A stretch of DNA of 64,000 nt, from positions 500 to 64,499 of the forward strand of contig CAJOFV010000003.1 of NCBI GenBank assembly GCA_905233925.1, read 5' to 3'. Positions 1 through 64,000 of this stretch are shown piece by piece; the first letter of the stretch is position 1, and the number at the start of each line of letters is the position of its first letter. Made by a program: the position numbers and the translations under genes. The notes beneath the pieces are model-generated. The model made no database searches and was not told the origin of the DNA. It was given only the letters and a program-made list of their open reading frames with translations. This stretch comes from Paludibacteraceae bacterium (GTDB taxonomy: Bacteria > Bacteroidota > Bacteroidia > Bacteroidales > Paludibacteraceae).

Positions 1-236
1 TTAATCATACGTGCCGTCGCTTCATCTTCTTCAGCCTTATCAACATTGGTATATGCCGCGCAATTGACTATCAGATTTATAGCATTCTCGCGCACAAAAG
101 CCTGCACCGCTTCACGATTGGTTATATCAAGTTCTGCCACATCCGTAAAGAAGTACCGGTGATTTTGGTGCTGCGCGCTCAAATTACGCATTTCCGTTCC
201 CAATTGGCCGTTACAGCCGGTAATCAGAATATTCAT
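1..236 (-). CDS. rfbD: dTDP-4-dehydrorhamnose reductase (RmlD/RfbD), N-terminal 78 codons; gene runs off the window edge
   Basis: Reverse translation from ATG 236 gives MNILITGCNGQLGTEMRNL...NCAAYTNVDKAEEDE. This is a Rossmann GxxGxxG N-terminus plus the CAAYTxVDxAE motif typical of RmlD. Confidence 0.8.
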   Translation of the reverse strand, partial: MNILITGCNGQLGTEMRNLSAQHQNHRYFFTDVAELDITNREAVQAFVRENAINLIVNCAAYTNVDKAEEDEATARMI

Positions 237-255
237 TGCTTGTATATTTTTTACA

Positions 256-1428
256 TTAGAATCGTACGCCGAATATAAGGTCTGCCTTCCAGTCCCAGGT
301 CATCAAATGGGCATTTATATCAACGTTATAGTCCAAAGTAAGGTCATCGCGGTCTATTTCAAACATCTTATCCTGCATCCTATAACGTATATTATGACAT
401 ATACCGGAAAGTGCCAGTACAAACCGGTCGTTTATATTCCATACCACGGCTGCACGTGCCATTCCTGTTAAGAAAAAAGGATAACGTGGGCTTACCTTGC
501 GGGTAAATACAAGATTATAATTTTCTTCTTCATTATGCCAGAACATCCGGCTGTCGCCTGTAAGAAGTAATTGGTTAAATACCGAAACCATCGGAATAAC
601 CGATATGTGAAGTAATACCTTTCCTTTGTTTGGAGTGTAGTTATAGCCATATCCTACGCCAAGTGCAATTTGATATATTTCCATATCATGCAATCCGCCT
701 GTCATTGCCATATAGCCGTCTTTGTTAAAATGCAAATTGGCATAACGGAAGTCAACATACGCCATGACTGATCCGGCAGATTTTTTCTGGATTAAAGACT
801 GTTTGAATGCTGCCGGCATGGAAAATTTCTTTCGGTTGAAAGCTAAATAACCGGACACAAAAAGCGTTGTAAGTGATATATCATCTGCACCTATATCTGT
901 TTTGCCTTCTATTTCCGAAGCATCAACATATCCATTGGCATACGATGTCTTTCTTCTCAATAACTCAAGTCCCCAACCATTTTGTATGAAGCCTATTCCA
1001 AAGTTGGAATATCCTTTGAAAAGGTCTGCCATATAGCCTATATTCAAATTCCGAAATGCTATATTGGCTCCTATTTTTGGCGTTACATGGGAGTTAAAGC
1101 GTGCATCTACATCCCCGTAATGAGGCAAACCGTCTATATCAAACGAAGTATGTGCAGCACCTACTTCTCCTCTTAATGCTATACACCAACGGTATTTTGG
1201 TAAAGCAAGATAAGTAGTATCAATATTCTTCGAAGACCATTTATCGGCAAAGGCGCAGAATTTGTTCCAAGTATTTGTAGCTTTAACTTTTTGCATGGAA
1301 TCCAAACGCGAAGCATGTCCGTTCGGCTCATAGGCAAAAGTATTTTGCGTACTTACAAACGCAAAAATAAATAAAATTACAACATACTTTATATTTTTTG
1401 ATATAGTAGCGGATAAGTAGTACGCCAT
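256..1428 (-). CDS. putative outer-membrane beta-barrel protein (family not recognised with certainty)
   Basis: 390-aa ORF with a hydrophobic signal-like N-terminus (VVILFIFAFVSTQNTFA). It has an alternating strand-like pattern and the aromatic C-terminus IFGVRF typical of OM barrels. Confidence 0.6.
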   Translation of the reverse strand: MAYYLSATISKNIKYVVILFIFAFVSTQNTFAYEPNGHASRLDSMQKVKATNTWNKFCAFADKWSSKNIDTTYLALPKYRWCIALRGEVGAAHTSFDIDGLPHYGDVDARFNSHVTPKIGANIAFRNLNIGYMADLFKGYSNFGIGFIQNGWGLELLRRKTSYANGYVDASEIEGKTDIGADDISLTTLFVSGYLAFNRKKFSMPAAFKQSLIQKKSAGSVMAYVDFRYANLHFNKDGYMAMTGGLHDMEIYQIALGVGYGYNYTPNKGKVLLHISVIPMVSVFNQLLLTGDSRMFWHNEEENYNLVFTRKVSPRYPFFLTGMARAAVVWNINDRFVLALSGICHNIRYRMQDKMFEIDRDDLTLDYNVDINAHLMTWDWKADLIFGVRF

Positions 1429-1639
1429 CTGTTTTCTACACCTTATATTATATATATTGGATTTTCAAAAAACTCTATGTTTATATATACTTTGTTAAAA
1501 TGTTGAAAAGTTTTGTAACTCATTCCTAATCAGCAGATAACGTATGTAGAATACATTTCAAAAAATGTTAATTTGGTTCAAAAGTTTTAGTTTTCTACTG
1601 CTATAAACATTACTTTTCTACAAATTGTTGAAAACTTGT

Positions 1640-2590
1640 TTATAACCACTTTTTAATTCTGAAGAATCCCAATACTGCCAATGTAAATGCAATCATCAAG
1701 CCTATTGCCCAGAGATAGCCGTGTTCCCAATGCAGTTCCGGCATAATATCAAAGTTCATGCCGTACATGCTTGCAATCAGCGTTGGCGGCAGGAAGATAA
1801 TATTAATAACCGTAAATATCTTGATAATCTTGTTCTGTTCGATGTTTACCAAACCGAGGAACGTATCCTGCAGGTAATCAAGACGGTCAAATCCGAATCG
1901 CGTATAATCAAAAAGTGAATTGATATCTTTGATAATCATCGTCAGTCGCGGCTGCAGTTCCTGCGGGAAAAAATCACATTTCAAGAAGTTGCTTATAACG
2001 CGCTGTTTATCCATGATATTTTGACGGATGACAGTTACTTTTTCTTGTAAGTCCTTGATTTGCAACAGAAAATCTTCATCCACATGATCTGAAGCTTTGG
2101 TAATTTCATCGGATAGTTTGGTAATCATATCCGTCGTATCTTCAATCAAGTCGGCATCCTTTTCAACACGGGTTTCCATTAGCGCCACAAGCACATGAAA
2201 TCCCGATGGAAAATTCCGTGTGTTCACAAACATACGTTTGATAGTTTCGTTGAAACTGCCTAATTCCGCATCATGCGATGTAACCAAAATATTGTTTTTA
2301 AGGATAAAGTTAACCGGCTCCACTTCAAAATTTGAGTGCAGGAAGTTACTATTGGCCACTATCGAATCATCCGTCTGAATATAGCGGGACGACATCTCGA
2401 TTTCTTCCATTTCTTCATCTTCCTGAATATCGATTTTGAGAAATCCTTCAAGCGTATCCTCTGTCTTGTCGCTCACATCCAACAGGTCAATCCAGATAAT
2501 ATCTTTCTTGTCTAGTTCCTTGAGTGCGCCGATGGTCTTGGCGACTTTGATTTTATCGTTGTCTTTATAGAATATTCTCAGTTCTGACAT
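1640..2590 (-). CDS. corA: magnesium/cobalt transporter CorA
   Basis: 316-aa ORF with two C-terminal TM helices and the CorA signature MYGMNF (GMN motif). Confidence 0.9.
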
Positions 2591-3360
2591 GGTTCCAATA
2601 ATTTTGTAAGGTTAATAAATTCTTCAACACTTAATTGTTCGGGTCGTTTTGTTAAGTAACTTTCAACTTTAGCCTCGTCTGAAATCAGTTCGTGCAGCGA
2701 GTTACGTAATTGTTTTCGTCGTTGGTTGAAAGCTGTCTTAACGACCGTTTTGAAAAGCCGTTCATCGCATCCTAACGACTGACGGCTGTTTCGTCGTAAT
2801 CGTACCACAGCCGATTTGACTTTCGGCGGCGGATTGAACACATTTTCGTCAACGGTAAATAAATATTCTATATCATACCATGCCTGCAGCAGCACGCTCA
2901 GGATGCCGTATGCTTTTTTGCCGGGTTTGGACGCAATTCGCTCCGCAACTTCCTTCTGAATCATCCCGGAGCACACCGGAATACGGTCTTTATACTCCAA
3001 AACCTTGAAAAAAATCTGGCTGCTTATATTATAAGGATAATTGCCGATTACGCCGAATTGGCCGCTTGGAAAAACGTTGTTAAGGTCAAGTTTGAGAAAA
3101 TCGCCTTCAATCAGATTCAACTCCGGATACCATTCCTTGAGATAAGCCACTGATTCGCGGTCCAACTCTATCGCCGTCAAGCTGATAGCCGGATTTTGCA
3201 GCAGAAACTGCGTCAAAACACCCATACCCGGTCCTATCTCAAGAACGGGAAAACGTGTATCCGTAATAACCGGATTGATGGTCTCAGCAATCTTCTGGGC
3301 GACCCCAAGGTCTTTCAAGAAGTGCTGCCCCAGCGATTTCTTGGCGCGTACTTTTTGCAT
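2578..3360 (-). CDS. rsmA: 16S rRNA (adenine1518/1519-N6)-dimethyltransferase RsmA/KsgA
   Basis: The ORF track gives 2578..3432, but codon 3432 is GTG. The conserved KsgA N-terminus [15 protein letters not shown] starts at ATG 3360. SAM-binding motif [11 protein letters not shown] is present. Confidence 0.9.
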
Positions 3361-3386
3361 TTTGTTGGTGATAGTCGTCCATAAAA

Positions 3387-3418
3387 TTTGGTTAATTAAA
3401 AAAATTGTTGTACCTTTG
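3387..3418 (+). promoter_or_regulatory. Bacteroidetes-type promoter for gtrA
   Basis: TTTG (3387-3390), 20 nt, then TACCTTTG (3411-3418). This matches the TTTG / TAnnTTTG consensus. Confidence 0.55.
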
Positions 3419-3442
3419 CGGCGTTTTTCCACAAAATCGCGG

Positions 3443-3474
3443 CAAAAGTACTGCTTTTATTTGAAATATGCAAA
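3443..3474 (-). promoter_or_regulatory. Bacteroidetes-type promoter for rsmA-corA
   Basis: On the minus strand: TTTG (3474-3471), 20 nt, then TACTTTTG (3450-3443). Confidence 0.5.
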
Positions 3475-3478
3475 AAAA

Positions 3479-3982
3479 ATGAACAAATTAGCGAATTTTA
3501 TTACAAAAATTATAGATTTCTTCTATAAACCCTTCCAAAAACTGCTTCCCGAGCAGCTTTTTAGGTATGCGGCATGCGGCGGAGGAAACATGGTTCTGGA
3601 TTGGGTTCTCTATTTCCTCATTTATAATTTTGTTATAGGTCATGACCTCGTCTATTTAAATCTTCAAATCTTCAAATCTTCAAATTTTCAAATTTGTCTC
3701 ACTCCGCATATTGCAACGCTTTGTATTGTCTTCCCCATTACGCTCTTCACCGGATTTTGGCTGAATAAATATGTCACATTTACCCAATCAACGCTGCATA
3801 GTTTCCGCCAGTTGATGCGCTATGTTCTTATTGTCGCGGTAAACCTCGCAATCAACTATTTCGGACTCAAACTCTGTGTCGAAGTTTGGGGCTGGTATCC
3901 CACGCCGAGCAAGATGTTTATTACGATAATTACGATATTTATATCGTTTTTCGGACAAAAATACTTTTCTTTTCGCAAATAA
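3479..3982 (+). CDS. GtrA family membrane protein
   Basis: The in-frame ATG at 3479 gives MNKLANFITKIIDFFYKPFQKLLPEQLFRYAACGGGNMVLDWVLYF, a typical GtrA N-terminus, followed by four hydrophobic helices. The upstream part of ORF 3275..3982 overlaps rsmA and its promoter. Confidence 0.8.
   Translation: MNKLANFITKIIDFFYKPFQKLLPEQLFRYAACGGGNMVLDWVLYFLIYNFVIGHDLVYLNLQIFKSSNFQICLTPHIATLCIVFPITLFTGFWLNKYVTFTQSTLHSFRQLMRYVLIVAVNLAINYFGLKLCVEVWGWYPTPSKMFITIITIFISFFGQKYFSFRK
3658..3697 (+). repeat. period-8 degenerate tandem repeat, TTCAAATC family, inside the gtrA ORF
   Basis: Units are aaatcttc x3, aaattttc and aaatttgt. It is translated in frame as NLQIFKSSNFQI. Confidence 0.9.
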
Positions 3983-4014
3983 TTTGCATGTTTGCAAAAA
4001 AAGTTGTAATTTTG
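3983..4014 (+). promoter_or_regulatory. Bacteroidetes-type promoter for the small OM barrel gene
   Basis: TTTG (3983-3986), 20 nt, then TAATTTTG (4007-4014), 48 nt upstream of ATG 4062. Confidence 0.55.
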
Positions 4015-4061
4015 CGCGCTGAAAATAATGTATAATTAAAAATACTTAAAAATATACGGTT

Positions 4062-4559
4062 ATGAAGAAAATTTTATCGCTCGTTTTAGTCGTTCTTATG
4101 GCGGCTACAGTTTCTGCAAAGCAGTACAAACACAGTATTGGTATGGTGGCTGGTCTCGGTATCGGTGCACAGTACAAAACAATGTTTACAGACCACCTCA
4201 CGCTCCTCGGTGAGTTCGGCTATTTCATGAACCTGGATGGTGGCACCGGATTCGGATATGCCGGCCCGATTGCAAACGCTGTATTTGCTTATCAGGCTAA
4301 ATGTGCTTCCGGCGATGGCATTGATTTGTCATGGTATGCCGGTGGTCAGGTGAAACTCGGTTACACAGGCTATGGACCAGATGGTGTCGGTGTATCTGGC
4401 GTTGGCGGTGCTGTCGGACTTGAGGCAAATATGACGAACGCGCCGATTGCTTTCTCTTTTGACTTCCGCCCGGGTTACGCTTTCCTGTTTACTGGTCAGG
4501 GAGCAGGCGGACACATGTTCGACTATTCATTCAATCTTGGCGTCCGCTACACGTTCTAA
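4062..4559 (+). CDS. small outer-membrane beta-barrel protein (OmpW/OmpX-like size)
   Basis: 165 aa with signal peptide MKKILSLVLVVLMAATVSA. It is Gly/aromatic-rich with alternating strands and ends in GVRYTF. Confidence 0.65.
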   Translation: MKKILSLVLVVLMAATVSAKQYKHSIGMVAGLGIGAQYKTMFTDHLTLLGEFGYFMNLDGGTGFGYAGPIANAVFAYQAKCASGDGIDLSWYAGGQVKLGYTGYGPDGVGVSGVGGAVGLEANMTNAPIAFSFDFRPGYAFLFTGQGAGGHMFDYSFNLGVRYTF

Positions 4560-4578
4560 CCAAAACCAACGAGCCAAT

Positions 4579-4640
4579 AGTTAGTTATTAGTTAGATATT
4601 AGTTAGTTATTAAGCACCCTTTAAGCACCCTTTAAGTAGC
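4579..4640 (+). repeat. composite short-unit repeat (TTAGTTA-type units followed by taagcaccctt x2), copy A of a dispersed element
   Basis: agttagttattagttagatattagttagttat is followed by taagcaccctt taagcaccctt taagtagc, directly upstream of ATG 4642. About 42/48 nt match the inverted copy at 49026-49073. Confidence 0.8.
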
Positions 4641-4641
4641 T

Positions 4642-5328
4642 ATGAAGAAGTTATTTATATTGCTCGTTCTGGCAATGTTATTGCCGAATGTTTATGCCAA
4701 AAAACCGCTGACTTTGTTCCTTGTCGGCGACGAAACAATGGCGGAACTCACTCAGCCTGAGGACGTTACGGATTCGGCGGCAGTTGGATGGGGACAAATG
4801 TTGCCGAAATATTTGCCGGACGATGCCATCGTCGAGAACCACGCAGTGGACGGCGCTACCACCAAATCCTTTATCAGTGAAGGACAATGGCAGGAGGTGA
4901 CAGCACGTATCAAACGCGGAAATGTAGTGATGATTCAGTTCGGCCATCACGAATATGACGAAGAAGACTATCGTCATTTCTCAACGATAGAGTACTTCGA
5001 GAACAACCTTCTGCAAATGATTAAAGAGGCGCAAAAGAAAGGCGCAAAAGTAGTTTTGCTCACGCCCACCGCAAAGAATTTCTTCAAGGATACAGTCCTT
5101 TATCCCCGTCACGGAGGATATGCGGAAGCAGTGCGTCGTGTCGCTGCGCATGCGCATCTGCCGCTCATTGATGTGGATGACTACACAACCGCATTTATTG
5201 AGAATCGCGGCGAAGAAGGTGCAGCGGAATTTTTTGCAGACACCATCCGCCTGAATGAAGAAGGCGCAAAACAGGTGGCAAAAATGGTCGCTCAGTCGGC
5301 GGCTGAACAGAAAATCAAAGGATTTTGA
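4642..5328 (+). CDS. SGNH/GDSL hydrolase-fold protein (rhamnogalacturonan acetylesterase-like) with substituted catalytic residues
   Basis: 228 aa with a signal peptide. Block I reads LVGDETMA, block II AVDGATTKSF, block III IQFGHHEYD and block V ADTIRLNEEGA. Confidence 0.8.
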   Translation: MKKLFILLVLAMLLPNVYAKKPLTLFLVGDETMAELTQPEDVTDSAAVGWGQMLPKYLPDDAIVENHAVDGATTKSFISEGQWQEVTARIKRGNVVMIQFGHHEYDEEDYRHFSTIEYFENNLLQMIKEAQKKGAKVVLLTPTAKNFFKDTVLYPRHGGYAEAVRRVAAHAHLPLIDVDDYTTAFIENRGEEGAAEFFADTIRLNEEGAKQVAKMVAQSAAEQKIKGF

Positions 5329-5334
5329 TAGGCC

Positions 5335-6459
5335 GTGCAACTTGGCGTCTTCGAAATATCAAATGTAGTTCTGTGCCTTACCGGCGTATTGTTCGCGGCA
5401 TTTGTCTATGAAGTCTATTTCTATTGCCGCTACATGGTTATCCGCCGCAAAACCGAAACGCTATCCGGACAGAAACCGCCTGTAACGGTTATAGTCTGCG
5501 CACGGAATGAAGGATATAACCTCCGCTCCTATGTCCAGAGTCTCCTCACGCAGGATTATCCGGAATACGAAGTGATTATAGTGAACGATGGTTCGGAGGA
5601 TAATACCCAGGCGGTCATTGACGATTATGTATTGACCGATTCGCGTGTCAGAACAACGTTTGTACCGAGAGGAGCAAGGATGTGCAGCACGAAGAAACTG
5701 GGCCTGACGCTCGCTGCCAAAGCGGCAAAATATGATTATCTGTTGTTAACGGACGCTGATTGTCGACCGGAATCAAAGCATTGGATTTCGGCAATGATGG
5801 CGGGATTCGAAAAACCTGGCACAGAGGTAGTAATCGGTTTTGGCGCCTACTTCCGCGAACCGACGATGCTCAACAGCGTTATTCAATACGAGACGCTCTT
5901 TAACGGCTTGCATTATCTCGATGCTGCGGCTACCGGAAAACCGTACATGGGCGTCGGACGCAATCTGGCCTATAAAAAACAGATGTTCTTTGAAAAGGGC
6001 GGATTCAGTGACCAGATGACCTCCATTGCCGGCGATGACGATTTGTTTGTCAACAAAGTGGCAACGCGCGACAATACCATGGCGGTAAACACGAAGGAAA
6101 GCATCACTTGGTCGGTTCCCAAACGGACGTGGAAAGACTGGTGGCAGCAAAAACGCCGCCATCTCTCCGTCTCGCCGGCATATAAACCCTCCTCCAAGCA
6201 TCACCTTGTTCATGAACCGGTAATGCGTGCTGTATTCTACGGCTTGATAATCGCGTTGTTTGTATTGGGTGAACCGCTCTCGATGTGTGTGGCATTCCTG
6301 TTGCTCCTGATTCGCCTGCTGATGCAGGTGTCCGTCATTAATGTAGGGGCACGCCGGCTCGGACAACCGTCTGTAGGACTGGAACTGATTTGGTATGATA
6401 TCTTCCTCCCGCTCATCACCCTGGCAGCCATGCTCGGCAAAAAAAAGAACAAGTGGTAA
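5335..6459 (+). CDS. family 2 glycosyltransferase, membrane-anchored
   Basis: 374 aa with a GTG start at 5335 and an N-terminal TM helix. GT2 motifs VTVIVCARNE, IIVNDGSEDNT and LLTDADC are present, followed by C-terminal TM helices. Confidence 0.8.
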   Translation: MQLGVFEISNVVLCLTGVLFAAFVYEVYFYCRYMVIRRKTETLSGQKPPVTVIVCARNEGYNLRSYVQSLLTQDYPEYEVIIVNDGSEDNTQAVIDDYVLTDSRVRTTFVPRGARMCSTKKLGLTLAAKAAKYDYLLLTDADCRPESKHWISAMMAGFEKPGTEVVIGFGAYFREPTMLNSVIQYETLFNGLHYLDAAATGKPYMGVGRNLAYKKQMFFEKGGFSDQMTSIAGDDDLFVNKVATRDNTMAVNTKESITWSVPKRTWKDWWQQKRRHLSVSPAYKPSSKHHLVHEPVMRAVFYGLIIALFVLGEPLSMCVAFLLLLIRLLMQVSVINVGARRLGQPSVGLELIWYDIFLPLITLAAMLGKKKNKW

Positions 6460-6480
6460 ACAATTCTAAACAATATACCT

Positions 6481-6786
6481 ATGGCAGAACAACAATTAAA
6501 CATCAAACTTACGCCTGAAGTGGCGGAGGGAACATATTCCAATATGGCGATTATTTCCCATTCTTCGTCCGAATTTCTGATAGATTTTGTACGTATGGTT
6601 CCCGGTATCAAGGATGCCAACGTCAAATCCCGCATTATCCTTGCGCCTGAACACGCAAAACGCCTGCTGTTCGCTTTGCAGGACAATCTTGCCAAGTACG
6701 AAAACCAGTACGGAAACATCCAAATTGCCGGTGCTCCCGCAAAAGGAAGTACCATTCCGATGTCATTTGGTGGCGGCGAAGCATAA
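6481..6786 (+). CDS. DUF3467 domain protein
   Basis: 101 aa starting MAEQQLNIKLTPEVAEGTYSNMAIISHSSSEFLIDFV, which I recognise as the DUF3467 pattern. Confidence 0.75.
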   Translation: MAEQQLNIKLTPEVAEGTYSNMAIISHSSSEFLIDFVRMVPGIKDANVKSRIILAPEHAKRLLFALQDNLAKYENQYGNIQIAGAPAKGSTIPMSFGGGEA

Positions 6787-6823
6787 TCTTCAAATTTTCA
6801 AATTATCAAATCTTAAATTATAC
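6784..6823 (+). repeat. period-8 degenerate tandem repeat, TTCAAATC family, intergenic
   Basis: Units are taatcttc, aaattttc, aaattatc, aaatctta and aaattata. It begins at the TAA of the DUF3467 gene and ends 4 nt before ATG 6828. Confidence 0.9.
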
Positions 6824-6827
6824 TATT

Positions 6828-7703
6828 ATGAGAACATTTCCAGCTAGTCAATTGATTATTAATGCAGACGGCAGTGCATTCCATCTGCATCTCAAACCCG
6901 AGTTCCTCGCAGACAAGATTATCCTCGTGGGTGATCAGGACCGCGTAAATATCGTTGCTTCCTTCTTCGATGAAGGCAGTATTGAATGTGATGTACAAAG
7001 CCGCGAGTTCCACACCATTACCGGTAAGTACAAAGGCAAACGTATCTCTTGTATCTCCACCGGTATCGGCACCGACAACTGTGACATCGTTATGAACGAA
7101 ATCGATTCCCTCGCAAACATCGACTACAACACCCGTGAAGAGAAAGCCGAACCGCGTCATCTTGAGATTATCCGTATTGGTACCTGCGGCGGAATGCAGG
7201 AGGATATTCCGTTGGGCACCTTCCTCGTAAGCCAGAAGTCCATCGGTTTCGATGGCGTTTTGGCGTTCTATCATGACCGTGACAAAATTGCCGATGTAGG
7301 CTTCGAAGAAGCATTGGTTGATTTTATCGGCTATCCGAAGAAAGCTGCTCGTCCGTATGTGGTGGCTGCCAATCCCGAATTGGTTGACCGTATTGCGAAA
7401 GACGACATGATGCGCGGTTGCACCATTGCCGCCAACGGTTTTTATGGCCCGCAAGGCCGTGTGCTCCGCGTGCCTATCGCTGTGCCCGACATCAACGAGA
7501 AGATTTCCGCTTTCCGTTATGAAGGACAGCGTATTACCAACTACGAAATGGAAGGTAGTTGCATTGCCGGTCTCGCACTGCACATGGGACATAAAGCTAT
7601 GACAGTTTGCTGCGTTATTGCACAACGCAAAGCCGAAGCTGCAAATACGGACTATAAACCACGCGTGAAAGAACTTATCAAGACCGTTCTTGAGCGCTTC
7701 TAA
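6828..7703 (+). CDS. nucleoside phosphorylase (PNP_UDP_1 / uridine phosphorylase-like)
   Basis: 291 aa with motifs ISCISTGIGTDN, IIRIGTCGG and NYEMEGS, characteristic of the PNP/UDP phosphorylase family. Confidence 0.8.
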   Translation: MRTFPASQLIINADGSAFHLHLKPEFLADKIILVGDQDRVNIVASFFDEGSIECDVQSREFHTITGKYKGKRISCISTGIGTDNCDIVMNEIDSLANIDYNTREEKAEPRHLEIIRIGTCGGMQEDIPLGTFLVSQKSIGFDGVLAFYHDRDKIADVGFEEALVDFIGYPKKAARPYVVAANPELVDRIAKDDMMRGCTIAANGFYGPQGRVLRVPIAVPDINEKISAFRYEGQRITNYEMEGSCIAGLALHMGHKAMTVCCVIAQRKAEAANTDYKPRVKELIKTVLERF

Positions 7704-7715
7704 AAAGCAAAAAAT

Positions 7716-7740
7716 GGGGCAGGGACTAATTCTCTGCCCC
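7716..7740 (+). terminator. hairpin downstream of the nucleoside phosphorylase gene
   Basis: ggggcag (7716-7722) pairs with ctgcccc (7734-7740). No strong T-tract. Confidence 0.45.
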
Positions 7741-7751
7741 GAAACGTATAT

Positions 7752-9743
7752 ATGAAGAAACATGTAGTAATCGCCTGCGCAGCGATAAGTTTGCTGTGCG
7801 CATGCCAAAAACAAACATTCCGGTACTCCGTGGATAAGTTCTATGACCTTGAAATATTGCGTTACGATGTGCCTGCTTTTGATGAACTGACACTGCAACA
7901 GAAGACGCTTGTTTACTACTTGAGCGAAGCGGCTCTGTGGGGACGTGATATCCTGTACGATCAGAACGGACGTTATAATCTCCGCATTCGCCGGACGTTG
8001 GAAAACTTGTATCTCAATTATCCGTATGACAAGAACACGGAAGAGTTTGCCGCATTTGAGCGTTACCTCAAACGTGTCTGGTTCTCCAACGGTATCCACC
8101 ATCATTACAGTGAAGACAAGTTCCTGCCGGAATTTTCGCAGGAATGGTTTGAAGCAGCTTGTGCGAAAGCCGGCATCGTTTATGAAAAAGAAATCCTTCC
8201 CGTCATGTTCGATCCGGAAGTGATGCCCAAGCGCATGACGCAGCAGGATGGTGTGGATCTGGTGCTTGGTTCAGCAGGCAATTACTACGGTGAAGGAGTT
8301 ACCCAAGCCGAAGCGGAAGCATGGTACAATGCCCACAAGGACAATTCCGAAGAGCCGCTGTGGATAGGTCTCAACAGCCAGCTTGTCAAGAACGAAAACG
8401 GCGAAATCGTTGAGCGCGTCTATAAAGTAGGCGGCCTTTACAGTGAAGCTCTTGAGCATGTTGTTTACTGGCTCCGCAAAGCCTATGACGTGGCCGAGAA
8501 TGATGCACAACGTGCCGCTATTGCCAAGATGATTGAGTTCAACAAAACAGGTGACCTCAAAGCTTTCAATGAATACTGCATCGCGTGGGTGAAAGACCTC
8601 AATTCCCGCGTAGATTATGTCAACGGTTTTACCGAAACCTATTCCGATCCGCTCGGCATTACCGGTACATGGGAGTCGATGGTTAATTTCAAAGACCTTG
8701 AAGCCACCAAGCGCACGCAACTCATCTCTGACAACGCCCAATGGTTTGAGGACAATTCCCCGACGGACACATTGTACAAGAAAGAAGAAGTCAAGGGTGT
8801 GACCGCCAAGGTTATTACTGTTGCCATGCTTGCCGGTGATTGTTATCCTGCAACACCTATCGGCATCAACCTGCCGAACGCCAGCTGGATTCGCAAGGAA
8901 TATGGCTCCAAGTCTGTTACCATTGACAACCTCATGCATGCGTATAACGAGGTTGCCAAAGGTAACGGCTTCAATGAGGAGTTTATGATTGACGATGCTA
9001 TCCGCGAACTATACAACGAATACGGAGCCATGTGTGGCGACCTGCATACTGACCTCCACGAATGTGTGGGACACGGTAGCGGCAAACTCATGCCGGGTGT
9101 AGGAAAAGACGCTCTGAAGGAGCATGCTTCTACGATTGAGGAAGCCCGTGCAGACCTCTTCGGGCTCTACTATCTTGCAGACCCGAAATTAGTGGAACTC
9201 GGTCTCTTGCCGAACATGGATGCCTGCAAAGCTGGTTACTACCAGCAGATGATGAACGGTGCCATGACCCAACTCGTTCGAATCGAGCCCGGCAAAGATA
9301 TCGAAGAGGCGCATATGCGCAACCGCCAGCTCATTGCCAACTGGGTGCTGGACCATGTGGCTCCGACTGCCCCCGAAGTGGCGATTATTGAGCGTGATGG
9401 CAAGCATTTCCTGCAAATCAACGATTATCAGGGACTGCGCCGACTCTATGGCAAACTCCTCGCAGAGATTCAGCGTATCACCTCCGAAGGCGATTATCCC
9501 GCTGCCAAAGAGATAGTTGAAAAGTATGCCGTAAAAGTGAATCCCGAACTGCACAAGGAGGTGCTTGAGCGTTATGCCAAACTCAATCTTGCGCCTTACA
9601 AAGGTTTTGTCAATCCCGTTTATACGCCGGTCTGCGACCGCAATGGCAACATCACGGACGTGAAGATTGACTTTACGGAAGGTTACGTGGAGCAGCATCT
9701 CCGTTACAGCCGCGACTATAGTCCGTTACCAAGTATTAATTAA
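7752..9743 (+). CDS. peptidase family M49 (dipeptidyl-peptidase III-like) lipoprotein
   Basis: 663 aa with lipobox LLCAC. Zinc motifs HECVGH (HExxGH) and EEARAD (EExxAE/D) are spaced as in DPP III. Confidence 0.85.
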   Translation: MKKHVVIACAAISLLCACQKQTFRYSVDKFYDLEILRYDVPAFDELTLQQKTLVYYLSEAALWGRDILYDQNGRYNLRIRRTLENLYLNYPYDKNTEEFAAFERYLKRVWFSNGIHHHYSEDKFLPEFSQEWFEAACAKAGIVYEKEILPVMFDPEVMPKRMTQQDGVDLVLGSAGNYYGEGVTQAEAEAWYNAHKDNSEEPLWIGLNSQLVKNENGEIVERVYKVGGLYSEALEHVVYWLRKAYDVAENDAQRAAIAKMIEFNKTGDLKAFNEYCIAWVKDLNSRVDYVNGFTETYSDPLGITGTWESMVNFKDLEATKRTQLISDNAQWFEDNSPTDTLYKKEEVKGVTAKVITVAMLAGDCYPATPIGINLPNASWIRKEYGSKSVTIDNLMHAYNEVAKGNGFNEEFMIDDAIRELYNEYGAMCGDLHTDLHECVGHGSGKLMPGVGKDALKEHASTIEEARADLFGLYYLADPKLVELGLLPNMDACKAGYYQQMMNGAMTQLVRIEPGKDIEEAHMRNRQLIANWVLDHVAPTAPEVAIIERDGKHFLQINDYQGLRRLYGKLLAEIQRITSEGDYPAAKEIVEKYAVKVNPELHKEVLERYAKLNLAPYKGFVNPVYTPVCDRNGNITDVKIDFTEGYVEQHLRYSRDYSPLPSIN

Positions 9744-9782
9744 GCCATTAAGACAAAGTTCTTACATATTGCCTTCTGCCTG

Positions 9783-12599
9783 TTGCTAACTGCTTCCGCT
9801 TGGTCGCAGTCGGTAACGCGTGTATCTGGTGTCACGATGGACCACAATACCGGTGAACCGCTGCCCTTCGTGCAGATTATGTTCGACGGCTCCACCATTG
9901 GCACCACTTCGGACCTTGATGGTAATTTCACGCTTTCCAACACCCGCGGACTCATTTCCGTCAGCTTCCGCTCTGTCGGTTACAAAACGAAGATAATGAC
10001 CGTCAAACCAGGTCGTTCCACCGAATTGTTTGTTGTTATGGAGCCCGAAACGTACGCTTTGGAGGATGTTATTGTCAAGCCCGAAAAGACCCGTGAACGT
10101 TACCGCCGCAAAGGTAATCCGGCTGTCGAACTTATCAAGAACGTCATTGCCAACAAAGACAAGAACCGCGTCGAATCGCAGGAATCCTACATGGTAGAGA
10201 CGTACGAGAAACTGGCGATGGCGATTGAGCCTTTCGACTACGACTTGGACAAGAACAAGTTCTGGCGCGACTTTAAGTTTCTTGAATCCTACGTGGATAC
10301 GATGATGTTGGAGCGTGGCGTGCTGGTTATTGACAGCGGCAAAGTACAGATTGACAGTATCCAAATCGGCGAAGATTCCATCCAGGTCAATGTGGACAGC
10401 GTTGTCATTCTGCGTAACGAAGATGCTGCGAAAATGCAGCAGACCACCATTCTCACCATGTCTCTCCGTGAGACGATGGCGGAGGAATATTTCTCAGGTT
10501 TCCCGCGCAAGGAGCGCAAAATCATTACTGCCAAACGTTGGGAAGGCCTGGACGAACTCTTCGACAATGGTGGTATGTCCACCAACATACAAGCCATGTT
10601 CCAGCCTGTGAACATTCTGCAGAACGATGTCAATTTGCTGCTTAACCGCTTCGTAAGTCCCTTGTCCTCGTCCCTTGCGGTGTCTTTCTACCACTATTAC
10701 ATTATGGACACTGTGATTATTGAGGACACACCCTGTATTGACCTTGCCTTTGTGCCCGTCAACAGCCAGTCCTTCGGCTTTACCGGTCACCTCTACATCG
10801 TCAACGACTCGTCCTATGCCCTCAAACGTTACACCATCAATATCCCGCCGTCCATTAACATGAACTGGGTCAGCCACCTTTCCATTGCCCAGACCTTCTA
10901 CCAGTTGCCGAATGGTCTTTGGGCGCCGGAGGATGTCAATACACACGTCCGTTTCGCTATCAAGAAACGCTCCAAGCATAATATCTACGCCCGTCAGACT
11001 CGCCATTTTGATAAATATCAGTTCGGCATTACCATTCCGGACAGTCTATTCTACATGTCCGGAAACACTATTACCCGCCCGGGGGCGGACAAGCGCTCTG
11101 TGGAAGAATGGGATACGCTGCGGCCTATCAGACTGACCGGCAAAGAAACGCTTGTGGACAGCCTTGAGACCGAACTTATGCGTGTTCCCAAGTTCCGCTT
11201 TATTGTCAATACTGTTGAGGACCTCATTCAGGAATTTATCCCGACTACCCGTGTGCGCAATGCTTCCAAATGGGACTTCGGACCGATATTCAACACTTTC
11301 TCCTACAACGAACAGGAGGGTTGCCGTTTCCGTATTGGTGGTATGACTACTGCCAACACGCACCCGCGATGGTTCTTCAGCGGCTATGTCGCTTTCGGTA
11401 TTGCTGACTTGATGCCCAAAGGTGGGTTTAACATCATCCATTCCTTCCATGACAAGCCCTACCATCCATATGAGAGCCTGCGTCACAATCTGATATTCTC
11501 CTTTAGTTACGATTTGGAGGAGCTTGGTCAGACTTACCGCGTTTTGGACCGTGACCACATCTTCATGTCTATCAAGTTCAACTTCGACCCAAAGCCCATG
11601 CAGTATATTGCCAAACTGCGTCTTAAATACGAGAAGGAATATGCCAACCAGTTCTCTATCATCACGTGGTTTGACTTCATGCACAACCAGCCCAACGGCT
11701 CTTCCGGTGCAGGTAATCCTGACTGGGCTGCCCCGCGTTTTGGTCAGGACAGAAAGGGCAAGAATGCCCTCCTCTTGACCTATATGAAACGTTCCGAGGA
11801 TGGCATGTACACCGAGACGCCCTTCTATCACGACGCCATGTGGACCTTCCAGTTGCGATACTCGCCAGGCGGATACATCTACAACGACCGTCAGGGTATT
11901 GAATCGCCGTTTAACCTCTGGAAGGACGCGCCGGTCTTCCGTTTCACCAACGAAATGGGCTATATCCTGGAGGACCGCTATTTCTACAACCGTATCCAGT
12001 TCACGGCGGAGAAGCGCTTCTGGCTCTCGGCGTTCGGACACTTGGATGTGATAGGCGATATCGGTTATATTGCCAGTGCCAAAGCACCGTATACCAAACT
12101 CTTCGTGCCTGTTAGCAACCAGTCCATCCTTATGGACCCGAAGGCTTTCTCCCTCATGCAGCCGATGGAGTTCCTCATGGATCGTTTTGTGTCTGTCCAT
12201 GTCACATACTACCTCAAGGGTTGGCTGTTCAACCGTATTCCGGGCATCAAGCACCTCAAACTCCGCGAGATTGTTTCCTTCCATGCCCTTGCCGGTTATT
12301 TGGGTGACAGGAACAACCCGCTCAAGACGGACGGGCTTTATGATTTCCCTGTTTCGCACATCGAGAACGGACAGAACGTCTATGCTCGCACAGACTTTGC
12401 CATGCATAATTCCGATGGAGCCATCAAATACAGTTACATGCCTTATATGGAGATTACTGCCGGTATAGAGAATATTTTCAAACTCTTCCGTGTGGAGTAT
12501 GTCCGCCGTCTGACGCACCTTTATGCACCCGGAACCGGTGCCAAACTCGGTCCCTGGCAGCGCAACGGTATCCGTATTACTGTCCGCGTCTCTATATAA
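9783..12599 (+). CDS. carboxypeptidase-regulatory-like domain plus DUF5686-type large outer-membrane-associated protein
   Basis: 938-aa ORF from TTG 9783. The N-terminal segment VSGVTMDHNTGEPLPFVQIMFDGSTIGTTSDLDGNFTL is a CarbopepD_reg-like fold. The true start is probably upstream (see the ATT finding). Confidence 0.8.
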   Translation: MLTASAWSQSVTRVSGVTMDHNTGEPLPFVQIMFDGSTIGTTSDLDGNFTLSNTRGLISVSFRSVGYKTKIMTVKPGRSTELFVVMEPETYALEDVIVKPEKTRERYRRKGNPAVELIKNVIANKDKNRVESQESYMVETYEKLAMAIEPFDYDLDKNKFWRDFKFLESYVDTMMLERGVLVIDSGKVQIDSIQIGEDSIQVNVDSVVILRNEDAAKMQQTTILTMSLRETMAEEYFSGFPRKERKIITAKRWEGLDELFDNGGMSTNIQAMFQPVNILQNDVNLLLNRFVSPLSSSLAVSFYHYYIMDTVIIEDTPCIDLAFVPVNSQSFGFTGHLYIVNDSSYALKRYTINIPPSINMNWVSHLSIAQTFYQLPNGLWAPEDVNTHVRFAIKKRSKHNIYARQTRHFDKYQFGITIPDSLFYMSGNTITRPGADKRSVEEWDTLRPIRLTGKETLVDSLETELMRVPKFRFIVNTVEDLIQEFIPTTRVRNASKWDFGPIFNTFSYNEQEGCRFRIGGMTTANTHPRWFFSGYVAFGIADLMPKGGFNIIHSFHDKPYHPYESLRHNLIFSFSYDLEELGQTYRVLDRDHIFMSIKFNFDPKPMQYIAKLRLKYEKEYANQFSIITWFDFMHNQPNGSSGAGNPDWAAPRFGQDRKGKNALLLTYMKRSEDGMYTETPFYHDAMWTFQLRYSPGGYIYNDRQGIESPFNLWKDAPVFRFTNEMGYILEDRYFYNRIQFTAEKRFWLSAFGHLDVIGDIGYIASAKAPYTKLFVPVSNQSILMDPKAFSLMQPMEFLMDRFVSVHVTYYLKGWLFNRIPGIKHLKLREIVSFHALAGYLGDRNNPLKTDGLYDFPVSHIENGQNVYARTDFAMHNSDGAIKYSYMPYMEITAGIENIFKLFRVEYVRRLTHLYAPGTGAKLGPWQRNGIRITVRVSI

Positions 12600-12600
12600 A

Positions 12601-12639
12601 ATGACAAAATGTGTAAATGAGAAAATGAATAAATTATGA
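12601..12639 (+). repeat. period-8 AATGAGAA-family repeat forming phased ATG/TGA mini-ORFs upstream of rfbC
   Basis: atgacaaa atgtgtaa atgagaaa atgaataaatt atga. ATGs lie at 12601, 12609, 12617, 12625 and 12636. Confidence 0.9.
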
Positions 12640-13184
12640 ATATTATCTCCACTCCCATTCCCGGTCTCCTCGTCATCGAGCCAAAGGTCTTTAATGACGC
12701 CCGTGGTTACTTTGTCGAGACCTACAACGAACAGCGGTATTTCGATGCCGGCATTACGGCGCGGTTCGTGCAGGACAATCAGTCCTGTTCCTGCTATGGT
12801 GTAGTTCGCGGTCTGCATTTCCAGCGTCCGCCGTACAGCCAGGCAAAGCTTGTCTGCTGCACCCGCGGCAGGGTATTGGATGTGGCGGTGGATTTGCGTA
12901 AGGACAGCCCTACTTTCGGGCAGTGGTATTCGGTTGAACTGAACGAGGATAACCACCGTCAGTTCTTTATCCCAAGGGGATTTGCGCATGGTTTCTCCGT
13001 GCTGTCCGAGACCGCTATTTTTACCTACAAGTGTGATAATCTCTATCACCCCGAAGCCGATGGAGGAATACTCCTCATGGATCCCGCTTTGAGCATTGAC
13101 TGGCAAGTGCCGGCCGACAAAATGATACTCTCAGACAAGGACAAGCATCATCCGCTCCTTGCTGATTTTAATAACCCATTCTAA
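12636..13184 (+). CDS. rfbC: dTDP-4-dehydrorhamnose 3,5-epimerase
   Basis: 182 aa with IPGLLVIEPKVFNDARGYF...RGLHFQ...KLV.C..G.V.DVAVDLR, the canonical RmlC cupin pattern. Confidence 0.92.
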   Translation: MNIISTPIPGLLVIEPKVFNDARGYFVETYNEQRYFDAGITARFVQDNQSCSCYGVVRGLHFQRPPYSQAKLVCCTRGRVLDVAVDLRKDSPTFGQWYSVELNEDNHRQFFIPRGFAHGFSVLSETAIFTYKCDNLYHPEADGGILLMDPALSIDWQVPADKMILSDKDKHHPLLADFNNPF

Positions 13185-13195
13185 TTATCAACACG

Positions 13196-15871
13196 ATGAA
13201 AAAACTAATCATTCTGGCTTTTAGCCTTTGTGTGACGGCAAGCCTCATGGCTGCCACGTTCTTTCCCTCGCGAACTGATTTTCGCGATGAGCAGATCTAC
13301 TTCCTATTGCCCACACGTTTCTACGACGGCGACCCGTCGAACAACACCCAGTGTTGGGACAACCAGTCCAAGAACGCCGGTGACCCCGCATGGCGCGGCG
13401 ATTTCAAAGGTCTTATCGAAAAGATGGACTACATCAAGGCACTCGGTTTCACCGCTATTTGGATCACCCCGATTGTCGAGAATGCGTCCGGCTATGATTA
13501 CCATGGTTATCATGCTTCCGACTTCTCCAAAGTGGACCACCGCCATGAATCCGAAGGCGTGAGCTTCCAGACCGTTATTGACGAAGCACACAAGCGCGGA
13601 ATGAAGATTATTTTGGATATCGTGCTCAACCACACCGGTAACTTCGGTGAGGCCAATCTCTGCAAGCTTTTCAACCGTGACTGGACGGCTGATCAGTCCG
13701 CTATTGACGAGTGCATGGTTCCTTACACCGAGAAGGACGGCGGACTCCTCCCCGACAACTATCTCAATCTCGAGTCCGGCAAGCAGTATGCAGCACGTCT
13801 GTCGAAGATGAAAAACTCCAACGATGAGAACGGACAGGCCAAGAACTATGATTCCCATAACTATTGGCACCATTATGCACACGGTAACTGGGATGAACCC
13901 AACCGTTGGTTCTTCCAAATAGCCGGTGACTGCGTGGACCTTAATACCGAGAACCCCGCTGTTTACAACTACCTCATTAAGTGCTACACCACTTTCATCA
14001 ACATGGGTGTGGACGGTTTCCGTATTGATACCGGCGGACATATTCCACGCTTGTCGTTCAACAAGGCGTTTATCCCTGCCTTCATCGCGGCGGGTGAAGC
14101 AGCCAAGGAGAAGCGCGGCGGTACTCCTTTCTATATGTTCGCGGAGGTGTGCGCGCGTTATAGCAGTATTCTCTATCGGGAGCACTCCAACCTCTCACCC
14201 TTCTATTATACTTGGGCTGAATCCAAGAGCTATTCTTGGGATAACCAGGCATCTTCGTGGGACAATCTCGTCGAGATGGAGGGCTCAGCTTGCGACTCGC
14301 ACACCAACTGGAAATCCGTTTGGCAACAGGCTAATGATGACTTGGGCGGTTTGTCCGGTCAGCCCACATCCAACAATGCACTGCTTAGCGGCAATGACTA
14401 CCACACACCTGACTATTCCAAGGCTTCAGGGCTCAATGTCATTGACTTTACCGAGCACTGGCAGTTCTCAAGCGCTTCCGGCGCATGGAATGTGGCGAAA
14501 CCCTCTAATGACAAGTACTACAACGATGCTACTTGGAACGTCGTTTATGTGGACTCCCACGACTATGCTCCCGATGAGGTGCAGGACAACCGCTTCTCCA
14601 AACCGCAGGACACGTGGGCGGAGAACCTCTCGCTCATGTACACTCACCGTGGTATTCCGTGCGTGTTCTATGGCTCCGAGGTAGAGTTCCAGAAGGGCAA
14701 ACGCATTGACGAAGGCACTAACATCGCTTTGCAAAACTCCGGCCGTGCTTATTTCGGCGGCTATATTAAGGGTGATATTACAACGACTGACTTTGCCGAG
14801 TACAAGGACGCTTCCGGCAACTTGGCTGTATCTTTGTCGCACCCGCTCGCACAGCACATCCAGCGTCTGAGCAAGATTCGTATGGCGGTTCCTGCGCTCC
14901 GTAAAGGACAGTATTCTGTGGACGGCTGCTCCGGCTCGTTCGCTTTCAAACGCCGCTATACCGATGCTAACACCGACAGTTATGCACTCGTCTGCATCAG
15001 CGGAAATGCTTCCTTCACGAACATTCTCAACGGTACTTACACCGACTGTGTAACCGGCGATGTCAAGACCGTTACGGACAACAAGCTTTCCATTACTTGC
15101 TCCGGCAAGGGTAACCTCCGCGTATATGTCCTTTCGACCACCAAGACACCTGCTCCCGGTAAAATCGGTGAGGACGGCAAATACATTTATACTTCTTCCG
15201 CAAAGAACATCCCCGATCCCAAATGGGACGGTACCGAGATGGAACTTACCGACGATCCGGAGCACCCGGGTGGTGGCGGTGGCGGTGGCGGCGGCACCGT
15301 AGTTGAGCCTTGCTTGGCCGATGCTAACGAACGCGCCGTATTCTTCACCAAATCCAGCGACTTCGGCACCTCTATCAACTGCTATATCTGGCACACGGGT
15401 ACCGGTAGTACCGTTCAGGTTTGCGGTAACTGGCCCGGTCAGAAAGCCACCTCGCTCGGTAACGGCAACTATAAGTTTGTCGTGCCTGAGGCAGCCAAAG
15501 AGATTGATGACTCCTGGATGATTATTTGGAATGACGGCAGCGGTAACCAGACCGCCGACCTCAAGTTCCAGAACCAGTACCTCTATTCCGGTGAGAACAA
15601 GGGTTCTATCAAAGCTACCTCCAAAGTAACGGCGATTTGCGCGCCCGAAACCTCGGTAATTGAGGATATTGCTTTGGCGGATTTGCGTATATTCACCTAC
15701 CAGGGTGCGATTATGCTTATTGTGCCGCAGCAGATGTTGGGTCAGTCGCTCAATGTATATTCCGCTACGGGTCAGTTGGTTCGCACCGTGATGCTGGATG
15801 AGGATGTAACCCGCATTGACAATTTGCCTTCAGGTCTTTACCTTGTTGGCAACAAGAAAGTCATGCTCTAA
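13196..15871 (+). CDS. secreted GH13 alpha-amylase with poly-Gly linker, one WPG-type starch-binding module and a canonical T9SS C-terminal sorting domain
   Basis: 891 aa with a signal peptide. GH13 regions are [17 protein letters not shown] and VDSHD. A poly-glycine linker precedes the module CYIWHTG...[19 protein letters not shown]. The C-terminus [40 protein letters not shown] resembles a Por secretion tail. Confidence 0.9.
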
Positions 15872-15878
15872 ATACAAC

Positions 15879-17324
15879 ATGGAAGATACCAATCGGGATA
15901 TTATTCAGGACATTACCTCGCAGGACTATAAGTACGGCTTCACGACGGATGTGGAGACGGACATTATCAGTCGCGGGCTGAACGAGGATGTCATCCGGCT
16001 TATTTCTGCCAAGAAAGGCGAGCCGGAATGGCTGTTGGAGTTCCGCCTCAAGGCATACCGCAAATGGCTGACCATGCCTGTGCCGACGTGGGCGCACCTG
16101 ACTATTCCCGATATTGACTTCCAGGCTATTTCCTATTACGCCGCGCCGAAAGCAAAGTCCGAGAAAACCAACACCGAGATAGATCCCGAGATCATGAAGA
16201 CCTTCGACAAACTCGGCATCCCTTTGGAGGAGCGTGCCGCGTTGGCGGGGAACATGGCGGTGGACGCGGTAATGGACTCTGTGTCGGTCAAGACCACGTT
16301 TCGCGAGACGCTGGCGGAGAAGGGCATTATCTTCTGCTCCATCTCCGAGGCGGTCAAAGAGCACCCCGAACTGGTAAAGAAATATCTCGGTTCGGTGGTG
16401 CCCTATAGCGACAATTTCTATGCGGCGCTGAACTCTGCCGTATTCTCTGACGGATCGTTTGTGTATATCCCGAAGGGCGTACGCTGTCCGATGGAGCTGT
16501 CCACGTATTTCCGCATCAATGCAGGAAATACGGGGCAGTTCGAGCGGACGCTGCTTATTGCTGACGAGGGTGCCTACCTCAGTTATCTGGAGGGCTGCAC
16601 GGCACCCATGCGCGATGAGAACCAGCTGCATGCCGCTATCGTGGAGATTATTGTGCACGACGATGCGGAGGTCAAGTACTCAACCGTGCAGAACTGGTAT
16701 CCGGGCGACAAGGACGGCAAAGGCGGTATATATAACTTCGTGACCAAGCGCGGCATCACACACCGGAACGCCCGTCTGAGTTGGACGCAGGTGGAGACAG
16801 GCTCGGCGATTACATGGAAGTACCCCAGTTGCATCCTCAAGGGCGACAACTCTTCCGCTGAATTCTATTCGGTGGCGGTGACGAACAATTGGCAGCAGGC
16901 GGATACTGGCACGAAGATGATTCATCTGGGTAAAAACACGCGTTCCCGCATTATCAGCAAGGGTATTTCTGCGGGGCACTCGCAGAACAGTTACCGCGGT
17001 TTGGTTAAGGTGGTAAGCGGTGCGGACAACGTGCGTAACTACTCCCAGTGCGATTCGCTGCTGTTAGGCGACAAGTGCGGCGCACACACTTTCCCGGACA
17101 TGCAGATTGCCAATCCGACGGCTACCATCGAGCACGAGGCGACAACTTCGAAGATTTCGGAGGAACAGCTCTTCTACTGCCGCCAGCGCGGTATCAGTAC
17201 GGAAGACGCGGTCGGGCTCATTGTGAACGGCTATGCCAAGGAGGTGATGGACAAGCTGCCGATGGAGTTTGCAGTCGAGGCACAGAAATTGTTGCAAGTG
17301 TCATTGGAGGGAACCGTAGGTTAG
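15879..17324 (+). CDS. sufB: Fe-S cluster assembly protein SufB
   Basis: ATG 15879 gives [21 protein letters not shown]. Strong SufB similarity runs throughout (e.g. [35 protein letters not shown]). Confidence 0.93.
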
Positions 17325-17325
17325 T

Positions 17326-18692
17326 ATGGAGATTTTAGCGACTATATTATTGGCAATCGGCCTGCTGACTGATAATCCCGTTTGTGAGCAGGCGAATATC
17401 AGTATTCTTATCAAGGACGCGCAGACAGGGAAGATTATCGACCAGCACCGCCCCGAGAACGTCGTTCCGCCCGCCAGTGTGATGAAGCTGCTGACGACCG
17501 GTGCCGCATTGGAGATGTTAGGTCCTTCCTTCCGCTTCACAACCACCATTGAGTACACGGGCACGATTGAAAACGGCGTACTGATGGGCGATTTGTATAT
17601 CCGCGGCGGTTGCGACCCGTCGTTAGGTAACCTCAAAGGTACGCAGGCCTTCCTGTTCCGGTGGATTAAGGCGATTAAGGCGGCTGGAATCCGTGCCATC
17701 AATGGTGCCGTCATCGCGGACATGAGCCTGCTGGACGGTGATGCAACCAATCCGAACTGGCTGTGGGAGGACTGTGGCAACTACTATGCCCCCGGTATCT
17801 TTGCGCTGAACTACATGAGCAACACCTTGAATATCGTGCTCAAGAGCGGTCCTGTGGGCTCTGTGGCGGACGTGATACGTCTGGAGCCGGACTATCCGGG
17901 GCTGAAGACAATCAATCATATCCGTTGCACGGAGATAACCTACGACGGCGCGTACGTACACGGTCTGCCGTATTCTGCGGAGCGTTATCTTACCGGTAGC
18001 GTGCCCAGTAATCGTGGGCAGTTCGGCGTAAGGAGCGACATCCCTAATCCGGGCTGGCTGTTGGCGACGCACCTGACCAAGTATCTTAACGAGGCGGGAG
18101 TAACCGTTACCGAACCGGCTTCGTACATGGCGGAGCGGGGGCTGGATCTTGGCGTACGGAATGTGATATACGAGCACAAGTCCGAGCTGAGACGAACATC
18201 TACAGCAATAACCTGTACGCGGAGTCTATTTTCCGCTATTTGGGTCTGAACTACGGCAAGCCCGGCACGATTCACAACGCTTGCGAGGTCGTGCGCGAGT
18301 TCTGGCGTCTGCGCGGTGTCAGCACGAAAGGCGCGCTTATCAAGGACGGCTGCGGTCTCGCGCCGCAGGATGCCGTCAGCGCCGAGACGCTGGTACAGTT
18401 GCTGCAATACATGAACCGCAGCAAGAACCGTGATATTTGGCTTCAGTCACTACCCGTCAGCGGCGGCAAAGGTACGTTAAGCAGTCTGTGCCGCGGCACG
18501 GAACTGGAGGGCAAGATTCATGCCAAGAGCGGCACAATTGCGGGCACGAAGAACTTTGCAGGCTACATTGACTTGCCAAACGGCGGACAATGGGTGTTCG
18601 CTATCCTGGTGAACAGCGCGCAGGGTAAGGCGCGGAACGTACAAACGATTATTCAGCAATATTTACTGGATGTTTATCAGTCAAACAAATAG
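17326..18692 (+). pseudogene. dacB: PBP4-family D-alanyl-D-alanine carboxypeptidase/endopeptidase (S13), interrupted by a frameshift near 18170-18200
   Basis: ORF 17326..18249 carries the SxxK motif (SVMKL). The SxN motif (YSNNLYAES) and the KTG-like motif (KSGT) lie in the frame of ORF 18240..18692, which is open from 18090. Confidence 0.75.
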
Positions 18693-19398
18693 CACCAACG
18701 ACTGGCTGAAGCAGCACCCTGAATGTGATGCTGTTTGGACCACGTGGCAGACAGCGGGACGCGGTCAGGCTGGCAACTCGTGGGAGAGCGAGCAGGGGAA
18801 GAACGTCCTCATGTCGCTGCGCTTCCTGAAACCCTCTGTGGTGGCGGAAGAGCAGTTCCGGATGACGATGGCGGTCAGCTTGGGCGTGCAGCACGTAGTT
18901 GCCAAACTGTTGCCGGAGGAGCAGGTCACCATCAAGTGGCCGAACGATATCTACGTGGGCGACAGGAAGATTTGCGGCATACTGATTGAAAGTACCCTTG
19001 CGGACGGACAGGTAGCCGAAGCAATTGCGGGAATAGGTCTGAATGTGAACCAGACCGCGTGGCAAGCGGGCGCACCCAATCCCGTTTCCGTGAAACAACT
19101 GACCGGCAAGGACTATGACCTGCCGGCCGTCTATGATGCCCTTTGCGAGGCGGTAAACGCCCAAATGGCACTTCTTTCGAAACCGGAAACACTCAAAGAA
19201 CACTATATCTCCGTGCTTTACCGCTTCGGACAAAAGGCGCTTTATGCGCGCCGGGCGGTCAGTCTGACGCCCTCGCGGGTGCTCACAACCATGCCGGACA
19301 ACGCCTTTGAAGGCACCATCACCGACGTGACAGAGCAGGGAGAATTAATCATAAATAACACCAAGTACCACTTCAAGGAAATCCAGTTTGTAGTATGA
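18670..19398 (+). CDS. birA: biotin--[acetyl-CoA-carboxylase] ligase
   Basis: 242 aa with the GRGQAGNSWES motif (GRGRxGRxW type) and KWPNDIY. Confidence 0.85.
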   Translation: MFISQTNSTNDWLKQHPECDAVWTTWQTAGRGQAGNSWESEQGKNVLMSLRFLKPSVVAEEQFRMTMAVSLGVQHVVAKLLPEEQVTIKWPNDIYVGDRKICGILIESTLADGQVAEAIAGIGLNVNQTAWQAGAPNPVSVKQLTGKDYDLPAVYDALCEAVNAQMALLSKPETLKEHYISVLYRFGQKALYARRAVSLTPSRVLTTMPDNAFEGTITDVTEQGELIINNTKYHFKEIQFVV

Positions 19399-20894
19399 AA
19401 AAGCGTGCCCTGTTTATATGCTTTGCGATTCTTGCGGTGCTGTACGGTTGCGAGCCGCACAACGAGCCCGTGAACGAACAGACCGGCAATGACTCTATTG
19501 CGCCAAAGGACAGTACCGTTCTGCCGCCCGATACCATTACGCCTCCGCCGCCACCGCCAGACCCGACGCCGGATGACCCGTCCACGCACCGCGACCTCGC
19601 TTATCTGTTTGATATCGAGGCGGTGCCGCAAATCAAACTGACGCTGACCGAGGCGGACTGGAACACCTATCTTTCCAATTTCGACCAGTGGGAGGATAAT
19701 GGTCTCTATGTGCCTGCCGCGTTCGAGTTCACGAAGAATGGCGTGACCTACACCCGCGACAGCGTGGGACTGCGTCCGCGCGGCAACACAACCCGCCGCC
19801 GTCCCGAGTCCTCCACCGGTCAGAAGCACCAGAACGGTGCTCCCTTCCACCGCGCGCACTTCGGCATACGCTTCACCAAATACGACACCGGCGAGCGCTT
19901 CTTCGGCATGGATCGTATCATCCTCAAATGGACGGCAACAGACCCCTCTTATGTGCGCGAGGCGTTCAGTTATGACCTCTTCCGCCGTTTCGGCGTATGG
20001 TCGGCTCCGTTAGCATCCTTCTGCCGTCTGACCATATACATTCAGGGTGACAGCAAACCAGTCTATATGGGCGTCTATACGATGATTGAGAACCCGCGCA
20101 AGGGCTGGTTGGACGCGCTCTACCACGCGGGCAAAATACCTGACAAGGACGGTAACCTGTGGAAAGCGGGATGGGGCGCAGACCTCAGTTCGGCAGACCA
20201 GAGCAAAATGGGCTTGCAGGACGATTACGGCCTCCGTTATGCCTATAACCTGAAGAGCAACAAGGAGCAACTGGCTGCGGCAAAGGCGGAGCTGTGCGAC
20301 TTCATCAACGGCATGACCCCGCTCAAGTCCGGCAGCACTGAGTTGCAGACCTGGCTCGAACAGCACATGGATGTAGACCTCTTCCTCCGCGCGTATGCGG
20401 TGAACGTGATGGTCGGCATGTGGGATGACTACTGGAAGAACCAGAACAATTTCTATTTCTATTTCGACAGCCAGCACCGCTTCTATTTCGTGCCCTTCGA
20501 CTACGACAACACCCTCGGCACGGGGCAGGACAACTACGGTAATCCGGGCACGGACAATATGCTCACTTGGGGCAGCCTCGAAGGAGACCGCATTCTCATG
20601 CGCAAGGTGATGTCGATAAACGCCTTCAAGGAGAAGTACAAGGCCTATATCAAGCAGATCGCCACCTCTTCAGATCTGATGGAGCCTGCTGCGGCTTCGG
20701 CGCGCGTGGCGCACATGCAGAGCCTTATACGCGATTACATCACCAACGACACCGGCGAGGACAACGTCATGCAGGACCGTCCCGCCACCTGGAGCTCCTG
20801 CCCGAATTACCGGCTGCTGACCGGCGGGGTAGGAAACGGCAAGAACAGCGAGTCGAACTTCTTCAAAACGAAGGCGGCATCCATAACCTGGTAA
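19395..20894 (+). CDS. CotH kinase-family lipoprotein
   Basis: 499 aa with lipobox VLYGC and a proline-rich linker PPPPPPDPTPDDP. The CotH-like core includes WDDYWKNQNNFYFYFD...FVPFDYDNTLG. Its start overlaps the birA stop (ATGA at 19395-19398). Confidence 0.8.
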   Translation: MKKRALFICFAILAVLYGCEPHNEPVNEQTGNDSIAPKDSTVLPPDTITPPPPPPDPTPDDPSTHRDLAYLFDIEAVPQIKLTLTEADWNTYLSNFDQWEDNGLYVPAAFEFTKNGVTYTRDSVGLRPRGNTTRRRPESSTGQKHQNGAPFHRAHFGIRFTKYDTGERFFGMDRIILKWTATDPSYVREAFSYDLFRRFGVWSAPLASFCRLTIYIQGDSKPVYMGVYTMIENPRKGWLDALYHAGKIPDKDGNLWKAGWGADLSSADQSKMGLQDDYGLRYAYNLKSNKEQLAAAKAELCDFINGMTPLKSGSTELQTWLEQHMDVDLFLRAYAVNVMVGMWDDYWKNQNNFYFYFDSQHRFYFVPFDYDNTLGTGQDNYGNPGTDNMLTWGSLEGDRILMRKVMSINAFKEKYKAYIKQIATSSDLMEPAAASARVAHMQSLIRDYITNDTGEDNVMQDRPATWSSCPNYRLLTGGVGNGKNSESNFFKTKAASITW

Positions 20895-20913
20895 ACAACA
20901 AATATAAACATAT

Positions 20914-22047
20914 ATGCAATCCATTATCATCACCGGCGGCGCCGGCTTCATCGGCAGCCATGTTGTACGGCTTTTCGTGAACAAGTACCCCGAGTACCGC
21001 ATTATCAATGTGGACAAACTCACGTATGCGGGTAATCTGACGAACCTGAAGGACATCGAGGACAAACCCAACTACCGCTTTGTCAAGGCGGATATATGCG
21101 ATTTTGACACCATCTACGCCCTCATGCAGCAGGAGCACGTCACCGGCGTTATCCACTTGGCGGCGGAGAGTCATGTAGACCGCTCCATCAAGGACCCCTT
21201 TACCTTTGCGCGGACGAACGTACTCGGTACGCTCAGCATGCTGCAGGCGGCGAAACTGTACTGGGAAAGCCTGCCGGAGAAGTACGAGGGCAAGCGTTTC
21301 TACCATATCTCCACCGACGAGGTCTATGGTGCTTTGCAACTCACGCACCCCGAGGGACTGGAGTCGCCCTTCACGACCACCGCTTCCTCTGCGGAGCACC
21401 ACTACGCTTATGGTGAGGATTTCTTTGAGGAAACAACGAAGTACAATCCCCACAGTCCTTACAGCGCGTCGAAGGCCTCGTCCGACCACTTTGTGCGGGC
21501 GTTCCACGACACGTATGGTATGCCGACCATCGTGACCAACTGCTCGAACAACTACGGACCCTACCAGTTCCCCGAGAAGCTTATTCCGCTCTTCATCAAT
21601 AACATCCGTCACCGCAAACCCCTGCCTGTCTATGGCAAGGGCGAGAACGTGCGGGACTGGCTCTTTGTCGAAGACCATGCACGGGCGATTGACCTCATTT
21701 TCCACAAGGGTAAAGTGGCGGAGACTTATAATATCGGCGGCTTCAACGAGTGGAAGAACATTGATATCATCAAAGTTGTAATCAAGACGGTTGACCGTCT
21801 TCTCGGGCGCAAGGAAGGCGAAGATATGGATTTGATTACGTTTGTGACGGACCGTGCGGGACACGACATGCGCTATGCAATAGACAGCCGGAAACTAAAG
21901 GAAGAACTCGGCTGGGAGCCGAGCCTGCAGTTCGAGGAGGGCATTGAGCGCACCGTCCGGTGGTACTTGGACAACCAGCCGTGGCTTGACAACATCACTT
22001 CCGGCGAGTACGAGAAATACTACGAATCCATGTATGCCAACCGATAA
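20914..22047 (+). CDS. rfbB: dTDP-glucose 4,6-dehydratase
   Basis: 377 aa starting IIITGGAGFIGSH, with YSASKASSDH (YxxxK) and a typical RmlB C-terminus. Confidence 0.95.
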   Translation: MQSIIITGGAGFIGSHVVRLFVNKYPEYRIINVDKLTYAGNLTNLKDIEDKPNYRFVKADICDFDTIYALMQQEHVTGVIHLAAESHVDRSIKDPFTFARTNVLGTLSMLQAAKLYWESLPEKYEGKRFYHISTDEVYGALQLTHPEGLESPFTTTASSAEHHYAYGEDFFEETTKYNPHSPYSASKASSDHFVRAFHDTYGMPTIVTNCSNNYGPYQFPEKLIPLFINNIRHRKPLPVYGKGENVRDWLFVEDHARAIDLIFHKGKVAETYNIGGFNEWKNIDIIKVVIKTVDRLLGRKEGEDMDLITFVTDRAGHDMRYAIDSRKLKEELGWEPSLQFEEGIERTVRWYLDNQPWLDNITSGEYEKYYESMYANR

Positions 22048-22075
22048 GGCAAAGCGGACAACAACGCACCACGAA

Positions 22076-22110
22076 ACAGAAACGGCACCCGAAAGGATGC
22101 CGTTTTCTGT
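22076..22110. terminator. hairpin between convergent rfbB and the minus-strand genes
   Basis: acagaaacggca (22076-22087) pairs with tgccgttttctgt (22098-22110) with one bulged T. An inner ccc-gaaa-gg closes the loop. The flanking T-tract is weak. Confidence 0.5.
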
Positions 22111-22291
22111 ATATAACGCTTGTAAGGCGGGTTATTGACCGATAATAGGCGTTGTACTGATGCTACTGGTTGAACCGCCAAGACCTAAATTCGGACTGCC
22201 ATAAAGCAGTTGTGTCATAGCTACCATCGTATAACTTTGCACGCTCGGTGCGCAATATTGTTTCTTTTGCATAGTTGTTTCCTCCGAATTA

Positions 22292-25200
22292 TTATTTAAC
22301 AATTTGACCGGTTACATTATACATCTGATTATTGTGGATGATATATAACTGACCATCAATAAGCACTTTGCGGGTATCAGCATTTTCAAGGCCAACAACT
22401 TCAATCGAAGTCGGTGTTGAGCGAACACCCAAAAGCTTCATGTGACTCGGCGCCATTGACGGATTGCTCATTACAGGCACATCGTTCCAAGCCACGTATG
22501 CGCAATATGGACCAGCGTAAGCTTCGCTATCCACGAAGTAGAGCAAGTTATTATAAAGGATATAGTTATTATCATTATCCAGAACGAGCAAGTTGGTTGC
22601 GGTTGCGTTACCCACTAATCCGAGGTTGCTATATGTAGCGGAAGGATTTTCTGCTGGCAGATAGTGTATATTCAGTTCGCTACCGTTTGCCAAGAAGAAG
22701 TACGGTTTGCCTGCCACCATACGTGACTCAGGTTCGAGATAAAGTCCTTTACCTTCCTCTTTACCGGCAATACTATATACGGTTGCGCCGGTCACAGTCG
22801 CAATGGTATTATCCTCTAACGGCAAGCAGATTGTGCCATAACGTCCCGAAACAGTCTCGCGGGTATAGTTAACAACAGGAGCACAAGTAGCATCACAATC
22901 GTTTTCTGTGAACATATACGTTTTAGCAGGTTCGCCGGACACGTTAATCACTCCGTGCCATGCAGCACACTCATCAGCAACGGGGTCTGCATCAGTATAA
23001 GCAAAATCACCGGTCTGCATAGCGTCAGCGCCTGTACCATTATTGAAAATAACCGTTCCACCTTTGCTTACTACGTACGAATACCATCCTTCTGCATCAG
23101 GTGTAAGTTCTGCACCCGGCCACTCGTCGCCAACTGTTCCATATTCATTGTACTGGTAGCCATATACATGTGCAAGCGGTAAGCACGGACGGAAGCGCTT
23201 CTCTCCGGCAAGTCCTTCCCACGCGGCAAAGTCATTGACAGAAATCGTGCAGTTCTTTGCGGTGGTGATGTCAAGGAGTTGACGATAATCTCCCTCTTGC
23301 CCCTCACCAGGACCATTGTTGTTGAAGATAAGGTGCATCTGTATTGCAGCATCTGCAGGTGCCTCATAGTCATAGACATTATAGGTAACACCATCAATAG
23401 TAGCTGTATTATCCGGTGTTAACTGACCCGGCCATCCGCCGAAGAAGTCCTTATCCCCCCAAGCATATACATAAAAATCAGTCCATCCTACATATTCACG
23501 AACATAGAGGTGATAAGTTACATCAGCAGATGCGGGATCGCATTCGGCCAATGTAGCATACCATGCGCCGTTGTAGTAGTACGGGGTTGCCTCATCAAAT
23601 GTCAAGTCTCCTGTTTGGTTTGCACCATTGTCACTGAAGATAATATTGCTATATCTATTTTTAGCGATTATTATGGAGTAAACACCATAACTATGCCCGG
23701 CTGTTGCATCACCTGTGGCAGTCATAGCTTCTCCTGGCCAAGCAGCATTCTTGATATCACCGGTACCGTAAGCGTAAGCCGTCGGATTTGTCCAAGCGTC
23801 TTTATTGATGAAGTAGAGGGTAAGGGGTGCGTAAACCGCTACCTCTTTCGTTGCCGCTACACTACCCTCGTCACCGGTTGCGGTTACCTTGAAAGTATAG
23901 GTACCTGCCGATGCAAAAGTATAAGGATTGGTTGCCAGAGCAGCGAATTCGCCGTCGTTTATCTTGAGCTGATATACGTAGGACGGGTTCGTCAAGTTAG
24001 AGGATGCACCTACAGTAACTACGTCTCCCACGAATTGGGAAGCAGCCAAGCCAGTGAGTGCCACAGACAGAGCTTCCGGATATTCCACGCTAAGTGTATT
24101 GGTAGCGTATGTCCAAGTAAAGGTGTAGTCTCCGGTAGCATCAGCAACGAAGGTGCAGTTGCTTGTATTACCTGCCGGAATAGCGGCAGAATTATTGAAG
24201 CGATCGAAGGCAGAACCATTGGAGCGCCAATCGCCATCAACCTTAACACCGAATTCGTATGAATTGCCTTGGCTAATCGTCATTGTCAGAGAAGCCGTAG
24301 CGTTGCCTGAAGCAACAGTAAAGTCGGCACTTGATTCCCATTCAGGATTAGTCAAGTTACTGTGTAATGCTATTGTAGGAGGCGGCGGTACTATTGTCGT
24401 CCAAGAATAAGAAGCACCATCAGCGGCAACTACAACACAGTTATTCCCTGTACCTGGAATGATAAAGTTCTGATTTGCCCAATCTGTTTTCTCTGTTTTG
24501 ATAAAGACTTGATTCGTTATCCATTTGACATTTGCAGTAAAGGTAACCGGAATAACTGTTCCTGCTCCATCTCCTTTCCAACCAAGAGTAGCTTCGTTAG
24601 CATTTGGATAATTAACGCCCGTCGCACCCTCGGTCATTGCAGTAAAGTCAATATAGATAGTTGTACCATTTGTAAAGGTATAAGAAGGCGTAGGAGTAAA
24701 GGTTGACCAAGTTGCTTCCGTTGAGTTCTGAGCGAATGAATTGACATAATTATTAGCATCAGTTCCAATTAATGAAATATGGTCAGTATGTCCCCAATCT
24801 TCTGATACGTTACTTGGATTATGACGAGAGAATTGAACTGACTTATATGCTCCAGCTTCAGGAATATATGCATAAACGCTTCCTTCTTCCAAAACTCCGG
24901 TAACTACAATTGTACTCTCGTCACTTTTTGTAAAGGTAGCTTTCTGAACGGCACCTGCATCTAACCACCAGCTGACTGCTGCCCCGTTGAGATATATCGG
25001 AGTGGAGCCATCAAACGAACGATAAGTTGAAGCTGAAATTGCTACCGTTACCGCCTCCGCCGGCATTGTGAACGAATATACATTATTCACACCTTCTACA
25101 GCAACACCATTTACAGTGACAGCCAAGAAGTAATTAGCATCCGGCGTAGCCGTAAAGTTAATGGTAGCATCGGTGTTTCCAGTAGCCGGATTGCCTCCAG

Positions 25201-26425
25201 CAAGTGTGTAATGTGAAGGAGATGCAGGATAGATTATATTATATGACAATGCTGTTGGAGTAACAGTTATAGCAACATCGTTATCCGGCATTGTGAAACT
25301 ATAGGTATTACCATTCTTTGTGATAGTAGCATCTGAGCTCGTAACCTCAACAGTATATCCCTCGAATGGAGTAACAGTAAATTCAACTGTTTCTCCTGTT
25401 AATTCAGAACCGGGTAATGAACCATACGTCCATTTAGTGGCGGTTGTGGCAGTTATATTGTGCGAACCAGCGGCAGGAGGATTAACTGTTAATGTAGCCG
25501 AATTAGTGGATACTAAATAAATATGGCCATCCGTTGCAAGGGCTTTAATGGTATAGGAGCCTTGTGCGAGACTGCTTGTGCTTGATGGGTCAAACACCGA
25601 CCACGTTGTTCCGTCTATAGAAATATAATAGTGCTCCAAAGTATAGGATAATCCTAATCCAGAAGTTCCGCTAACTGTAGAAGTAACCGTAACAGAAGCA
25701 TCGCCTTGATTCATTGAATAAGAGGTCGAGCCTAATGTACAAACAAAAGAACTATTCTGGGTGACATCTCCACTCATATCAGCAAAACAGCCTGCTGCCA
25801 ACCCTGTTTTTTCATTACCAGACCATGTATTGTTATTAGAAAGTCTATAATTGGCTGAAGAATTAAGGGGATACAAACCTACCGCAGAATACGACCCTGA
25901 TTTCCATTCTTGTGCATATCCACTTAATGCGTATCCATTTTCATCCGGAGTCTTATTTTCTAATAAAAAGTACATTGTTCGATTAGTCCATCCTGTTGGA
26001 GAACCATAGTAGAACATAACTTTTGCACCATTCAACACATCAAATTTAGGGTCTGATACTACAATCCAAACTTTAGTTGAGTTACACCAAACTGTAACAT
26101 TTTGCAAAGATGAAGTCGTAAAACATATATTATTATCATTACCCTCGGTTAATGTTACATTTGATGCTGCTTCATCACGAGCTGCATAGTTTAGTTGATT
26201 GTCCCAACCTCCATCCATTGTAACTTTTAATGCAATAGAATTAGCGGGCACAGCAAAGTAAGTGCGAAAATATGATCCATCGCCAGCGTCAGTCATTAGC
26301 TCTTTGTTATTACTCCATGTATAGCCGCCTAATTCGGCGCTATGCGCAACGTAATAATCAGTTGCTTGTACAACGATTGTGCTGCTATAGAGGATAGCAA
26401 GCATAAAAAAGATTAGTTTTCTCAT
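22292..26425 (-). CDS. 1377-aa secreted multi-domain starch-binding surface protein (InlB B-repeat-like modules, at least three WPG-type starch-binding modules, conserved C-terminal tail)
   Basis: ATG 26425 gives MRKLIFFMLAILYSSTIVVQA; codon 26461 in the ORF track is TTG. There are repeats of the type FEGYTVEVTSSDATITKNGNTYSFTMPDNDVAITV. Modules include AYAYGTGDIKNAAWPGEAM, VYAWGDKDFFGGWPGQL and GTVGDEWPGAEL. The tail is KVLIDGQLYIIHNNQMYNVTGQIVK. Confidence 0.85.
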   Translation of the reverse strand: MRKLIFFMLAILYSSTIVVQATDYYVAHSAELGGYTWSNNKELMTDAGDGSYFRTYFAVPANSIALKVTMDGGWDNQLNYAARDEAASNVTLTEGNDNNICFTTSSLQNVTVWCNSTKVWIVVSDPKFDVLNGAKVMFYYGSPTGWTNRTMYFLLENKTPDENGYALSGYAQEWKSGSYSAVGLYPLNSSANYRLSNNNTWSGNEKTGLAAGCFADMSGDVTQNSSFVCTLGSTSYSMNQGDASVTVTSTVSGTSGLGLSYTLEHYYISIDGTTWSVFDPSSTSSLAQGSYTIKALATDGHIYLVSTNSATLTVNPPAAGSHNITATTATKWTYGSLPGSELTGETVEFTVTPFEGYTVEVTSSDATITKNGNTYSFTMPDNDVAITVTPTALSYNIIYPASPSHYTLAGGNPATGNTDATINFTATPDANYFLAVTVNGVAVEGVNNVYSFTMPAEAVTVAISASTYRSFDGSTPIYLNGAAVSWWLDAGAVQKATFTKSDESTIVVTGVLEEGSVYAYIPEAGAYKSVQFSRHNPSNVSEDWGHTDHISLIGTDANNYVNSFAQNSTEATWSTFTPTPSYTFTNGTTIYIDFTAMTEGATGVNYPNANEATLGWKGDGAGTVIPVTFTANVKWITNQVFIKTEKTDWANQNFIIPGTGNNCVVVAADGASYSWTTIVPPPPTIALHSNLTNPEWESSADFTVASGNATASLTMTISQGNSYEFGVKVDGDWRSNGSAFDRFNNSAAIPAGNTSNCTFVADATGDYTFTWTYATNTLSVEYPEALSVALTGLAASQFVGDVVTVGASSNLTNPSYVYQLKINDGEFAALATNPYTFASAGTYTFKVTATGDEGSVAATKEVAVYAPLTLYFINKDAWTNPTAYAYGTGDIKNAAWPGEAMTATGDATAGHSYGVYSIIIAKNRYSNIIFSDNGANQTGDLTFDEATPYYYNGAWYATLAECDPASADVTYHLYVREYVGWTDFYVYAWGDKDFFGGWPGQLTPDNTATIDGVTYNVYDYEAPADAAIQMHLIFNNNGPGEGQEGDYRQLLDITTAKNCTISVNDFAAWEGLAGEKRFRPCLPLAHVYGYQYNEYGTVGDEWPGAELTPDAEGWYSYVVSKGGTVIFNNGTGADAMQTGDFAYTDADPVADECAAWHGVINVSGEPAKTYMFTENDCDATCAPVVNYTRETVSGRYGTICLPLEDNTIATVTGATVYSIAGKEEGKGLYLEPESRMVAGKPYFFLANGSELNIHYLPAENPSATYSNLGLVGNATATNLLVLDNDNNYILYNNLLYFVDSEAYAGPYCAYVAWNDVPVMSNPSMAPSHMKLLGVRSTPTSIEVVGLENADTRKVLIDGQLYIIHNNQMYNVTGQIVK

Positions 26426-26540
26426 AGGTATAAAATTTTTAAGGTTAATAATGATTGTCAACTATATTGTTGATTTTGACAATTTGTTATTTTTTGGGGT
26501 ATTTTTGTGACATTTTGATACCGAGGTGACGACACCCGAA

Positions 26541-26573
26541 AATCGGCTTCTTGGCGGCTTGATGGCGGCTTCG
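26541..26573. repeat. period-11 degenerate tandem repeat
   Basis: aatcggcttct tggcggcttga tggcggcttcg, in the spacer between the amylase pseudogene and the 1377-aa gene. Confidence 0.7.
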
Positions 26574-26623
26574 AAATTTTTCAATTTTTAACTATCAAAA
26601 TGTTACCAAAAAGGCGTTTTTAC

Positions 26624-28470
26624 TTACAGTCTGTTTCCCAACGCAGTATAAATCACTCCGTCACGAATAATCAGCAAATGACCTCCCTGAATAAATTTTC
26701 GATTTGAAGATTTGAAAATTTGAGGATTTGAAGATTGTATGACTTCTTCGAGGTCAGTGGAGACTGAAGTGCCGTCGTCGCGGACGGTGATGTAATGGTT
26801 ACCAGTCTGCATGATGTCGAGCAGCTGGCGGTAGTCCCCGGGTTTGCCCTCGCCGACGTTGTTGTGAAAAATCAGGTGCATGACCATCGACTTGGCACCC
26901 TTCGCCACGGCATATTCATAGACCTTGTAGGTAATGCCGTCCTTTGTGAGTGTAGGCGGCGCTGTTTCTCCCGGCCATTTGCCGAAGAACTCTGTGTCGC
27001 CCCAGGCATAGAGGTCAAAGGTCGCCCAGGATGTTCTGTTGTCCACATAAAGGCGGTATGAATCGAAGTTGCCGTAGTTGGAATAGACTTGGTATCCTTT
27101 CGCCTCCAGATGAATGGATGGCGAAGCGGTCAGCGTGACATCAGTCGTAGTGAAGCCTGTGCTGATGGTTTTGCTGTCCAGCATGCGTGTGTATGCGCCC
27201 GCCGTAACGCCGGAGACGGTTACATCGACCGCAGAGTTGCCGAGGTTGAGCAGTACGAGGACGATGTTGTCGCCTTTGGATTTCTCGAAAGCCAGCACCG
27301 AACTGTTGTTGGTGGTCAGCACCTTCGCATCGTACCGTCCGCGAGTGCGGGAAGGGTGTGTTTGAGGGCTATAAGCGCGCGGATGGTGTTGTGAATGGGG
27401 GTGTTGACAGTGTTCCAGTCGATGCTGTTGCGGTTGAAGTAATTGAGGATTTTGGTCTGTCCGATTTCCTGTCCGGTGTAGAGGAGGGGCATTCCGCAGA
27501 AGGTGAAGTACATCACGGTAAGCGGGGCGACGTTGCTGCCGCACTTGGTGAGGTAGTTGGACGAGAAGTTGTTGCCGATGTCGTCGTGGTTGGTGATGTA
27601 GGTCATCCGGCTCATGCCGCTGTACTTCTGATTAAGGGTGTTAATCATGTTGTTGGCAGCGTCCTTGAGTGCGTTGGCCGACGTGCCTGTGCCGACGGAT
27701 TTGATGGCCTCCGCAAAGCCCCAGGCGTAGTCGTACTTGAAGCCGGTGTTGTAGTGGTTTTCCTTGACATCGTTGGAGGTGAAGTCCGCCTCTGCGAGGA
27801 ACTCGACCGTTTTGGATTTGTTATTGTTCTGCAATTCCGCAATGGCGGTTGTCCAGAAAGCTGCGCCAATGTAAGTGGACGAGACGTAGTCACAGCGGAA
27901 GCCGTCGATGTCGGCTTCGTTGACCCAGTACTTCATGGCGGCGATCATGGCGTCGTTGAGGCCTGAACCGCCCTTGTAGTTGAGCTGATAGACGTCGCCG
28001 TAGTTGTTGGGGTGCTGTATGACATTGTTCACGCGGTAGTAATACTCGGGGTGTGAGGTCGTCCAGGGGTGGTCGAGCGAGGTGTGGTTAGGCACCCAGT
28101 CGAGCCAGACTTTCATACCGAGGTCATGTGCCGTGTTGACAAACGATTTGAGGTCGTCGAGTGTACCGTGTGCGGAATTGACAGCCTGAAAATCACGCAC
28201 CGCATACGGACTTCCAAGCGAGCCTATTTTGCCTTCCACGCCTCTGGGGAATATAGGCATGAGCCAGATGATGTCGATGCCCAACTTCCGCAGGTCGGAC
28301 AGTCGCTGCTCTGCAGCAGCGAAAGTCCCCTGGGAGGTAAAGTCATAGACATTGAGTTCGTAGATGACGCGGTTATTGTCGGTAATAGGTGTGGTGTTAT
28401 CCACATTGAGCGCCGCGAAAGCCTGCGTCACGGCGAACAGCAAAGCCGGTATGAGGAGCGATTTTCTCAT
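26624..28470 (-). pseudogene. GH13 alpha-amylase with C-terminal starch-binding module and tail motif, interrupted by a frameshift near 27330-27345
   Basis: ORF 27316..28470 holds the signal peptide and GH13 regions LDWVPNHTS, GFRCDYV and ITNHDD. ORF 26624..27544 continues in another frame from YDAKVLTTNNSSVLAFEKSKGDNIVLVLLNLG, the amylase C-domain. It then carries LYAWGDTEFFGKWPGE and the tail. Confidence 0.8.
26701..26740 (-). repeat. period-8 degenerate tandem repeat, TTCAAATC family, inside the amylase pseudogene
   Basis: The plus strand reads gatttgaa gatttgaa aatttgag gatttgaa gattgtat. On the coding (minus) strand this is translated SSNPQIFKSSN. Confidence 0.9.
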
Positions 28471-28486
28471 TTTTTCATTTTCTCAT
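28468..28486 (-). repeat. period-8 AATGAGAA-family repeat forming phased ATG/TGA mini-ORFs
   Basis: The minus strand reads ATGAGAAAATGAAAAAATG. ATGs lie at 28486, 28478 and 28470. Confidence 0.9.
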
Positions 28487-29721
28487 TTTACTTCTGCGCC
28501 GGTGGCGTTATACATCTTGCCGTCGTGGATGATGAAGAGTTGGCCGTTGTGGAAGATGAGCCTACCTCTATCTCCTCCCTGAAGGGAAGAGGACTCTCCA
28601 CCGCGAATAACTTCTACACCCTCCGGTTGCGGAACAGTCGAGCAGTCCACAGAAATGAGCGGGTGCTCGTCCTGTTCCTCGATATTCTTCTGTGTCTCGG
28701 GGTTGATGGTGTAGCAGGCGTTCTCCTTGCTTGTTTTAGCCTCTGTTTTGTTGGAGGTGCCCTCTACGCCGTCGTTGAACATGAAGGTAGCATCGTCCTT
28801 AACGGTGAACTCGTACCAGTCATCAGCGAGTGCGGTCATAGGTACGCCCGGCCAAGCGGTGAACTGTGCTTGCCATGTGGCATCCTTGCTGCCCCACGCC
28901 CAGATGCTGAGACCAGCCCAGTCAGCGAGTTTCTTCACTTTGATGGTGATGTCCTTTGCGGGGTCAGAAGGAGGAGGTGTACCGCCATCCGTAGGGTCGG
29001 GCACGGAAGCGCAGTCGGTGGTAACGCTTACGTCCTGTTTGTTGGCGATGTTTTCGAGGCAGACAGCTTCCTTAACGGCATAGTCGTTTGCCTGTTCGCC
29101 GCTGCCGTTATTGTTCAGAATGAGGTTCGCGTCCGCATAAACATGGAGGCCGTACCAGTCGTCGCCGAGGCTCTGCATCTCCGTGCCGGGCCATGCGCCG
29201 AGCAGGTCAACGTCTTTCTTGCCGGTAGCCCACTCATAAGCGGCAATCTTTTCCCAGCCAGCGGGTTTCTTCACCTTGACAATCACTTTGTCAGCGGGCT
29301 GCGGGTCGGACGGTGTATCGCCGTAGGTGCCCCATTCTCCGACACTGGGTTTCTTGTCATCATCGCCCTCGTGCCAGGCTGTGATACGGAACTGGTTCTT
29401 GTCGGTCGGGATGGATGTCTCGGCACGATTCCATTCGCCGCCCCAGATGTTGGTTTCCACCTCAGGATCTGCAGGGTTCTTGCGCAGGAAAATAGCGCTT
29501 GTGGCATCGTCCTTGATGTCGGCTTTGTAGATGTTGCCATCGACTTTGGTCATCCAGTAGTCGGCAGCGTCCTCATCGCCGGTGTTCCAAACGTGGACAG
29601 CAAACACGGGGTTGTCATCGGTCGCCCAGATGTTTGCATCCAGATAAATCGTGCGCGTTGTCTGCGCGCTTACAGCCAGAGCGACGAGCGCCAAAGCTGC
29701 GAAAGTAGAGAATCTCTTCAT
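28483..29721 (-). CDS. secreted non-catalytic starch-binding protein (three WPG/aromatic modules plus C-terminal tail motif)
   Basis: 412 aa with an SPI-type signal MKRFSTFAALALVALAVSAQT (no lipobox Cys). Modules are AAYEWATGKKDVDLLGAWPGTEM and SIWAWGSKDATWQAQFTAWPGVPM. The tail is RLIFHNGQLFIIHDGKMYNATGAEVK. Confidence 0.8.
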   Translation of the reverse strand: MKRFSTFAALALVALAVSAQTTRTIYLDANIWATDDNPVFAVHVWNTGDEDAADYWMTKVDGNIYKADIKDDATSAIFLRKNPADPEVETNIWGGEWNRAETSIPTDKNQFRITAWHEGDDDKKPSVGEWGTYGDTPSDPQPADKVIVKVKKPAGWEKIAAYEWATGKKDVDLLGAWPGTEMQSLGDDWYGLHVYADANLILNNNGSGEQANDYAVKEAVCLENIANKQDVSVTTDCASVPDPTDGGTPPPSDPAKDITIKVKKLADWAGLSIWAWGSKDATWQAQFTAWPGVPMTALADDWYEFTVKDDATFMFNDGVEGTSNKTEAKTSKENACYTINPETQKNIEEQDEHPLISVDCSTVPQPEGVEVIRGGESSSLQGGDRGRLIFHNGQLFIIHDGKMYNATGAEVK

Positions 29722-29756
29722 GATTTTGTTTGATTTAAGTGGTTAATTATTAAATG

Positions 29757-31316
29757 TTATCGGAGGACAAAGACCTTGTAGCCTTTGCTTTCCATATCTA
29801 TGCTTACGCTTCCGTTATATTCGCCCTGGAGTGTGGCTTTTGCCTGTGCGGGGCCATTAGCAATCGTGCGGCTGTCAAGCACGAGCGTCGCTTCGCCCTC
29901 GGGGCAGTTGAAAATAGTGACTTTCTGCGCCTTGGAGAAGTTCAGTACAACCAGCGCTTTCTGTCCGTCTTTCTCCTTGATGTAAGCGATGGACGAGTTC
30001 TGCTCGGCAGCACTGGTCTGGAGGAAGGTCGTTTTTGGACGCTCTCCGGCTTCGCCGCTGTGGAAGCAGGCGTAACGGTGGCGGAGGGCAATGAGCGTGC
30101 GGATGGTGTTCTGAATTTTCGGGTCGGATTTGGACCAGTCAATCGGCGTGCGGTTGAAGTTGTCGGCCAAGTCGGGATAACCGATTTCCTGTCCGTTGAA
30201 GACGAGCGGCATACCGTAGAAGGTCATTTCGAGGACGGTGAGGGGCGCGAGGTTATCGCCGAGCTTGAGGATGTAGTGCGGGCGGTTGATTTTGCCGTTG
30301 CTCACTTCGCCGTCGTCGTGGTTGGTGAGATAGACCATGCGATCCATATTGTCGTAGTGGGTGTTGGAGACGAGCTGCTGGCAAGCGGTAAGCAGGGACG
30401 CCACATTGCGTGAGGTGCCAAAGGCTTGCACGTTGTCGTTGAACGCCCAGGCATAGTCGTAATCGAAGCCTCCGTCCGCCGTTCCGGCGTTGAAGAGGTG
30501 GTTATTCTCGTCGGTGTCAAAATCGGCTTCGCCCAAAAGGGTGATGTTTGCCTTGACCGTGCGGAGAGCTTTGATGCAAGCGTCCCAGAATGCGTTGTCG
30601 ATGGCAGGTGAGGAAACGAAGTCGATACGGTAGCCGTCGATGCCTGTTTCCGTAACCCAGAAGCACATCGCGTCGGTCATGGCTTTGACCATGGCGGGAT
30701 TATCGAAGTTGAGCTGGCAGACATCACTGTAGCGTGCGGAGTTGTCGGTATAACGTACGGTCTTGGGCTGTCCGCCTTCGAGGACGTAATAGTCCTTGTG
30801 GTCTTTGACCCAGACATTGTCCGGCGCGGTGTGGTTAGGCACCCAGTCGAGCCACACTTCGATGTTCACGGCGTGTGCGGCATCCACAAAATGCTTCATG
30901 TCGGCGAGTGTGCCGTGGTCGGGATTAATGGCGGTATAGTTCTGCACGGAATAGGGGCTGCCGAGCGTGCCGATTTTGGCTATGCCTCGTGAGGAATCAC
31001 CCTGTCCGCGCGGCTGAACAGGCATAAGCCAGATGATGTCGATGCCGAGTTTGGAGAGGCGTGCCAGTTGCTGTTCCGCCGCCGCGAACGTGCCCTCCGC
31101 GGTGAAGTTGTAGAGGTTGAGTTCGTAAATGACGCGGTCGCCCTTGCCGGCTGCATGGGTGTTGTCCACGTCATACGCCGTGGCATCGTCTATAGTGGTA
31201 GGTTGCTTGACTTCGTCCTTCTTGCAGCCCGGGAGGCAGACCGCCAAGGCTGTTAGAAGTGCAACCGCTAACGCTGTTAGATCGCGGCTGAAGCCGCTGT
31301 TAGATATCGTTTTCAT
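29757..31316 (-). CDS. GH13 alpha-amylase lipoprotein (SusG-like role)
   Basis: ATG 31316 gives MKTISNSGFSRDLTALAVALLTALAVCLPGCKKDE (lipobox). GH13 regions are LDWVPNHTA, GYRIDFV and LTNHDD. It is a paralogue of the 26624-28470 gene. Confidence 0.88.
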   Translation of the reverse strand: MKTISNSGFSRDLTALAVALLTALAVCLPGCKKDEVKQPTTIDDATAYDVDNTHAAGKGDRVIYELNLYNFTAEGTFAAAEQQLARLSKLGIDIIWLMPVQPRGQGDSSRGIAKIGTLGSPYSVQNYTAINPDHGTLADMKHFVDAAHAVNIEVWLDWVPNHTAPDNVWVKDHKDYYVLEGGQPKTVRYTDNSARYSDVCQLNFDNPAMVKAMTDAMCFWVTETGIDGYRIDFVSSPAIDNAFWDACIKALRTVKANITLLGEADFDTDENNHLFNAGTADGGFDYDYAWAFNDNVQAFGTSRNVASLLTACQQLVSNTHYDNMDRMVYLTNHDDGEVSNGKINRPHYILKLGDNLAPLTVLEMTFYGMPLVFNGQEIGYPDLADNFNRTPIDWSKSDPKIQNTIRTLIALRHRYACFHSGEAGERPKTTFLQTSAAEQNSSIAYIKEKDGQKALVVLNFSKAQKVTIFNCPEGEATLVLDSRTIANGPAQAKATLQGEYNGSVSIDMESKGYKVFVLR

Positions 31317-31317
31317 A

Positions 31318-32655
31318 TTACTTAACTTGCTTGTATGTTCCGTCATCGTTCAGTTCAAACCAGGCGTCATCCGTGATGTTCTTTATTTCGGCGGTCTGGT
31401 TGCCGATCGGGGCTGAAGAGAAAACAAAAGTAGCACCACGGGGCAGTTCGAAGGAGAAATAGTTACTGTCTTTCTCCTTGTCCATGAGCGAGCCCGGCCA
31501 GTCGTTCGTGTAACCGCTTGAGAAGATAAAGAGGTTCGGCCATGAAGCGGGCTGTGTGGCGTGGATAACCATGTTTCCTTCGGGCAGATCGGGCTTGATA
31601 ATATCGCCGTAGGGGTCAATCTCTTTCGGGCCGCCGTCCACGACAACCTGGATGTAATAGTCCTTGTCGAGCGTCAGTTGGATGGACTCGGGTTTGGTTT
31701 TGTCCGTGCCGTTGTTGAAAATGAGGTTAATCTTCTTGTCGTTGGCATTCGCGGGGAACTCAAAGACGTCGTACTTGTTGCCTGCCACTTCGATTTGGGT
31801 CTTGAGCGGTTTGCTTCCGGGCCATCCGCCCATGAACTCGCCGTCGCCCCAGACGTAAAGCGACATCGAGAGCCAGCCGGTGTGGTTGAGGGCGTAGAGA
31901 CGGTGTCCGACTGAGGCACCTTTCTCCTTGCAGGCGTCGTCCGTGAGCACAAGGTAGATGTCCCGTGTTATCTCGAATTGCGAAACGGCGTCTTTCTGCT
32001 GACCCGCTCCGCCGTCGTTGAGGATGAAGTTGTATGTTTTGCCGGTGTTATCGGACATGAGGTCGAAATAGGTGTATTCGACGCCGTCAATCTCCTCCGT
32101 GCCTGTCGCGGGAGTGCCTGGCCATCCGCCGAATATCTCGGGTTCGCCGTCCGCCCAGGCGTAGAGGTACAACGTTGACCAAGAACTTTGGTCTTCGACA
32201 TAAAGGACGTGGCCGTTGTGGGCGTTGAAGAACATCTCCCAGTGGGTAAGCGTGAGGTCAATCCGCTCGCCTGCTGCGGCTGTCTCGTAGTGCTTGACTT
32301 CAGTCTTTTGGTCGCTCATTTCGCGGCCGGACAAAGAACTTGTGAACCAGTAACCGTCCGCGAGGGTCTTGCCTTTGGCGAAGGTCGCAGGGTCAAGGTA
32401 AATGCCGTATTTGTAGTCCATGTATTCCGCCCGTTCAAGCTCCAGAGGCTGTCCGCCGGAGAAGGGACCCTGGATGCAAATAACGTCCTTGCTGATGGCC
32501 GTTTCCGTCGGGGCGATGATTTCAATGAGAATCTTGCCCGCCTTGGTCTCGAACTGTGGCTGCTCAATAGGGAAGACAATCTCCTCGTGCTTGCAGCCCG
32601 GGAGAAGGAGCAAGGAGCAAAGAAGGACTATAGATGATAACTTTCTCATATTCAT
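31318..32655 (-). CDS. SusE/SusF-like starch-binding outer-membrane lipoprotein
   Basis: 445 aa with lipobox LLLPGC. It has three modules: LYAWADGEPEIFGGWPGTP, LYVWGDGEFMGGWPGSK and IFSSGYTNDWPGSL. It sits directly after susD as in Sus-like loci. Confidence 0.8.
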   Translation of the reverse strand: MNMRKLSSIVLLCSLLLLPGCKHEEIVFPIEQPQFETKAGKILIEIIAPTETAISKDVICIQGPFSGGQPLELERAEYMDYKYGIYLDPATFAKGKTLADGYWFTSSLSGREMSDQKTEVKHYETAAAGERIDLTLTHWEMFFNAHNGHVLYVEDQSSWSTLYLYAWADGEPEIFGGWPGTPATGTEEIDGVEYTYFDLMSDNTGKTYNFILNDGGAGQQKDAVSQFEITRDIYLVLTDDACKEKGASVGHRLYALNHTGWLSMSLYVWGDGEFMGGWPGSKPLKTQIEVAGNKYDVFEFPANANDKKINLIFNNGTDKTKPESIQLTLDKDYYIQVVVDGGPKEIDPYGDIIKPDLPEGNMVIHATQPASWPNLFIFSSGYTNDWPGSLMDKEKDSNYFSFELPRGATFVFSSAPIGNQTAEIKNITDDAWFELNDDGTYKQVK

Positions 32656-32660
32656 AAGAC

Positions 32661-34460
32661 TTAATAATTAGGATTTTGAACCAAACCGGTGTTGACTGTC
32701 AGTGCGGTGGAGGGAAGCGGGAACCACTCGTACTTGCGGTCACGCTTTGCGGGAATCTGTGCGCCGCTTTCCATTGCGCGGCCGAAGAACCACCACTGCC
32801 CCTGTGTGAACTTGTCAAAGCGACGCAGATCTGTACGGCGGCGGCGACCCTCCGCGAGGTATTCTTTGCCCCATTCGGAAAGCAGCCAGTCCATATCAAA
32901 GGCTGTGTAGCCCGGACCCGGGATGCTGAGCGCGCTCAAGTCGGTGAAATAGCGCTGGCGGATGTTGTCCACATAGTCCTTTGCCTTGCCTGCCTCGCCT
33001 TTGCGCATCGCGCACTCGGCAAGCATGAGGTAAACCTCCGCGAGGCGGAACTCGACTTCGTCAATGTCCTGATAGTCCTGCGCGAACTGCTCGGGCATAA
33101 TCGGATAACGCACAAGCCGTACGCCGGAGTTTGTTTCGCCCCAGCGCGGCGACATGACGTCTTCGAGGTTGCGTCCGCGGTTGAGGAAAGTGCCGACTTG
33201 ATCGACATAAACGAGTGGCTGTCCGTCGCGGTCTGCATCGGCTTTGAGGGCAGCGCCTGTGCCGAAGTTCTCGCGTATCTCGCCTATCAGGAAAATGCCT
33301 TCGTAGGTGCCGTCAGCGTGCACGACATAGTTCTGCTTGCGGATGTCGCGGTCATCAAAGCGCTCATAGACGGCGCCCAGCTTGTCGCCATAGTCCGTGA
33401 GGAAAGATTTCGGGTTGGTCGTTCCGCCGTTGGGGCGCTTGTTGCCGGAGTTGTCCCACGAGGGTGCCAAGCAGACGCAGTTCCATCCGGACTGGTCGTA
33501 ACTGGCACCGAAATAGTCTTTGTAATTATAGGGCAGGAAGGGCATGTCTCGCATCCAGCCGGTGTTGAGGTGCCCCACCTCTTCAGGCATAGCAAACACC
33601 ACTTCGGGGCAGCTTGTGTTGGTAATCGAATAGATGTCGCGGTAGTCGGTTGCCAGGCTGTAGGAGCCGTACGTACCCTTGACAATCTGCTCGCAGAGCG
33701 TGGCGCATTCGGTGAACTTCTCTTGTCCGATGAAGACATTGGCATTAAGTAGCATGCGCGCTTTGAGGATACGATTAACGCCCTGGTTCATGCGGTTGCG
33801 GGTGGCGTTGCTGCCGTCTTCTTTGGGCAGAGCAGCGTTACAGTCGTCCAGTTCCGAGCAGATGAAGTCATAAATAGTTTTGCAGCCGGCGGCAAAGCCT
33901 TTTTCCGCGGAGGCAGAAGGCGGGAGCGCCGTCTCGGAAGATGAGGGACCTGTGCACAGAGGCAGGGAACCGCCCCATATCTCATATATATTATAATACG
34001 CCCACGCGCGCAGCGTGCGTACTTCGGCTTCGTACTGCAGGAAGAGGTCATCGGTCATTTGCAGGTCATTCGGGTCGAGTTTGCTCATGTCATCAAGCAG
34101 TTGGTTGCACATGGCAATGGTCATCCATGCGTTTTCCCACGCCTGACGGATAATCGTTGCCTCGGGACTCCAACTCTGGGTGGAGATAACGAATTTGTCG
34201 CCTTCGTCATATCCCCATCCGCCGCCGTTCCAACTGCGCCAGGCAACCTGGTCACCACTGAACTCCTGCAGGTAGAAGAAATACTCCTGATAACTATGTG
34301 CGGCTTTGTCATAAATAGCCGCGATGGCACTTTGAATACTGCGTTCGTTCTTGTAGAAATCGCCTGCATCAATACGGTCGTACATCTGCTCGTCAAGGTT
34401 GAAGCAGCCCGTGAGCATCAGCATTACCGCCGCCAAACAAATATATATCGTCTTTCTCAT
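32661..34460 (-). CDS. SusD/RagB family nutrient-binding outer-membrane lipoprotein
   Basis: 599 aa with lipobox LMLTGC. It has a TPR-like SusD N-terminal pattern and the C-terminal TALTVNTGLVQNPNY. It lies immediately downstream of susC. Confidence 0.92.
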   Translation of the reverse strand: MRKTIYICLAAVMLMLTGCFNLDEQMYDRIDAGDFYKNERSIQSAIAAIYDKAAHSYQEYFFYLQEFSGDQVAWRSWNGGGWGYDEGDKFVISTQSWSPEATIIRQAWENAWMTIAMCNQLLDDMSKLDPNDLQMTDDLFLQYEAEVRTLRAWAYYNIYEIWGGSLPLCTGPSSSETALPPSASAEKGFAAGCKTIYDFICSELDDCNAALPKEDGSNATRNRMNQGVNRILKARMLLNANVFIGQEKFTECATLCEQIVKGTYGSYSLATDYRDIYSITNTSCPEVVFAMPEEVGHLNTGWMRDMPFLPYNYKDYFGASYDQSGWNCVCLAPSWDNSGNKRPNGGTTNPKSFLTDYGDKLGAVYERFDDRDIRKQNYVVHADGTYEGIFLIGEIRENFGTGAALKADADRDGQPLVYVDQVGTFLNRGRNLEDVMSPRWGETNSGVRLVRYPIMPEQFAQDYQDIDEVEFRLAEVYLMLAECAMRKGEAGKAKDYVDNIRQRYFTDLSALSIPGPGYTAFDMDWLLSEWGKEYLAEGRRRRTDLRRFDKFTQGQWWFFGRAMESGAQIPAKRDRKYEWFPLPSTALTVNTGLVQNPNY

Positions 34461-34464
34461 AGCA

Positions 34465-37380
34465 TTAATGGATTTTCAAGGTTAAACCTGCACATAACTG
34501 GGTGGCACTCGGGTAGGCGGAAGCGATGTCCACACCGGGTGTCAGGCCTGTAGAAGGAACAATAGACGGGTCGTTGCCAGAATAACCGGTGAACGTAACC
34601 ACGTTCTTCGCCGTCAGATATACACGGATGGATTCAAGCAGTTTGCGCTCCTTGGGGGCAAAGGTATAGCCGAGGGTGATATTTGCCAACTTGAAGTAAT
34701 CGCCGCGCTCCAGGAAGAAACTGGAAATGACACCACCGCCCTGGGTCGTTTCGGCATCTTCAAGATAGGCCGACCGCAGCACATTATCCGTACCGCAACC
34801 GGCGAGCCCCATTCCGTAACGGCGCATGTTGAATATCTGGAAATCAAAGGCGCCGCTAAACTGGAAACTCAAGTCAAACCATTTCCAGCGCATCGTGTTG
34901 TTCCATGAGAGGAAGTGCTCCGGCATGCCGTTGCCGATGTAGCGTTTATCTGCGGCTTCCGCCTGACTGACAGGAATGGCGTTGCCGTTCTTGTCAGCTA
35001 CCAGCATCATACCATCCAGTGTGCCCACATATTCATAGCCGTAGAACTGACCGAGTTTCTGATTCTCCTCTACGCGGAAGAAGTACTCGTTCGAGCCGAC
35101 ACCGGGTTTCTGATAAAGCTCAATGTAAGGCGCCTGATACATGTCGGACGAGATGGTCATCAAGCGCGTTGTTCCATAGGAATAGTTGACGCCGGTTGTC
35201 CACTTGAAGGCGGTTTTGCTGAATACATCATACTCCAGCGATATCTCGACACCGACGTTTCGCGTTGTACCGACATTGACGAGAATGGTCGGGTACATGT
35301 ACGGCGGTTGGGGGGCATTATAGTTGTAGAGCAGGTCGGGCGAACGGCGGTCAAAGAACTCTACATAACCGCGCAGGGTGGATTGGAAGAGTTCAAAATC
35401 GATACCGACATTAAGCGAACTGGAGCGCTCCCAACGCAAGTCGGGGTTGGCATTGGAAGCGACGGTATAACCGTTGATCCACTGTCCGTCGATGAACATG
35501 CTGCCGCTGCTTATATACGACGGCGAGGACTTGTAGGGGGAGAAATCGCTTCGTCCGGTAACACCGTATGAAATACGCGGTTTGAGGCTGTTGAGGACTT
35601 TTTTAGCCGGTGCCATAAACGAAGCCTGCATCATTTCCCAGGCTGCGCTGACAGAGGGGAAAGCACCCCACTTGCTGTTGACACCGAACTTCGTACTGCC
35701 CTCATAACGAATGCTGGCGGAAACGAACAACATATCGCGCCAACTGTAGTTCGCGCGCCCGAATACGCCAACCAGCGTGCTCTCGGATTTGCTTGCCCAC
35801 ATATCCGCTTTGCCGTCCTTGAGCCAGGAACCGTTGCCGATGCCGTACCATAAGAGCTGGTCGTAATCAAAGTCGCGGTTCATCTGGTACATGCCTTCGT
35901 TGGTGTAACGCTCCCACGAATAACCTGCCATCAGTTTGAGGCTGTGTTCGCCGAGAGACATCTGATAGTTAGCCAGCCACTCCACGCGGTGGGTCATGTA
36001 CTTCTGATATTCAATATGTGCATCGCCATTATAGCCGCCCCAATAAGAACCGGCGGTGGTGGAAGGTGCATAATAGTTGGATTTGAGGTCGTTGTATTGC
36101 AGCGCGTAACTGATTTGCGTAGAGACATCGTGCTCTTCGTTGCGCCAGATATTCCACTTCAAATCGGCATTGCCCATAACGTACCAGCGGTCGCCATTGC
36201 TGTTAATGTTCAGCAATTCGTTGACAGGGTTGCTAGCTCCCGTAGGTGAATCAGGCTGATAGAAAGAGCCGTCGGAATTATAGACAGGCAGCGTCGGGTT
36301 CATTGTTAGCGCCTGCTCAAGCAAACCGTCATTGCCCCACTGCTCATTGACTTTGCGTGCCGTGAGTGAAGCGGAGATTTGGAGATGGCGGTTCAGTAGG
36401 TATTGCTCCATAGAGAACCGGCCGCCGTATTCCTGGCGCCCGGATTTGAGGTCCAGACCATTGCCTTGTTTGAAGTTCAAGCTTGCCCCGTAATAACCTG
36501 TTTTTGTTTTGGCATCCACGGACACATAGTGGTTCGTTGTATAACCAATCGGGCGTGTGAGCAAGGAATACCAGTCGGTGGAAGCACCATAATCCGAACG
36601 GCGGTGCGAACGCCTGAACTCATCCGGCGAAAGCACTTCCGCGTGCGGCAGAGCGATATTCATTGCCGCGTAGCCGTCGTATGTGGCGACCACTTTGCCC
36701 TCCTCGCCTGTACCTTTCTTGGTAGTAATCAGAATCACACCGTTGGCACCGCGTGTGCCGTATATGGCCGCTGAGGCCGCGTCCTTCAACACCGTTATGG
36801 ATTCCACATCCTGCGAGGAGATGGTGCGCATGTCACCGCCGGCTACTCCGTCAATAACGACAAGCGGCTCGTTGCTCGCATATAATGAGGTAGCGCCGCG
36901 TACTTGCAAAGAGGACATAGCGTTCGGGTTGGCATCAGCGGCATTGCTGACGTTCAAACCTGCAATTTTGCCGGCAACCAATTCCATCGCATCAGAGACT
37001 GCGCCCTGATTAAACTGCTCGCGGCTGACTTGGACAATGGACGAACTCACTTCTTTCTTCGACAATGAACCATAACCGACTACTACCACTTCTTCCAACT
37101 GCTCTGAATCTTCGGCGAGCACCACTTTCATGTTCGCGGCAGGAGAAAGCACCTGCGTCTGGTAGCCCACATACGAAAATTCCAATTGTGCATCAGCGGC
37201 ACACTCGATTTCAAAGTTGCCGTCAAAATCCGTGATAGTACCGGTAGTTGTTCCCTGTACCTGCACGGTGGCACCTATGAGTGGTTCGCCTGAGGCATCC
37301 TGGATAGTGCCCCGAAAGACTTCGGCAGAAACATTTATGCCGAGCCCTATCACGGCTACTATGACTAAAAATCGCTTCAT
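34465..37380 (-). CDS. SusC/RagA family TonB-linked outer-membrane transporter
   Basis: 971 aa with an N-terminal carboxypeptidase-regulatory-like domain (GTIQDASGEPLIGATVQVQGTTTGTITDFDGNFEI). The plug region reads ITVLKDAASAAIYGTRGANGVILITTKKG, and a barrel follows. Confidence 0.93.
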   Translation of the reverse strand: MKRFLVIVAVIGLGINVSAEVFRGTIQDASGEPLIGATVQVQGTTTGTITDFDGNFEIECAADAQLEFSYVGYQTQVLSPAANMKVVLAEDSEQLEEVVVVGYGSLSKKEVSSSIVQVSREQFNQGAVSDAMELVAGKIAGLNVSNAADANPNAMSSLQVRGATSLYASNEPLVVIDGVAGGDMRTISSQDVESITVLKDAASAAIYGTRGANGVILITTKKGTGEEGKVVATYDGYAAMNIALPHAEVLSPDEFRRSHRRSDYGASTDWYSLLTRPIGYTTNHYVSVDAKTKTGYYGASLNFKQGNGLDLKSGRQEYGGRFSMEQYLLNRHLQISASLTARKVNEQWGNDGLLEQALTMNPTLPVYNSDGSFYQPDSPTGASNPVNELLNINSNGDRWYVMGNADLKWNIWRNEEHDVSTQISYALQYNDLKSNYYAPSTTAGSYWGGYNGDAHIEYQKYMTHRVEWLANYQMSLGEHSLKLMAGYSWERYTNEGMYQMNRDFDYDQLLWYGIGNGSWLKDGKADMWASKSESTLVGVFGRANYSWRDMLFVSASIRYEGSTKFGVNSKWGAFPSVSAAWEMMQASFMAPAKKVLNSLKPRISYGVTGRSDFSPYKSSPSYISSGSMFIDGQWINGYTVASNANPDLRWERSSSLNVGIDFELFQSTLRGYVEFFDRRSPDLLYNYNAPQPPYMYPTILVNVGTTRNVGVEISLEYDVFSKTAFKWTTGVNYSYGTTRLMTISSDMYQAPYIELYQKPGVGSNEYFFRVEENQKLGQFYGYEYVGTLDGMMLVADKNGNAIPVSQAEAADKRYIGNGMPEHFLSWNNTMRWKWFDLSFQFSGAFDFQIFNMRRYGMGLAGCGTDNVLRSAYLEDAETTQGGGVISSFFLERGDYFKLANITLGYTFAPKERKLLESIRVYLTAKNVVTFTGYSGNDPSIVPSTGLTPGVDIASAYPSATQLCAGLTLKIH

Positions 37381-37403
37381 AAATATATTATTGTTTCAAA
37401 TTT

Positions 37404-39386
37404 CTATTTACTATTAATACTCACGGCAAATCCTCCGCCGGAAGCCATGTGTATATGGAGTGTATCGCGTGCGCACAGTGTGCGCTCCTCAATAACGTAG
37501 TCATACGGATTAGTTTTCCAGTCCGCGTTTTCACCATCACGAAAGATGGTAGCCGCATAAGTTTTGTCCGCATCAAGCATGGTCATCGGAATTTGTGCAT
37601 CACGCGGTTCATCGGCATTGAGGCCGCCGATATACCAGTCTTCGCTACCGCGTTCCTGCCGTGCAAAAATGCAAAACTCGCCAATCTTGCCGTCCACGAG
37701 CAGCGACTGTTCCCAATCACAGGGCACCTGTTCAATAAAACGGAATGCGTCCGGATGCTTCATGTAGTTCTCCGGCAAGTCACACGCCATTTGCAAGGGA
37801 CTGTAGAAACAGACAAACAGTCCCAGTTGGTTCATCAGCGTTGCGTGCACCCGTGTTTGTGGCATTACCGGATTCTCAAAGGCAAACACTCCCGGCGTGA
37901 AATCCACCGGCCCTGCGAGAATACGAGTGAATGGCAGCACTGTTACGTGACTACACGGATTGCCGCCGTCCTTGCTCCAGGCGTTCCATTCTTGTCCCCG
38001 CACACCCTCCTGCGTCATGAGGTTGGGATAAGTGCGTTGCAATCCGGTCGGCATTACCGGCTCATGGTTATCAATGGCAATGCGGTACTTTGCGGCCGTT
38101 TCGATGACCTTACGGTAATGCCGTACGCCGGACTGGCCTTTGTTGAATTGCAGTCCGTCAAGAGTCCGTATTACCGGCGACACGTAGCCGGTCTTGATGG
38201 CGTGAATGTTGTGTGCGGCATGGTAGGCGTAAATCTCATCCAAGGCGCGTTCGTAATCTGCAGCGTTACCACCAGTCTCGTTATGACCGACAATCTGTAC
38301 GCCCAGACTGTCCGCCAACCGGCTCAAATAGTCCATATCCCAATCAGAATAGGGCTCTGTGAACGAGAAAGATTTCCAATCCTCCCAACCTTTGTTCCAC
38401 CCCTCTGCCAGTACGGACTGGATGTTATGTGCTTTTGCAAAACGCAGGTACTGCTCCATATTCGCTGTCGTTGCACCGTGTTTCGGCCCCTGTTCCCAGG
38501 TCATGGATTTCATGTGCATTCCCCACCAGATGCCGATAAACTTCATAGGTTTGAGCCATGAGGTGTCATCCAGTTTGCAAGGCTCGTTCAAATTGAGCAT
38601 GATGCGGCTTGCTGTCAGGTCGGGCAGGTTATGTGCCAGAACGACCATACGCCATGGAGACTCAAAAGGCAGTGTAAGATGTGCTTTGACCGGTGAAATC
38701 TGTCCGTCTTCCAACCACGGAGTTAGATAGGTTTTCAGCGTGTCGTGAGCCATATAGAGGTTCTGCGCGGGATAATCCGTAAGCGCCGCCTCATGTACGA
38801 AAGCATATCCGCCACCGCTGCGCTCTATCGTGATAGGCGAACACATAGTGTCTTTTTCCGACAAAGGGGACCTGGTCCAGATTCCCTCATAATATTCTGT
38901 GCTCCAATCAATCGACCATGTCTCATGGTCTGCTGTGAAGCAATATGCCGTCGCTTCATCCAAAAGCGTCAGCTGCTTGGTTTTTTGTTCCGGGAATACG
39001 TAACGGAAAGCAAAACCGTCATTGAAAACACGGATAACAAGATCCATTTTAATACCGGATACATGACGCATATGCACCGTCATTTGCGCATGTGAATCCA
39101 AAATGAAACGTTCTTCACCCCAGACAGTCTCCCATTGATCCGAAACAACACACTTCTTTGCCCCTGTAATTGCAAAACCATCGGTAAGCGACCGTTCTGC
39201 AAAAACCAATCCCAGACTAGACCAGTCTATTACCACATTGCCATCTTGCAACACGCGGTACTCAGGAGTTCTACTTTCCGACAAACGCAAACAAAATCGA
39301 AGAGAATCATCAGGAGATTGAACGTGCCACCTATTGCAAGATAAGAAGAGCGGCACCAGCGTCAGTAGGGTGAAGAAACGTTTCAT
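37404..39386 (-). CDS. glycoside hydrolase family 97 alpha-glucosidase (SusB-like) lipoprotein
   Basis: ATG 39386 gives MKRFFTLLTLVPLFLSC; codon 39398 is TTG. The GH97-like core includes IDNHEPVMPTGLQRTYPNLMTQEGVRGQEWNAW. Confidence 0.9.
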   Translation of the reverse strand: MKRFFTLLTLVPLFLSCNRWHVQSPDDSLRFCLRLSESRTPEYRVLQDGNVVIDWSSLGLVFAERSLTDGFAITGAKKCVVSDQWETVWGEERFILDSHAQMTVHMRHVSGIKMDLVIRVFNDGFAFRYVFPEQKTKQLTLLDEATAYCFTADHETWSIDWSTEYYEGIWTRSPLSEKDTMCSPITIERSGGGYAFVHEAALTDYPAQNLYMAHDTLKTYLTPWLEDGQISPVKAHLTLPFESPWRMVVLAHNLPDLTASRIMLNLNEPCKLDDTSWLKPMKFIGIWWGMHMKSMTWEQGPKHGATTANMEQYLRFAKAHNIQSVLAEGWNKGWEDWKSFSFTEPYSDWDMDYLSRLADSLGVQIVGHNETGGNAADYERALDEIYAYHAAHNIHAIKTGYVSPVIRTLDGLQFNKGQSGVRHYRKVIETAAKYRIAIDNHEPVMPTGLQRTYPNLMTQEGVRGQEWNAWSKDGGNPCSHVTVLPFTRILAGPVDFTPGVFAFENPVMPQTRVHATLMNQLGLFVCFYSPLQMACDLPENYMKHPDAFRFIEQVPCDWEQSLLVDGKIGEFCIFARQERGSEDWYIGGLNADEPRDAQIPMTMLDADKTYAATIFRDGENADWKTNPYDYVIEERTLCARDTLHIHMASGGGFAVSINSK

Positions 39387-39408
39387 GGTATTTTGCAAAT
39401 TTGCAGCA

Positions 39409-39440
39409 CAAAATTACTGCTTTTCGCGCACTCACACAAA
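39409..39440 (-). promoter_or_regulatory. Bacteroidetes-type promoter for the starch-utilisation operon (GH97 first)
   Basis: On the minus strand: TTTG (39440-39437), 20 nt, then TAATTTTG (39416-39409), about 22 nt upstream of ATG 39386. Confidence 0.55.
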
Positions 39441-39486
39441 AAATATTGAAAAAATCAAGAAAAAATACTAAAAATTCCATATAAAT

Positions 39487-39517
39487 TTTGTTATATAAAT
39501 TTGTTTTTGTACCTTTG
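39487..39517 (+). promoter_or_regulatory. Bacteroidetes-type promoter for the TPR/HTH regulator
   Basis: TTTG (39487-39490), 19 nt, then TACCTTTG (39510-39517), 20 nt upstream of ATG 39538. Confidence 0.55.
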
Positions 39518-39537
39518 CGGAAAATTTTGCCATTACC

Positions 39538-41118
39538 ATGAAACGATTTCTCTTTTTTTCTGTTCTTTCGATATGTATCAGTATTGCTTCTTTTGCCAAT
39601 AATAATGCGGTAAGCGAAGATTTACTCCGTTTGGATAATGCCATTGCCAGCCGTCCTAATATAGAGCAGGCAAAGCGTACCAGAATTGAGCGTCTGATGA
39701 CGCATGTATATACTTCTGAAAACCCCTATTCGGATTACAAAAAAATCTATGAAGAATATAAATCATATAATTACGATACTGCACTTGTTTTTGCCAAAAA
39801 AATGCAATCTGAGGCAATTAGGCTCGGGAGAGACCAATATCAAGTCGAGGCAGCCACTGCGCGCGCGTTTGTTTACCTGTCCGGCGGCTTGTTTAAGGAG
39901 GCGTATGATGTACTTTCCTGTCTGTCGGACAAGTATGATTCGCTGCCGGATATCTACTATTACACGTTTGCGCGCCTGCTTTGGGACATGGCTGATTATG
40001 CCGGCGGAGAAGTGGCGTTACAATATGACTCGCTTGCCGTGACGCATATCAAACAAATACTTTCCCATGTCACGCCAGCCGATTCAGCCCAATACTGGTA
40101 TCCGCTTGCCGCTATTGATTTACGGCAACATCAGTATCAACAATCTATCGCGCGTATGAAAGAGGCGCTCCTTGACAGCCGCTGTACGGAACACGAACGT
40201 GCCATATATGAAAGTTCATTGGCTTTTGCCAATTATCAACTCGGAAAGAGTGACATCGCGCTACACCACTATATAAATGCCGCCATATACGACATGTTAA
40301 GTTCCACATATGAGACGGTGGCATTGCGAATGGTAGCGGAGATTCTATATGAACAAGGGGAAACGGCTGCAGCAGAACGCTATATTCGTTTGGCCATGGC
40401 TGACGCCACCCATTATCATGCCCGCCACCGGCAAATCAGTATCTCGCAGTTGCTGCCTATTATCGAGGAGCAACAAAATGATGAACTATTGAGGCAACGT
40501 CATCTTGCCTATGTACTTTTGATTTTTGTGTTTATACTGCTCATCGGCGCGGGATTTGCCATGCGCTTTATCGTTAAACGAAGCAGAGCCATCCACGCCG
40601 CCCAGCGCACCATACATGATATGAACCAGAAATTGATTATTGCCAACAAACTCAAAGAAGAACTGCTTGGCACCTTTCTTGTCAGCGGTTCACGTTATCT
40701 TTCACGCATAGAAAAATACCAACAGCAAGTCAAGCAAAACGCGATTGACCGGCGCTATAACGAACTGATGACTATCCCTCGCACCACTGATGCGCATATA
40801 CAACGCGCCAATCTTGACCGTAAGATGGACACTATGCTGCTGGGGTTGTTCCCTTCATTTGTGCAGGATTTCAATAATCTGCTGCAGGAAGGGGAACGGT
40901 ATGTACTTAAACCCAACGAGTTGCTGAACACCCCGATGCGTATATTTGCGCTCATGCGTCTCGGCGTCACACAGAATGAGCAGATTGCGGAGATTCTGGA
41001 TTGCAGTATTAACACGGTATATACGTATAAAACCAGAACGATAGCCCGTTCCGACCTCACGGCAGACCAATTCCAGGAGGCACTTATGCGGATACCTTCG
41101 TTTTCCTCATCGGAATAA
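39538..41118 (+). CDS. membrane-anchored TPR plus C-terminal LuxR-like HTH regulator (DUF6377-type), divergent from the starch locus
   Basis: 526 aa with a signal/anchor, TPR-like repeats and a single TM (LAYVLLIFVFILLIGAGFAMRFIV). The C-terminal region is MRIFALMRLGVTQNEQIAEILDCSINTVYTYKTR. Confidence 0.75.
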   Translation: MKRFLFFSVLSICISIASFANNNAVSEDLLRLDNAIASRPNIEQAKRTRIERLMTHVYTSENPYSDYKKIYEEYKSYNYDTALVFAKKMQSEAIRLGRDQYQVEAATARAFVYLSGGLFKEAYDVLSCLSDKYDSLPDIYYYTFARLLWDMADYAGGEVALQYDSLAVTHIKQILSHVTPADSAQYWYPLAAIDLRQHQYQQSIARMKEALLDSRCTEHERAIYESSLAFANYQLGKSDIALHHYINAAIYDMLSSTYETVALRMVAEILYEQGETAAAERYIRLAMADATHYHARHRQISISQLLPIIEEQQNDELLRQRHLAYVLLIFVFILLIGAGFAMRFIVKRSRAIHAAQRTIHDMNQKLIIANKLKEELLGTFLVSGSRYLSRIEKYQQQVKQNAIDRRYNELMTIPRTTDAHIQRANLDRKMDTMLLGLFPSFVQDFNNLLQEGERYVLKPNELLNTPMRIFALMRLGVTQNEQIAEILDCSINTVYTYKTRTIARSDLTADQFQEALMRIPSFSSSE

Positions 41119-41169
41119 CCGGCTGTTTCCGCCCAATAACGCAGCAATTTGTTTATTTATGCAAAATAA

Positions 41170-41201
41170 TTTGCATAATTGTCAGAAAAGCAGTACTTTT
41201 G
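41170..41201 (+). promoter_or_regulatory. Bacteroidetes-type promoter for gpmI
   Basis: TTTG (41170-41173), 20 nt, then TACTTTTG (41194-41201). Confidence 0.55.
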
Positions 41202-41274
41202 CAGCCGTAATGTTCCACTGCCGCAAACGGAACGGATTTATCAGACGAAACAGATATAAAACAATACAGCACAT

Positions 41275-42822
41275 ATGAAAGCATTACTGATGATTCTCGA
41301 TGGCTGGGGAATCGGCGAAAAAACAACAGCCAATGCCATTTATTCCACCAATACGCCGCACTGGACAGCATTGTTGGACAAGTATCCCCATTCGCAGCTG
41401 CAGGCTTCCGGCGAAAATGTCGGTTTGCCGGACGGGCAAATGGGTAACTCCGAAGTCGGGCACTTGAATATCGGTGCCGGCCGCGTCGTATATCAGGATC
41501 TTGTAAAGATTAACCGCGCCTGCAAGGATGGTTCAATCCGTCAGAACCCCGAGATTGTTTCCGCCTTTTCGACGGCACAGAAGTCCGGCAAGAATCTGCA
41601 CATCATGGGTTTGACCAGCAACGGCGGCGTGCACAGTTCGCTGGATCACTTATTCTTCCTGCTGCAAATCGCAAAGGAATACGGTCTGGACGGCAGAACG
41701 TTTGTACACTGCTTTATGGACGGCCGTGACACCGATCCGCATTCGGGTATCGGATTCATAGACGAATTGGAGGAACAGATGCGCAAGACTACCGGTGAAA
41801 TCGCAACAATTCAGGGGCGTTTCTATGCCATGGACCGTGACAAACGCTGGGAGCGTGTGAAGATTGCGTATGATTGTCTTGTTCATGGCGAAGGTGCACA
41901 GTTTGAGAACATGCACGAGGCGATGGAAGCGTCTTATTCCGCCGATGTCACCGATGAATTCATCAAACCGATAGTACATGTGCGCAACGGCAAACCGCTG
42001 ACAACTATTCAGGAAGGCGACGTGGTAATCTTCTTCAACTATCGCAACGACCGTGCTCGTGAAATGACCATCGTGCTCACGCAGCAGGATATGCCGGAAC
42101 ATGCTATGCATACTATTCCGAATCTGAATTACTACTGCATGACGCCTTATGAATCCACTTTTACCGGTTTGCATATTCTTTTCCCGAAGGAAAATGTGCA
42201 GAATACCCTCGGTGAAATCGTGGCAAATGCAGGCATGAAGCAACTGCGTATAGCCGAAACAGAGAAGTTTGCCCACGTGACATTCTTCTTCTCCGGCGGC
42301 CGTGATGCACAGTTTGAGAACGAGGACCGTATTCTTATTCCGTCACCGAAGGTGGCAACGTACGATTTGCAGCCGGAGATGTCGGCGCCGGAGGTGGCAG
42401 CGGCATTGTGTGATGCGATGGATACGGGGAAATATGACTGTATCATGCTCAATTTCGCCAACGGTGACATGGTGGGACACACCGGCGTTTACAACTCTAT
42501 TCAACAAGCGGTAGTGACGATAGATATTTGTGTGGACCGCGTAGTGAACTCTGCCCGCAAGAATGGTTATGAGGTGATTATCATCGCCGACCACGGTAAT
42601 GCGGATAATGCGGTGAATCCGGACGGAACGCCCAATACGGCGCACTCGCTCAATCCGGTGCCGTTCGTGTATATCCCTGCCGACAGCAAGGAGAAGGACG
42701 GCAAGTTCCCCTATACATGCGAGAACGGCATCCTTGCGGACGTCGCTCCCTCCATTTGCCACATTCTCGGTATCAAGCAGCCGGCAGAAATGACCGGTCA
42801 CTGCCTCATCCATGAGGCATAA
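41275..42822 (+). CDS. gpmI: 2,3-bisphosphoglycerate-independent phosphoglycerate mutase
   Basis: 515 aa starting MILDGWG, with [13 protein letters not shown] and ADHGNA, the canonical iPGM motifs. Confidence 0.95.
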
Positions 42823-43524
42823 TCAGTTGGCATATCGCTTAATGAGCATATCCACCAGTTCAGGCACACCTTCGGAAGCTTTCTTCCGGAGGTGTTGTAT
42901 TCTGTCACGGTAGATGCCGAACTCGGGAATCCCCGGATCAACGACGTAGATAGTCGATGAAACCGGCAAATATTGCAACAAACTGGCTGCGGGGTAAACG
43001 TTGAGACTGGTGCCGACAACTACCATTATATCCGCTTCGCTCGCCAAGGCACAAGCCTGCGGGAAATAAGGTACCCCTTCTCCGAAGAACACGATATACG
43101 GCCGCAGCAACGACCCGTCGGGATGTCTGTCGCCATAGTGCTGCTCCCAACCTTTCAGCGGCACAGTGGCCGTTTCGTTGTTTTCGGAGCGTAATTTGGT
43201 AATTTCACCGTGCAGATGCACAATATTCTTGCTACCGGCACGCTCGTGTAGGTCATCAATGTTCTGCGTGACGATTTCAGTCGATGGAATCGCCTGTTGC
43301 AGTTTCGTGATGGCATAGTGTGCGGCATTGGGTTGTGCCGCCAGGGTGTCCTTACGGCGCGCGTTGTAGAAATCGACGCACAACTGCGGATTGCGCAGCC
43401 ATGCTTCATGGGTGCATACATCCTCAATGCGATACTTTTCCCATAATCCGTCCGCGTCGCGGAATGTTCCCAAACCGCTCTCGGCAGATACGCCGGCTCC
43501 GGTGAATACGACGATTTTTGGCAT
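42823..43524 (-). CDS. cobB: NAD-dependent protein deacylase (Sir2 family)
   Basis: 233 aa starting VVFTGAGVSAESGLGTFR, with QNIDDLHERAG and VHLHGE. Confidence 0.88.
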   Translation of the reverse strand: MPKIVVFTGAGVSAESGLGTFRDADGLWEKYRIEDVCTHEAWLRNPQLCVDFYNARRKDTLAAQPNAAHYAITKLQQAIPSTEIVTQNIDDLHERAGSKNIVHLHGEITKLRSENNETATVPLKGWEQHYGDRHPDGSLLRPYIVFFGEGVPYFPQACALASEADIMVVVGTSLNVYPAASLLQYLPVSSTIYVVDPGIPEFGIYRDRIQHLRKKASEGVPELVDMLIKRYAN

Positions 43525-43576
43525 TTTGACCTCCTTTTTATGAATGGTACAACAAGATTTTATTTATGCAACTGCG

Positions 43577-43999
43577 CTATTTCCGGTGATGCCAATGCCA
43601 TTGACCGGAATATGAGCTGGAATGTATTGTTTTCAATGCCGGATGAAATGCATTCTCCAAATGCCGTATTTCTTCGATTTCACCGGACTTGTTCATTAGA
43701 ATCCCGATGATATCAAAGCGAATATTCCGCGTGTCGTGATGATATTTGACATACGCATTTGCGGCTGTAACCATGTGGCGGCGTTTGGTTGCATCCACTG
43801 CTTCTTCGGGTGTGCCTGCAAATGTAGAAGTGCGCGTCTTGACTTCCGCAAAAACAATTTCTTTCCGGTTAGCGGCGATAATATCAATCTCCAAATGCCC
43901 CAGACGCCAGTTGGTCTCAAGAATCTTATAACCTTTTTGGGTCAGTACGTCCGCTGCCAGTTGCTCTCCTTTTTGCCCTATGCTATTATGCTCTGCCAT
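43577..43999 (-). CDS. yraN: YraN family (UPF0102) endonuclease-like protein
   Basis: ATG 43999 gives MAEHNSIGQKGEQLAADVLTQKGYKILETNWRLGHLEIDIIA, a typical YraN core. Confidence 0.8.
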   Translation of the reverse strand: MAEHNSIGQKGEQLAADVLTQKGYKILETNWRLGHLEIDIIAANRKEIVFAEVKTRTSTFAGTPEEAVDATKRRHMVTAANAYVKYHHDTRNIRFDIIGILMNKSGEIEEIRHLENAFHPALKTIHSSSYSGQWHWHHRK

Positions 44000-44006
44000 A
44001 GTTGTT

Positions 44007-45347
44007 TCAGGCAAGCAGGGACTTGGCAAAGGCGGGTACATCTATGCCGTCAAACGTGCCGGAAGACATCATGAGAAGAGCCAGACCATTGGTCATTGGA
44101 CGATTGCCGATTTTGTCATTCACCACTTCTTTCAAGCGGTTTTGGAGCGCGGTACTATCGGTGAATACTTCGACGTTGTCTGTACCGAAGGCTTGGCGTA
44201 CATCGTCGGCAGTAATGGGCGTAAGTCGTTTGTGCTCAATCACTTTCGGGTTGAAATAAACGAATGCCTTGTCTGCCTGTGCCATGCAATCCTTGTACTG
44301 CGGCAGAAAATCCGCCATTAGCGAAGAGAATGTATGCAGCTCCATTGCAGCCACAAGCTCTTTGTCCGGATACCGCTCACGCACGGCATTGACAGTCGCT
44401 TTCAGTTTGGACGGGGAGTGCGCGAAGTCCTTGTAGGCAACACTTGTTTCTGTTTCGCAAATCTTTTCGAGGCGGTTGCTGGCACCGGTAAAGGTGGAAA
44501 TCTCACGATAGAAATCATCCGGTGCGACACCGATAAAATGGCAGGCGAGCATGGCGGCTTGCAGGTTCTGCATATTGTGCTTGCCGAAAACCTGCATCGG
44601 CACGTTGCCTGTATATTCGCGGTATGGCACGCATTTCAATGACTTCGGTGCTTCCGCTGCCAGTTGGCGCAGGTTCTCATCGCCCTCATAATAAATAAAG
44701 GTGTCCGAGATGGTGTGCACGAATTTGCGGAAAGTGTCCACATACTGCGGGAAGGTCGGGAAAACATTGATATGATCCCATGCAATGCCGGTCAGGATGG
44801 CAATATGCGGGTGATACCACAGGAACTTGCTGCGCAGATCCAGCGGTGATGTAAGGTACTCATCGCCCTCAAAAACAGCGTATTTGGCAGTATCCGACAA
44901 GCGCACCATCCGCTCAAAACCCTCTATTTGTGCCCCGACCATATAATCGGCTTCAATACCGAGGCGCTGCAGCACATAGAGAATCATGGACGTGGTAGTT
45001 GTCTTGCCGTGCGAACCGCCAACGACGATGCGAATTTTGTCGCGGGTCTGCTCGTAAAGATATTCCGGGAAAGAATAAATCTTCAGTCCGAGTTCGCGGG
45101 CTTTGACAAGTTCGGGATTGTCTTCGCGGGCATGCATGCCGAGAATGATGGCGTCAATATCGGGCGTGATGCGCTCAGGATGCCACCCCATTTCGTCGGG
45201 CAGCAATCCTGCATCGCGAAGGTGCGTCAGTGCCGGGTCGAATATTTCGTCATCCGAACCGGTCACTACGTACCCTTTCTTGCTTGCCACCGCCATCGCG
45301 AGATTGTGCATGGCGGCTCCGCCTATGGCAATGAAATGAATCCTCAT
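44007..45347 (-). CDS. mpl: Mpl-type Mur ligase (UDP-N-acetylmuramate:L-alanyl-gamma-D-glutamyl-meso-DAP ligase)
   Basis: 446 aa starting MRIHFIAIGGAAMHNLA, with the P-loop GGSHGKTTTTSM and Mur ligase middle and C-terminal domains. Confidence 0.82.
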   Translation of the reverse strand: MRIHFIAIGGAAMHNLAMAVASKKGYVVTGSDDEIFDPALTHLRDAGLLPDEMGWHPERITPDIDAIILGMHAREDNPELVKARELGLKIYSFPEYLYEQTRDKIRIVVGGSHGKTTTTSMILYVLQRLGIEADYMVGAQIEGFERMVRLSDTAKYAVFEGDEYLTSPLDLRSKFLWYHPHIAILTGIAWDHINVFPTFPQYVDTFRKFVHTISDTFIYYEGDENLRQLAAEAPKSLKCVPYREYTGNVPMQVFGKHNMQNLQAAMLACHFIGVAPDDFYREISTFTGASNRLEKICETETSVAYKDFAHSPSKLKATVNAVRERYPDKELVAAMELHTFSSLMADFLPQYKDCMAQADKAFVYFNPKVIEHKRLTPITADDVRQAFGTDNVEVFTDSTALQNRLKEVVNDKIGNRPMTNGLALLMMSSGTFDGIDVPAFAKSLLA

Positions 45348-45368
45348 TTCAGATTTGGAATTACAAAA

Positions 45369-46709
45369 TTATGCAAACAGTTTGCCGAAATCTGCGTGGC
45401 TGATGGCTTTCTCTTCAATCTTTGCCACGCCTTTCAGTGCTTCGTAAATCTTGTTTTCTGCCACACGTTCCACGATGCCGCGAAGTTGGTCTTCCTTCTT
45501 CAGCATTTCGTTCGCATAGTTCGTCAGATACTGGTCGTCAATATGCATCAGACCGTACTGCATGAACTGCATCTTTGCAACTTCCTTAGCATAGGCTTCC
45601 ACGTCCTCTTTCTCGACCTTGATGTCAAATTCCTTCATCAGCTGGTCTTTCGCGAGGTGCCATTTGAGTTCGTTGAGCATGGCGTCGAAGTCCTTGTCCA
45701 GCTTCTCTTCGGTCATATCTTTGTTGGTGGCCATAACCCAGCGGCGCAGGAACGCATTCGGGAACTCCACCTTTTCCATCTTCTTGAGAATAGCCTCTTT
45801 GGCATCCAGACCGAATTTGTATTTGCTGTCCTCAGCCATGTTCGCCTCGATTTCGGCTTTCACTTTGGCGCGGAAATCGGCTTCGTCCTTGATATTGTTC
45901 TCGCCATAAACCTTCGCAAAGAGTTCGCCGTCAATGGCAGCATCTTTGTGGCGGGTAATGCCCTGAATCTCAAAGGTAAAGTCTGCTTTCAGGTTCTCGG
46001 CCTCCTCTTTCTTGATGCCTAACAATGAAGCCACTTCCACTGCGCTGTCAAATGCTTTCATCGGGTTGAACGTCACCACGTCGCCCAACTTCTTGCCGTA
46101 GAACATCTTGGCAGTCTTTTGGTCCTTCATGTATTGCGGGTGCATCATTGCATTCTCTTTCTGCATCGGGTTCTCATCGTTGCCAACTTCCTTGAGCAGA
46201 CCTTTCAATACGTCACCTTCCTGCACGTCCTGGGCATCTTCGTAACTGCCGAAGCGCGAAGCATAACTCTTTACCTGATTATTTACCATTTCATCGGTTA
46301 CGGTAATTGTATAATGTGTGAGTTTGCTCTTGCCGTCGAGTTTGGCATTGAACTCCGGTGCTACTGCGATGTCGAAGGCGAACGTGAACGTGTTCTGGTT
46401 GTCCAAATCCATTGTCGGGGTCAGTTCATCATTGGGCAACGGGTCTCCGAGCAGGTTCAGCTTCTCGGCTTCGATATATTCGCCCAATTTGGCGCCGATG
46501 GTTTTGTTAATAACGTCTGCCAGAACGCCCTTGCCGTACATTTTCTTCACCAGACCTACCGGCACCATACCCGGACGGAAGCCCGGAATATTCGCCTTCT
46601 GGCGGATTTGACGCAGCTCTTTCTGCACTTCTTCTTGATAATCTGCCGGTTCAACCACCATCGTGATAACGCCGGTCATGTCTTTGATTTCGGATTTTGT
46701 AATTTGCAT
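45369..46709 (-). CDS. tig: trigger factor
   Basis: 446 aa with an N-terminal ribosome-binding region containing IPGFRPGMVP (GFRxGxxP motif). Confidence 0.92.
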   Translation of the reverse strand: MQITKSEIKDMTGVITMVVEPADYQEEVQKELRQIRQKANIPGFRPGMVPVGLVKKMYGKGVLADVINKTIGAKLGEYIEAEKLNLLGDPLPNDELTPTMDLDNQNTFTFAFDIAVAPEFNAKLDGKSKLTHYTITVTDEMVNNQVKSYASRFGSYEDAQDVQEGDVLKGLLKEVGNDENPMQKENAMMHPQYMKDQKTAKMFYGKKLGDVVTFNPMKAFDSAVEVASLLGIKKEEAENLKADFTFEIQGITRHKDAAIDGELFAKVYGENNIKDEADFRAKVKAEIEANMAEDSKYKFGLDAKEAILKKMEKVEFPNAFLRRWVMATNKDMTEEKLDKDFDAMLNELKWHLAKDQLMKEFDIKVEKEDVEAYAKEVAKMQFMQYGLMHIDDQYLTNYANEMLKKEDQLRGIVERVAENKIYEALKGVAKIEEKAISHADFGKLFA

Positions 46710-46720
46710 AATATTGTTTT

Positions 46721-48529
46721 TTATCTGTTTGCACGTTTTCTTTCCAGTTCGTCAAGGATGATTTTGCGGATACGCATGGCATGAGGTGTCACTTCCACAT
46801 ACTCATCCACTTTGATATACTCCAACGCTTCTTCGAGGGAGAACTTGATTGCCGGAGGAAGAACTGCCTTGTCGTCTGCTGATTTGGTGCGCATGTTTGT
46901 CAGGTTCTTCGCCTTCACGACGTTGATGACGATGTCGCCTTCCTTGGAGTTTTCGCCAACCACCTGTCCGGCATACACATCCTCCTGCGGCTCAACGAAG
47001 AAGCGTCCCCGGTCTTGCAGTTTGTCCAACGCATATGCTGATGCCGTTCCCGCTTCCATAGCGATGAGAGAACCGTTGATACGTGTCGGCATCTCGCCTT
47101 TATACGGCTGATACTCCAGGAACCGGTGCGCCATGATGGCTTCGCCTGCACTGACGTTCATCACGTATGTACGCATGCCCATGATACCTCGGGAAGGAAT
47201 AGTGAACTCCAGTTGCACACGGTCGTTCACCAGTTCCATTTTGGTCATTTCGCCTCTGTGAACGGTCACAAATTCAATGATTTTGCCCGAGCATTCTTCC
47301 GGCGTATTGACCGTCAGTTGCTCCACCGGTTCGCATTTTACGCCGTCAATTTCCTTGATGATGACTTGCGGCTGACCGACCTGCAACTCGTAGCCTTCGC
47401 GGCGCATGGTTTCAATGAGTACTGACAAATGCAGTACGCCGCGCCCGAAGACCGTCCACGAAGAATCGCTTGCACTCGGCTCTACGCGCAGGGCGAGGTT
47501 CTTCTCTAATTCTTTCATCAAACGGTCGTGGATATGGCGTGAAGTCACGTATTTGCCGTCCTGACCGAAGAACGGCGAATCGTTGATGGTGAAAACCATT
47601 GACATCGTCGGCTCGTCAATGGCAATCGGAGCCAGCGGTTCGGGATTCTCAATATCGCAAATCGTATCGCCGATTTCGAAGCCTTCTATACCGATAAGCG
47701 CACAAATATCACCGGAGGAAACGGCATCCGTTTTTACGTGGGTCATGCCCTCAAACGTATGCAGCTCCTTGATTTTTGTGCGAACTTTTGTGCCGTCTTT
47801 TTTCGCCAGACAAACAGTCTGTCCGTCGCGCAGGGTACCGCGGTGCACACGCCCTACGGCGATTCGTCCCACGTACGGATTATAGTCCAATGAGGTAATC
47901 AGCATCTGCGGCGTGCCTTCTAACACTTCCGGCTCGGGAATATACTCGATTATGGCATCCATGAGTGCTGTCAGGTCGGTGGTCGGTTTGCGCCAGTCCA
48001 TGCTCATCCAACCGTTTTTGGCGGAACCGTAGATGGTTTGGAAATCAAGCTGCTCTTCGGTTGCATCGAGGTTAACCATAAGGTCAAACACAGCCTCTTG
48101 CACTTCGTCCGGACGGCAGTTCAGTTTATCCACTTTGTTAATGACCACAATCGGTTTGAGATTCAGTTCCAATGCCTTTTGCAGCACAAAACGTGTCTGC
48201 GGCATTGGTCCCTCGAACGCATCCACCAGCAGCAGCACGCCGTCTGCCATATTCAGCACACGCTCTACTTCACCGCCGAAGTCCGCGTGACCCGGAGTGT
48301 CGATAATGTTGATTTTGTAGCCTTTGTAGTTGATGGCGACGTTTTTGGCGAGAATGGTTATTCCACGTTCGCGCTCAAGGTCGTTGTTGTCCAGAATCAA
48401 CTCTTTGTTCGCCACGCCTTCCTGACGTGACTCCTGTACCACTTTTGCGGTGTACAGCATTTTGTCAACCAGGGTTGTTTTACCGTGGTCAACGTGTGCG
48501 ATAATCGCTATATTTCTGATTTTTTGCAT
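46721..48529 (-). CDS. typA: translational GTPase TypA/BipA
   Basis: ATG 48529 gives MQKIRNIAIIAHVDHGKTTLVD. DTPGHADFGGEV and NKVD motifs are present. Confidence 0.95.
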   Translation of the reverse strand: MQKIRNIAIIAHVDHGKTTLVDKMLYTAKVVQESRQEGVANKELILDNNDLERERGITILAKNVAINYKGYKINIIDTPGHADFGGEVERVLNMADGVLLLVDAFEGPMPQTRFVLQKALELNLKPIVVINKVDKLNCRPDEVQEAVFDLMVNLDATEEQLDFQTIYGSAKNGWMSMDWRKPTTDLTALMDAIIEYIPEPEVLEGTPQMLITSLDYNPYVGRIAVGRVHRGTLRDGQTVCLAKKDGTKVRTKIKELHTFEGMTHVKTDAVSSGDICALIGIEGFEIGDTICDIENPEPLAPIAIDEPTMSMVFTINDSPFFGQDGKYVTSRHIHDRLMKELEKNLALRVEPSASDSSWTVFGRGVLHLSVLIETMRREGYELQVGQPQVIIKEIDGVKCEPVEQLTVNTPEECSGKIIEFVTVHRGEMTKMELVNDRVQLEFTIPSRGIMGMRTYVMNVSAGEAIMAHRFLEYQPYKGEMPTRINGSLIAMEAGTASAYALDKLQDRGRFFVEPQEDVYAGQVVGENSKEGDIVINVVKAKNLTNMRTKSADDKAVLPPAIKFSLEEALEYIKVDEYVEVTPHAMRIRKIILDELERKRANR

Positions 48530-48548
48530 AGTCAAAGCCAAAAACGCG

Positions 48549-48580
48549 CAAAGGTACGGCTTTTTTTGCACATATGCAAA
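48549..48580 (-). promoter_or_regulatory. Bacteroidetes-type promoter for typA-tig
   Basis: On the minus strand: TTTG (48580-48577), 20 nt, then TACCTTTG (48556-48549), about 20 nt upstream of ATG 48529. Confidence 0.55.
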
Positions 48581-48688
48581 TATTTCCCGATTTTTTGTAT
48601 AATTTCCGTTTTTTCGGACTCAAAAATGCCTCTTTTCCTAACTATAATCCGCTTCCGCCGAAAAATATCCTTGCAGAGCCGTGACCAT

Positions 48689-48710
48689 CACGGGACTTCA
48701 CCGGGACTTC
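48689..48710. repeat. period-11 tandem repeat
   Basis: cacgggacttc accgggacttc. Confidence 0.7.
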
Positions 48711-48853
48711 TTAGCCCTAAAGGGACACGATTATTTCTCCAAGACTTATTTCTCCCTTTTTATCCTGTCTGTTCCCGTAGCATCTCTGGATATCACCGGG
48801 CTTTAGTCGGGTTAAAAAAGAAACAGGCTGCGCAAGGCACAAGAGATGCTTAA

Positions 48854-48880
48854 CATATACTGAAATTCTCACAATTCTCA
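48854..48880. repeat. period-9 degenerate tandem repeat
   Basis: aattctcac aattctcac ttttctcac. Confidence 0.8.
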
Positions 48881-48931
48881 CTTTTCTCACTACAAATGTC
48901 AACGCTATTTAGGAAAAGTCATGTAGCTTAA

Positions 48932-48958
48932 AACTGTGCCAACTGTGTCAAGTGTGCC
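48932..48958. repeat. period-9 degenerate tandem repeat
   Basis: aactgtgcc aactgtgtc aagtgtgcc. Confidence 0.8.
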
Positions 48959-49025
48959 ATGACATTTTTGAAAAATAGTTTTTTTTCAGTTGGCGTTCTA
49001 TCGGGGCACAATCGGATGACTATTG

Positions 49026-49073
49026 GCTTACAAGGGGCTTAATATCTAACTAATATCTAACTTATAACTAACT
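49026..49073 (-). repeat. copy B (inverted) of the TTAGTTA-type dispersed element; includes taatatctaac x2 plus ttataactaac (period 11)
   Basis: The reverse complement reads agttagttataagttagatattagttagatattaagccccttgtaagc. Aligned by eye to 4579-4626. Confidence 0.8.
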
Positions 49074-49124
49074 GCGGGCAGGTTGCCTTGTGACCGGATT
49101 TTGTTCAAAATTGTGCATGATTTA

Positions 49125-49178
49125 GCTTGTGTCTTTTTTTAAGAGAATTTGACACAAGCGGAGAAAAAAGACACAAGC
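49125..49178. other. 15-bp perfect inverted repeat (hairpin) with a third competing arm copy in the loop
   Basis: gcttgtgtctttttt (49125-49139) is the exact reverse complement of aaaaaagacacaagc (49164-49178). The loop contains another gacacaagc (49151-49159). Confidence 0.8.
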
Positions 49179-49242
49179 CATGATGTGGAAAGTGGCAATC
49201 AACTATAGCGCGAAAGTGGTAGAAAATACCAGAAAAATGGAT

Positions 49243-49333
49243 GAGACTTTGAGACTCTGATACCTTCGCAGAAGGTGTAACTATGCTGTTTATCAATAAG
49301 TTACGCACGAAAGTACCAGAGTCTCAAAGTATC
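49243..49333. other. long imperfect inverted repeat (19/21) just downstream of the 1485-aa gene
   Basis: gagactttgagactctgatac (49243-49263) pairs with gtaccagagtctcaaagtatc (49313-49333). The 49-nt loop holds small internal stems (ccttc-gca-gaagg and gtaact...agttac). Confidence 0.7.
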
Positions 49334-49351
49334 AAAGTCTCAGAGTATCAT
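49320..49351. repeat. period-8 degenerate tandem repeat
   Basis: agtctcaa agtatcaa agtctcag agtatcat, ending 8 nt from the stop of the 1485-aa gene. Confidence 0.8.
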
Positions 49352-49358
49352 AAGATTT

Positions 49359-52300
49359 TTATTTCACCTCCTGCCCTTGAACGGTGTATATCTTGCCATC
49401 GCGGAGGATGTAGAGGTGACCATCAAGAATGATTTTGCGTGCAGACAGACATGAATCATCCACAATAATATCATATGCCGAAGAGTCTTCCGTTGTAAAC
49501 TCCCCTTCTCTGCGTTCAATGATATTCTTTTCCGCATCTAAAGCATCGAGCGTGTAATGATACGTTGTACCCGGAGCCAACCCAGTTACTGGTATATTCA
49601 AACCGTTCGTCTCCACTTCTGCCTGCCGCCTAGAAGATCTTGAAGGAGCAGAGCGGAAATCAATTCCCGTGAGGCGACCAGCTGCATCTAATGTCAACAC
49701 ACAAATTGTATCTCCATTGTTACAGATAGCTAATCGGTATGAATCAACGTTCTCATCATCTACAAGAGATGTAGTAATCGTAGCTTCATTCTCAGCTGTG
49801 GTGACATGAACTATTTCCTCTGCAGACGGTGTGTTGGCAGCAAACAATGCCCTATAAAGCACATTCTTATATACCACGAACGTTCTTGGATTTTCTACAA
49901 CACCATCGTTCCAACAAGTAAAATGATATCCTGAATTCGCTATTGCAAAATAAGTATGCGTCGTTCCTTCTTTGAACATACCACTTTCGCCTTGTATATA
50001 CCCCTGTTGAGAATCGCACGTAACTGCCAATTGATAGTATTTGGTTCGACAATCTGCATTAATGTGCAAGTTCTTAATATCCCATGTGGCATAATTAGAA
50101 GTAGTGGAGATATAATGGAATGCAAAAACAGTGTTTTGACCTAAATATTCTATAGGCACATTGATATTGACACTCACATAATTCCAATCAGTATTGGAAG
50201 TATAAGGAGATATGATCAATTGATGCCATTCAGAAGCTGCCCAACTTCCTTTGTAGTTCGATGTTACCCAAAGGGTTAATTCATACGACGGGTTACTGGC
50301 AAACCTATGTGCATGTTGGAACGAAATGCTTGCCTTTACGGCATCGCTCATATCCAAAGCCGGAGTAAACAAATTACCCGAATCGCCTCCTTGCTTTTTT
50401 CCATAGGCGCCAAATTGCGCACTATATGCCCATACAGAAGAATTATCTGTTGTTATTGCACCCAATCCTGTACCGCCCAAAGCAAGATATGACTCATTGA
50501 TACAATCCGTTGAGACTTGTGTGAAATGCGCTGTTAATGTCATATCTTGAGTCATAACAATGGTGCGCGGATTATCTGCGTTACCATCTGACCATTGATC
50601 GAAATAATAACCGGGGTTGGATGTCGCAGATATTTGCACAGAAGTTTCTTCATCATACGTGCCTCCACCGGAAACAGTACCCATAGCGTTATCTTCGGAT
50701 TGTAAATCAAGTGTATATTGCTGTTTTTCAATCGTCAAAGTTCCATTAAATAGAATATACTCATAATTTGTCGCGTAACCATCATCCAACAGTATAATAG
50801 GATAAGTCCCTGCTGGTGAGTTTACATCAGCGTCACATTGAATAGTCGGTAGTTTATCCAGCACATCAATAGTCTCTTCCAATTTGTAGCCGCTAATGCT
50901 TAATTCAAACTTTGGATTCTCTTCCATTTTTTTACGTGTAGCATCTAAAGCACGTATCGTCAACGGAGCCTTGGTGATGACCAATGAGCCTTCCTCATAA
51001 CTTATCGCATAGTTTTGCGCTGCGGCTCCACTCACATAAGCCGGGTATGTCCCAACTGGGCTTGTACGTTTAGCCGTTGTGTATGCTTGCGGTAAAGTCG
51101 TAATGGCAGAACTATTTTCATTATTCTTGAATCCGGTATATGTAAAATTATACTCCGAATTATCTTCACCGTATTCGCGCGTAGCGCTTGCCGAGATAGT
51201 TAACGGCGCTTGCTCAATTGTCAAAACAGCTTTCTTACAAGTGATGGTATAATTATCATCCGCCGTTGCAGTCGGTACTATCTCGTAATTACCGACAGGC
51301 GAAGTTGCAATGGCATTGGAAGACACTTGAATTGTAGATGTCAAGTCAGATTTTGTATCCCCATTGACAAAGCCAGTAACTTTGTATGTGAAGTTCGGGT
51401 TTGCCTCTCCATAAGCACGTGTTACATTGTCAGCAGAAATAGTTAAGACAGCTTTGTTTACAGTTATTTCTTGCGAGGATGACACCTGTTGATAGTTTGC
51501 ATTTCCTGCGAACGAAGCTGTAATGGTATAATGCCCTGCTCCTTGTATCATAGCGTTCGTGCCGACAATAAGCAATTTAGCGGGATTTGAAGACGTAAAG
51601 GACACTTGACCGGCATTGCAAGTTGCAACTAACGCAATAGGAGTATCTCCGTATGTATATTCGTTTGCCAATTGAGCAAAGGCAAGCGTCGGCTGTGCTT
51701 TAGCCACAACAAGTGTACGTTCAACCGGAGTAGCAGTATAATAGTTCTTATTACCCGCAGCAGAAGCGGTAATATAACATTGTCCTGCACCTACGATGGT
51801 TAATACATTACCGTTAATAGCAGCTACCGAATAGTCCGAACTTTCATATTCGATTTCCAAGTCAGAGTTGACCGTGGCTTTCAATGTAACAGGTGTCTGC
51901 CCATAGGTGCAAGCGGGCATTTCAGGGAAGTTGATGGTTTGATAAGCCTTAGTAATGGTCAATGTCTGCGAAACGGTTGAAGCTGCATTGTAGTACTCAT
52001 TACCCGCCTGTGTGGCCGTGATGTCCGTCGTTCCTGTACCCGTGATATGTACTTTATTACCGCTAATGGTAGCTACTGAAGGATTACTGCTGGTGTAGAT
52101 AATGGTCTCGCCTTTGTCAGTTTTTGCAGCTAAGCTAAAATCTCCACTATCATAAGCTCGCGACTCAAGTGCCGGAAAATTGATAGTCTGGTTAGCCTTT
52201 TTGATGGTAAGTGTTTGAGAAACAGATGTTGCTGCCATGTAATAAGCATTACCGGCCTGCGACGCAGTAATAGTCACAACTCCTGGTTTTTTTATGGTAA

Positions 52301-53816
52301 CCACATTGCCGGATATAGACGCGATATTAGCATCACTACTGGTATAAGTAATTGTCAGGTTCTTATTGCTTACTTTTGTCAACTCAAAAGGAACATCACC
52401 GTATGTTTTAGAAGATAGTGCGCCAAACGAAATCGCTTGTGCAGCCTTTTTCACCACTAAAGTTTGAGATACTTCTGCTGCCGCATAGTGGGTTGCGTCA
52501 CCTGCCTGAGAAGCAACGATATCTGTGGAACCTGGTTTTAAGATTGTAACGGTATTGCCACTAACGGTTGCAACACTGGTATTTGTGCTTTTGTAAGAGA
52601 TTGTCAGTCCCTCATTCGTCTTTTGTGGAAGAGTGAACGGAAGATCTTCATAGGTCTTTTCCGGCAACTGACTAAACGTAATAACTTGTGAACGCTTGTT
52701 CACGGTTAGCGTACGAGACACTTGCGTAGCTTCCAAGTAATCGGCATTACCAACCTGTGAAGCAGAGATGATTGCAGTGCCCGGTGCTTTGATAGTCAAC
52801 ACATTACCGCTGACGGTTGCTACAGAAGTGTTCATACTTTGGTACGTAATCGTAAGACCTTTGTTTGTGGTCTTTGGTAGCGTATAAGTCAAACCGGAAG
52901 AATAGGTTTGCACAGGTATCTCAGGGAAATTAATGACCTGTGCGCACTTGTTTACGGTCAGTTTAGCCGTGGTCGTTGTAACACCATTACACCCATTAGA
53001 CACGTAGCATGTATAGTTGCCGGCATGTGAGGATTTAATCTTTGATATCGTATAAGTCCGGCTTTTTGCTCCGGAAATATCCGTGCCACCTTTTTTCCAT
53101 TGATAAGAATAACCGTTATCGGTCACATTTGCTGTCAGCGTAATACTCTCATCAACTGTTTTTGTATTGGTAGCAGGTGTGGCTTGGATAGTAGATGGAA
53201 CGGCATCAACGTAGGTGATAGTAAGAATACTACTATATGTGTTGTTTGTTCCTAAAAGACGATATTTTGCAGTGCCTGCCGTAGGGTTAGATTCTGTATA
53301 TTGATAAGTCTTACAAGTAATATTAGTCCATGTGCTTCCACCGTCATAACTTCTTTCCCAGCGGGAAATACTCCCCCCATTGTGCCATATTCCTATTTTT
53401 TTTGATGATTTTGAACAGGTAGATTGCGAGGTCGTATTTATAATAATATAGCAACTCCCACTATAAGAATAAAAAGTCCCGCCTCCATCAATACCACTAC
53501 CATCGGGCTTAAATTTCAACTTCCCGAGATGTATACTATGAAGAACCCCTTTCTCTAATTGATTAGTCGGGTATGCGCTAATAAGATCCAAATTTGTTTG
53601 TGCAACATCATCAATTTTGAAAGATTTCCAATCACCAGAACTACTGGTCAAACTAAACTTTAAAGTTTCGTTACTATTTACCACAAATACCGGATAACTA
53701 TTATATGTACCTTGAGAAGTATGCCCATCTATGGTCACGGTACAGGTATAAGAAACTGCATATAATATTCCGTATTGACATAATAAAAAACAGATTAAAA
53801 TAAATATCTTTTTCAT
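49359..53816 (-). CDS. 1485-aa secreted adhesin-like mosaic protein (Ig-like, about 8 Big_2-like repeats, MBG-like repeats, InlB B-repeats, conserved C-terminal tail)
   Basis: Signal peptide MKKIFILICFLLCQYGILYA and Ig-like SHAGNYTCYVSNG. There are tandem ~83-aa repeats of the type NTSVATVSGNVLTIKAPGTAIISASQVGNADYLEATQVSRTLTVNK, at roughly 51476-52946. Three AxLTIxA...YG..NP.F.Y..GF.N repeats follow. The tail is KIILDGHLYILRDGKIYTVQGQEVK. Confidence 0.85.
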   Translation of the reverse strand: MKKIFILICFLLCQYGILYAVSYTCTVTIDGHTSQGTYNSYPVFVVNSNETLKFSLTSSSGDWKSFKIDDVAQTNLDLISAYPTNQLEKGVLHSIHLGKLKFKPDGSGIDGGGTFYSYSGSCYIIINTTSQSTCSKSSKKIGIWHNGGSISRWERSYDGGSTWTNITCKTYQYTESNPTAGTAKYRLLGTNNTYSSILTITYVDAVPSTIQATPATNTKTVDESITLTANVTDNGYSYQWKKGGTDISGAKSRTYTISKIKSSHAGNYTCYVSNGCNGVTTTTAKLTVNKCAQVINFPEIPVQTYSSGLTYTLPKTTNKGLTITYQSMNTSVATVSGNVLTIKAPGTAIISASQVGNADYLEATQVSRTLTVNKRSQVITFSQLPEKTYEDLPFTLPQKTNEGLTISYKSTNTSVATVSGNTVTILKPGSTDIVASQAGDATHYAAAEVSQTLVVKKAAQAISFGALSSKTYGDVPFELTKVSNKNLTITYTSSDANIASISGNVVTIKKPGVVTITASQAGNAYYMAATSVSQTLTIKKANQTINFPALESRAYDSGDFSLAAKTDKGETIIYTSSNPSVATISGNKVHITGTGTTDITATQAGNEYYNAASTVSQTLTITKAYQTINFPEMPACTYGQTPVTLKATVNSDLEIEYESSDYSVAAINGNVLTIVGAGQCYITASAAGNKNYYTATPVERTLVVAKAQPTLAFAQLANEYTYGDTPIALVATCNAGQVSFTSSNPAKLLIVGTNAMIQGAGHYTITASFAGNANYQQVSSSQEITVNKAVLTISADNVTRAYGEANPNFTYKVTGFVNGDTKSDLTSTIQVSSNAIATSPVGNYEIVPTATADDNYTITCKKAVLTIEQAPLTISASATREYGEDNSEYNFTYTGFKNNENSSAITTLPQAYTTAKRTSPVGTYPAYVSGAAAQNYAISYEEGSLVITKAPLTIRALDATRKKMEENPKFELSISGYKLEETIDVLDKLPTIQCDADVNSPAGTYPIILLDDGYATNYEYILFNGTLTIEKQQYTLDLQSEDNAMGTVSGGGTYDEETSVQISATSNPGYYFDQWSDGNADNPRTIVMTQDMTLTAHFTQVSTDCINESYLALGGTGLGAITTDNSSVWAYSAQFGAYGKKQGGDSGNLFTPALDMSDAVKASISFQHAHRFASNPSYELTLWVTSNYKGSWAASEWHQLIISPYTSNTDWNYVSVNINVPIEYLGQNTVFAFHYISTTSNYATWDIKNLHINADCRTKYYQLAVTCDSQQGYIQGESGMFKEGTTHTYFAIANSGYHFTCWNDGVVENPRTFVVYKNVLYRALFAANTPSAEEIVHVTTAENEATITTSLVDDENVDSYRLAICNNGDTICVLTLDAAGRLTGIDFRSAPSRSSRRQAEVETNGLNIPVTGLAPGTTYHYTLDALDAEKNIIERREGEFTTEDSSAYDIIVDDSCLSARKIILDGHLYILRDGKIYTVQGQEVK

Positions 53817-53829
53817 AATTGCAAAATTT

Positions 53830-54417
53830 TTAGTGTTTTATTAATTTCGTGAAATTGCATTGTAACTTAGCAATGCATTTATTGATTTCTTTTATTTGAC
53901 CTACGTTCTTTTCAAGCTCAATAGGTTGCATGTAAGGATTGTAAACCTCAAAGTCTAAATTCCGAGAGATATCATGCAGCCAATCTAACTCTTCTTCCGT
54001 TAAGACATTATCATACCTATGAAGTACTTTAAGTAAACGGTCATACTCGTTAATTAACTTAGATACCTGTTCAGATGATAATCCTTTGTAATGGTCTTCG
54101 TCAAATAAAGTCCATCTCTCACCTATAATGTCTTCGAGCTTATGGTGATCTTTAAGTATATCATAGAGCTCCCACTTATTACGTTTCCTATTCCTTTTAT
54201 TAGTCAAAATAACAGTTAATAAATAGACAAAAAACCCCGAGAGGTAACTGATAGCCAAACTCTCCATGATAGAATTGAAACATTTAGTTTCTTCTATATC
54301 AAGGATAGAAAATGGAATCTGCAAGATTGGGAATATCTTCGTCGCAAGTATATACATGCTCACAACAAAACCTACCCAAAGCACACAATGGACAGAAATA
54401 AACTTTTTCATAAGCAT
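53830..54417 (-). CDS. hypothetical membrane protein (two predicted TM helices plus helical C-terminal domain)
   Basis: 195-aa ORF in a very AT-rich stretch. Hydrophobic segments are VHCVLWVGFVVSMYILATKIF and LAISYLSGFFVYLLTVILT. Its ATG overlaps the upstream stop (TAATG at 54415-54419). No family recognised. Confidence 0.55.
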   Translation of the reverse strand: MLMKKFISVHCVLWVGFVVSMYILATKIFPILQIPFSILDIEETKCFNSIMESLAISYLSGFFVYLLTVILTNKRNRKRNKWELYDILKDHHKLEDIIGERWTLFDEDHYKGLSSEQVSKLINEYDRLLKVLHRYDNVLTEEELDWLHDISRNLDFEVYNPYMQPIELEKNVGQIKEINKCIAKLQCNFTKLIKH

Positions 54418-54863
54418 TATTTTTTTATGTTATTATAGACTGTTTCTACGGCTTTGATTAAAAACGGTATATTTTTGTCGTTTTTAAATTCTTTCTCGAG
54501 CCATGGTATTATTTTTTCATCAAAGGCATAATGAACTGTTTTGTCATTAAAGTCAACTTGGACTTTTGTGTAGAAACAAGTCCCCCATTGCTCCATTTGT
54601 GTTACTATCTTGTACGCTATAAGACATTTCATGACTTCTGCGTCCAGCTCTCTTGCTGTTGTCAAAAATTGAGGTTGTCCACCGACAAACTGAATTAACT
54701 CATTAGCCTTTATGTACTTATGTCTATCCACTTCCACCACATAACTCATAAGTTTTTCAATATGCTTAATAAAAGTTTGTGATTGCATTGATGTTAGGGC
54801 TGCATTTTCATCAGGTTTTGTCTTAGCTGGATAAATTCGATGAAAGATCTTTTTGAAACACAT
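54417..54863 (-). CDS. hypothetical soluble protein
   Basis: 148-aa ORF, AT-rich, first gene downstream of a TACCTTTG -7 box. No family recognised. Confidence 0.55.
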   Translation of the reverse strand: MCFKKIFHRIYPAKTKPDENAALTSMQSQTFIKHIEKLMSYVVEVDRHKYIKANELIQFVGGQPQFLTTARELDAEVMKCLIAYKIVTQMEQWGTCFYTKVQVDFNDKTVHYAFDEKIIPWLEKEFKNDKNIPFLIKAVETVYNNIKK

Positions 54864-54951
54864 ATTTTTTGTTTTTATTCATTGCCTCCATTTTATTACT
54901 CGGCAGGAGGTTTCTCCGTTGTTTATTGTTTTGTATTTTCGTTTGCGGCGG

Positions 54952-54959
54952 CAAAGGTA
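54952..54959 (-). promoter_or_regulatory. -7 box TACCTTTG upstream of the AT-rich 148-aa/195-aa/1485-aa gene string
   Basis: The plus strand reads caaaggta. No clear -33 TTTG. It is embedded in a ~60-nt region similar to 57559-57622. Confidence 0.4.
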
Positions 54960-55393
54960 GTGCTTTTTTATGACATGCGAGAAGTTCTTGTTACTTCTTA
55001 TCTCATTTCATTCGAACGATTATTACTTATTTCGCGCAAAGCGCTCAAACGATTAATACTTTTATCACCTCTTTTCCTCTACTGCTATGTACAGAAACAC
55101 AAAAGAAGCGCAGACCTCGTGTTGCTTACTTACAAACCGAGGCCTTCGCATTGCCTTACAATTCAATAAACAATAGGAAACCTACGCCGATATAACGACC
55201 CGTCATGTCATTAACGACAAAACGGGGTATTGTTATACCCATAGGCATCTATTGCGACTTTGATTCTGGCTTTAATTCTTGAAAGTTGCGAAGTTTCGTC
55301 TTGCCAAACGCAAAGCGTCAATAAACGCTATTATTATGTCTGTAAACCTACCCGTTACATAGAGACACTTCCCTCCGGCGTGGTTTACGGTTG

Positions 55394-55425
55394 CAAAATT
55401 ACAACAAAAATCGCAACTGTGCAAA
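55394..55425 (-). promoter_or_regulatory. orphan consensus promoter inside the 770-nt spacer
   Basis: On the minus strand: TTTG (55425-55422), 20 nt, then TAATTTTG (55401-55394). The nearest downstream minus-strand ORF starts about 530 nt away at 54863. The -33 element lies in the loop of the hairpin at 55407-55440. Confidence 0.35.
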
Positions 55426-55440
55426 TTTAGTTGCGATTTT
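55407..55440. terminator. 12-bp hairpin flanked by an A-run and a T-run (bidirectional terminator-like)
   Basis: aaaatcgcaact (55407-55418) pairs with agttgcgatttt (55429-55440). The loop is gtgcaaattt. Confidence 0.5.
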
Positions 55441-55568
55441 TTGTGATTTTCTCAATTCTTTATTCCTTATTTCTCATACGTCTCAAGTGTTCTAAAAGTC
55501 ATGTTGTCAGGGAATGGTCCCGTGATGGTCCTGTTTTTAACTTCACTTTCCGCTACTTGTACACAACA

Positions 55569-55603
55569 GAAAAAAGCGGTAAACCGCTAATTGGATTACC
55601 GCT
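55569..55603 (-). terminator. intrinsic terminator downstream of the AAA ATPase gene
   Basis: On the minus strand, agcggtaa (55603-55596) pairs with ttaccgct (55582-55575) and is followed by a T-run. Confidence 0.6.
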
Positions 55604-55632
55604 TTAGAAAAATGGATTTGGACGAGTTGGCT

Positions 55633-56766
55633 CTACTTCTTTTGTATGTAATGTGCTAAGAATACATCATATACATACCATGTATCGTTCAGTTCAGTGA
55701 CGATATCCTTTTCATGCAAACCTTTTAACGCTGATTGCACGGAACTAGCCGAGAGCAATTTATGTTTCTGAATAAAGGCTCCCGAAGTGATATTCCGAGT
55801 TCCATTCTCTTTAACGAGTGCATAGAGCAAACTCTTCTGCTTAATAGGTAGAGCCGCCAAAATCTCCCGATAAAATGGTTCTTGAATCAGCACGACATTG
55901 TTCAACGCTTGGTCAATCCTATCAACGCTACAAAGTTGCTCTTTGTTTGTGAGTGAATACATCTCATTAAGCAACATTTGCATATACCATGTGATACCTC
56001 GGCACATATTGTACACTTGTATCACAGCTTCGTCGTCAATCGTCTTATGCCCTAAACGGAACATCTGTTTTGCAAAGTCCACGTATGTATCACGAGGTAT
56101 AGGGTCAAGTCCCATATTGATCGTACTTTGGTAAAAAGGCTTCGAAGGCGATAGGAACATCTGACTCATAAGATGTTTGCGACTGCCGGAGAAAACAAAC
56201 TGTGTTTTCTTGCATCGCTGGATATGTGTACGCAGTAAGGCTTCAATATTCTTCTCCGGATAGTTGGTGATCTGTTGAAACTCGTCAAATGCGACTACAC
56301 AGGTTTTGTCCGCTAATTCTAAAAAAGCAAAGACCTGTTCCAATGTCATTTCCGGTGAGGTAATATCTCCCAAGCCTATATCAAAAGTGGGTGAACCGGT
56401 AATGGCATCTAACTTAACCCCGATACGTAAGGATGAGATGACTTGAAAAAACTTGTCTAGGCAAGATTTGGATTGTTTTTCTATGCTTCGGTACACTTCA
56501 TTACTGAACGCGTACACCATCTCTGCCAAACTGTTTGTAGCATATAGATCCACTACGATAGTATAATACTGTTGATGCATCTCCGGCTGAGCAAACACAT
56601 GGCTTATCAGACCTGACTTGCCTATACGACGATCCGAAATCAAGGTTACATTTCGTCCATTAAGTAGTTGTTTGGAGAGAAATGCGGTCTCTTTTTCACG
56701 ATCACAAAAGTACTCTTTTGATATGTATCTCCCTATAACAAAAGGATTTGCAATATTACTATTCAT
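55633..56766 (-). CDS. AAA+ ATPase of the archaeal-type ATPase/DUF234 family
   Basis: 377 aa starting NPFVIGRYISKEYFCDREKE, with a Walker A-like LISDRRIGKSGL and a Walker B VVAFDEFQ. Confidence 0.8.
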   Translation of the reverse strand: MNSNIANPFVIGRYISKEYFCDREKETAFLSKQLLNGRNVTLISDRRIGKSGLISHVFAQPEMHQQYYTIVVDLYATNSLAEMVYAFSNEVYRSIEKQSKSCLDKFFQVISSLRIGVKLDAITGSPTFDIGLGDITSPEMTLEQVFAFLELADKTCVVAFDEFQQITNYPEKNIEALLRTHIQRCKKTQFVFSGSRKHLMSQMFLSPSKPFYQSTINMGLDPIPRDTYVDFAKQMFRLGHKTIDDEAVIQVYNMCRGITWYMQMLLNEMYSLTNKEQLCSVDRIDQALNNVVLIQEPFYREILAALPIKQKSLLYALVKENGTRNITSGAFIQKHKLLSASSVQSALKGLHEKDIVTELNDTWYVYDVFLAHYIQKK

Positions 56767-56854
56767 ACAATTATTACACTTATAATTATTATACTTATGA
56801 TAATTTGCCGCAAAAGTACTGCTTTATTTTGAATCGTGCAAGTTTTTTGAGTAA

Positions 56855-56877
56855 AAAGGTGGTATTTTTTCACCTTT
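56855..56877 (-). terminator. hairpin downstream of the 191-aa gene
   Basis: aaaggtg (56855-56861) pairs with caccttt (56871-56877). On the minus strand the stem runs into TT. Confidence 0.4.
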
Positions 56878-56963
56878 AAAGGCATTTTTAGCCTTTTTAC
56901 GGTAATCCAATATGTCAAGGGACACAAAAATACTGCTCTCGCTTTTCTGTAAACGATTGTTAC

Positions 56964-57539
56964 TTATTGCGTCAGGAGAGTGACGGATTGGAGACCGCCG
57001 TTGTTGCCGGCAATGTATGAAACAGGAGTATGACCGGTCAGTATCAGTTGGTCAATATAAAGCGGCTGACCTGTCAGGAAGAAGGTAGAAACAAAGGAGT
57101 CCCCTACGCTCAATTTGGAATTGACGGACTCCACCACTTCAAAGCGCATGTCGCCCAGATAACGGAATACGCAACGGCGGTTGGGTAGCCAGGTTACTTC
57201 GATAGTTTGTCCGGGTTGCAAATCTTTGGTGTGAATGCCCTCTGCGATAAACGGATTGCTGCTACCGTGTTCGCCTTCTTTCAAGCGGGTTGTATAATCA
57301 TCCCAGTCGCGCGAACCTACATAACGCGAAAGAATATTGAGCGTGGAACGGCGCGTGTTGTCAGCTCCCTCCACATACCCCCATAGACGCTCCAACGTAC
57401 TAAGCGCCAGATTTTCATGCAGACACAGCCAGATTTGTGCAATAAGGGACTCGAAATCAGATGGCGTTGCCGGACGCGTGCCGAAACGCGCCTCCACATC
57501 CTTACGGAGCTGAATAACCTCGGGTGCATTCTTGTTCAT
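56964..57539 (-). CDS. hypothetical protein
   Basis: ATG 57539 gives MNKNAPEVIQLRKD; codon 57548 is TTG. 191 aa, no family recognised. It is preceded by a TACCTTTG box. Confidence 0.6.
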   Translation of the reverse strand: MNKNAPEVIQLRKDVEARFGTRPATPSDFESLIAQIWLCLHENLALSTLERLWGYVEGADNTRRSTLNILSRYVGSRDWDDYTTRLKEGEHGSSNPFIAEGIHTKDLQPGQTIEVTWLPNRRCVFRYLGDMRFEVVESVNSKLSVGDSFVSTFFLTGQPLYIDQLILTGHTPVSYIAGNNGGLQSVTLLTQ

Positions 57540-57563
57540 AATAACCAATTTTATAAATCCGCC

Positions 57564-57571
57564 GCAAAGGT
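57564..57571 (-). promoter_or_regulatory. -7 box TACCTTTG upstream of the 191-aa hypothetical gene
   Basis: The plus strand reads caaaggta, 25 nt upstream of ATG 57539. Confidence 0.45.
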
Positions 57572-57623
57572 ACTACAATTTTTTGATATACGAGAGTTTC
57601 TTATTACTTCTTATTTTATTCCG

Positions 57624-58895
57624 CTACATAGGTTCTATACCTATCGCGATAAGATCGTCGTCAGAGCGAGCCAAAGTTTGCAACTGTTCCCGTGTATTGT
57701 CAACAAAGGGTACATACAGCGAATAGTAATAATGATGAATAGAATTGCAGAAACTGCCCCATAACTCATCATTGTCACCAAGAGAGGCGTGGACATCATC
57801 AATCTCTTGCCAGAACTGCTCCGTTGGTGTAGGATGGTGATCTAACACAGATGCAAGATCTTTCTTCTTAATCGCATTCTCCACGCGAGATATGTAGTTT
57901 TTGTATATTTGCTTAGCCCGGAGATCTAAAACCTCTTGTGGCGTCGGGGTGTTGACTTGCTTATCCAATGCTGTCACAAGACGATTCAGTGAGTCCTCTT
58001 GAGACCGGCGTTCCTCGTTTTGCGCACGCAGTGAATCAATATGCGCAAATAGTTCACTCTCTTGGTCATAGTGCACTCGTTCTGAATGTTGATAACCGGT
58101 ATATATTCCCCATACCGCGGCACCGGAAAGGAGGAACAAAAGTAACGACACCGGCAACAATAAACGTAATTTATCCGAACATCTCACAGCGCGCGCGACG
58201 CGCGTACATGATGTATAACGGTGTGCGGAATCCGTACGGGTGCATTTGCGTGCGATGAAACGATAACGGTGGGGAAATAGAAGTCGGATGACTTTGCCTA
58301 CTGCATAAATATCCGCGCGGTTGTCAATTGTTTGGCCTGCCAACTGCTCCGGCGCAATATAAGCCATCGACCCCGCCGGTTGCTTGAACGTGACATAATC
58401 ATCCGTGTCGGACACGCCGAAATCAATCAGTTTGACGGAAGATCCGTTGCGTGTGATGAGGATATTGGAAGGTTTTATGTCGCGGTGGATGATTTGCCGT
58501 TCGTGCAAGAAAGACAGCGCATCAAGGAGTTGGAACAAAATGCGCCGACGCGTTGCGGCTGAAGGCTTGGTTACAAGAAACTGCTCCAATGTGATGCCGT
58601 CGATATACTCCATTTGAATATACCAGCCAATAGCATCCAGGTAGCCGAAATCGAGCAGACGGACGATATTAGGATGGTCCAAACCGACACCAATAGAGAA
58701 CTCCTTGCGCAGCAATTCCACATGCGGAGTGGATTGGCGATATGGTTCCGCCAAAGCTTTGAGAATATACTTTCGTCCGAAACGGGTAGCGGCATAGATG
58801 GCGTTATGTCCTTTTGCGGACAATAACTCCGGCTCCGACCATACATCCGAAAAATCGGGCGTGAGCGGTGATACAATAAAAGAAGAATCAACCAT
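57624..58895 (-). CDS. Ser/Thr protein kinase with a C-terminal TM segment and extracytoplasmic/helical tail
   Basis: ATG 58895 gives MVDSS; codon 58937 is TTG. Kinase motifs are YILKAL (catalytic Lys), HRDIKPSNILI, DFG and APE. A TM segment (LLLPVSLLLFLLSGAAVWGIY) follows. Confidence 0.85.
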   Translation of the reverse strand: MVDSSFIVSPLTPDFSDVWSEPELLSAKGHNAIYAATRFGRKYILKALAEPYRQSTPHVELLRKEFSIGVGLDHPNIVRLLDFGYLDAIGWYIQMEYIDGITLEQFLVTKPSAATRRRILFQLLDALSFLHERQIIHRDIKPSNILITRNGSSVKLIDFGVSDTDDYVTFKQPAGSMAYIAPEQLAGQTIDNRADIYAVGKVIRLLFPHRYRFIARKCTRTDSAHRYTSCTRVARAVRCSDKLRLLLPVSLLLFLLSGAAVWGIYTGYQHSERVHYDQESELFAHIDSLRAQNEERRSQEDSLNRLVTALDKQVNTPTPQEVLDLRAKQIYKNYISRVENAIKKKDLASVLDHHPTPTEQFWQEIDDVHASLGDNDELWGSFCNSIHHYYYSLYVPFVDNTREQLQTLARSDDDLIAIGIEPM

Positions 58896-58933
58896 TGCCA
58901 GACTGTTTTGTGCGTGCAAAATTACAACCTTTA

Positions 58934-59629
58934 TCAAGCGAGGTGGTCTTCGAGGAGATCGGGACGGCGGGAGCGGGTGTGCTCAAGATTCTGCTCGTAC
59001 TGCCATTCCTCGACTTTTGCCTGATGGCCGGAAAGAAGAATGTCGGGGACACGCCAACCTTTGTATTCCGCCGGACGGGTGTAAACACCGGCTTCCAACA
59101 AACCATCCTGGAAGCTATCTGACAAGGCAGATGTTTCGTCGCCAATGGCTCCCGGCAAGACGCGGACAATGGCATCCGTCATCATTGCCGCCGGCATCTC
59201 GCCGCCTGTAAGCACGAAATCGCCGATGGAATATTCCTTGGTAACAAAATGGTCGCGGACGCGCTGATCAACACCTTTATAGTGCCCGCAGAGAATAATG
59301 ATATTTTGTTTCAGAGAAAGAGCATTCGCATCCTTCTGGGTAAAGCGGTCGCCATCGGGTGCGGTGAAGATAACCTCATCGTAATCACGTTCGGCTTTGA
59401 GCGCGGAAATGCAGCGGTCAATGGGCTCAATCTGTAAAACCATGCCTGCGGAGAAGCCAAAAGCATAATCATCCACCTTGCGATGCTTGTCAAGAGTGTA
59501 GTCGCGGAGGTTGTGAACGTAAATCTCGGCGAGGCCTTTGTCTTTGGCACGCTGGATAATGGAATGGTTGAGCGGGGATTCCAACAACTCGGGGCAGGCG
59601 GTGATGATGTCGATACGTAATTTCTTCAT
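58934..59629 (-). CDS. trmD: tRNA (guanine37-N1)-methyltransferase
   Basis: 231 aa starting [28 protein letters not shown], with [12 protein letters not shown], typical of TrmD. Confidence 0.95.
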
Positions 59630-59648
59630 TTACTCATTTTCTCATTTA
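59627..59648 (-). repeat. period-8 AATGAGAA-family repeat forming phased ATG/TGA mini-ORFs
   Basis: The minus strand reads TAAATGAGAAAATGAGTAAATG. ATGs lie at 59645, 59637 and 59629. Confidence 0.9.
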
Positions 59649-59867
59649 TGGAACGGGGTCGTAGCCGGAACCGCCCCAGGGATTGCAGCGGAGGATGCGC
59701 TTGATGCCCAGCCATGTGCCTTTGAAGATGCCGTATTTCTGGACGGCTTCCACCATATACTGACTGCAGGTCGGCGTATATCGGCACGAAGGCGGCGTCA
59801 ACGGGGAAATGCAGTAGCGGTAGAAATACACCGGCAGGAGGAAAATATTGCGGAGGAATCTTTTCAT
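59646..59867 (-). CDS. yidD: membrane protein insertion efficiency factor YidD
   Basis: 73 aa containing [31 protein letters not shown] and [17 protein letters not shown]. Confidence 0.9.
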
Positions 59868-59908
59868 TTACTCATTTTCTCATTTTTTCATTTTCTCATT
59901 TTACTCAT
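59865..59908 (-). repeat. period-8 AATGAGAA-family repeat forming phased ATG/TGA mini-ORFs
   Basis: The minus strand reads ATGAGTAAAATGAGAAAATGAAAAAATGAGAAAATGAGTAAATG. ATGs lie at 59908, 59899, 59891, 59883, 59875 and 59867. Confidence 0.9.
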
Positions 59909-60275
59909 TTATGTTTTCTTCGTTGAGGCGTTTGATGGCTTTTTTGACCGCTTTTTCTATGACGGCATAGGGCTGCATGGTTTTGTCCATGTAATTTAAG
60001 GCAATCATGCACGGTTGCTGCAAAGCGTCTTTATTCAGGCGCCAGGCTTCGCGCATCCGGCGACGAAGAAGGTTGCGGTCCGTGGCATGCTTATGGAGCG
60101 ACTTGGGCGCCCAGATGAGGACTTGAGTGGTTACGGGCGAGGGGGGATGAGGCGCGGAGAGAGGGATATATGTGACGCGGAGAGGCCAAACGACAAACTT
60201 GTGCCCCTCCTTGTAGAGCGTGGCGATACGCATCTGCCCGCAGAGCCGTTCGTATTTATGAAAGGTGTTCCTCAA
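59901..60275 (-). CDS. rnpA: ribonuclease P protein component
   Basis: 124 aa, basic, sited just upstream of yidD in the conserved rnpA-yidD order. It contains an RNLLRRRMREAWR segment. Confidence 0.85.
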   Translation of the reverse strand: MRNTFHKYERLCGQMRIATLYKEGHKFVVWPLRVTYIPLSAPHPPSPVTTQVLIWAPKSLHKHATDRNLLRRRMREAWRLNKDALQQPCMIALNYMDKTMQPYAVIEKAVKKAIKRLNEENINE

Positions 60276-60999
60276 GATAACGTTCGATAGCAGTCGTGAT
60301 ACCCGGACACTCGGGCGTCGGAGCCTTGATGTCCACGCGCAACCCGTCCTCTTCGGCCGCTGCTACGGTGTTTTGTCCGAAACATGCGAGCAGGGTATCT
60401 CCCTGAGTCCAGTCGGGGAAGTTTTTGTGAATGGAAGCGACTCCGGTCGGGGTGAAAAGAACAAGCATGTCATAGTTGAAAGGCTTGTCTTTGGGCCATT
60501 CGGTAGCAACAGTGCGGTACATGACAGCGGGTTGGATGGTAATCTTGTGTCCGGCGAACATGTTGATGGTGTTGTCATTGTGGATGTCGGACATAATCAT
60601 CATGTACTTCTCCGTGGGCCGGCGGTTCATGGTCGGGAGGAGATCTTCAAAGTTGTTGTGTTCGCTGAAGAAGACACGGCGTTTGCGATACTGGATGTAC
60701 TTCTGGAGGTAGTTAGCAACCGCCTCGGAAATGCAGTAGTAGTGCATGGTTTCGGGCACCTTGAGACGCAATTCTTCGCAAAGACGGAAATAATGGTCCA
60801 CGCCGAGCCGCGAGTTGAGCAGCACCGCGGTATAATCGAGCGGGTTGATACGCTGCTGGCGGAACTCGTGTGCATCAAGTCCCTCTACATGAATGAGTTG
60901 GCGAAAATCAAAGGACACGCCGAAACGCGCTTCCATATCCGCGTAGGGATTGCGGTCCGACATCGGCCGCGGTTGTGAGACAAGAATGTTCTTTATCAT
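60256..60999 (-). CDS. hemD: uroporphyrinogen-III synthase family protein
   Basis: 247 aa. The length and the pattern ILVSQP...F.F.QLI.VE match the Bacteroidetes HemD-like proteins usually found next to DUF4271 and rnpA. Confidence 0.72.
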   Translation of the reverse strand: MIKNILVSQPRPMSDRNPYADMEARFGVSFDFRQLIHVEGLDAHEFRQQRINPLDYTAVLLNSRLGVDHYFRLCEELRLKVPETMHYYCISEAVANYLQKYIQYRKRRVFFSEHNNFEDLLPTMNRRPTEKYMMIMSDIHNDNTINMFAGHKITIQPAVMYRTVATEWPKDKPFNYDMLVLFTPTGVASIHKNFPDWTQGDTLLACFGQNTVAAAEEDGLRVDIKAPTPECPGITTAIERYLEEHLS

Positions 61000-61012
61000 A
61001 GACTGTCAGTTG

Positions 61013-61654
61013 TTACGTAAGTAATCGGGTTGTGACCATAATAGCGCCCAAAGGCAAAAGTTCGAGCGTCACCACATATATCATAAGGTACAGCAGGGAT
61101 TTTGGTCCTGCGTAGAAATATTGCATAATTTTATAGAGCATCAATGCGACAAACAGTGCGACAATGCCGATTGCTACCCAGAGTAATACTGCGCTTTCGA
61201 GGTTGATGCAGAGCAAGGTAACCGGATAAAGCAGGAGGCATAGAATGGTCCATAGATTATCGTATTGCGGGAGGAAAAGTGCCGTCGTACGGCCTAATTC
61301 GAAGGTATATGAGACGAGCCCGGAAACGAGCATTTTCACAAGGATGATGGCGATAATGAGCAGGATAATACTGCCGTAAGTAAGCAGGGAGAAGGGGGCG
61401 TGGCTATAGGTAAACACATAAAGCGCCATTGCCACCGTGCCGATGCGGAAAGTGTTCAGCAAGAGCACGCCGTAGAAGTTCCTTGCGCGGTCACCATAGA
61501 CGCGCTCCAAGCGCGTGAACGTGCTTCGGAAAACCGAACTGAAAGAATCCGGCTGAAGCACTTCGCTGAGGACAAGGCAGAGCAAGAGCCCAAGCATCAG
61601 CCATGTGGGCCAAGCCTCGGAAAGCGGAGTCGATATGCGTGCTATTTCGGTCAT
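61013..61654 (-). CDS. DUF4271-like polytopic membrane protein
   Basis: 213 aa with about six hydrophobic helices. Its ATG overlaps the U32 stop (ATGA at 61651-61654). Confidence 0.7.
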   Translation of the reverse strand: MTEIARISTPLSEAWPTWLMLGLLLCLVLSEVLQPDSFSSVFRSTFTRLERVYGDRARNFYGVLLLNTFRIGTVAMALYVFTYSHAPFSLLTYGSIILLIIAIILVKMLVSGLVSYTFELGRTTALFLPQYDNLWTILCLLLYPVTLLCINLESAVLLWVAIGIVALFVALMLYKIMQYFYAGPKSLLYLMIYVVTLELLPLGAIMVTTRLLT

Positions 61655-62913
61655 TTCTGTGCTACGAGTTTGTAGAGTTTGTCACCGCGACGGACGATTT
61701 TGTCGGTCTTGAGCGCGAAGAGTTTGCCTTGTGGAACTGCTTCGGCGGGGTTCCCCTGTTCGTCGTGCAGGTCATGGGCGATGAGTTCATAGGCACCGGT
61801 CGTTTCGCCGGTGACAAGCAATTCGTCGCCTTCGCGGAGGGATTCAATGGCTTCCAACATAAACTCCGCGACACCGATGTTCTTGAAGTAATTGGTGCAC
61901 TTGCCGGCGTAAAGTTTCTTGTGCGTGGCGCGGCTGCCGTATTCATGCGTCCATTCGCCGAGGCGCTGCCCCTGATAGTAACCGTCCCAGAAACCGCGGT
62001 TGAAGACCCGCGCAAGACGGGTGTTCCAGTCGTTGATGCGTGCATTGATGCTGTCAGCGGCATATTCGCAGTGCTGCCAGGCTTCCACCGCTTCCCGATA
62101 ACAGGAAACGACGGTCTTAACGTATTCGGGGCCGCGGGCACGACCTTCAATCTTGAGAATCCGGACGCCGGCATCGAGCATTTTGTTCAGGAAGTGGATG
62201 GTTTTCAAGTCTTTGGGCGACATAATGTACTGGTTGTCCACTTCCAGTTCGAGGTCGGATTCTTTGTCCTTGACGATGTAACCGCGTCGGCAGACCTGCA
62301 TGCATGCACCGCGATTAGCACTGGCGCCGAGGTTGTTGAGGCTGAGGTAGCACTTGCCGCTTACCGCCATGCAGAGAGCACCGTGGCAGAACATCTCAAT
62401 TTGTATTAGTTCGCCCTTGGGGCCGCGGATGTCTTGCTCAACAATGTCCTTGTGGATAGAAGCCACCTGCTCCAGGTTCAGTTCGCGCGCCAGCACCACG
62501 ACATCGGCAAACTGTGCGTAGAAGCGCAGAGCCTCCGTATTGGCAATGTTGAGCTGGGTGGAGAGATGTACCTCTACGCCGACCTGATTGGCATACTGCA
62601 TAACCGCGATATCGGAGGCGATGATGGCATTCAGTCCCGCCTCTTTGGCGTTATCCACGATGGTGCGCATCAGCGGCAGATCCTCGGGATACATGACTGT
62701 ATTGAGCGTGAGATATGTTTGGACACCTGCTTCGCGGCAAATGGCAACAATCTTGTGCAGGTCGGCGGTGGTAAAGTTCGCCGAGGAGCGGGCACGCATA
62801 TTGAGGTGCTCAATACCGAAATAGACGCTTGTCGCGCCGGCATCAATAGCAGCTGCAAGGCTTTCCCAACAGCCTACAGGAGCCATGATATTTACGGTTT
62901 TGTCATTTGCCAT
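61651..62913 (-). CDS. peptidase U32 family protein
   Basis: 420 aa containing IMAPVGCWESLAAAIDAGATSVYFG and ILKIEGR, typical U32 motifs. Confidence 0.88.
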   Translation of the reverse strand: MANDKTVNIMAPVGCWESLAAAIDAGATSVYFGIEHLNMRARSSANFTTADLHKIVAICREAGVQTYLTLNTVMYPEDLPLMRTIVDNAKEAGLNAIIASDIAVMQYANQVGVEVHLSTQLNIANTEALRFYAQFADVVVLARELNLEQVASIHKDIVEQDIRGPKGELIQIEMFCHGALCMAVSGKCYLSLNNLGASANRGACMQVCRRGYIVKDKESDLELEVDNQYIMSPKDLKTIHFLNKMLDAGVRILKIEGRARGPEYVKTVVSCYREAVEAWQHCEYAADSINARINDWNTRLARVFNRGFWDGYYQGQRLGEWTHEYGSRATHKKLYAGKCTNYFKNIGVAEFMLEAIESLREGDELLVTGETTGAYELIAHDLHDEQGNPAEAVPQGKLFALKTDKIVRRGDKLYKLVAQK

Positions 62914-62922
62914 AGGGGGCGT

Positions 62923-63930
62923 TTATTTTGCCATTTTGTCAATCAGACACTCCGCAATTTGCACTGCATTGAGGGCGGCACCTTTGCGGATCTGGTCACC
63001 GACGCACCAGAATGTCAGACCGTTCTCGCGGCTGATGTCGTTGCGTACACGACCGATATATACTTTGTCGGTGCCGCTGAGGAAGAGCGGCATCGGGTAT
63101 TTCTTGTTTGCGGGTTCGTCCATCAGTTCGCAGCCTTCCGCGTGACGGAACGCCTCCTGTGCCTGTGCTGCAGAAACGGGTTGCTCCGTCTCCAGCCAGA
63201 TGCTTTCGCTATGCGCACGCAACGATGGTACGCGGACGCAAGTAGCACTGACGGCGATGTCCGAGTGCATGATTTTGCGGGTCTCATTGTACATTTTCAT
63301 CTCTTCTTTGGTGTAATCGTTGTCGGTAAAGACATCGATTTGCGGGATGAGGTTGTACGCCAACTGATATGCAAACTTTTTGACTGTCACTTCTTCGCCG
63401 GAAAGCACTTGGCGATACTGCGTTTCCAGTTCCGCCATAGCCTGTGCGCCTGCTCCGGAAGCCGCCTGATAGGTAGCCACATGGACGCGGCGGATATGAC
63501 TAAGGCGCTCAATCGCCAGCAAGGCAACTACCATCTGAATAGTAGTGCAGTTCGGGTTGGCGATGATGTTCCGCGGACGGTTGAACGCATCAGCGGCATT
63601 AACCTCCGGCACAACCAAAGGCACATCTTCATCCATGCGGAAGGCGCTGGAGTTGTCAATCATGATAGCCCCGAAACGGGTAATATCCTCCGCGAACTCG
63701 CGTGACACGGAAGCGCCGGCGGAAGTAAAGGCAATATCCACGCCTTTGAAGTCGTCGCCATGCACTAACTCTTTGACAATGTGCGGTTTACCGGCAAAAG
63801 AGTATTCGGTTCCGGCACTACGCACGGAACCGAATAAACGAAGTTCGGTAATAGGAAACTTGCGCTCTTCAAGCACTTTCAGCAGTTCTTGTCCGACGGC
63901 GCCGGAAGCGCCAACGATCGCTACTACCAT
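62923..63930 (-). CDS. asd: aspartate-semialdehyde dehydrogenase
   Basis: 335 aa starting [13 protein letters not shown], with the active-site segment [10 protein letters not shown] and the AASGAG motif. Confidence 0.95.
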
Positions 63931-64000
63931 ACGTACACGAAACAGTTTTTTAGTTCAACGAAATCGTGATTTCTTCATCTTTCTCACCGAAAGCGACTTT

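Follow-up and report, generated by a model that had tools for sequence, protein, structure and literature searches.

Three genes, rnpA, yidD and trmD, follow one another on the minus strand of the 64-kb stretch of DNA analysed here (the window), and the junction between the first two is occupied by a tandem array of ATG-containing octamers, which we call a ladder (Table 1). Between 59925 and 59855 the minus-strand sequence is CAACGAAGAAAACATAAATGAGTAAAATGAGAAAATGAAAAAATGAGAAAATGAGTAAATGAAAAGATTCC. Five decoy ATGs precede the real yidD ATG on this strand; the first unit of the ladder supplies the final three codons of rnpA (AAT GAG TAA), and the yidD ATG (59867–59865) is part of its final unit. 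The first-pass annotation of this DNA had listed six ATGs, at 59908, 59899, 59891, 59883, 59875 and 59867, with the last as the yidD start, had placed the rnpA TAA (59903–59901) within the first unit, and had read the peptides MSKMRK, MKK, MRK and MSK, each ended by a TGA which forms ATGA with the ATG that follows, up to and including the ATG of yidD. A scripted check agrees with it on all of these points and adds one further MRK, nested in the first peptide and read from the ATG at 59899. The 8-nt phasing ascribed to the whole series holds for four of its spacings; the first (59908/59899) is 9 nt, which puts the first two ATGs in one frame. For the tract at 59864–59911 TRF gives a period of 8, 5.9 copies and 85% matches, so that it contains at least three head-to-tail copies of a 5–11-nt unit.

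Table 1. Features of the ladder junctions and of other short tandem arrays, in the window and in relatives (L numbers denote sequences from other assemblies; YidD percentages are identities to the window protein)
Feature	Coordinates	Strand	Details
rnpA-to-yidD ladder	59864..59911	−	About six AAATGARN units, period 8, first spacing 9
rnpA (RNase P protein)	59901..60233	−	PF00825, on the identical gene in L001–L003
yidD	59646..59867	−	PF01809 and homologues; protein MKRFLRNIF...
Decoy ATG (scripted listing of ATGs and frames)	59908	−	MSKMRK, TGA 59890–59888
Decoy ATG	59899	−	MRK, nested in MSKMRK (frame and stop shared with 59908), TGA 59890–59888
Decoy ATG	59891	−	MKK, TGA 59882–59880
Decoy ATG	59883	−	MRK, TGA 59874–59872
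Decoy ATG	59875	−	MSK, TGA 59866–59864
True start ATG	59867	−	YidD
yidD-to-trmD ladder	59626..59648	−	TAA, ATG AGA AAA TGA, ATG AGT AAA TGA, trmD ATG 59629
trmD	58934..59629	−	PF01746; ATG forms the final unit of the yidD-to-trmD ladder
CBM26-protein-to-alpha-amylase ladder	28461..28489	−	MRK-stop, MKK-stop, then MRKSLLIPALLF
CBM26 protein gene	28483..29721		Flanks the ladder at 28461–28489
Alpha-amylase gene	27316..28470		Flanks the ladder at 28461–28489
DUF5686-to-rmlC ladder	12598..12639	+	DUF5686 stop 12597–12599; rmlC ATG 12636; four decoy ATGs
(AAATCTTC)n arrays	3658–3693, 6785–6821, 26701–26736		Units without ATG; two of the arrays inside coding sequence
(AAAGTMTC)n inverted pair	49242–49350		In the window
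rnpA/yidD junction, L129 and L130			YidD 85%; rnpA TGA overlaps yidD ATG, 4-nt ATGA overlap GAATGAAAAAG
rnpA/yidD junction, L124			YidD 95%; 20-nt overlap, CTGAATGAAGAAACTGATTCGTAA or equivalent
rnpA/yidD junction, L131			YidD 92%; 20-nt overlap (CTGAATGAAGAAACTGATTCGTAA type)
rnpA/yidD junction, L125			YidD 90%; 20-nt overlap (CTGAATGAAGAAACTGATTCGTAA type)
rnpA/yidD junction, L134 and L135			YidD 88%; 34-nt overlap
yidD/trmD junction, L131			(CCTTTCA/ATTTTCA)×7
yidD/trmD junction, L125			(CCTAATA)×3
yidD/trmD junction, L132 and L133			About 12 GTTAAATC-like units

C is absent from the 48-nt ladder tract, which has 29 A, 10 G and 9 T. Its predicted RNA fold (−5.2 kcal/mol over 101 nt, z = 0.59 against shuffled sequences) indicates an unstructured region, and no Rfam covariance model reaches its gathering score anywhere in the 64-kb window; a structured RNA or a member of a known RNA family was rejected on these two grounds. 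Four of the five decoy ATGs have A at position −3, and AAA or TAA stands just 5′ of every one of them, whereas the real starts of yidD and trmD carry T at −3 and are thus placed in a poorer context than the decoys. To our knowledge Bacteroidetes use no Shine-Dalgarno sequence for reinitiation, and the ribosomes of Bacteroidia ignore such sequences. Neither the rnpA-yidD nor the yidD-trmD ladder differs among three independent metagenome assemblies that are 99.6–99.97% identical to the window, so the tract is not an assembly artefact; the identity of the arrays in three strains is also a point against the by-product interpretation discussed below. This species occurs in the metagenomes ERZ28573570, ERZ27234821 and ERZ1667847.

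The unbroken chain of mini-ORFs follows from simple arithmetic. When a unit of length p contains ATGA, a later TGA falls in frame with a given ATG if k × p = 2 (mod 3), where k is the number of units by which they are apart. With p = 8 the chain closes at the next copy, with p = 7 at every second copy, and it fails only if p is a multiple of three. The chain is thus the automatic result of repeating an ATGA unit, and its phasing is no evidence of design or selection. It had been proposed that 8 nt is exactly the length that such a chain requires; this was an overstatement, since an ATGA unit of any length not divisible by three will produce one.

The same architecture had been reported at other junctions of the window, and three more ladders were indeed found (Table 1). 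The window contains nine copies of the motif AATGAN3AATGA where 0.27 would be expected, and 100 shuffled sequences never reach nine, which disposes of a chance origin. All nine matches are confined to the four arrays, each of which lies on the sense strand of its flanking genes and begins at one gene's TAA and ends at the ATG of the co-directional gene that follows; all four are thus in forward orientation directly 5′ of a start codon. In a scripted check of the decoy ORFs of all four ladders, every TGA stop overlaps a following ATG (−4 spacing). The 3′ 23 nt of the yidD-trmD ladder recur without a change at the 3′ end of the rnpA-yidD ladder, and a 31-nt stretch is common to the ladder at 28461–28489 and the inner part of the rnpA-yidD ladder. 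In the rmlC ladder the final spacing is 11 nt, yet the last stop still overlaps the rmlC ATG. Simple overlaps are also present where they had been noted, as ATGA at 19395–19398 and 61651–61654 and as TAATG at 54415–54419. Upstream ATGs are otherwise scarce: of the 46 predicted genes of the window, 35 lack any within the 24 nt 5′ of the start, and a count of two or more is confined to the four ladder genes, if a GtrA-like entry with a mis-set start is disregarded. Potential seeds for a ladder are abundant among the gene starts, with ATGA in 25 of 46 and ATGA[AG]A in 11 of 46.

The closest YidD homologues belong to named Paludibacteraceae, and the junctions in the DNA around eight YidD homologues were read by eye. 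No rnpA/yidD ladder is present in L124, L125, L129, L130, L131, L134 or L135, whose YidD proteins are 85–95% identical to that of the window; the two genes overlap directly in all of these relatives (Table 1). A comparison of orthologous junctions had been suggested as a way to see conserved ATG/TGA phasing, and what it finds instead is plain overlaps with no ladder. When the window is aligned by eye with these sequences, its AACGAAGAAAAC, which now encodes the C-terminus (NEEN) of the rnpA protein, matches the yidD start of the relatives, AATGAAGAAACT, and the true yidD start of the window lies 56 nt (7 × 8) beyond that ancestral position. In the register TGARNAAA the intervening units are CGAAGAAA / ACATAAA / TGAGTAAAA / TGAGAAAA / TGAAAAAA / TGAGAAAA / TGAGTAAA, followed by the gene's own TGAAAAGA; degeneracy is greatest at the 5′ end, and the 5′-most unit is a decayed old yidD start. 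Since CGAAGAAA, the 5′ unit, corresponds to TGAAGAAA, the start of yidD in the relatives, the array appears to have arisen by local duplication and not, in the manner of the MIRU repeats considered below, by insertion from elsewhere. That the ladder originated in local tandem duplication of the start-codon octamer, by which a gene overlap was turned into a 33-nt spacer, therefore seems largely settled from these alignments. The first-pass annotation had offered slipped-strand duplication of the A-rich start context as its alternative account, and both the ladder-free relatives and the difference of seven octamers support it. In 172 kb of DNA from the relatives there is no ladder of three or more units, and the only match is one two-unit AATGA repeat in L131; in addition, two metagenome sequences that are 98.8% identical (L143 and L152) differ by one unit in an (AAATGARA)n array. 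This ladder family appears to turn over quickly.

Short tandem arrays of other kinds are a regular part of these genomes. Seven of the 12 tandem arrays in the window have period 8, and at the yidD/trmD junction, where the window has its second ladder, several relatives carry arrays of quite different units and L129 and L134 carry no array. A scan of 185,579 species genomes for four copies of AATGAN3 found at least 120 stretches, about three-quarters of them from Bacteroidota, by record title, among the matches listed. Besides the arrays selected by the scan, the 120 matches listed contain other tandem arrays, of period 7 (66 arrays), 8 (47), 9 (11) and 6 (3); the preference for 7 and 8 is something for which a slippage account offers no explanation. 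Tandem arrays of 7–8-nt units, unrelated to one another, are common in Bacteroidota. In the by-catch arrays, a sample too small and biased to build on, an ATG is present on one strand or the other in 8 of 68 heptamer and 12 of 46 octamer units. The four-copy AATGA arrays among the matches listed lie mostly beside gene ends (97, against 10 inside genes), and many of them have an inverted partner array with which they could form a hairpin. They lie upstream of a start in the sense orientation in 33 cases and in the antisense orientation in 32, and in the broad AATGA sample the last ATG of the array has the 3n − 1 phasing relative to the downstream start in only 3 of 12 cases, with no enrichment. 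The orientation and position bias that the first-pass annotation had led us to look for is therefore absent from the listed AATGA arrays as a whole, although it is strong in the A-rich (AAATGARA)n subfamily to which the ladders of the window belong.

The exact 27-mer AATGAGAAAATGAAAAAATGAGAAAAT of this subfamily is present in 18 stretches of metagenome DNA, corresponding to about 14 distinct loci. These were classified by reading the sequences, as ORF-based gene calls gave shadow ORFs across antisense arrays. At 12 of the ∼14 loci the A-rich strand is the sense strand and the array directly follows a long co-directional ORF, whose stop is in or beside the first unit. Nine of the ∼14 lead into a start: seven arrays end exactly in the next ATG (such as MKKVLLFFAAVVCAAG in L142, and MKKFQDRLKE in both L141 and L150), and two end 12–24 nt short of it; three others face a convergent gene. 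Taken with the window, there are about 16 sense loci and one antisense locus, and 13 of the 16 bridge a stop to a start within 24 nt. Co-directional junctions as tight as −4 to +1 make up only about 4 of 41 in the window, so ladders, which begin at a stop in 12 of ∼14 metagenome loci and in all four window loci, are concentrated at former stop/start overlaps. The subfamily's placement may reflect either birth at such sites, where an octamer holds both a stop and a start, or survival only there, where ATGA coupling keeps expression intact.

Two further candidates were considered and rejected. A dispersed mobile element was suggested by the 31-nt identity between the rnpA ladder and that at 28461, together with the occurrence of the 27-mer at 18 metagenome stretches; however, there are only two unit types (GAGA and GAAA), the same three-unit order should recur about one time in eight, and shared 27–31-mers are thus expected and provide no evidence of mobility. 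The local origin of the rnpA ladder also speaks against such an element. Conservation of a ladder between L136 and L140, whose flanks are 82–88% identical, was considered as a sign of selection, but this copy lies antisense within a coding sequence, in the hydrophobic core of a lipoprotein signal peptide.

The reading that we favor, with a probability of roughly 0.6, is that the ladder is a lineage-specific octamer array, a by-product of slippage that is tolerated through −4 coupling and has not been selected for carrying ribosomes. The general tendency of Bacteroidota genomes to make 7–8-nt tandem arrays would be the source process. At a junction where rnpA and yidD formerly overlapped, slipped-strand duplication of 8 nt around the yidD start would have taken place repeatedly, the first copy becoming the rnpA stop region and the last remaining as the real yidD start. 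As the unit contains ATGA and has a 3n − 1 length, each copy's AUG is closed two codons on by the TGA of the next copy, and the product is a C-free, unstructured, A-rich spacer of 33 nt with five decoy AUGs. Such an array would probably persist because it does no harm to translation: a ribosome that initiates at a decoy, or that ends rnpA two bases before the ATG at 59899, would be released atop the next AUG, no out-of-frame reading would cross the yidD start, and the stop/start (−4) coupling of the two genes would be roughly kept. The same tolerance logic has been proposed for MIRU insertions in mycobacteria.

Some observations sit less easily with a tolerated by-product. Neutral birth at any ATGARAA start predicts an ordinary spacer before most ladders; the ladders begin at the upstream stop instead, which implies a birth bias or selection tied to the stop/start junction. 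AUG is under-represented near start codons in Bacteroidetes (PMC6847099), and since only the ladder genes have two or more upstream ATGs, several ladders in 64 kb are more than expected from simple tolerance. Arrays of AATGACNN fused to the start of a DHFR-like gene persist in two Mucilaginibacter species whose DNA is only about 75% identical, and this persistence could reflect selection.

The strongest rival is essentially the relay interpretation of the first-pass annotation: a selected relay or loading ramp, in which the AUGs capture ribosomes and serial ATGA termination-reinitiation passes them 5′ to 3′, raising or stabilising the translation of yidD. Capture, whether de novo or on termination of rnpA, fits the A-rich, unstructured context of the AUGs, and the A at −3 found in most decoys has been described as a positive determinant in Flavobacterium (PMC6847099), but the T at −3 of the real yidD and trmD starts makes the genes to be served worse targets than their decoys. 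Each step also has a precedent, as experiments in Escherichia coli and Haloferax have demonstrated termination-reinitiation at ATGA overlaps (PMC6728339), and reviews accept that a −4-coupled gene can have a ribosome "delivered" to it by a short uORF (PMC12548453). Four or five reinitiations in series would nonetheless be expected to deliver fewer ribosomes than one, and the relatives manage with one direct overlap. The sense-strand placement of the (AAATGARA)n arrays, exactly from upstream stop to downstream start at most loci, is what a relay needs, as is the enrichment at tight junctions, but the latter is also predicted by birth at stop/start overlaps; and AATGA arrays in general, among the matches listed, show no such bias of orientation or toward starts. 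That the chain closes at rnpA and rmlC even though one spacing there measures 9 and 11 nt, respectively, and not 8, and that ladders stand out against the AUG depletion near Bacteroidetes starts, are further points in favor of a relay, whereas the phasing itself comes automatically, the ladder is missing from close relatives and turns over rapidly, and non-ATG arrays fill the corresponding yidD/trmD junction in relatives. On balance we regard a selected relay as unlikely, though still a live account of the placement of the (AAATGARA)n arrays; the first-pass interpretation is in this sense partly supported, its duplication alternative explaining the origin. The broader proposal that (AAATGARA)n ladders are a selected device of Shine-Dalgarno-blind Bacteroidales that replaces the gene overlap and keeps or tunes coupling, and that Bacteroidota 7–8-nt junction arrays form a functional class, seems to us slightly more doubtful again. 

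A quite different role, that the octamer forms a multivalent dock on the mRNA or DNA at which bS1, an RRM-type protein, a small RNA or another trans-acting factor would bind, is in our view very improbable. It would explain why a single unit family turns up at four unlinked junctions within 64 kb, and why rumen-type metagenomes have it at many unrelated junctions, but this recurrence is already explained by ATGARAA being a common gene start, and the corresponding junction in relatives carries quite different units. The ladder is single-stranded and purine-rich, as a docking site might be, and forward-oriented heptamer repeats beside start codons provide a precedent (PMC4679880); against this, there is no Rfam match, and the candidate factors are only hypothetical. 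Least credible is a contingency (phase-variable) locus in which 8-nt copy-number slippage would toggle yidD expression, for although a non-triplet tandem repeat does lie beside the start codon and L143 and L152 differ by one unit, gain or loss of whole units leaves the stop of rnpA, the start of yidD and the chain between them in place and so switches neither frame nor spacing, no copy-number difference was found among the three strains at the rnpA-yidD or yidD-trmD ladder, the units are imperfect, and rnpA, yidD and trmD are housekeeping genes and not surface or variable ones.

The ladder can be compared with several known kinds of short repeat. MIRU units are tens of bases long, and the cyanobacterial heptamer STRRs are comparable head-to-tail arrays of short units. 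In PMC12548453 MIRUs are described as repeats at start codons and operon junctions whose small ORF is coupled to the next ORF at −4 (ATGA), and this coupling is interpreted there as allowing the repeats to persist with little downstream effect. The ladder resembles them in that, in all four cases, an ORF within the repeat overlaps the downstream start at −4. MIRUs are however a mycobacterial sequence family thought to be mobile, whereas the ladder consists of 8-nt AAATGARN units that encode Met and two residues, lies in a Paludibacteraceae-like Bacteroidales host and is derived from the local start codon, so that it does not belong to the MIRU family. The TAACTGA heptamer repeats are mostly forward in orientation and end a few nucleotides 5′ of starts, sometimes overlapping the end of the upstream ORF (MacGregor 2015, PMC4679880); they are known from Beggiatoaceae, cyanobacteria and some Bacteroidetes including Paludibacter, and a docking role has been suggested for them (PMC4679880). 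Like the ladders they are short non-triplet tandem units dispersed over many loci, but their 7-nt unit contains the stops TAA and TGA and no ATG and forms no start/stop chain, whereas the ladder octamer has the start codon inside the unit and is fused to the gene start. Prokaryotic simple sequence repeats with 5–11-nt units are, as summarised in PMC4679880, mainly intergenic, lineage-specific and probably due to slippage, heptamers being the commonest (Mrazek et al. 2007); unlike the ladders, those of the Mrazek survey are described in that summary with no concentration near translation starts and no units that embed overlapping start and stop codons. Finally, each step of the ladder is the canonical 4-nt stop/start overlap of termination-reinitiation coupling (Huber et al. 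2019, PMC6728339), but known ATGA coupling involves single overlaps between two real genes and the ladder a series of three-codon ORFs.

The 5–11-nt repeats, heptamers 5′ of starts, −4 coupling and MIRU repeats with coupled ORFs are thus already known. A literature search on octa- and heptanucleotide repeats in Bacteroidetes and on uORF ladders found no description of a start-codon octamer that is repeated into serial three-codon ORFs running stop to start and recurs in gut and rumen Bacteroidales. Several housekeeping and glycan-utilisation genes bear two to five perfect decoy AUGs in spite of the general avoidance of AUG near starts in this group. If the decoys are used, the ladders are a natural test of how efficient Shine-Dalgarno-blind reinitiation is at ATGA overlaps and of the delivery of ribosomes by tiny ORFs; if they are not used, the ladders show start-site choice among near-identical neighbours. 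Gene overlaps can, moreover, be resolved by micro-duplication of the junction. The arrays also mislead gene callers, as YidD homologues have been annotated with N-terminal extensions of up to ∼55 residues.

The AAATCTTC octamer recurs at three loci of the window (see table). Its copy within the GtrA-family gene encodes the peptide ...LNLQIFKSSNFQI..., which lies between predicted membrane segments of the protein; since the array as a whole is divisible by three in length, the coding sequence here tolerates an 8-nt repeat. A second copy, a GATTTGAA array on the plus strand, falls inside a minus-strand ORF that contains a CBM26 domain (26624-27544), in its C-terminal part, where it encodes SSNPQIFKSSN; the third copy, between two genes, contains no ATG. 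Local seeding does not explain the recurrence of one such unit at three unrelated places. The CBM26-containing ORF and the amylase ORF (27316-28470) share a stretch of DNA but are read in different frames, and the two are therefore suggested to be a single amylase-CBM26 gene broken by a frameshift.

Two other period-8 arrays, inverted relative to one another and separated by about 50 nt, lie just downstream of a 1485-amino-acid ORF and could form a long terminator-like hairpin. Many Bacteroidota loci carry comparable inverted array pairs (L006, L009, L040 and L088). Elsewhere in the window, the gene starting at 4642 is immediately preceded by an adjacent pair of period-11 arrays.

Short-period arrays of the window and of comparison loci
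Array	Location	Strand	Remarks
(AAATCTTC)x4.5	window 3658-3693	+	36 nt; in frame inside GtrA-family gene (PF04138)
GATTTGAA	window 26701-26736	+	AAATCTTC unit in reverse complement
AAATCTTC-type	window 6785-6821	sense	fills spacer between DUF3467 and PNP/UDP phosphorylase genes
TGAGACTC, period 8	window 49242-49260		inverted relative to next row
AAAGTATC/AAAGTCTC, period 8	window 49310-49350		inverted relative to previous row
TAGTTAGTTAT x3.2 + TTAAGCACCCT x2.5, period 11	window 4578-4636		adjacent pair
CCTTTCA/ATTTTCA, CCTAATA, GTTAAATC-like, 7-8 nt	L131 1456-1512; L125 5259-5343; L132 and L133 10306-10418		yidD/trmD spacer; unrelated units
AATGACNN	L021 953-1006; L025 1484-1521		7 and 5 units; start of DHFR-like gene (MTISIIVAI...)
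A-rich ladder, sense and antisense copies	L136 1659-2079; L140 3201-3621	minus	antisense copy translated

The yidD/trmD spacers of related Paludibacteraceae hold arrays of unrelated units, and thus different repeats colonised this one junction repeatedly. In the annotation of many YidD homologues (P0012, P0023, P0049, P0052 and P0072) the N-terminus is extended by about 10-30 residues, and by up to about 55 residues in P0002. In several the extension is itself repetitive (e.g., MENDQSPITNHQSPLSP...); at L132 10001-10100 the reading frame of the extension crosses a short tandem array at the rnpA/yidD junction. Such extended N-termini probably reflect mis-called starts. At L126-L128 (homologue P0006), yidD has been relocated away from rnpA and comes after a CDP-alcohol phosphatidyltransferase gene, which it overlaps by 8 nt; rnpA is there followed by a UvrA-like gene.

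In two Mucilaginibacter species whose DNA is about 75% identical (L021 and L025), one and the same DHFR-like gene has a AATGACNN array fused to its start; an ATGA ladder has persisted there across species. In the metagenome stretches L136 and L140, the sense A-rich ladder also links the stop of the upstream gene to a lipoprotein gene, and the antisense ladder encodes the hydrophobic core of that lipoprotein's signal peptide (MKTSFSHFFIFSFIMLLAAC); together, the sense and antisense ladders make up an inverted repeat that flanks the start codon of the lipoprotein gene.
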